Virus record (IMG/VR): IMGVR_UViG_3300030095_000973 | Span: 1-31,190 of that record | From: a virus | Taxonomy: Duplodnaviria > Caudoviricetes | DNA: 31,190 nucleotides | Direction: 5' to 3' (one strand) | The notes under the pieces: model-generated | Told to the model about the DNA's origin: nothing | What the model saw: only the letters and a program-made list of their open reading frames with translations | Databases searched by the model: none | Translations under genes and position numbers: made by a program | Part shown: in pieces, positions 1 to 31,190 of the stretch | Position numbering within the stretch: the stretch's first letter is position 1 | How the letters are laid out: each line of letters begins with the position of its first letter

Positions 1-15
1 AGAATAAAAAAATTA

Positions 16-35
16 TAAATTAAATTAAATTAAAT
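16..35 (+). repeat. (TAAAT)4 tandem repeat immediately upstream of the ATG at 37; probable A/T-rich translation initiation region
   Basis: TAAAT occurs at 16, 21, 26 and 31, followed by T and ATG. No AGGAGG-like sequence is present. Confidence 0.6.
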
Positions 36-36
36 T

Positions 37-309
37 ATGAAAACAAAAGAAAAAATGGTTGACCTTAAACCTAAGGCTGACAAAATATCTGATGAACACT
101 TAAAAGAGCTACAAGGTATATTAAATATAACAAATAATATTCAATTTAAAATTGGACAATTAGAAGGACAAAAACATAACCTACTACATGAGTTAGGATT
201 AACTCAAAAGAAAATTGTAGACATGCAAGACAAGCTTTCTAAAGAATATGGCACTTTTGATATTAATGTTACAGACGGTACTATTAATAAAAAAGAAGAT
301 GAAAAATAA
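37..309 (+). CDS. Small hypothetical phage protein with a central coiled coil (90 aa)
   Basis: ORF track. A Leu/Gln-rich helical segment is followed by KEYGTFDINVTDGTI. The start context is A/T-rich like the other genes. Confidence 0.75.
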   Translation: MKTKEKMVDLKPKADKISDEHLKELQGILNITNNIQFKIGQLEGQKHNLLHELGLTQKKIVDMQDKLSKEYGTFDINVTDGTINKKEDEK

Positions 310-523
310 TATCATCAGAAAAATCACCATAGGTAAAGATTACAAAAACGATGCTATGCACTACGCTGTAGGCCAAGAAGTCTATGGTGGTCATAAAATA
401 TGCGATATAATAGAAGAAGAAGACAAATACTGTATTTATATTAGAAAAGATGATATAGTAATACCTTGGAAAGATTTTAATAAAAACATGGCAATATCAG
501 TCGAGTATAACTTAGAATATTAA
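299..523 (+). CDS. Small hypothetical phage protein (74 aa, MKNNIIRKITIGKDY...VEYNLEY)
   Basis: Same frame as track ORF 248..523. The ATG at 299 overlaps the upstream gene by only 11 nt and is preferred over 248. Its stop overlaps the next start (TAATG). Confidence 0.7.
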   Translation: MKNNIIRKITIGKDYKNDAMHYAVGQEVYGGHKICDIIEEEDKYCIYIRKDDIVIPWKDFNKNMAISVEYNLEY

Positions 524-1110
524 TGAATGCTTACAAAGATTATATTATCGAGCCTATTGGTAATAGGTATAATAACAGTGTACGAGTCGATGACAAAGAA
601 CTAATAATTAACACTGAAATATACAATCATCAATATGTAAATAGATTAGCAAAAATTATCGCTACTCCATTATTATTTCAATCACCTTTAAATGTAGGTG
701 ATGAAGTAATAGTGCATCATAACATATTTAGAAGATGGAGTGATGTAAAAGGTAAAGAAAGAAACAGTAGATCTTATTGGAAAGATAATAAATATATAAT
801 ATCTGAAAACCAAATATATTTATATAAAAGAAAAAATTGGATTGCCATGCCAGGTTATAGTTTTGTGAAGCCGTTAAAAGCAATAAATAGTTTTAATACT
901 GAAGAAGAAAGACCTTTAGTTGGTGTTATTAAATACTCTGATGGAACTTTTAATAAAAAAGAACTAGTTGGCTTTAGACCTAATAGTGAGTTTGAGTTTG
1001 TTATTAATGGAGAAAGATTATACAGGGTTATGAACAATTTTATTACAATTAAATATGAATATCAAGGAAACGAAGAAGAATATAATCCAAGCTGGGCACA
1101 AGGCGGTTGA
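523..1110 (+). CDS. GroES/Cpn10-like co-chaperonin-fold protein, possibly with a duplicated domain
   Basis: DYIIEP...ELII...AKIIATP...LNVGDEVIV resembles the GroES strand pattern (DRVlV, G.V.AVG, VKVGD.V). A second, weaker copy reads YSFVKP...GVIKY...KKELVGF...EFVINGERLY. It lies directly upstream of the terminase genes. Confidence 0.5.
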   Translation: MNAYKDYIIEPIGNRYNNSVRVDDKELIINTEIYNHQYVNRLAKIIATPLLFQSPLNVGDEVIVHHNIFRRWSDVKGKERNSRSYWKDNKYIISENQIYLYKRKNWIAMPGYSFVKPLKAINSFNTEEERPLVGVIKYSDGTFNKKELVGFRPNSEFEFVINGERLYRVMNNFITIKYEYQGNEEEYNPSWAQGG

Positions 1111-1330
1111 GGAATTAATTAAAGTTGCTAGAGAAGAAATAGTTGATTCAGACGAAGATATATCAGCAGACAGATTAAAAAACGCAGCAGCAACTAAAAA
1201 GTTAGCTATATTTGACGCGTTTGAAATATTAAATAGAATCCACGAGGAAGAAAACATGTTAGAAGGCAAGCCTGCAGAAGAAAAGAAAGAGAATACTTTT
1301 AAAGGATTTGCAGAAGGAAGGTCTAAGTAA
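1055..1330 (+). CDS. Putative terminase small subunit (helical, 91 aa)
   Basis: Small helical ORF coupled to TerL by a TAATG overlap. The function is assigned from position only. Confidence 0.45.
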   Translation: MNIKETKKNIIQAGHKAVEELIKVAREEIVDSDEDISADRLKNAAATKKLAIFDAFEILNRIHEEENMLEGKPAEEKKENTFKGFAEGRSK

Positions 1331-3564
1331 TGTATAAGCAGTCATTATATAAGGTTGTAAAGCCTATAAGAGAAAATACTATTAAAAGACTTAATAAGTC
1401 TAAAAAATGGAAGTATGGTTACAATAAAGAAAGCAATTTAGTATCTATATCTAAATCTGGTCAAATAGGTGAAATATTAGAGATACAAGGTTTTCAAATA
1501 GCTTTACCAAGACAGCCAAAAGAAATATACAGCCGTAGCAAAATAAAAGAAAAGCAAAAGTGGGAACAATTCCCTACTAATCCTGACTTTAAAAGAATTA
1601 AAACAGTATTTGATTGGCAAGATTATCCAGATGATTTTAAAGAAAAACATTACGGCTATATAGACGAAGAGTTCAAAAGAAGAGAAGAAGGATTTTGGTT
1701 TATGAATAATGGTAGACCAACATATATAACGGGTACACATTATATGTACTTACAATGGAGTAAAATTGATGTAGGCGCTCCAGATTATAGAGAGGCAAAT
1801 AGATTATTTTTTATATTTTGGGAGGCTTGCAAGGCAGACAAAAGAAGTTATGGAATGTGCTATTTAAAAAATAGACGTTCTGGTTTTTCATTTATGAGTT
1901 CAGCTGAAACAGTTAATCTAGCTACACTAGCAGGAGATAGTAGATTTGGTATATTATCTAAAACTGGAGCTGATGCTAAAAAAATGTTTACAGACAAAGT
2001 TGTACCAATAAGTCTCAACTATCCATTTTTCTTTAAACCAATACAAGATGGTATGGACCGACCAAAGTCCGAACTCGCATATAGAGTGCCAGCTAAAAAG
2101 TTTACTCGTAAGAAAATACGTGAGCGTGAGGAAATGGATGACGTTGAAGGACTAGACACGACTATAGACTGGAAAAACACAGGTGATAACAGTTATGATG
2201 GTGAAAAACTTTCTTTATTAGTACATGACGAAAGTGGTAAGTGGGAAAGGCCTGATAATATAAAAAATAACTGGAGAGTTACAAAAACTTGTTTAAGATT
2301 AGGTAGTAGAGTTGTTGGTAAGTGTATGATGGGATCAACAAGCAATGCTCTTGATAAGGGTGGTGATAATTTTAAGAATCTATATAATAACTCTGATGTA
2401 ACAAAAAGAAATAGAAATGGACAAACAAAGTCTGGATTATATTCTTTATTTATCCCAATGGAGTGGAACTATGAAGGATTTATCGATGAATACGGTCAAC
2501 CGGTTTTTAACACACCTCAAGAAGAAAAAAAAGATCCTCAAGGATTAGAAATAGATTACGGCGTTATTGACCACTGGAACAATGAGGCTGATGGATTAAA
2601 AGATGATCAAGATGCTTTAAATGAATTTTACCGACAGTTTCCAAGAACCGAAGAGCATGCATTTAGAGACGAAACTAAAAATAGTATATTTAATCTTATA
2701 AAAATATATGAGCAAATAGATTATAACGAAGGTAATAAAAATTCATCTGTATTAACAACTGGTAATTTTCAATGGACAGCTGGAGTAAAAGATACACAAG
2801 TAGTTTTTAATGCTGATCCTAACGGTAGATTTAAAGTTAGTTGGGTTCCTAGTAGCAAATTACAAAATAACGTTATATTAAAAAATGGCGTAAAATACCC
2901 AGGTAACGAACATATGGGTGCATTTGGGTGTGACTCCTATGATATATCAGGTACGGTAGACGGAACAGGATCGAAAGGAGCTTTACACGGATTAACAAAA
3001 TTTTCAATGGAAGATGCTCCAGCTAATACATTTTTTTTAGAATATATAGCTAGACCACAAACGGCTGATATGTTTTTCGAAGATGTTTTGATGTCTTTAG
3101 TTTTTTATGGTATGCCAATATTAGCAGAAAATAATAAACCTAGACTATTATATTATTTGCGTAGAAGAGGGTATAGAAAGTTTAGTATAAATAGACCAGA
3201 TAAAATTTGGAATAAGCTATCAGTTGCAGAAAAAGAAGTTGGTGGAATACCAAACTCTAGTGAAGATATAAAGCAAGCTCATGCAGCAGCTATTGAAATG
3301 TATATTAACGACCATGTTGGCTTGCTGCAAGACGGTACTTATGGCACTATGTATTTTAATGATACTTTAAACGACTGGTCAAGATTTGATATAAATAAAA
3401 GAACAAAGCACGATGCATCAATAAGCTCGGGCTTAGCAGTAATGGCTTGTAATAGGCACTTATACCGACCAAACCCAAAAATAGAAAAACAACCAGTTAA
3501 TATTAGTGTACACAAGTATAATAATAAAGGATTTCAATCTAAAATAATAACAAACAAAATATGA
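1330..3564 (+). CDS. terL: Terminase large subunit
   Basis: Deviant Walker A (LKNRRSGFS), Walker B (LLVHDESGK), coupling motif (MMGST) and RNase H-like nuclease acidic motifs (FGCDSYD, AENN, HDASISS). Located directly before the portal. Confidence 0.92.
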   Translation: MYKQSLYKVVKPIRENTIKRLNKSKKWKYGYNKESNLVSISKSGQIGEILEIQGFQIALPRQPKEIYSRSKIKEKQKWEQFPTNPDFKRIKTVFDWQDYPDDFKEKHYGYIDEEFKRREEGFWFMNNGRPTYITGTHYMYLQWSKIDVGAPDYREANRLFFIFWEACKADKRSYGMCYLKNRRSGFSFMSSAETVNLATLAGDSRFGILSKTGADAKKMFTDKVVPISLNYPFFFKPIQDGMDRPKSELAYRVPAKKFTRKKIREREEMDDVEGLDTTIDWKNTGDNSYDGEKLSLLVHDESGKWERPDNIKNNWRVTKTCLRLGSRVVGKCMMGSTSNALDKGGDNFKNLYNNSDVTKRNRNGQTKSGLYSLFIPMEWNYEGFIDEYGQPVFNTPQEEKKDPQGLEIDYGVIDHWNNEADGLKDDQDALNEFYRQFPRTEEHAFRDETKNSIFNLIKIYEQIDYNEGNKNSSVLTTGNFQWTAGVKDTQVVFNADPNGRFKVSWVPSSKLQNNVILKNGVKYPGNEHMGAFGCDSYDISGTVDGTGSKGALHGLTKFSMEDAPANTFFLEYIARPQTADMFFEDVLMSLVFYGMPILAENNKPRLLYYLRRRGYRKFSINRPDKIWNKLSVAEKEVGGIPNSSEDIKQAHAAAIEMYINDHVGLLQDGTYGTMYFNDTLNDWSRFDINKRTKHDASISSGLAVMACNRHLYRPNPKIEKQPVNISVHKYNNKGFQSKIITNKI

Positions 3565-5963
3565 TTCAATCTCATGTAAATTTTCCATCACAAGCGGTAA
3601 GTGATTTAGAAAAACTATCTGAAAAGTATGGGCTAGACGTAGCTAAAGCTATAAGACAAGAGTGGTTTAATGGCGCTACTTCTAAATTTGACGGTAATAT
3701 AAATAACTTTCATCAACTAAAACTATATGCTAGAGGCGAGCAATCAATTAAAAAATATAAGAACGAATTATCTATAAATGGTGATTTATCATATTTAAAT
3801 TTAGACTGGAAGCCAGTTCCTATTATTCCTAAGTTTGTAGACATTGTTGTGAATGGTATGTCACAAAGAAATTACGAAATAAATGCTTATTCACAAGATC
3901 AATTTGGAATAACTAAAAGAACCGAGTATATGGAATCTATACTTAGAGATATGAGAGCTAAAGAGTACACTAATTTAGTTCAAGAACAGTTTGGTATTGA
4001 TATATCAGAAAACCCACCAGAGTCACTTCCTGATTCAGAAGAAGAGCTAGCTTTGCATATGCAACTTAATTACAAGCAGGCCGTGGAATTAGCAGAAGAA
4101 CAAGCTATCAATGTCTTAATGGACAATAGCGATTATGATTTAACAAGACGAAGAGTTTTATATGATTTAGCAGTATTAGGTATAGGTGCTACAAAAACAA
4201 CTTTTGATTTTACTGATGGCGTTAAAATAAAATACGTTGATCCAGCTAACTTAATTTACTCCCATACAGAGTCTCCTTATTTTGATGATATATATTACGT
4301 TGGTGAAGTAAAAATTGTGCCAATAAATGAATTAGTAAAAGAATTTCCTGATTTAAGCGAAAGCGAAATAAAAGAAATAGTAGAACACGCTGGGTATACA
4401 ACTCATAGACACGCTCATTATAGAAGAGAGCTAGATAAAAATCAAGTAGAGGTTTTGTATTTTAATTATAAAACTCACATGAACGATGTTTACAAGCTTA
4501 AAAAATTAGGAAGTGGTGCTGAAAAGGTGATTGAAAAAGATGATTCATTTGACCCACCTATAGAAAGTATGGACGGTAATTTTAGTAAATTAGAAAGAAC
4601 TGTAGAGGTCTTATATGAAGGCGTTTATTTAATAGGTCCTGATAAATTATTAAAATGGAAAATGGCAGATAATATGATGCGCTCTGAATCTGATTTTGGC
4701 ACTGTGAAAATGAATTATCAAATAGTAGCTCCTAGAATGTATCAAGGAAGAATTGAATCTATAGTTAGTAGAATAACAGGTTTTGCTGATATGATACAAT
4801 TAACACATTTAAAGTTACAACAAGTAATGTCTAGAATGGTGCCGGACGGTGTTTATTTAGACGTAGATGGTTTAGCAGAAGTTGATTTAGGTAATGGAAC
4901 TAATTACAATCCACAAGAAGCTTTAAATATGTTTTTCCAAACTGGTAGTGTTATTGGTAGAAGTTTTACTAGCGAAGGTGATGGTAATCCAGGTAAAGTA
5001 CCAATACAGCAAATAAATAACGGAGTCAATGGTGGTAAAATACAAAGTTTAATTCAAACTTACAATTACTATCTACAAATGATAAGAGACACGACAGGGT
5101 TGAACGAGGCTAGAGATGCTGCTACTCCAGATAAAAATGCTTTAGTTGGTGTTCAAAAATTAGCCGCTGCAAACTCTAATACAGCGACTAGACATATATT
5201 ACAAGCGATGTTATTTTTAACGGCTGAAGTTGCTGAGTGTTTGTCTTTACGAATATCTGATATTGTAGAATACTCACCAACAAAAAATGCTTTTATTCAA
5301 GCTATAGGCGCTCATAACGTAGCAACGCTTGAAGAAATGTCAAATTTACATCTTCACGATTTTGGTATATTTATAGAACTATTACCAGATGAAGAAGAAA
5401 AGCAATTACTTGAAAACAATATACAAGTTGCATTAGGCCAAAAAATGCTTGATCTAGATGATGCTATTGATTTACGTAACGTAAGAAATATAAAGCTTGC
5501 TAATCAGTTATTAAAAGTTAAAAGAAAAGCTAAAGCCGAAAGAGATCAAGCGATGCAACAACAAAATATGCAGGCTCAAGCTCAGGCTAATGCACAGCAG
5601 TCTCAAGCGGCGGCTCAAGCTGAAGCACAAAAACATCAATCTAAAACACAAGCTGAAGCTCAATTAGAACAAACTAAAAATCAATTACAAATACAATTTT
5701 TACAAGCAGAGGTTCAAGCTAAAAAAGAATTAATGCAATATGAATTTGAATTAAACTCTCAATTAGAAGGAATGAAGCAAGATACAGATAAAGAAAAAGA
5801 AGACAAGCGAGAAGATAGAAAAGACATGAGAGTTGATAGACAAGCTAATCATCAAATGAATATGATTGAGCAAAGAAAACAGGGTGATGCTGATAAAAAA
5901 TTCGAATCATCAGGTAATGATATACTTAGTGGAGATGCGGGTATGAGAAAATTCGGTCTCTAA
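3561..5963 (+). CDS. Portal protein (podovirus type) with a Gln/Ala-rich C-terminal helical barrel
   Basis: 800 aa, ATGA-coupled to TerL. Contains WKPVPIIPKFVDIVVNG, IKYVDPANLIY and IRDTTGLNEARD, then a long QAQAQA coiled coil as in P22-like portals. Confidence 0.85.
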   Translation: MIQSHVNFPSQAVSDLEKLSEKYGLDVAKAIRQEWFNGATSKFDGNINNFHQLKLYARGEQSIKKYKNELSINGDLSYLNLDWKPVPIIPKFVDIVVNGMSQRNYEINAYSQDQFGITKRTEYMESILRDMRAKEYTNLVQEQFGIDISENPPESLPDSEEELALHMQLNYKQAVELAEEQAINVLMDNSDYDLTRRRVLYDLAVLGIGATKTTFDFTDGVKIKYVDPANLIYSHTESPYFDDIYYVGEVKIVPINELVKEFPDLSESEIKEIVEHAGYTTHRHAHYRRELDKNQVEVLYFNYKTHMNDVYKLKKLGSGAEKVIEKDDSFDPPIESMDGNFSKLERTVEVLYEGVYLIGPDKLLKWKMADNMMRSESDFGTVKMNYQIVAPRMYQGRIESIVSRITGFADMIQLTHLKLQQVMSRMVPDGVYLDVDGLAEVDLGNGTNYNPQEALNMFFQTGSVIGRSFTSEGDGNPGKVPIQQINNGVNGGKIQSLIQTYNYYLQMIRDTTGLNEARDAATPDKNALVGVQKLAAANSNTATRHILQAMLFLTAEVAECLSLRISDIVEYSPTKNAFIQAIGAHNVATLEEMSNLHLHDFGIFIELLPDEEEKQLLENNIQVALGQKMLDLDDAIDLRNVRNIKLANQLLKVKRKAKAERDQAMQQQNMQAQAQANAQQSQAAAQAEAQKHQSKTQAEAQLEQTKNQLQIQFLQAEVQAKKELMQYEFELNSQLEGMKQDTDKEKEDKREDRKDMRVDRQANHQMNMIEQRKQGDADKKFESSGNDILSGDAGMRKFGL

Positions 5964-5989
5964 TTTTTAATATTTTATAAAATTTTATT

Positions 5990-7159
5990 ATGGAAGAAAA
6001 AAACAAAGAAGTTGTTGAAAAGACAACTGAAAAGGTTGTTGAAAAAAAAGAACAGCCAAGGGATAAAAAAGGTAAATTTAAATCTAAACCAAAAGTTGAA
6101 AACGATGGGGTTGTTAAAATAGATTTAAGTAAACCACCTCCAGTAAAAGAAGAGGTTATCGAAGAAAAAGAAAACGTAGTTGAAGAATTAAAAACTGAAA
6201 CTCCAGAAGTCAAAGCTCCAGATTCTACAGAAGAAATTCCAGTAATGGAAGAAATCACGCAAGAAGAAAAAGTAGAAGAAATAAAAGAAGTTGCTAAAGA
6301 GGCAATTGAAAACATGGAAGCTACTGGAAAGCCATTACCAGAAAACATACAAAAGTTAGTGGAATTTATGGACGAAACTGGTGGTGATTTAAACGATTAC
6401 GTACAATTAAATAGAGACGTTAAAAAAATGGACGACTCTGACGTATTAGATGAGTATTATAAGCAAACAAAATCTCATTTATCACCAGAAGAAAGATCTT
6501 TTTTATTAGAAGATAATTATGGTATAGATGAAGAATTAGATGATGAGAAACAAATACGTAAAAAGAAAATAGCCCTTAAAGAGCAAGTTGCCGAGGCTAG
6601 AGCCCACTTAGACAGGCAAAAGTCTAAATATTATGAAGATATCAAAGCTGGAAGTAAACTCACAGAAGAGCAACAACAAGCTATTGATTTTTTCAATCGA
6701 TCTGAAGAACAGAAGAAGCAAACAGAAGTACATAAAAGAACATTTTTAAATAAAACTGATAGTTTTTTTGGACAAGATTTCAAAGGTTTTGAATACAATG
6801 TCGGAGATAAACGTTATAGGTTTAATGTAAAAGATGTTGATAAGGTTAAGACGACCCAAAGTGATATCAATAATTTTGTTAGTAAGTTTACTAATAAAGA
6901 AAACACAACTATTGAAGACGCTGAAGGTTATCATAAATCATTATTTACCGCTATGAACGCTGATGCTATAGCTAAACATTTTTACGAGCAAGGTAAATCT
7001 GATGCAATTAAAGATAGTGTTGCTAAAAACAAGAATATAAATTTAGAACCTAGAAAAATGCATGGCGAATACGAGGCTGGTGGATTAAAGGTTAAAGTGT
7101 TAGGTCAAACTTCTTCTGATATTAAAAACAGGTCATTTAGAATTAAAAAGAAAAATTAA
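5990..7159 (+). CDS. Putative capsid scaffolding protein
   Basis: Very acidic E/K/V/P-rich disordered N-terminus, a QPRDKKGKF motif and a helical C-terminal half. Located between the portal and capsid genes. Confidence 0.6.
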   Translation: MEEKNKEVVEKTTEKVVEKKEQPRDKKGKFKSKPKVENDGVVKIDLSKPPPVKEEVIEEKENVVEELKTETPEVKAPDSTEEIPVMEEITQEEKVEEIKEVAKEAIENMEATGKPLPENIQKLVEFMDETGGDLNDYVQLNRDVKKMDDSDVLDEYYKQTKSHLSPEERSFLLEDNYGIDEELDDEKQIRKKKIALKEQVAEARAHLDRQKSKYYEDIKAGSKLTEEQQQAIDFFNRSEEQKKQTEVHKRTFLNKTDSFFGQDFKGFEYNVGDKRYRFNVKDVDKVKTTQSDINNFVSKFTNKENTTIEDAEGYHKSLFTAMNADAIAKHFYEQGKSDAIKDSVAKNKNINLEPRKMHGEYEAGGLKVKVLGQTSSDIKNRSFRIKKKN

Positions 7160-7176
7160 CTTAAAAATTTATAATT

Positions 7177-8667
7177 ATGGCAATAACTGCAGGAGGTAGT
7201 TTGAATAGTGTTACGGCTTCACAGCAACAAACACTAGCATCAAATTACATCGACTTTACGAGCACTGACACAAAAGGTTGGGCTCAACAATACCTGCCTG
7301 ACTTAATGGAAAAAGAAGCTGAAGTTTTCGGACAGAGAACTATTTCAGGTTTTTTATCTCAAGTTGGAGCGGAAGAGGCTATGACGGCTGATCAAGTCAT
7401 CTGGTCTGAACAATCAAGATTACACTTATCGTACGTTGGTACAGTAGCAACAGCTGGTGATACTAATGGTACTTTTACGGTAGTAACTGATATAGATGGG
7501 AATGCGTTAACTACTACTCATGGTATTAGAGTTAACGATATCGTACTTATAGCAACTGCTGGTGTAGTAACTAAATGTTTAGTAGTAGAAACTCCAGAAT
7601 CTGATGTCGTTTCAGTTGAACCTTATACAGCTACAGATTTAAGTGCACACGCAACAACTGCGTCTGGTTCTGTTTTATTAGTTGTTGGTTCTGAGTACGG
7701 TAAAGGACAATCTTACTCTGATAACACTGGTACGCACAATTCTGATAGAAGAACAGCTTTAGAACCTACTTTCAAATCTTTTACTAACAAACCAATCATT
7801 ATGAAGGATTACTACGAGATCTCTGGATCTGATTCTTCTCAAATTGGCTGGGTTGAAGTTACTGGTGAAGAAGGGCAAAATGGTTACTTATGGTACTTAA
7901 AAGCTGAAGGCGACACAAGAGCTCGTTTCAATGATTACTTAGAAATGGCAATGTTAGAAGCTGAAAAAACAGTTGATGGTTCTGCTATTGGCTTTGCTGA
8001 TAAGCAAATTAGAGGTGCTGCTGATTCTGGTGCTGGTTTAAATGGTAGTGAAGGTTTATTTGCTGCTATTGAATCAAGAGGTAATATTACTTCTGGTGTT
8101 ACAGGTGTTAACGCTGCTACTGATTTAGCTGAATTCGATGCTATTTTAGCTGAGTTTGATAAGCAAGGCGCTATTGAAGAAAACATGATGTTTGTTAATA
8201 GAGCTACATCTCTTGCAATGGACGATATGTTAGCTTCAATGAATTCTTACGGAGCTGGAGGTACTTCTTACGGAGTATTTGACAACGACGAAGATATGGC
8301 GTTAAATTTAGGTTTCTCAGGATTCCGAAGAGGTTCTTATGACTTCTACAAATCTGATTTCAGATACTTAAATGATAAAGCTACTAGAGGGGAAATAAAC
8401 AGAATTGCAGGATCTGCTGCTATTCGTGGAGTTATGATTCCAGCTGGTACGTCTACTGTGTACGATCAGTCTATAGGTAAAAACTTAAAAAGACCATTCT
8501 TACACGTTAGATATAGAGCTTCTCAAACTGATAACCGAAAAATGAAAACTTGGGTTACTGGTTCTGTTGGAGCATCTACATCTGCTTTAGATGCAATGCA
8601 ATTACATATGTTATCAGAAAGATGTTTAGTTACACAAGGTGCTAACAACTTTATGTTAATGAAGTAA
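7177..8667 (+). CDS. Major capsid protein (HK97 fold, with a beta-rich insertion)
   Basis: 496 aa, Gly/Ala/Thr-rich, with codon bias typical of highly expressed genes (GCT/GGT/TTC/TAC). Contains WSEQSRLH, FTNKPIIMKDYYEISGSD and LGFSGFRRGSYDFY. It follows the scaffold-like gene and is followed by a terminator. Confidence 0.85.
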   Translation: MAITAGGSLNSVTASQQQTLASNYIDFTSTDTKGWAQQYLPDLMEKEAEVFGQRTISGFLSQVGAEEAMTADQVIWSEQSRLHLSYVGTVATAGDTNGTFTVVTDIDGNALTTTHGIRVNDIVLIATAGVVTKCLVVETPESDVVSVEPYTATDLSAHATTASGSVLLVVGSEYGKGQSYSDNTGTHNSDRRTALEPTFKSFTNKPIIMKDYYEISGSDSSQIGWVEVTGEEGQNGYLWYLKAEGDTRARFNDYLEMAMLEAEKTVDGSAIGFADKQIRGAADSGAGLNGSEGLFAAIESRGNITSGVTGVNAATDLAEFDAILAEFDKQGAIEENMMFVNRATSLAMDDMLASMNSYGAGGTSYGVFDNDEDMALNLGFSGFRRGSYDFYKSDFRYLNDKATRGEINRIAGSAAIRGVMIPAGTSTVYDQSIGKNLKRPFLHVRYRASQTDNRKMKTWVTGSVGASTSALDAMQLHMLSERCLVTQGANNFMLMK

Positions 8668-8675
8668 ATCACTTT

Positions 8676-8725
8676 AAGATTGGGTGGTACGCATGTAAAA
8701 GCACGCCACCCTTTCTTTATTTATT
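8676..8725 (+). terminator. Probable intrinsic terminator after the major capsid gene
   Basis: GGGTGGT (8682-8688) pairs with GCCACCC (8705-8711) with one G-U pair, followed by TTTCTTTATTTATT. Confidence 0.7.
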
Positions 8726-8746
8726 AATTTTTTATTATATTATATT

Positions 8747-9577
8747 ATGGCAAAGAAAAAAATAACTAAGGTTGAAGAACCTATAGTTGAAGAAACAATG
8801 GTTGTAGAAGAGCAACCTAAGGTTGAGACTCCAAAAATGGAAGTTAAACCAAAAAACACTTGGGAAATAAAAGATAGAATGTATTATTTAAAAAGTAATA
8901 AAAGGCCTTTATCTAGGTCTATTAGATCTGCAAATATACATTGGTTTGATGAAGAAAAAGGATACGAAAGAGAACTAAAAAATTGTTCAAATCAAAAAAC
9001 CCCTTTTGTTGATGAAATGAAAGGCGATCAAAGGTTAGAGCATATTGTATTTAGATCTGGGTACTTAATGATACCAAAAGAAAAAACAGTATTGCAAAAA
9101 TTACTTTCTTTATATCACCCAGATAAAGACGTTTTATATTACGAAGACAAACCTATTGAAACAGCTAAAAATCAATTAGATTGGCTGGAGTTTGAAGTTG
9201 AGGCGCTTAAAATAGCTAAAGATATGGATATTGATTTAGCTGAAGCTATAATGAGAGCTGAAGTTGGATCTAAAGTAAATAGCTTAAGTTCTAAAGAACT
9301 TAGAAGAGACTTATTATTATTTGCTAGAAATAATCCTAGGTTATTTATAGAGTTAACTACTGATGATAATGTTCAACTTAGAAACTTTGGTATTAAAGCT
9401 GTCGAGGCTGGAATAATTAAACTATCGTCTGATCAACGTTATTTTATGTGGGGATCAAATAATAGAAAATTAATGACAGTTCCTTTTGATGAGCATCCAT
9501 ATTCAGCTTTAGCTGCTTGGTTTAAAACCGATGAAGGTATGGAAATATATTCAAATATAGAAAAAAGAATGAAATAA
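8747..9577 (+). CDS. Conserved-looking phage protein downstream of the capsid gene (possible minor head or assembly protein)
   Basis: 276-aa ORF with an acidic disordered N-terminus and a globular remainder, flanked by terminators. The function is inferred from position only. Confidence 0.6.
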   Translation: MAKKKITKVEEPIVEETMVVEEQPKVETPKMEVKPKNTWEIKDRMYYLKSNKRPLSRSIRSANIHWFDEEKGYERELKNCSNQKTPFVDEMKGDQRLEHIVFRSGYLMIPKEKTVLQKLLSLYHPDKDVLYYEDKPIETAKNQLDWLEFEVEALKIAKDMDIDLAEAIMRAEVGSKVNSLSSKELRRDLLLFARNNPRLFIELTTDDNVQLRNFGIKAVEAGIIKLSSDQRYFMWGSNNRKLMTVPFDEHPYSALAAWFKTDEGMEIYSNIEKRMK

Positions 9578-9595
9578 CATTTTTTAACTAATATT

Positions 9596-9629
9596 AATAG
9601 CCACTCATTACGGGTGGCTATTTTTATTT
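9596..9629 (+). terminator. Intrinsic terminator
   Basis: Hairpin AATAGCCACTC-ATTAC-GGGTGGCTATT (9596-9622) running into TTTATTT. Confidence 0.85.
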
Positions 9630-9652
9630 AAAGGCTAACCTTCCACTTTATT

Positions 9653-9676
9653 ATGTAACTATATAATAGTAAAATA
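9653..9676 (+). promoter_or_regulatory. Candidate phage promoter, copy 1 (ATGTAACTATATAATAGTAAAATA)
   Basis: Exact 24-bp match to 19467-19490. Intergenic, just after a terminator and 7 nt before the ATG at 9684. Contains TATAAT. Confidence 0.7.
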
Positions 9677-9683
9677 AAAAGAA

Positions 9684-10388
9684 ATGGCAGTAAACATAAA
9701 CAGGGTATATCAAAAGGTTTTAGCCTTGCTTAACAAAGAGCAAAGAGGCTATTTAACACCACAAGAATTTAACTTATTAGCAGATAGAGCTCAAAATGAA
9801 ATATATGAAGCTTATTTTCATAAAGCTAGAAACTCTAATGCTAAACTAAAAGATGACGATACGCATACAGATACTTTAGAAATGCTAGAGGCTAAGTTAT
9901 CTCCTTTTTTAAAATCAGAAACAAATACTAACGTTTCTAGTGGCGTAATGACGCTTCCAACAGATTTATATAAATTAGATATTGTAAAAATAGGAACTAA
10001 TCTTGCTACAGAGATAAATAAAAAAGAAGAACATTATATTACTTCTCTTGGTGAAACTGGTTCGGTATTATATCCTAAAACAGCAAGGCCTATATTTACT
10101 AGAGCATCATCTACAACAATTAGAATAACGCCATCACCTATTGATAGCGCTAGTTGCACTGTTAATTATTACAAAGAGCCGGCTACTCCAAATTGGGGTT
10201 ACGTTGTTGCTAATCAAAAAGCTTTATATAATGTTAATAATAGCACAAACTTTGAATTAGCGATATCAGAAGAGGAGCCATTAGTTTCAAAAATATTAAT
10301 GTTATCTGGCGTTGTAACAAAACAACAAGACATAGGTCAGGTTGGGGCAAACGCTATACAAATGACTAATCAAGAACAAAATAGTTAA
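9684..10388 (+). CDS. Head-tail adaptor / tail ring protein
   Basis: N-terminal helical pair (VYQKVLALLNKEQRGYLTPQEFNLLADRAQ), a TLPTDLY motif, a beta-rich middle and a C-terminal helix. This is the usual podovirus adaptor/ring layout, and the synteny agrees. Confidence 0.6.
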   Translation: MAVNINRVYQKVLALLNKEQRGYLTPQEFNLLADRAQNEIYEAYFHKARNSNAKLKDDDTHTDTLEMLEAKLSPFLKSETNTNVSSGVMTLPTDLYKLDIVKIGTNLATEINKKEEHYITSLGETGSVLYPKTARPIFTRASSTTIRITPSPIDSASCTVNYYKEPATPNWGYVVANQKALYNVNNSTNFELAISEEEPLVSKILMLSGVVTKQQDIGQVGANAIQMTNQEQNS

Positions 10389-10390
10389 TT

Positions 10391-11695
10391 ATGGGATTAT
10401 TAGGAACAACAACTCAAGCTTCTTATTATACAGGTAGTGATTTTGGTACATATCAATTTGTTAATCTTGATACTATCATAAACAACTTTATGTATATTTA
10501 TGTAGGTGAAAATAAAATAGTAAATAAAGTAAATAGAACCGACGTTCAGTTTCATGCCATGAGGGCGTTACAGGAATTATCATACGATGTTTTACGTTCT
10601 TTTAAATCTCAAGAAATAGAAGTTCCTAATACTTTAAAAATGATGCTACCGCAAGATTATGTTAATTATGTAAAATTAACTAAATTAAGCAGTGATGGCA
10701 TCGAAAGAGTTTTATATCCTACTAGTAAAACTTCTAATCCATTTGCTATAACTCAAACTACAGACGGTACATATTCACTTGATATAGCTAGAAGAAAAGT
10801 TACAATAATAATACCAGCTAATGGAGCGTCTGATATTACTGATGGAGATTTCATTTCATTAATATGGAAAACATCTACGCCTACAAGATTGCATATTATA
10901 TTTGATAAAGATAGCGATATTACTGATGGTATTGCCGCTACAGATATTGCTTCTATTAAAACTGGTATTATTCTAGCTGGTAGCGAAACTCAACAACAAG
11001 TTGTTGACGCTTTAATTACTAATATTAATGCACTTGGTTATCATACAGCCACTGATCTTGGTGGTGGTGCTTTGCAGGTAGAATATCCCGCTGGTATAGC
11101 ATCTAGTAGTTCAGTTAACACAACAAGCTCTGAAGGTATTTATCCAGCTGGCGCAACTGGTGGCTCGGAATCAAACACAACAAATATGACTATGGCTGTA
11201 ACTACTAATGGTGCTTCTTCAGCAGAAACTTTATTAGAACAAACACCTAGTAACACATTAGATAATTTTTCAGACACAACACAGTCAGATCCAGACTCTG
11301 ATGATTCTACGGATATAGAAATAGATTATAGAGGTAGAAGATACGGATTAGATCCACAACACGCTCAATCTAATGGAACTTTTTATATAGATAATCTTAG
11401 AGGCCATATACACTTTGGATCTTCGTTAGCTGGTGAAACTATAATATTAAAATATGTTAGTGATGGAGCTGGCACAGACGATGAAATGGTTATACATAAA
11501 TTTTGCGAAGAGGCTTGTTATAAATGGATTATGTATGGTGTATTATCTGGAAGATCTAATATACCTGAATATTTAGTTCAAAGATTTAAAAAAGAAAAGT
11601 TTGCTGAAACTAGAAAAGCAAAGATTAGATTATCAAATATTAAAATTGAAGAATTTACTCAAGTGTTAAAAGGCATGAGTAAACAAATTAAATAA
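10391..11695 (+). CDS. Second tail ring/adaptor-like structural protein with an internal inserted domain
   Basis: Helical N-terminus, LPQDYVNYVKL motif (parallel to LPTDLYKL of the previous gene) and a C-terminal ILKYVSDG...EEACYKWI. Precedes the nozzle gene. Confidence 0.6.
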   Translation: MGLLGTTTQASYYTGSDFGTYQFVNLDTIINNFMYIYVGENKIVNKVNRTDVQFHAMRALQELSYDVLRSFKSQEIEVPNTLKMMLPQDYVNYVKLTKLSSDGIERVLYPTSKTSNPFAITQTTDGTYSLDIARRKVTIIIPANGASDITDGDFISLIWKTSTPTRLHIIFDKDSDITDGIAATDIASIKTGIILAGSETQQQVVDALITNINALGYHTATDLGGGALQVEYPAGIASSSSVNTTSSEGIYPAGATGGSESNTTNMTMAVTTNGASSAETLLEQTPSNTLDNFSDTTQSDPDSDDSTDIEIDYRGRRYGLDPQHAQSNGTFYIDNLRGHIHFGSSLAGETIILKYVSDGAGTDDEMVIHKFCEEACYKWIMYGVLSGRSNIPEYLVQRFKKEKFAETRKAKIRLSNIKIEEFTQVLKGMSKQIK

Positions 11696-11697
11696 TT

Positions 11698-14600
11698 ATG
11701 CCAGAGATTAAACGTACTTTTTCAAAAGCTAAAATGAACAAAGATCTCGATGAGAGAATTGTTCCTAATGGCGAATATAGAGACGCTATGAACATTCAGG
11801 TGTCTACATCTGATGCTGATGCTAGCACTGGTATAGGTAATGTTGGCGTTGTTCAAAATCTTCAAGGTAATAAAGAAATAAGAACTGTTACAAACGCTAC
11901 CGAAGGTTATGATAACGCTAAGTCTAAAATAATAGCTAGCGTTGCAGATGAAGGTAATAACAAAGCGTATTTTTTTACAGCGGCTCCAGTGCCAATAGAT
12001 GGTATAATTGAAGGAATAAGTCCAGCGGATATAACTAGTGAAAAACATTGGGTTGATAGTATAACTGAAGTAGAAGCTGTTGGGCAAGGTAATGATTGTA
12101 AATTTATATTTGTAGACAAGTTTGCTGTTACTAGCACAATGGCGCAAGCGGTAGATCAAACAGTTTCTTTAGTTACAGGTGATAATTTTTCAAATGGTTA
12201 TACGCAGCTAGCAGTTTTAGATGGTACAAAGTATAGAGTTGGTATGCGAATATACGCGCAAAAAACCGACAATACTAATATGTTTTCAGATGGTGATAAC
12301 GAGTATGTTACAATAGTCGCTATAGTTGGAAATAACTTAATGCTTTCTACTGAACAAACAGCAAATTATACTTTAGCTAGCGTATTTAAATTTATTCACC
12401 CAGATAAAGTATTAGAGTTTAATTATTATAAAGGTGACGCATTTAATTCACTAAATTTAATTCCATCTGCTTCTATAAATATTTTAAATAATTTATTAAT
12501 GTGGTCTGATGGTGAACATGAGCCTAAAAAAATAAATATAGAAAGATGCGAAGCCGGAACAAACATAAACGATAATGATAATGACGGCAAAACTCAGACT
12601 AAGCTTTTTGTAAAAGATTGCAATGTAGATCAATTAGTAAATATAGACACGTTAGAATTTCTTGAGTTAAATTATGTTTCCTCAGATATTAAAAAAGAAA
12701 ACATAACAGTAATAAAAAAACCACCTATTCTGCCGCCTAATATTGAAATGAGCGTTAGTGATAGAGAGGGAGTAAGTAGTTTTCCTTTAACTGGTTATTC
12801 TTTTGTTGTAGACAATCCACCTGAAGCTGGAGATGAAAGGAATATTCTTTTCCCAGATATTATAAATTTTAGAGAAGGTGATATTTACACCTTTACAGCG
12901 GCTAATGCGTTAGAGCCAGTTACTATTAGAGGTCAAATAATTGATATAAGTCCTGATGATAATAATCCAAATCCAAATGAATGTATAGTAAGATTATTAT
13001 TTGTAGATAGTGATTTATCAACAGTTAATAATCCAACTTCTTGGGATGTTGAGTTAGAAACTAAAAGACCTTTTTTTGAAGCTAAATTCGGTAGGTTTGG
13101 ATATAGATATCAATATGAAGATAACGAATATTCTAGTTTTTCTCCTTGGTCTGAGCTAGCTTTTTTACCTGGCGAGTTTGAATATACACCTCAAAAGGGC
13201 TTTAATGAAGGAATGGCTAATTCGGTTAGAATTTTAAAAGTTAAAGACTTTTTACCTAACGTACACTCAAGGCCACTTGACGTAAAGTCAATAGATGTAT
13301 TGTGGAAAACAACAGACGATAGCAACGTGTATATAGTTAAAACTATAAAAAGAGGATTAGATCCTGAGTGGAAAGACATGATTGCTAATTTTAGTTTAAG
13401 TAACACAGGCAAGCTTGATATAACATCTGAAATGATATATAAAGTAGTAGAGGCTAATCAATTACTTAGAGCGTGGGATAATGTTCCAAGATATGCAAGA
13501 GCTCAAGGCATAACCGGCAATAGATTAGTATACGGAAACTATACGCAAGGATATCAAATGAAAGCTAATATTGGATTAAAAACTAATATAATTTCAGATG
13601 TAGTGCCTTTTCCAGATCCAAGAAAATCAGTTAAATCAATTAGAAATTATCAATTTGGTTTAGTATTAGGAGATAAATACGGTAGAGAAACTCCAGTAAT
13701 ATCAAGTGGATATAAAGATGAAAACGGAAATCTTATAGATGGCAGTATTAAAGTTGAGAAAAGTTTAGCAAGTTTTGCTAATAGGTTTAAAGTGCAGCCA
13801 AAATGGACTGAATCTAGTCCTTATTATATGAAGTGGATAGATTATATAAAGTATTATGTAAAAGAAACTTCTAACGAATATTATAATTTAGTATTAGATA
13901 GATGGTACAACGCTGGAGATGATAACATATGGTTATCATTTAATTCAGCTGATAGAAATAAAGTTAGCGAAGAAACATATCTAATATTAAAAAACGAACA
14001 TGGTAGTCAAAGAACTGTAGATGAAAAAGCTAGATATAAAATTATAGCAATAGAAAACGAAGCTCCTGATTTTATAAAAACAGTTAATAAAGATTTTCCT
14101 TTAGAAGAAATGGCGGCAAAGCATGTTTTTGGTTCTGACGGCAGTGGTAACGCACTTACACCTTCTGACGGACACCCAGATAATATAATATCAGATGGTA
14201 ACCCAGGGTCGCAAAGTGGTATTGATAGAATTTTACTAGCATCAGCTGAAGGAGATGATAATCCGTTTTTAGATTCTTTAGAGTTTAAGGGTATTCCAAA
14301 GCTTGCAATTGTTGGTACTTACACGGAAAATGGTGTTACGTACACAGCAACTAGCCCATTTAGACGTATTACTAGAATTATAAAAGGCGGTAGTAATGGT
14401 GGTGAATATGGTTTTGGTATAAACGAATCTTTTAGTTTATCTGACGTGTTTATGTACCAAAAAATACAAATACAACTACCGGACGCTAGCACTTTAGGTA
14501 CAGCATCTAACGCGACTACTAATAATTTAATAAAATACAATATTAAACTAAGAGACGCTGTTGTAGAAAACAAGCCAGAGTTTGATGGTAAATTTTTTGC

Positions 14601-17502
14601 AAAAATAGCTAAAGACAATGTTTTAGAAAATAAAGTTTTAGGTGATTCATTAGGCGAATACCAAACAATAAGTAGTTATCAAATAGGATATATAGCTGAT
14701 AACATAACTAATCCAGCTGAAAATGCAAATGAGTATGCTTCTGAAATGTCTTATGAAGACCAAACTTGGGATAGTTATAATGACAACGACGTGTTTACTA
14801 ATGCAGATATAGAAGGCACAACAAATGGTTTACCTAACTTTATAGCTAGTAGCGAAAATAACTCAGACTTTTGGACACTACTAGCTAACAACCCAAATAG
14901 ATCGGCTGAAATATTTATTGATCAAGCGCCTGCGTTTAGCGGCTTTAATATACGCTCGCAGACGCAAGACATGGGTAACAGTTTCAATATTGCAGACGAA
15001 GATATAATAAATACTGAGGGTGATATTAACCAAGCAAACTATCACCCACCAGGCTTAACAAACGGCGCTTTTACTGGAGGGCAAGGAATGGGGCAGATTG
15101 CTTTTTCTATTGTAGGACCAAACGGTTTTAGTGGTTCTAATTCTTATTTTAAAACTAAAATGATGACTCCTGGAACGTTATTTAGATTTGCTGACGATCC
15201 TAATCAAAGTGTTTATAGAATTTTTGGTGGAACCGAAACACAAGAAGGTAATGTTAAAGATTTCCCTTTTGAAATAACTGGTATTAAAAACTTTAATCCT
15301 GATGATGATGTAAATCAAGACCACGTAGATAGAACAACTATAATAACAAGGTTTTCAAGAGTAGCTAATGATAATAGTAACTCTGGAGAAGGATTAGATG
15401 AAATGATTTGGGATCCTAGAGGAACAGTTAAACATAATGGTGTAGGAAGTATGGCTATTGAACTTGTGCAAAGAGTTTCAGTTCAAAGTCTTTCTGAAAA
15501 TTCTATATCTACGTCAGCGGCTTGTTTTGAAACAGAGCCTAAAGAAGATGTTGGTTTAGATATATACTATGAAGTTACAGGTGGTATACCAACAAGATTA
15601 AATGAAAATAATATCATACAATATACTGGCGCTAATCAAATTGAAGAAAGAGCTGCTAAATTTTCTGTTGGCAATAGAAAAGTCACTGGCGTTACTAATA
15701 ACGAGGTGGTTAATTTAACAGGAGATCCTTACGTTTACAGTACTGGAATAACTGCTGTAAACATTCATAGAAGAGTTAACGGCGTACTACAGGCTTTAAA
15801 AACTATAATTGATAATAGTCTAACACCTCCTGAAAGTGATTGCGTATGCGCGGCTATAGATGACTACGTATCTTTTACACATCCTAATGGTTTAGTTACT
15901 AAATCTAGAGTAACTGATCACGGAAAAATGCAAGTGGGCTTATTAGCTAACGGTCCTGTAGTAGTGCCCTCAGATCGTTATACACTAACGGGTAGCGGTG
16001 TAAATAGTGATAATGCAAATATCGATCACTTTATTACTGTAAGCATCGGTGACTCTAATTATAGTAATTTAGAAGTTGGAATGCAAGTAACTGGAGACAA
16101 TGTCAAAGCTGGAACTTTTGTTAAAAGCATACAAGGTGCTTCGCTTAAAATAAATAAACCTTTAATAACAGCAGGTAGTTCTAGTTTTACATTTATTGAT
16201 ATAACTGGCACGTTTATAATAGATGACGAGGTTTGGAATTATCCAGTCGAACTACCATGGTTTAATTGTTATTCATTTGGTAATGGCGTTGAATCTGATA
16301 GAATAAGAGATGATTTTAACACACCTCAAATCGATAACGGTGTAAAAGCATCGTCTACATTTTTAGAATACGGAGAAGAAAATAAATCTAGTAGTATGAT
16401 ATATTCAGGTATATATAATTCTACCTCAAGCACGAATGGCTTGAATCAATTTAATATGGCTGAAAAAATAACTAAAGATTTAAATACTACTTATGGCTCT
16501 ATACAAGCTATAAAAGTTAGAGATAATGATGTTGTTGTTTTTGCAGAAGACAAAGTATTAAAAGTAATGTCAAGTGGTAAAGATGTTTTATTTAACGCCG
16601 GCGGAAAAAAACAATTAACAGCAACTGATTTAGTTTTAGGAAACTCAACACCTTTTGCTGGAGATTATGGTATATCTAAAAATCCAGAATCTTTAGCTAC
16701 AGACGCATACAGAATGTATTTTACTGATAAACAAAGAGGTGCCGTGTTAAGGCTTTCAGGTAATGGCATAACTCCTATATCTGATGTTGGTATGAAAGGT
16801 TACTTTAGAGAAAAATTAAAATATTATATTAATATGCCTGGATCGTTTGATGGCGTTAATGATGAATATAATCTTTCTTTACTTGACACGTCAAAATTTA
16901 CTAGCGCTGTAGATAAAACTATCTCATTTAATGAAAAATCAAAAGGTTGGATTAGCTTTAAATCGTTTGTACCATTAACAGCGGTTAGTGTTGCTGACAG
17001 GTATTATTCAGTTAAAAATAATAAAATTTATGAGCACTATGATGACAGCGCTAATAGGAATACTTTTTACGGAAGCTTTACTGAATCTAGTGTAGATGTA
17101 TTATTTAATGAGTCACCAGGCTCTGTTAAATCTTTTAAAGCTGTAAACTATGAAGGCACTCAAAGTAAAGTTAATCAATCTACAGGGGAAAGCGTAGACG
17201 ATGTAAGTTATAACGATGAAGAGTATTATAACTTAAATCCAAATATTACAGGTTGGTATGTTGACTTAATAACAACAAATAAACAAACTGGTAACGTTCC
17301 TGAGTTTATTGAAAAAGAAGGTAAATGGTTTAATTACATTAAAGGCGAAGCAAGCTACTGGACTAACTCTTCTAATAATAATATAGATACTAGCGAGTTT
17401 TCAGTACAAGGTATAGGTTTTCCTTTAATAAATCCAACAGATACACAGACAGAAAGTGAAGTAACAACACAAGCAACAGATCCTGACGGAGAAAATTTAT
17501 AA
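11698..17502 (+). CDS. Tail nozzle/muzzle (stabilization) protein, P22 gp10 / T7 gp12-like, enlarged by insertions
   Basis: 1934 aa, beta-rich. N-terminal MNKDLDER...EYRDAMNI. C-terminal propeller-like motifs YGSIQ, DYGISKNPES, YFTDKQRGAVLRL, ISDVGM and GWISF. Position after the ring proteins. Confidence 0.72.
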   Translation: MPEIKRTFSKAKMNKDLDERIVPNGEYRDAMNIQVSTSDADASTGIGNVGVVQNLQGNKEIRTVTNATEGYDNAKSKIIASVADEGNNKAYFFTAAPVPIDGIIEGISPADITSEKHWVDSITEVEAVGQGNDCKFIFVDKFAVTSTMAQAVDQTVSLVTGDNFSNGYTQLAVLDGTKYRVGMRIYAQKTDNTNMFSDGDNEYVTIVAIVGNNLMLSTEQTANYTLASVFKFIHPDKVLEFNYYKGDAFNSLNLIPSASINILNNLLMWSDGEHEPKKINIERCEAGTNINDNDNDGKTQTKLFVKDCNVDQLVNIDTLEFLELNYVSSDIKKENITVIKKPPILPPNIEMSVSDREGVSSFPLTGYSFVVDNPPEAGDERNILFPDIINFREGDIYTFTAANALEPVTIRGQIIDISPDDNNPNPNECIVRLLFVDSDLSTVNNPTSWDVELETKRPFFEAKFGRFGYRYQYEDNEYSSFSPWSELAFLPGEFEYTPQKGFNEGMANSVRILKVKDFLPNVHSRPLDVKSIDVLWKTTDDSNVYIVKTIKRGLDPEWKDMIANFSLSNTGKLDITSEMIYKVVEANQLLRAWDNVPRYARAQGITGNRLVYGNYTQGYQMKANIGLKTNIISDVVPFPDPRKSVKSIRNYQFGLVLGDKYGRETPVISSGYKDENGNLIDGSIKVEKSLASFANRFKVQPKWTESSPYYMKWIDYIKYYVKETSNEYYNLVLDRWYNAGDDNIWLSFNSADRNKVSEETYLILKNEHGSQRTVDEKARYKIIAIENEAPDFIKTVNKDFPLEEMAAKHVFGSDGSGNALTPSDGHPDNIISDGNPGSQSGIDRILLASAEGDDNPFLDSLEFKGIPKLAIVGTYTENGVTYTATSPFRRITRIIKGGSNGGEYGFGINESFSLSDVFMYQKIQIQLPDASTLGTASNATTNNLIKYNIKLRDAVVENKPEFDGKFFAKIAKDNVLENKVLGDSLGEYQTISSYQIGYIADNITNPAENANEYASEMSYEDQTWDSYNDNDVFTNADIEGTTNGLPNFIASSENNSDFWTLLANNPNRSAEIFIDQAPAFSGFNIRSQTQDMGNSFNIADEDIINTEGDINQANYHPPGLTNGAFTGGQGMGQIAFSIVGPNGFSGSNSYFKTKMMTPGTLFRFADDPNQSVYRIFGGTETQEGNVKDFPFEITGIKNFNPDDDVNQDHVDRTTIITRFSRVANDNSNSGEGLDEMIWDPRGTVKHNGVGSMAIELVQRVSVQSLSENSISTSAACFETEPKEDVGLDIYYEVTGGIPTRLNENNIIQYTGANQIEERAAKFSVGNRKVTGVTNNEVVNLTGDPYVYSTGITAVNIHRRVNGVLQALKTIIDNSLTPPESDCVCAAIDDYVSFTHPNGLVTKSRVTDHGKMQVGLLANGPVVVPSDRYTLTGSGVNSDNANIDHFITVSIGDSNYSNLEVGMQVTGDNVKAGTFVKSIQGASLKINKPLITAGSSSFTFIDITGTFIIDDEVWNYPVELPWFNCYSFGNGVESDRIRDDFNTPQIDNGVKASSTFLEYGEENKSSSMIYSGIYNSTSSTNGLNQFNMAEKITKDLNTTYGSIQAIKVRDNDVVVFAEDKVLKVMSSGKDVLFNAGGKKQLTATDLVLGNSTPFAGDYGISKNPESLATDAYRMYFTDKQRGAVLRLSGNGITPISDVGMKGYFREKLKYYINMPGSFDGVNDEYNLSLLDTSKFTSAVDKTISFNEKSKGWISFKSFVPLTAVSVADRYYSVKNNKIYEHYDDSANRNTFYGSFTESSVDVLFNESPGSVKSFKAVNYEGTQSKVNQSTGESVDDVSYNDEEYYNLNPNITGWYVDLITTNKQTGNVPEFIEKEGKWFNYIKGEASYWTNSSNNNIDTSEFSVQGIGFPLINPTDTQTESEVTTQATDPDGENL

Positions 17503-17512
17503 AATTTAAAAC

Positions 17513-19066
17513 ATGGCATATAACTATACAGTATCAGAATATGTATTTACAGAAGCGGTAACCGACGCGGTTTATGCTGGGAATATGGTTAGCGGAGGAA
17601 CTATGATTATAACTCCTAATGATGGTTATGTTGTTTCAGCTTCTAGCTTTTCGGCTTCAGGTACTTTACCTGGTCAGTTTGCTAGTATAGCATTTACTGA
17701 TAGTGCTGTTGCAGGTGAAATAAATAATACTGTTATTATTACGTTTACATTTTCTACGTTATTTGAAATGTCGCCAGGTTTAAACACTATAACCTTACCA
17801 ATAACTGGTCACGCTGATTTAATAGGAACTAAACGCTATATAGACTTTGATATAGATTTTATTGATAATACAATTAAAAATTTAAACGGAAGTTCTACTG
17901 TAGAAAAACTTGGTTCAGCTGTAACTAAAACTGGACCAACTACGGTTAGTAGCGTAACCACAACAAATTTATCTGCAACAAATGTAACAGCTGATTACTT
18001 TGCTCAAATAGGTACTTTAACTGTAACAGCAGATGATTCTCCTAGCATATGTAATTTTATAAATCCACCTACTATTGAATTAGTTAACATGCCTGAAGGC
18101 TCTGTTTCTTTACAACTAGAATCTATTACTAGAAGAGACGGCGAAACAGACACTGTTAAAATATGGGTTTACAAAATAATGTTTATTAGTGAGTTTAGTA
18201 TAACTGAATTATCTGGAGCTAAAGTTCTTATAAATTATACTGGCGTTGTTGCAAGAAGTACAACTAAAGAAATAAAACAAATTACGTTTGGCGAGCCTGA
18301 AGTTGCTGTTCAAGGAGGTAGAAAAGTTATAAAAATAATGGGTGATGTTGGTGCTGAGTTTGATCTGACAATAACTAAAAATAGTAACAACACATCTATA
18401 ATGGACACTAATGTAGCTAATGCTGATATTATACATATTCCAGCTGGCTTGCTTAGAGGTTTAAATAAAACACTAACTACTGACACCACTGGTCAATTGT
18501 TTTCTACTTTTGAAATTTTACAAGTATTTCCTTCAACGTCCTCTAACGAAATATATCATATAAATGTAACTCCTAAAAATGGAACTATATTAAATTCTAA
18601 CTTAGAACAATCTGCGCCACAAGGAATAATATACCAATATGTAAATCCTAAAATAACATTAAGAGCAGACGTAAGCTCTGTTAATACGTCTACTACGGTA
18701 GCTGATATAGTTTATACTGGTAGACCAAATAAAAGACCAGATCAATTAAAAAGAATGAAGGATGTAGTAGAGTTTTTTCAAATTGATTACACGTTAACTC
18801 ATGACGGTAGTGGTGGTGGAGCTTTTAGTAAAACAGCAACGACTATGGCTTGGTCTAGTACTGGTGGAACTTCTAGTTGGACTAACTCTGCTTATGATAG
18901 CGCTAGCACAACGCCAGCTAACCACGGTAATCATATTGAAATTAGTAATATAGCCACTACAGCAAGTGGCGCTACGGCCACAGTTAAGGCCGATGTTATA
19001 GTTAGAAAGTTTGGAACAGCAGAGGTTATAATGTCATTACCTTTACGAACCTTTTTTAATAGTTAA
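17513..19066 (+). CDS. Thr/Ser/Ile-rich all-beta structural protein (tail accessory, probable tandem beta-sandwich domains)
   Basis: 517 aa of alternating hydrophobic/Thr strands, located within the tail module. Confidence 0.55.
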   Translation: MAYNYTVSEYVFTEAVTDAVYAGNMVSGGTMIITPNDGYVVSASSFSASGTLPGQFASIAFTDSAVAGEINNTVIITFTFSTLFEMSPGLNTITLPITGHADLIGTKRYIDFDIDFIDNTIKNLNGSSTVEKLGSAVTKTGPTTVSSVTTTNLSATNVTADYFAQIGTLTVTADDSPSICNFINPPTIELVNMPEGSVSLQLESITRRDGETDTVKIWVYKIMFISEFSITELSGAKVLINYTGVVARSTTKEIKQITFGEPEVAVQGGRKVIKIMGDVGAEFDLTITKNSNNTSIMDTNVANADIIHIPAGLLRGLNKTLTTDTTGQLFSTFEILQVFPSTSSNEIYHINVTPKNGTILNSNLEQSAPQGIIYQYVNPKITLRADVSSVNTSTTVADIVYTGRPNKRPDQLKRMKDVVEFFQIDYTLTHDGSGGGAFSKTATTMAWSSTGGTSSWTNSAYDSASTTPANHGNHIEISNIATTASGATATVKADVIVRKFGTAEVIMSLPLRTFFNS

Positions 19067-19069
19067 ATT

Positions 19070-19456
19070 ATGTCAACAGTATCAATAACAATACAAGTAC
19101 CAAGATCAGATTATCCATCTTTGCAAATTGGAGATACAGCGTTTTATGCTAGTATATCTTCTAGCGGTGGATTTAATACTACTAGTAGTACTGATATGGA
19201 AAAAATAGGTGAAATTACAAATATAAATAATACCACCTCACTTGACGACGGTACTGAAACAACAACGTTAACATGCAATATAGCTACAACAACTCCTATA
19301 CCCACTACTTCAGATTTTATATTTTTCTCAAAAGAAAATGAAGTTAATTTAACATCGTTATTAGGATATTACGCTAAAATGCAATTTAAAAACAATTCTA
19401 CATCAAAAGCAGAGATGTTTTCTGTAGCTAGTGAAATCATTGAAAGCAGTAAATAA
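19070..19456 (+). CDS. Small tail structural protein, possibly a detached C-terminal part of the nozzle
   Basis: 128 aa, beta-rich. Contains SLQIGDTAFY and a C-terminal SLLGYYAKMQFKN...KAEMFSVASE. Confidence 0.55.
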   Translation: MSTVSITIQVPRSDYPSLQIGDTAFYASISSSGGFNTTSSTDMEKIGEITNINNTTSLDDGTETTTLTCNIATTTPIPTTSDFIFFSKENEVNLTSLLGYYAKMQFKNNSTSKAEMFSVASEIIESSK

Positions 19457-19466
19457 TAAGCAAAAA

Positions 19467-19490
19467 ATGTAACTATATAATAGTAAAATA
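19467..19490 (+). promoter_or_regulatory. Candidate phage promoter, copy 2 (ATGTAACTATATAATAGTAAAATA)
   Basis: Exact 24-bp match to 9653-9676. Intergenic, 6 nt before the ATG at 19497. Confidence 0.7.
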
Positions 19491-19496
19491 GCAATT

Positions 19497-20195
19497 ATGT
19501 CATATATTAAAAAAAATACAGAAAGCCCGTTAAAAATATTTCAAGCCATTGGTGGTTTGGTTGGTGGTATATATGGTGGTATACAAGCTGGTAAAGCTGC
19601 TAAAAAAGCAGATAAGGCCGCTAAAAAAGCATCAGCTGAAAAAGCTAGAATGCAAGAAATACTTTCAAATGTAGATACTAGTAATCCGTTTCAAGGCATG
19701 ACTAATCCATATGCTGGTTTAGAAAACACACAAGAAGACTTAACTGTTAATCAACAAGAGGCTGATTTCCAAGCTCAACAGTTTGCGCAAAGCCAAGCTA
19801 ATATAATGGAAGGATTAAGAGGTTCTGCTGGTAGTAGTGGGATCGCAGCTTTAGCTCAATCATTGGCAAAGCAAGGTTCATTATCTGCTCAAAAATCTTC
19901 TGCTAGCATAGGTAAGCAAGAAGCGGCAAATCAAGCAGCGGCGGCAAGAGAAGCTGGTAGATTACAATCACAAGAAGCTAAAGGTGACTTTGATGTAGCT
20001 CAACAAGTAGCGCAAGGAGAGGCATCTTCTCAACAAAGAGAATTAACAAAACAAAAAACTTTATATGATGCCGCTCAACAAGATGCTACTAACGCAACCA
20101 CTGCGGCAACAAACGCACAAGCGTCAAAAGATCAAGCTTGGTCTGGAGCTATATCAAGTGGGGTAAATGTTCTTGGTGGTTTAATTGGAGGTTAA
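19497..20195 (+). CDS. Putative ejection/pilot (internal virion) protein
   Basis: Gly-rich apolar ends (IFQAIGGLVGGIYGGIQAG; WSGAISSGVNVLGGLIGG) around an Ala/Gln-rich helical core. First of three genes of increasing size after the tail genes, as with P22 gp7/gp20/gp16 and T7 gp14/15/16. Confidence 0.65.
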   Translation: MSYIKKNTESPLKIFQAIGGLVGGIYGGIQAGKAAKKADKAAKKASAEKARMQEILSNVDTSNPFQGMTNPYAGLENTQEDLTVNQQEADFQAQQFAQSQANIMEGLRGSAGSSGIAALAQSLAKQGSLSAQKSSASIGKQEAANQAAAAREAGRLQSQEAKGDFDVAQQVAQGEASSQQRELTKQKTLYDAAQQDATNATTAATNAQASKDQAWSGAISSGVNVLGGLIGG

Positions 20196-20213
20196 ATTTA
20201 AAATATTATAGTA

Positions 20214-21176
20214 ATGGAAGAAGAATACGTACCACAAAGTCAACAGCCAGTAGAGCAGGCGGCGCCTCAAGCTGTACCTAACGAAAACGAAATGTTTTTA
20301 AAATTAATGAATGAAGAGTTAAATAGAGATCCTAAAGTTACAACGCAAGAAAGAGAAGATCTTACAAACAAAACTCTAGAATTAAAAAAAGATTTTTCTA
20401 ATGGTGACAAAAATGAACAAGCTAATATACAACAACAAACTGTAGAAATGGCTCAAATGATGACCGTGCCAGAAGAGTTTAAGAAAAAAATAGCAGAAAC
20501 ATTAACTGATAGTGAAAACTTTGGTCATAATCCCGTTGAAAAATTAGGACCTATGGCTAATGATATTATAAATATAATAAATGGAGGCAGTCAACCTATT
20601 TTTAAAGACAAAGTTCCAGGTTATGAAATGAGTGATGGCAAGTGGATGTCTATGGAAGATATTACTGACATGGTAAACAGTATGAAGCTAGATCAAGGTA
20701 GCAAAGAAGGCATGAAAGTATTAATGAATGACGTTGTTAGAAAAGCTGAAGATGTGCAGCCAGGTGACGATCCTAGTTTTAATTACCAAAAAGAATATAA
20801 CAACATCAAAGAAAAAATTGTAGAAACCGGTAATCTAGCGTCATTATCAATGGACAAAATATTTGGTAATAGAACATTTAAAGATGATTTAATATCTGCT
20901 ATACAAAAAGGTACTTATACTGATATGGGAATACCTGAGGCTCAAGTTCAAGATCCTACACCTGAAGATGGTAGAATAACATCTGAAGACGCTAAAATTA
21001 TATCAGGCATGATTATGCAAGATGAAACCATGCTAAAAGATTACTTAGCAGAATATTTTACTAAAGCACTAGAGCAAAATTATAATAATAATTTAAGCCC
21101 TGCCTCAAGAAGAAATATGCAAACGAACCAAACAAAACCACAAGCCGTAAATCAAGATTATAATTCAAATAAATAA
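20214..21176 (+). CDS. Putative second ejection/internal virion protein (acidic, Met-rich, 320 aa)
   Basis: ORF track. Helical composition. Located between the pilot-like gene and the giant ORF. Confidence 0.5.
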   Translation: MEEEYVPQSQQPVEQAAPQAVPNENEMFLKLMNEELNRDPKVTTQEREDLTNKTLELKKDFSNGDKNEQANIQQQTVEMAQMMTVPEEFKKKIAETLTDSENFGHNPVEKLGPMANDIINIINGGSQPIFKDKVPGYEMSDGKWMSMEDITDMVNSMKLDQGSKEGMKVLMNDVVRKAEDVQPGDDPSFNYQKEYNNIKEKIVETGNLASLSMDKIFGNRTFKDDLISAIQKGTYTDMGIPEAQVQDPTPEDGRITSEDAKIISGMIMQDETMLKDYLAEYFTKALEQNYNNNLSPASRRNMQTNQTKPQAVNQDYNSNK

Positions 21177-21215
21177 TCTTATTTTTAATAACGGGTAACT
21201 AACGAAACAGTAACA

Positions 21216-24200
21216 ATGGACACTAAAATATATATGGTCGATGATCAGCCTCATGAGGTATCATCTGATCAAGAATCACAATTTTTAAAAAACAATCCTA
21301 GCGCAACTTTACAAAGTAAAGAAAGCAATAATTCCAAATCGGAAAAAGATCCAAACAATTTATTTATTAACGAAAAATCATTCAAACCTGTCAATACTGA
21401 CGTGTCATATTATTTTCATAGAGATCAAAATAATTGGCATAGATTTGATCCTAAAACTGGTGATGATAAAGTTGTAGCAACTGGCTATGAGCAAGACGAC
21501 GCTTCGTCAGAGCTTAATGTTGCTATGAATGCGGACAGTGAATCTAACGTTGATTACAACTTCCATGACAATCCTATGGATCCAAAAAAAGATTTATATT
21601 CTTTTCATGACCCAGATTATAGTAAAAGATTTGAAGATGATAAAAATCACAAAAAATCTCTTAATCAAAAATCAAAAGTTAAAAAGAAAAAACCAACATC
21701 TACTCCTAAAGAAAAACCTGGCGAAACAACACCTTTAATGCTTATGCCTGAAAATAATTTTACTGGACCAAGCATAGATGTTGACAGCACACCAGATCAA
21801 GTTTTAGATTATAATAATGCGCCTGAGTGGTTTAACAATAGATCATCACACCAATTATGGCCTGATAACGAAAAGTATAGCGAACAAGTTTACGAAGCTG
21901 TAATGAACGGTACTCATGGTTTTAATCCTAAAACTGGAAAGCTAGTATTGCTTGATGAACCAATAAAAATAGATCCAGCTATAAAAGAAATATCTGTAAA
22001 ATCGTTATACGAGAAAAAAAATTCAGAAAAACTTGATGAACGTTCTAAGAACGGTGACCCAGCTGTAGGCGAAGGTGATTTAGAATTAAGCGATGCTGAA
22101 CTAGCTGATTTAGAAGCCAAAGAGTCTATGCCTGAAATAACTCAAGAAAATTTACCAAGCTTTGAAGGAGACTTAAAAATACCTGGAGAGTTTTTGTACT
22201 CAGACACTGGACCTCAATTAGATGATATAATGATTAGAACTGGTGCAAAAACTTGGTTGCAAGAAAACTACGGGGAGTACGGATTTAAGTTTGAACAAGA
22301 TGGTAGATTTTTAAAACAAGGCGTTGTTGTCACAGCGTCTAATGGAGAAAAAAAAGAATTTGCTTTAGGTAATTCTAATGTTGCTGAAGAAATGGATAAG
22401 TGGATGAGAGCTAATGCTGTTAGCCCTATGTCTAGACTTAAAGTGGCTGACACGTTTGCAGATCAATACGTTGAGAAGAATGTACAAAACATACCGTCTG
22501 ATCTCAATAAGGCAATGAGAAAAATAAATAAAATAAGAGAACTATGGGGACTAGAAGGATATAGTAATGATCAAGTAAGAGATATTTATAAGAACTTTAA
22601 AGAAAACATGAATGAATCTGGACAAGGTCCTAAAAAATTTAATGTATTAAGAGAAATTACCACTCCTGCTTTTATTGAAAATCTTAGAAAAGAAGGTAAA
22701 AACGAACAAGCTGATTTTTATGAAAGAAGAGCTATTATGGATATGTATACTGGACACATGGACGAAAGTTACAGAACAATGGTTGACGGTAAGTTTATAA
22801 AAGATAGATCAACGCAAAATGAAAAAGATGGTAATATATTTGAAACTAAAAGATTAAAGGCGTTTGGTGTTGACAAATTTCTTGGTGTAGATAAAAATAA
22901 ACAATTAACTAACTTAGTTCAATTTGATTATAACGATCTTGCAGAAGATTTTGATTTAAATTCTATTGCTAATGCTGAAAAAGGTTATAAAGAATCAAAG
23001 GCCTTGCAAGAATATGAAAAATTAAAACAAGCCCAAAATAAAGATTTTAATTTATTTTCTGGGTCAGATGAAGAGATAAAATCTAAAATAGAACAAGCTA
23101 AAAAAGATCCTGAATATTTAAAATTATATCAAAACTTAAAATTAGATAATGATGAATTATCTAAGTATATATTAAAACAACATAAAAGAGACGCAACAAA
23201 TAAATATTATAATAAAGGCGTAGAAGAATACGCTAAAACATTAGATTCTGGCATATGGTTTGATAAAAGCTTATTGTCAAAAGAAGTCAAAAATGAAGCG
23301 GATCTTATGAGCAAAGAGCTTATAAAAAATACCAGCGAGCGCCGCGTGAACAATGATGAATACCAAACTAAAGTAAATAAATATGAAGAAATTGGTAATA
23401 AGTTAAATACATTTAATAATACATACAAAGAAGAATTAAAAAATAAAAAAATAGAATACAATATTGACAGCGAAAAAAAACAAAAAGAAGTTGTTAATAA
23501 TATTAAAAATGATGTAGAAAAATTAGCGCCTAAAATAAAAGAAAAATATAAATTTAGAACTGACAAAGATTTTGAGCTAGTTCAAAATAATATTCAAAAA
23601 AGAATAAAAAATGTAGTTGATAAAGAATTAAAAAGAATTAAAAGCAGTAATGAGTTTGATTTAAGTACTGAAGAAGGCGTTGCTTTAGCAAATAAAAAAA
23701 TTGAAGAAATACAAAAATTAGAAATAGAAAAAGGAGAAAAAGAAATAAACTTAATTAATGAAGAAGAAAAAAAGAAGTATGATGATTATAATAAAGAAAT
23801 TAACGGTATACTTAATTCAAAAATTAAAAAGTACGAAAACGATCAAAACTCTAAAATAAATAAAATGAATGAAGATCCGTTTTTTACGGATTATAAAGAC
23901 GACGTGGCGGCTTTTAATATATTAAAAAATGAATTACAACCAACAGATGAGGAAGGTAATCCAGTAAAAAATAAATATGTATTATTAGATGAGAAGCTAG
24001 AAAAAGATTTAGCAGGAATTGATATGTCTGAAGATGAGCTTAACGCTATAACTTCTGCTGTTGGTAAAAACTATGATTTTGGAACTAGGCTAAGTTATGA
24101 ACTTATGCATGCCGCTATAGATTTAGGTCAAGGCGTTATGAATGTTGGTGATATGTTTATGGCTGCACCAAAACAAATATTAGATGATATTAGAAAGCGA

Positions 24201-27200
24201 GATCCAGTATTTGACGCTTGGTGTAAGACTTCTAAACTTACAGTAGGAAATGCTACTTTTAAAATTAGAGATAAAGATGATGACTTTAGACCTATTGAAC
24301 AATTTAGTAATAAAATAGATAAGTGGCAAGAAAAAACTAGAGAAAATTATTCAAGATTAATACAGTATGATGAAATAGAGGGAGCAACTGATTTTGGTGA
24401 ATGGTGCCTTGGGACTATGGTTACTCAATTACCTCAGTTAGCATTAATGTATGCTACTGGTGGTTCGTCATTATATATACTAGGTGCTTCTAGTGCTGGC
24501 TCTAAGTTTGATGAAATGAATCAACAGTTGAGGCAATTTGAAAGAACTAATGGCCAACATGGTCAAGAGTTTACTTTTGCGGAAATGTTTTTAAATGCTT
24601 CGTTTACTGGATTTATGGAGGCAGCTTCAGAAAGTATAACGCTTGGGCAAATTAACAAATTAAAAGCCATGATGGGCAGTCAGTGGAAGCTTGGTTTCGC
24701 TAATGGTCTTAGAAAAAATGTTTTTAGTCTTAAGGGTCTCAAAAACAATACTAATATATTTTTAAGAGAAGGATTTGAAGAGGGCTTTTCTGAAAGTATA
24801 GCTCAGATATCTAGTAATTTTGCGGACATAGCAAGTGGTGATAAAGACGCAACTATGTGGGAAGGCGTATCAGAATCATTCGCTAGTGGTTGGGTTATAA
24901 GCACGGGTATAAAAATTCCATCTCTTGGAAAAAAATTAAGAGCTCCTTTTATACCAAAAGACGCAAATCAAAGATTAGGTGAAATAAGTGATAGAATACA
25001 AGACTTAACAAAGCAAGCTGGTAATTCTAAAAATGCTGAGGATATAGGTAGAATAGAAACTGAAATAGCAGAACTAACTTTTGAAAGTGGAGAGATAATA
25101 CAAAACACAGCTAACAGAGTAGATCTCATACAAAGTAAAAATCCACAAGATATAAAAGCTTTAATTAATATTGAAAAGAAAACTTACGATTTACGTAAAA
25201 AATCTGAAGAGATACAGCTAAATGATAAGTTATCGCCTGAGCAAAAGCAAGTTGAATTAAATAAATTATTAGAAAAAAGAGCTGAGTACTTTATTCAAAA
25301 AGATAATATATTAAAAAAATATAGACCAGAGGACGTTCAAAAGTTCACTAAAGAAAGAACGCAGACGTACGAAGAAATAGCTAACATGGCTGAACAACAC
25401 GGCGCTCCAAAAGTAAATATTAAAGAAGTAAACAAAGATGAGTTTGCAGAAAGAGAGTCTAAGTACGATCAAAATAAATCTAAAAAACAAATTGAAGATA
25501 TTTCTTTATATAATAAAGGTTTAACTCAAGGTCTTCAAAATATTATTAAAGACAAAAACTCAACAAAGCAAGAGATTAAAGAAGCTAAAGAAGCTTTAAA
25601 GAAAGCAGAAACTCAAATAAGAATAGCTGACAATATATTAAATGCAGATGATTATGGAGTAATGCAGCCAAAGTTTGATAAAAATGGTAACATAGAATCT
25701 ATGGACATTTTAATAAACAAAGACGCTGTTAATAAAGATGGTAAGTTTAATACCGCTGCACATGAATTTATACATGCTACTTTTGCTAACACTTTAAAGT
25801 TTGATCCTGCTATGAGGGAGATAGCTGGTGGAGCTTTAAATAAAATAATAAATGGCAAAGGTATTGAGTTTGCTCCAGGCATGGCTGAGGTTTTTAATAA
25901 AAGAGTCGCTCAATATCCTCCTAGCAAACAAGGTGAAGAAGGTTTAGCTATATTGTCAGAGATGATGTTAGACAACCAAGTAAAGCTTACTGATAGTGTA
26001 GCAGGTAAATTTGGTAATGTATTTAGAAGATATACTCAAAACGTTAAAGGTTACGATATAGAGTTTAATACCCCAAATGATATTAGAAACTTTTTAAAAG
26101 ACTATAATTACTCTATAAAAAATAATAAACCTAGCCCAGCAATAGCTAAAATGTTAGCTAAGGGAGCTAATGGTAAAATGTTTGAAGACGCTAGGACTCC
26201 AGATGAAATAAAAAGACAAGACGCTCACAGTAGGTCAGTAAAACAAAACATGCAGTCAAACCCTGATTTAAAGCCGGCCTTTGATAATCTTGTTCAAGTT
26301 GAAAATGGTAATTCTAAATTTAAAAATAACGACGATTTTAAAACATCACCTGAGTTTCATGAAGGTTATAGTAAGATAGTTGATAGTCAATTATTAGACG
26401 GTTTAATAAAACAAGGCATGACTGAAAGAGGTTTACCACCAGAGGCCTTACGAGATTTTACTAGAAAAGTTAAAGAAGAATTAGGTCTTAGATATTTAAA
26501 TAATTATGATATATCTAAGAATGATAGTTTATTTGGCTGGTTAACAGGAGTTTCTGGAGGTGCTGGAAAATCTATTATATATAGAGCTAAAGGTGATGTA
26601 ATAAATCAATATGTAAAAGAAGGTAAAGCCGATGATGTTTCTATAGATAAACAAATTGGAGAAGTTGGAACGTTAGCTGATGTTTTACAAGCAGAAACGG
26701 ATTCTTTAATAGACCAAATAGATAACGCTGACATGACTCCAACTAAAAAGCGTGATTTAAAAAACAATATTGAAGATTTAAAAATGGTAATGGAAGTTTT
26801 AAACTTGCCAGAAAACACTAAAAAATCTATAATAGATGCAGTAAATTCAGCTGATGTTAATTTAAAAGGCTTATCATACAAAGGTATACGTGATTTATTA
26901 TTATCTACACAAACTAAAGCTACAACAGAAAAAAAGGTAACGCCAACAGGGCCATTGTTTGGAGTATTAAATGCAATAGCTGCAGAGTTTGGTATTGATC
27001 CATTAAGAATACTTGCAAAACAAGATTTAAGTTCTGAACAAAGAAAGTTAGCTCAACAATATATATTAAAAAAAGCTATTAATGAAGATGGTAGCTTTAA
27101 TAAAGATATATTAGAAATGCTACCAGATGGCCAAGATAGAAGTGGTAAAGCTACTGGTGTAGCTAATACAAAACTTGGTGAGTTTTATACTAAAGGTAAA

Positions 27201-30200
27201 AGAGCTAAAATGAGTGAAGGTGCCACTGGCGCTGGCTTAGCTACTCAAACAAAAAGAACTGACGTAAGTAAAGATCAATTTTTAAATTTATTTGGTATAA
27301 ATCCTGATGGCTCTTTTCAGCCAGGTAGAAAAGCTGATGGTGCTATAAGAGAACTTGTAACACAAATAGCAACATTAACAGCTAATCAACAAATAAGATT
27401 AAACGCTGTGCAAAATTCTTTAGCAGCTGAATCTGAAATAGCAGTACTTAGAGATGGTATGTCTGAAAAAATGTACAATAAAAAAGTACAAGAAGATGGA
27501 GCTGATATAGAAACTTTGTCTGTAATTCCTGATAAGTATGAAAATAAAAACAACTTTGTTCAAGTTAAAGCTACTAAAGGTGGCCAAACAGATGCCACTA
27601 CTGGTACTACTGTAGTAGAGGGTGAATTTGGTGAGTTTGATATGATAGACTTGGATGCTGATCACATAAATAAAATAACTGGAGAACCAAGTGGATTAAC
27701 ACAAGGTGAGTATATATTAAAGTCTGGAAAAGCTATAATAAAAGCTGATCCTAGAATGTGGCAAATAATGTATTATACTATGACTGGCAGCGTTAAGCGA
27801 CAAAGCCTAATGACTAAAGAAAATTTTATTGAAACGTTTGGCAAAGATCCTTATAATGCTAAAAAACACGGACCGCCTTTAAATATACCAAGAATAAAGT
27901 ATACTAAAAAACAAAAAGACGGCGCTAAAGTTCCAGTGCAAGATAAATCTGTTTTACAAAACTTTAATGAAAACGATTATAAAAATAAAATACCAACATT
28001 AATAAAATCATTTAAAGTTATTGAAAAGGTATTAGATACAGTTAATGGGAATCCTGAGTACGCTGATTTTGTTGCTCAACTTATATCTGATACAGTTAAT
28101 AACACAGCTTATGGTATAACTAGAATATCAGCCCCAACCTACTTTGCTCTTATAGATCCTGTTACTGGCAAAGTTGACTACGTAACTCAAGTAGTAGAAG
28201 AGCACGCTGCTCCACAAAAAAAGTTAGTTGCTAATGTATTATTTAATGCTGCTAGACTTGGAATAGTAGATTCTGTAGCTCCACTAATAGAGTCTTATTT
28301 TAAACAAGGTTCTTTAGCTCATATTGATGACGTTTTAGTAAACCAAAATTTTGGTCAAGACATGCCTAGAGATTTTTATGACAATGCTCTGCCAATGTTA
28401 AAGGACGGTACATATCCTAGTGATTTAAAAGACTTATCATTTTTAATTAGATATGTTCAGCCTCACAAAATAAAAAATGCAGAAAAAACTGGTTTTCCAA
28501 AAGACAGCACTCAATATATTGATATGAATAAATATGTTGTTTTAGCAGGCATACATAAAGGAAAAACATTTGCAGAAGCATTAGGTGTTGGTATGAAGGG
28601 TAAGGTATCTAAAAAAATTATAGAGATTCAAAACAATTTAATGAGCCAAGTATTAAATGGCCAAATAACAAAAGAAGCTGCTAGCGAAACATTTAAAAAA
28701 TTAGTTCCTAAAAGTGTTAATTCGTATTATAAAAATTTAGAAGACAACGAAATAGCTATTAACAATAAACTTAATTTACAAAATCAATTAAGAGAGTCTG
28801 AAAATAAATATTCTAGTAAAAGCAAAGTTGAAGTTAAAGGTGCTTCTGTTTTTGACTTTGATGACACTTTAGGAATAACTAAGTCTGGCGTTAGAGTTAG
28901 AGTGCCTAACGTTGATGGAGATCCTAAACCAAGTCGTAAGGTTGTATTTTTAGCAGGTGGCGCGGGTAGTGGTAAATCTAACGTAGTTAGAAAATTAAAA
29001 CTAGAAGGGCAAGGATTTAAAATTGTAAACTCTGATATATCATTAGAGTGGCTAAAGAAAAACTCAGGCTTACCTGCTGATATGCAAGACTTGACTAAAG
29101 AACAGAGAAGTACATTAGGTAGATTAGGCGCTGAGTCTAGAAAAATAGCTAAACGTAAAATGATGAAATACCAAGGTGATGCCAACGGTGTTGTTGTTGA
29201 TGGCACAGGCGGTTCAGCTAAACAAATGCAAAAATTAGTTAAAGAGTTTCAAGACAAAGGATATGACGTTAGCATGATGTTTGTTGAGACTTCTTTAGAA
29301 ACAGCATTAGAAAGAAATAGAAATAGAAAAGAAAGAACTTTATTAGATACTATAGTTAGACGTAATCATGACGCTGTTCAGGGTAATAAAGATGGTTTTA
29401 AAAAATTATTTGGTAATAACTTTATGGAAGTTAATACTGATAATATGACATTAAAAGATAGTGTACCTAAAGAGCTAGCAGCTAAGATGAATAATTTTGT
29501 AAGTGGTTATGAAAAACTTAGATTAGACGCTACAGAGTTTGCTGAGCATGGTGACAGTATATTAGAGAAAGGAGGAGAGTTTGATTTTACAGAGTTTGAT
29601 CAAGTAGTAGAAGGAAGACCTGGCCCTTTATTAGACAAGGCAAAGCAAAGAGCTGCGAAATATGGAACTAAAGATATATTTGTTTTAACCGCTAGAACTC
29701 AAAAATCAGCTAAAGCAATACAACAATTTTTAAAATCACAAGGCTTAAATATACCATTACAAAATATTACGGGATTAGCTAATAGCACGGGTGATGCTAA
29801 AGCTCAATGGATGTTAGAAAAATACGCTGAAGGTTATAACGATATGTATTTTGCTGATGATGCTTTACAAAACGTTGAAGCTGTTAAAGAAGTATTAGAT
29901 CAACTTGATATTAAATCAGATGTTGTTCAAGCTAAATTAAATCAAAATAATACTTTAGTAGATAATAGTGATGCTATGAAAAGTAAAGTTATTGAGCCTA
30001 GTGTTGATAATACTATTAATGAAGAGTTTAATAAAATACTTGAGCGTAAAAAAGGTATACCTGCTGTAAAAGTAGTATCTGAGGCTGAATCAAGAAGAAG
30101 AGGATCTCAAACTAATATTGCTAGATTTTTTAAAAGCCTTTACATACCGCCATCAGCAGAGGATTTTAAAGGATTAATGTATTACTTTGTAGGTAAAGGA

Positions 30201-31190
30201 AAACAAGGTGATGCTGATTTAAAATGGTTTAAAGAAAAGTTATTTGACCCGTTTGCTAAAGGTATAAGATCATGGAATGCTTATAAGCAGAATATGGTTA
30301 ATGAATATCAAGCGTTAAAAAAGACATTTCCTAAAGTTAGTAAATCTTTAAACAAGTTAATTCCTGGAACAATATTTACAAATGATACTGCCATAAGAGC
30401 GTATTTATTTGATAAAGCTGGATATGATGTTCCTGGTTTAAACCAAGCTGAAAAAAAGCAGTTAATAGATCACGTTAAAAATGATCCTAGTATTCAAGGG
30501 TTTGCTGATGCATTATCGACTATAACTCGTTCTAAAGAAGGATACCCTGCTCCTAATGCAAATTGGGCTGTTAGCTCTATACCAGGAGATATGAACAGCC
30601 TTGTAAATAAAGTTGGTAGAAAACAATTTTTACAAGAGTGGATAAACCAAAAGAATAATATTTTTAATAAAGATAATTTAAATAAAATACGAGCTGTATA
30701 TGGTAACCAGTTTTTTGAATCTTTAAATAATATATTATATCGTATGGAAAACGGTGGTAATAGATTAGTAAGTCCTGATAGCACTGTAAATGGTTTTGTT
30801 TCTTGGATAAATGGTTCTGTCGGTGCTATAATGTTTTTTAACATGAGATCTGCTTTACTTCAAACTATATCTACAGTTAACTTTATAAACTGGAGTGATA
30901 ATAATATATTTAAAGCGTCTGCGGCATTTGCTAATCAACCACAGTTTTGGAAAGACTTTGTAGCGCTGTTTAACTCTGATCAGTTAAAGCAAAGAAGAAA
31001 AGGGCTACAAACTGACGTATCAGCATCGGAATTAACTAAAGCTTTTGCTGAAAGAAAAATGACTCCAGCTTCTGTTGTCAGTTATTTATTATCAAAAGGT
31101 TTTACGCCTACGCAATTAGCGGACAGCTTTGCTATTGCTTTTGGTGGTGCTAGTTTTTATAGAAACAGATTTAAAAAATATATTAAAGAA
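21216..31190 (+). CDS. Giant multidomain (polyvalent) putative ejection protein, at least 3325 aa, truncated by the window end
   Basis: The ATG at 21216 gives MDTKIYMVDDQPHEVSS..., and the frame reads ...FGGASFYRNRFKKYIKE at 31190. I found no stop in the segments I translated. The absence of any long + strand ORF here in the track fits a frame with no stop codon. Confidence 0.9.
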   Translation, partial: MDTKIYMVDDQPHEVSSDQESQFLKNNPSATLQSKESNNSKSEKDPNNLFINEKSFKPVNTDVSYYFHRDQNNWHRFDPKTGDDKVVATGYEQDDASSELNVAMNADSESNVDYNFHDNPMDPKKDLYSFHDPDYSKRFEDDKNHKKSLNQKSKVKKKKPTSTPKEKPGETTPLMLMPENNFTGPSIDVDSTPDQVLDYNNAPEWFNNRSSHQLWPDNEKYSEQVYEAVMNGTHGFNPKTGKLVLLDEPIKIDPAIKEISVKSLYEKKNSEKLDERSKNGDPAVGEGDLELSDAELADLEAKESMPEITQENLPSFEGDLKIPGEFLYSDTGPQLDDIMIRTGAKTWLQENYGEYGFKFEQDGRFLKQGVVVTASNGEKKEFALGNSNVAEEMDKWMRANAVSPMSRLKVADTFADQYVEKNVQNIPSDLNKAMRKINKIRELWGLEGYSNDQVRDIYKNFKENMNESGQGPKKFNVLREITTPAFIENLRKEGKNEQADFYERRAIMDMYTGHMDESYRTMVDGKFIKDRSTQNEKDGNIFETKRLKAFGVDKFLGVDKNKQLTNLVQFDYNDLAEDFDLNSIANAEKGYKESKALQEYEKLKQAQNKDFNLFSGSDEEIKSKIEQAKKDPEYLKLYQNLKLDNDELSKYILKQHKRDATNKYYNKGVEEYAKTLDSGIWFDKSLLSKEVKNEADLMSKELIKNTSERRVNNDEYQTKVNKYEEIGNKLNTFNNTYKEELKNKKIEYNIDSEKKQKEVVNNIKNDVEKLAPKIKEKYKFRTDKDFELVQNNIQKRIKNVVDKELKRIKSSNEFDLSTEEGVALANKKIEEIQKLEIEKGEKEINLINEEEKKKYDDYNKEINGILNSKIKKYENDQNSKINKMNEDPFFTDYKDDVAAFNILKNELQPTDEEGNPVKNKYVLLDEKLEKDLAGIDMSEDELNAITSAVGKNYDFGTRLSYELMHAAIDLGQGVMNVGDMFMAAPKQILDDIRKRDPVFDAWCKTSKLTVGNATFKIRDKDDDFRPIEQFSNKIDKWQEKTRENYSRLIQYDEIEGATDFGEWCLGTMVTQLPQLALMYATGGSSLYILGASSAGSKFDEMNQQLRQFERTNGQHGQEFTFAEMFLNASFTGFMEAASESITLGQINKLKAMMGSQWKLGFANGLRKNVFSLKGLKNNTNIFLREGFEEGFSESIAQISSNFADIASGDKDATMWEGVSESFASGWVISTGIKIPSLGKKLRAPFIPKDANQRLGEISDRIQDLTKQAGNSKNAEDIGRIETEIAELTFESGEIIQNTANRVDLIQSKNPQDIKALINIEKKTYDLRKKSEEIQLNDKLSPEQKQVELNKLLEKRAEYFIQKDNILKKYRPEDVQKFTKERTQTYEEIANMAEQHGAPKVNIKEVNKDEFAERESKYDQNKSKKQIEDISLYNKGLTQGLQNIIKDKNSTKQEIKEAKEALKKAETQIRIADNILNADDYGVMQPKFDKNGNIESMDILINKDAVNKDGKFNTAAHEFIHATFANTLKFDPAMREIAGGALNKIINGKGIEFAPGMAEVFNKRVAQYPPSKQGEEGLAILSEMMLDNQVKLTDSVAGKFGNVFRRYTQNVKGYDIEFNTPNDIRNFLKDYNYSIKNNKPSPAIAKMLAKGANGKMFEDARTPDEIKRQDAHSRSVKQNMQSNPDLKPAFDNLVQVENGNSKFKNNDDFKTSPEFHEGYSKIVDSQLLDGLIKQGMTERGLPPEALRDFTRKVKEELGLRYLNNYDISKNDSLFGWLTGVSGGAGKSIIYRAKGDVINQYVKEGKADDVSIDKQIGEVGTLADVLQAETDSLIDQIDNADMTPTKKRDLKNNIEDLKMVMEVLNLPENTKKSIIDAVNSADVNLKGLSYKGIRDLLLSTQTKATTEKKVTPTGPLFGVLNAIAAEFGIDPLRILAKQDLSSEQRKLAQQYILKKAINEDGSFNKDILEMLPDGQDRSGKATGVANTKLGEFYTKGKRAKMSEGATGAGLATQTKRTDVSKDQFLNLFGINPDGSFQPGRKADGAIRELVTQIATLTANQQIRLNAVQNSLAAESEIAVLRDGMSEKMYNKKVQEDGADIETLSVIPDKYENKNNFVQVKATKGGQTDATTGTTVVEGEFGEFDMIDLDADHINKITGEPSGLTQGEYILKSGKAIIKADPRMWQIMYYTMTGSVKRQSLMTKENFIETFGKDPYNAKKHGPPLNIPRIKYTKKQKDGAKVPVQDKSVLQNFNENDYKNKIPTLIKSFKVIEKVLDTVNGNPEYADFVAQLISDTVNNTAYGITRISAPTYFALIDPVTGKVDYVTQVVEEHAAPQKKLVANVLFNAARLGIVDSVAPLIESYFKQGSLAHIDDVLVNQNFGQDMPRDFYDNALPMLKDGTYPSDLKDLSFLIRYVQPHKIKNAEKTGFPKDSTQYIDMNKYVVLAGIHKGKTFAEALGVGMKGKVSKKIIEIQNNLMSQVLNGQITKEAASETFKKLVPKSVNSYYKNLEDNEIAINNKLNLQNQLRESENKYSSKSKVEVKGASVFDFDDTLGITKSGVRVRVPNVDGDPKPSRKVVFLAGGAGSGKSNVVRKLKLEGQGFKIVNSDISLEWLKKNSGLPADMQDLTKEQRSTLGRLGAESRKIAKRKMMKYQGDANGVVVDGTGGSAKQMQKLVKEFQDKGYDVSMMFVETSLETALERNRNRKERTLLDTIVRRNHDAVQGNKDGFKKLFGNNFMEVNTDNMTLKDSVPKELAAKMNNFVSGYEKLRLDATEFAEHGDSILEKGGEFDFTEFDQVVEGRPGPLLDKAKQRAAKYGTKDIFVLTARTQKSAKAIQQFLKSQGLNIPLQNITGLANSTGDAKAQWMLEKYAEGYNDMYFADDALQNVEAVKEVLDQLDIKSDVVQAKLNQNNTLVDNSDAMKSKVIEPSVDNTINEEFNKILERKKGIPAVKVVSEAESRRRGSQTNIARFFKSLYIPPSAEDFKGLMYYFVGKGKQGDADLKWFKEKLFDPFAKGIRSWNAYKQNMVNEYQALKKTFPKVSKSLNKLIPGTIFTNDTAIRAYLFDKAGYDVPGLNQAEKKQLIDHVKNDPSIQGFADALSTITRSKEGYPAPNANWAVSSIPGDMNSLVNKVGRKQFLQEWINQKNNIFNKDNLNKIRAVYGNQFFESLNNILYRMENGGNRLVSPDSTVNGFVSWINGSVGAIMFFNMRSALLQTISTVNFINWSDNNIFKASAAFANQPQFWKDFVALFNSDQLKQRRKGLQTDVSASELTKAFAERKMTPASVVSYLLSKGFTPTQLADSFAIAFGGASFYRNRFKKYIKE
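25640..26120 (+). other. Zincin-like metallopeptidase domain within the giant ORF
   Basis: YGVM...DIFINKD...NTAAHEFIH (HExxH at 25761-25775) and a downstream GEEGLA (EE at 25935-25940) as the candidate third ligand. Confidence 0.8.
26340..26940 (+). other. Sigma70-like domain within the giant ORF
   Basis: YLNNYDISKNDSLFGWL (region 2.3-like), VSIDKQIGEVGTLADVL (region 3.2-like) and LNLPENTKKSII...GLSYKGIRDLL (region 4-like), in the correct order. Confidence 0.55.
28836..29935 (+). other. HAD-superfamily phosphatase domain (interrupted) within the giant ORF
   Basis: Motif I VFDFDDTL (DFDDT at 28854-28868), motif II FVLTAR (29679-29696), motif III Lys (29799) and motif IV YFADDALQN (DD at 29856-29861). 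Confidence 0.85.
28935..29505 (+). other. P-loop kinase domain (polynucleotide kinase / zeta-toxin-like) nested in the HAD domain
   Basis: VVFLAGGAGSGKS (Walker A at 28956-28979), IVNSD, VVVDGTG, GYDVSMMFVETSLETALERNRNR (lid RxxxR). Confidence 0.85.

Follow-up and report, generated by a model that had tools for sequence, protein, structure and literature searches.

Two kinds of described proteins are among the closest to the one analysed here. The first are the polyvalent proteins of phages (Iyer et al., 2017; PMC5512222), giant products of late loci that combine a metallopeptidase of the HExxH-plus-Glu type with LPD38/39 tail regions and zeta/PNK-like kinases, and for which a passage of that paper proposes self-processing. 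The second are two proteins of isolated phages, gp101 of Cellulophaga phage phi38:1 (Pervagoviridae; 1691 aa) and gp74 of Tenacibaculum phage Gundel_1 (Pachyviridae; 2482 aa). Part of PMC8776804 describes Gundel and Calle, the latter a congener of phi38:1, as podoviruses infecting flavobacteria, and phi38:1-related phages are placed among the most abundant viral groups of the ocean in a section of PMC7198788.

The giant protein described below resembles the polyvalent proteins in these respects (its tail being tentatively LPD38/39-like and its self-processing likewise a proposal) and adds a predicted sigma-70 domain 2 (sigma-2), a Glu-His domain and a HAD phosphatase with a nested kinase. Iyer et al. 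(2017) mention neither 'sigma', 'polynucleotide kinase' and 'Cellulophaga' nor a HAD domain in their main text. With phi38:1 gp101 and Gundel_1 gp74 it has in common the place after the tail block, a Gly/Ala module and a Cys-free body, and with gp74 also the C-terminal region and HExxH, whereas the giant's own profiles detect no sigma-2, Glu-His, HAD or kinase domain in either protein, gp74 showing a weak GNAT match instead. Judged by its sequence, the giant is a further member of the phage polyvalent ejection proteins, with unrelated effector domains in one polypeptide, a zincin MPTase and a late locus. The modular build proposed in the preliminary description of this DNA was borne out, in that the surveyed homologues gain and lose domains.

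The window, i.e. the whole stretch of DNA analysed, comprises the 31,190 nt of a linear virus contig that is 58% complete. Its positions 21216..31190 (+) form a single frame of 9975 nt, or 3325 codons, that is free of stops and contains no N. This frame is open at the 3' end of the contig and for that reason is absent from a track of closed ORFs, as had been noticed for a frame of at least 3325 codons. A 3688-aa homologue (P0002) aligns with residues 7-3325 of the query at ~90% identity, so ~370 aa are missing from the window copy, whose full length would be ~3690 aa, and the frame is unbroken and not a chimera; in-frame stops and assembly chimerism, both raised earlier as possible faults, were thus looked for and not found. 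The giant was indeed unannotated, but it is no rarity: its marine family is very large, with at least 2324 protein clusters (those at E ≤ 0.001 when 7999 candidates were scored with query residues 950-3325), and the C-terminal query led to 80 viral loci. Removal of close copies left 139 of 191 giants, 2034-4501 aa long, a sample biased to proteins with the C-terminal half because both queries contained that half. The giant gene lies in two frames in L008 (795-7685 and 7613-12436) and L075 (5866-9876 and 9851-12061), which may be either natural splits or assembly errors. Only two of the 3325 residues of the giant body are Cys, the family median being 0. Despite this Cys-free body, 87 of the 139 giants have at least four Cys within the last 160 aa, and zinc-finger-like Cys/His repeats are common at the ends of the giants (e.g. 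the last 80 aa of P0002 and residues 3998-4032 of P0049), with DUF5763 in some of them.

The N-terminus (aa 1-330; 21216..22205, +) is rich in D, S, K, P, E and N, is poorly conserved (up to aa 350, coverage is found in at most 18 of the 120 homologues listed) and is probably disordered, in agreement with the preliminary description. It is followed by a K/E/N-rich segment (aa 580-945; 22953..24050, +) with ~25% identity among homologues, where the reported composition was confirmed and a coiled coil is probable from that composition. Next comes a Gly/Ala-rich helical module (aa 1040-1260; 24333..24995, +), recognized by tblastn and by its own HMM in phi38:1 gp101 (E 3e-39) and Gundel_1 gp74 (E 1e-43) and likely to be an ejection scaffold. 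The helices earlier called apolar are indeed G/A/S-rich (aa 1062-1235) but not strongly hydrophobic, as no 19-residue window there exceeded 1.2. At the other end, the helical C-terminal region (30093..31190, +), which runs off the contig, proved conserved and common to Gundel_1 gp74 (E 2e-13), and is tentatively LPD38/39-like. By Atlas features, it scored 0.95 against a cluster in which 28% have LPD39 and 0.93 against one in which 88% have LPD38, both below the recognition threshold, and no Pfam match to an LPD-type domain was found on the giant.

The zincin-like metallopeptidase (25653..26165, +) contains the HExxH motif noticed earlier at aa ~1516 (H1516, E1517 and H1520), followed by E1575. 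An alignment of 43 sequences has H1516 and E1575 throughout, with E1517 and H1520 each kept in at least 90%, and HExxH is retained in 121 of the 125 non-redundant homologues that have the domain. These ligands agree with the definition of MPTases (HExxH and a later Glu) in the relevant part of Iyer et al. (2017; PMC5512222). The domain is likely to be an active protease. A linker tripeptide (Phe/Tyr, Ser, Lys/Arg/Leu) recurs at four module junctions, in 59/125, 51/94, 43/123 and 65/126 proteins against 8.4, 3.3, 4.9 and 7.1 expected from random windows, a 7- to 15-fold enrichment exactly at the module borders. Such a motif could mark sites at which the giant is cut by its own zincin, a reading that we place just short of evenly balanced. 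Its main competitor, which we regard as a serious possibility, is that the giant stays uncut, as one tethered ejectosome subunit like the virion RNA polymerase (vRNAP) of N4, the tripeptide being a folding or threading signal. N4 vRNAP and ArdC carry an MPTase yet travel uncut, N4 vRNAP being packaged in that state, whereas P1 DdrB is processed, according to passages of PMC5512222. The four junctions of the window's own giant show degenerate linker forms only; Gundel_1 gp74 has a zincin and few linker motifs, and phi38:1 gp101 lacks HExxH, all of which fits an uncut protein, whereas the enrichment at the borders and the precedent of DdrB argue for cleavage. With a fixed linker motif at hand, the long-proposed self-processing of polyvalent proteins becomes testable.

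Downstream of the zincin, aa 1685-1810 (26268..26645, +) are predicted to adopt a sigma-70 domain-2 fold, followed by a short region-3.2-like Ser-x-Asp motif. The AlphaFold model of aa 1685-2095, built from 55 sequences, has a mean pLDDT of 84 and consists of two well-predicted lobes with a loose linker between them. When it was compared with 48,161 chains by VIA, the top 26 rows were all sigma factors (Z 5.4-6.7, with matches on model residues 1-129), superimposing with an rmsd mostly of ~3 Å (2.4-5.2) over 72-97 residues. These Z values lie under the tool's caution level for helical bundles; nevertheless, the uniform run of sigma factors obtained with this model is unlike the outcome for a generic bundle (compare the VIA result for the Glu-His domain below), although Z is modest. 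Sequence profiles gave less: Pfam Sigma70_r2 was found weakly in three of 31 members (best E 0.0017), with in-frame matches in three giants, the window's own domain had no Pfam match, Foldseek against PDB returned nothing at E ≤ 0.001 for the sigma-region model, and a PDB profile search with the sigma alignment gave nothing significant. An iterated profile located sigma-2 in 121 of the 139 non-redundant giants. The segment corresponding to region 2.3 is the best-kept part of the embedded domain, in which the tryptophan pair of that region is missing. No match to sigma region 4 was obtained for model residues beyond 125, residues that the VIA search barely tested. Of the sigma-like module assigned earlier to aa ~1710-1900, domain 2 (~1685-1810) and the short finger-like motif stand, and a full sigma factor over 1710-1900 does not.

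The second lobe is a conserved, well-predicted domain (aa 1905-2090; 26928..27485, +) without a known match, its profile having found nothing significant in PDB. A reading of aa 1915-1950 as DnaA-IV-like, made by eye, was dropped as no search supported it. Neither the query nor full-length P0002 had an RNA_pol match in Pfam or PHROG, and PF00940 occurred in 0 of 12 near-complete relatives in a scan whose positive controls gave no signal; a very diverged polymerase in the giant is excluded by family scans and lack of room only. The analogy with the injected polymerases of crAss-like phages and N4 is therefore not carried over here, no polymerase domain having been detected. Sigma-2 would, more probably than not, grip the core of the host RNA polymerase.

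Relatives of the window phage carry a repeated early motif, YACAAAnTAAATACGA-N8-RGATAATA, with 2-11 copies in 13 of 15 contigs: the four from which the matrix was derived have 7, 11, 7 and 8, a fifth has 2, and eight of ten others have 4-10 (e.g. G012:60444-65816 and G015:14926-21280). The two motif-free contigs are also without the separate sigma gene described below and probably without the early arm. No copies were found in shuffles or in phi38:1. The window, which lacks the early arm, has 0 matches, and the promoter evidence is drawn from relatives. In G034, all six copies are a one-base variant of the motif. The motif often stands 6 nt before a start codon: a frame of at least 40 codons begins exactly 6 nt past GATAAT at 18 of 84 sites, other offsets accounting for at most four. 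This spacing fits a -10 element and a leaderless mRNA. The motif resembles the sigma-28 consensus; the housekeeping -10 consensus of Bacteroidota is TAnnTTTG, which the -10 part of the early motif does not fit.

A separate sigma-70-type gene of ~253 aa is found in the early/replication arm of 12 of 50 relative records (L083-L092, L095 and L096; e.g. G015:13640-14404, minus strand), with 67% mean column identity. Its own profile did not find it in phi38:1, and no similarity was detectable between the embedded sigma-2 and this separate phage sigma. In all ten contigs that have both, a copy of the early motif stands on the same strand, 0.5-3 kb upstream of the gene, which leaves room for an injected reader of that motif. 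phi38:1 has neither the early motif nor sigma-2 in gp101; since motif, separate sigma and embedded sigma-2 co-occur, this contrast cannot separate them. An attempt to find the motif where sigma-2 is absent failed, as two giants missed by the profile (L040 and L068) show sigma-2-like stretches by eye.

It is conceivable, if rather doubtful, that the modelled sigma-2 helps to fire the early promoters at a stage when no phage gene has yet been expressed. Possible, too, is that the injected domain is a decoy on the sigma-binding face of the polymerase, or a relic, and that the host or separate phage sigma reads the early promoters. The early motif is nearly invariant while the embedded sigma-2 diverges much faster, down to 15-34% identity; its mean is 34% where the kinase, HAD and tail of the same 25 proteins reach 69-78%. 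This disparity favours a decoy or relic, as do the missing region 4 match and tryptophan pair and the presence of a conserved, complete sigma gene in 12 of the 50 relative records. Conversely, that gene itself follows the early motif in 10/10 contigs with both, the -10 element is unlike TAnnTTTG, and the residues of region 2.3 are the best kept in the embedded domain, all of which speaks against a decoy or relic. The probability left by these two readings goes to mixed roles.

The HAD phosphatase (28839..29915, +) has its motif I at D2547/D2549 and motifs II-IV after an insert, the latter being an optional ~200-aa P-loop kinase of the PNK/zeta type in the HAD cap (aa ~2570-2750; 28923..29465, +). 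Both motifs and profile matches bear out the earlier assignment of a HAD with nested kinase to aa ~2540-2900. Motif I is present in 125/126 domains and motifs II and IV in 126/126 each, and the Lys is invariant. Motifs I and II are separated by ~78 residues without the kinase and by 277 with it, so that the kinase is one discrete insert. Among the 139 giants, 71 have the HAD only, 53 the nested kinase, 11 neither, two the HAD followed by the kinase and two the kinase only; the presence or absence of the nested kinase can serve as a naturally occurring test of how cargo is exchanged. Profile matches of the HAD are to DUF2608 and, in 23 of 30 members, to a PHROG family named 'polynucleotide kinase'; HAD and tail profiles found nothing significant in PDB. 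For the kinase, the Pfam matches were AAA_33 (E 4e-12) and Zeta_toxin (E 1e-8, above cut-off), and the best PDB matches were kinase domains of bacterial Pnkp (E 3e-5), followed by zeta (chain 1gvn, E 9e-4) and adenylate kinases. Gly replaces Ser/Thr after the P-loop Lys in 23 of 57 kinases. More cargo variation, in the form of a second kinase or long extra inserts, was seen in P0119 (2754-2886 and 3543-3681), P0099 (~2400-2860) and L081.

For what had been called 'phospho-editing', a likely healing of polynucleotide ends is the better reading, the rival being a small-molecule kinase of zeta type. Our best reading, at even odds, is that kinase and phosphatase repair broken ends of RNA or DNA in the manner of T4 Pnkp. 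That the kinase is of zeta type and acts on a cell-wall precursor or nucleotide, the HAD being a nucleotidase unrelated to end-healing, appears unlikely. Zeta_toxin scores above its cut-off and 1gvn is among the structural matches, 82 of 139 giants lack the kinase and a few others have it without a HAD, and zeta-like kinases have been reported in polyvalent proteins (Iyer et al., PMC5512222). Yet AAA_33, the Pnkp structures and the PHROG polynucleotide kinase family score better, and 55 of 57 kinases are inside the HAD or next to it, the best family match of the HAD being of PNK type as well.

Between the sigma region and the HAD lies the fast-diverging Glu-His domain (27693..28730, +; E2329, H2330 and R2412). 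The EHxxP segment seen earlier at aa ~2329 held up, E2329-H2330 being invariant in 24 sequences. The domain was recognized in 46 of 121 proteins at first and, after iteration, in 152 of 177 slots, with 25 slots unassigned; the idea that slot 2100-2500 is a swapped cassette was rejected as iteration showed one diverging domain in these 152 slots. In the model (pLDDT 92), the acid-His pair stands at the end of a strand (166-171), followed by a second strand (205-209) and a helix (210-220) with a conserved Asp, a strand-strand-helix order that would fit a His-Me finger nuclease. No His-Me finger family was among the matches of the structure and profile searches: Foldseek found nothing in PDB at E ≤ 0.001, BFVD yielded a family member only, VIA returned generic helical bundles only (Z ≤ 6.1), there was no Atlas match, and a PDB profile search found nothing significant. 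A search for stand-alone homologues produced six proteins, all of which resemble family fragments. The domain is a candidate nuclease, at odds that we consider even.

Upstream of the giant, terminase, portal, capsid and tail genes follow the order of phi38:1 gp090-gp101, and nine of the 13 window proteins tested match their phi38:1 counterparts at 23-38% identity, the head-tail proteins having 24-38% identity to this member of the Pervagoviridae. This kinship suggests that the host of the window phage is a member of the Flavobacteriaceae (compare a section of PMC7198788). A GroES-like ORF (PHROG 13932; 523-1110) overlaps the small gene before the terminase, and a 1934-aa tail protein (11698-17502) with a crAss muzzle C-terminal domain (PF25729) is ~600 aa longer than phi38:1 gp097. 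The last three genes encode proteins of 232, 320 and at least 3325 aa and occupy the places of gp099, gp100 and gp101, which is the small/middle/large order of the T7 gp14/15/16 type. By position, the Cys-free 232-aa ORF (19497..20195, +) and the Cys-free 320-aa ORF (20214..21176, +) are likely the small and middle ejection proteins; BLAST gave no match between the former and gp099, which itself weakly matches T7_gp14 (E 0.006). A 23-nt late-promoter-like element (19468..19490, +) stands directly before this cluster, and an identical copy (9654-9676) precedes a 234-aa tail gene at 9684. Elements of this type occur at the same places in five relatives (G001, G003, G012, G015 and G022), although a loose form of the pattern was, genome-wide, no commoner than in shuffles, and what is conserved is its position alone. 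Similar elements are also present after the giant gene and after the separate sigma gene.

The giant is encoded among late virion genes, as polyvalent proteins are, and the ejection-protein context proposed earlier is supported by its place as the last of three genes after the head-tail block, at the position of gp101. With this position and sequence, the giant is highly likely to be packaged in the virion and ejected. That it is a late cytoplasmic product that is never packaged is very improbable: the structural labels that phi38:1 gp101 and Gundel_1 gp74 both carry in GenBank derive from similarity notes, but position, the Cys-free body, the modules in common with these structural proteins of isolates and the likeness to T7 gp14 at the first gene of the cluster all stand against it.

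The explanation that we find best, and on balance probable, is that of a modular ejection polyprotein. In a phi38:1-like podovirus of flavobacteria, the giant would be the largest ejection protein out of three; its two conserved ends would form a conduit for DNA delivery, and its middle would carry the zincin, the predicted sigma-2, the Glu-His domain and the phosphatase with nested kinase into the host. Together with its DNA, such a phage may bring in a prepared set of tools for transcription and repair. A literature search, supplements aside, found no report of a virion-delivered sigma or of this giant, and the text of the phi38:1 transcriptome paper contains neither 'sigma' nor 'promoter' (PMC5335546). 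New are a conserved HAD in which a kinase is optionally nested, the presence of the Glu-His domain throughout the family, the linker counts and the layout of promoter and second sigma.

The boldest form of this explanation, which we hold tentatively and consider improbable as it stands, is that abundant marine phages start transcription with a virion-delivered sigma: cut at the linkers, sigma-2 and the next domain, replacing region 4, would direct the host core to a phage-specific early promoter that yields leaderless mRNAs, among them one for a second sigma serving later genes. To our knowledge, phage transcription starts with either the host holoenzyme or an injected polymerase, and an injected sigma domain, if true, would be a third way. 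This can be tested directly in vitro with the 410-aa module, the early motif and the gene of the separate sigma.

The comparison with characterized proteins is as follows. The N4 vRNAP, as presented in part of PMC5512222, is likewise a third ejection protein of ~3500 aa with a transcription function and a zincin. However, the virion RNA polymerases of N4 and crAss-like phages carry a polymerase, whereas the cargo of the giant is at most a sigma fragment that would need the host core; the giant would be at most a partial counterpart of the injected polymerase of N4. Compared with sigma-70 domain 2 (PF04542; SigR, 1h3l, and sigma32, 8hkc), its predicted four-helix core superimposes as described above and keeps the region 2.3 signature, but it lies inside a polyprotein, has no region 4 match and shares less than 20% identity with sigma-70 factors. 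Finally, T4-type and bacterial Pnkp also combine a P-loop kinase with a DxDxT HAD phosphatase, whereas in the giant the kinase is inserted in the HAD cap, is optional and belongs to a virion-type polyprotein.
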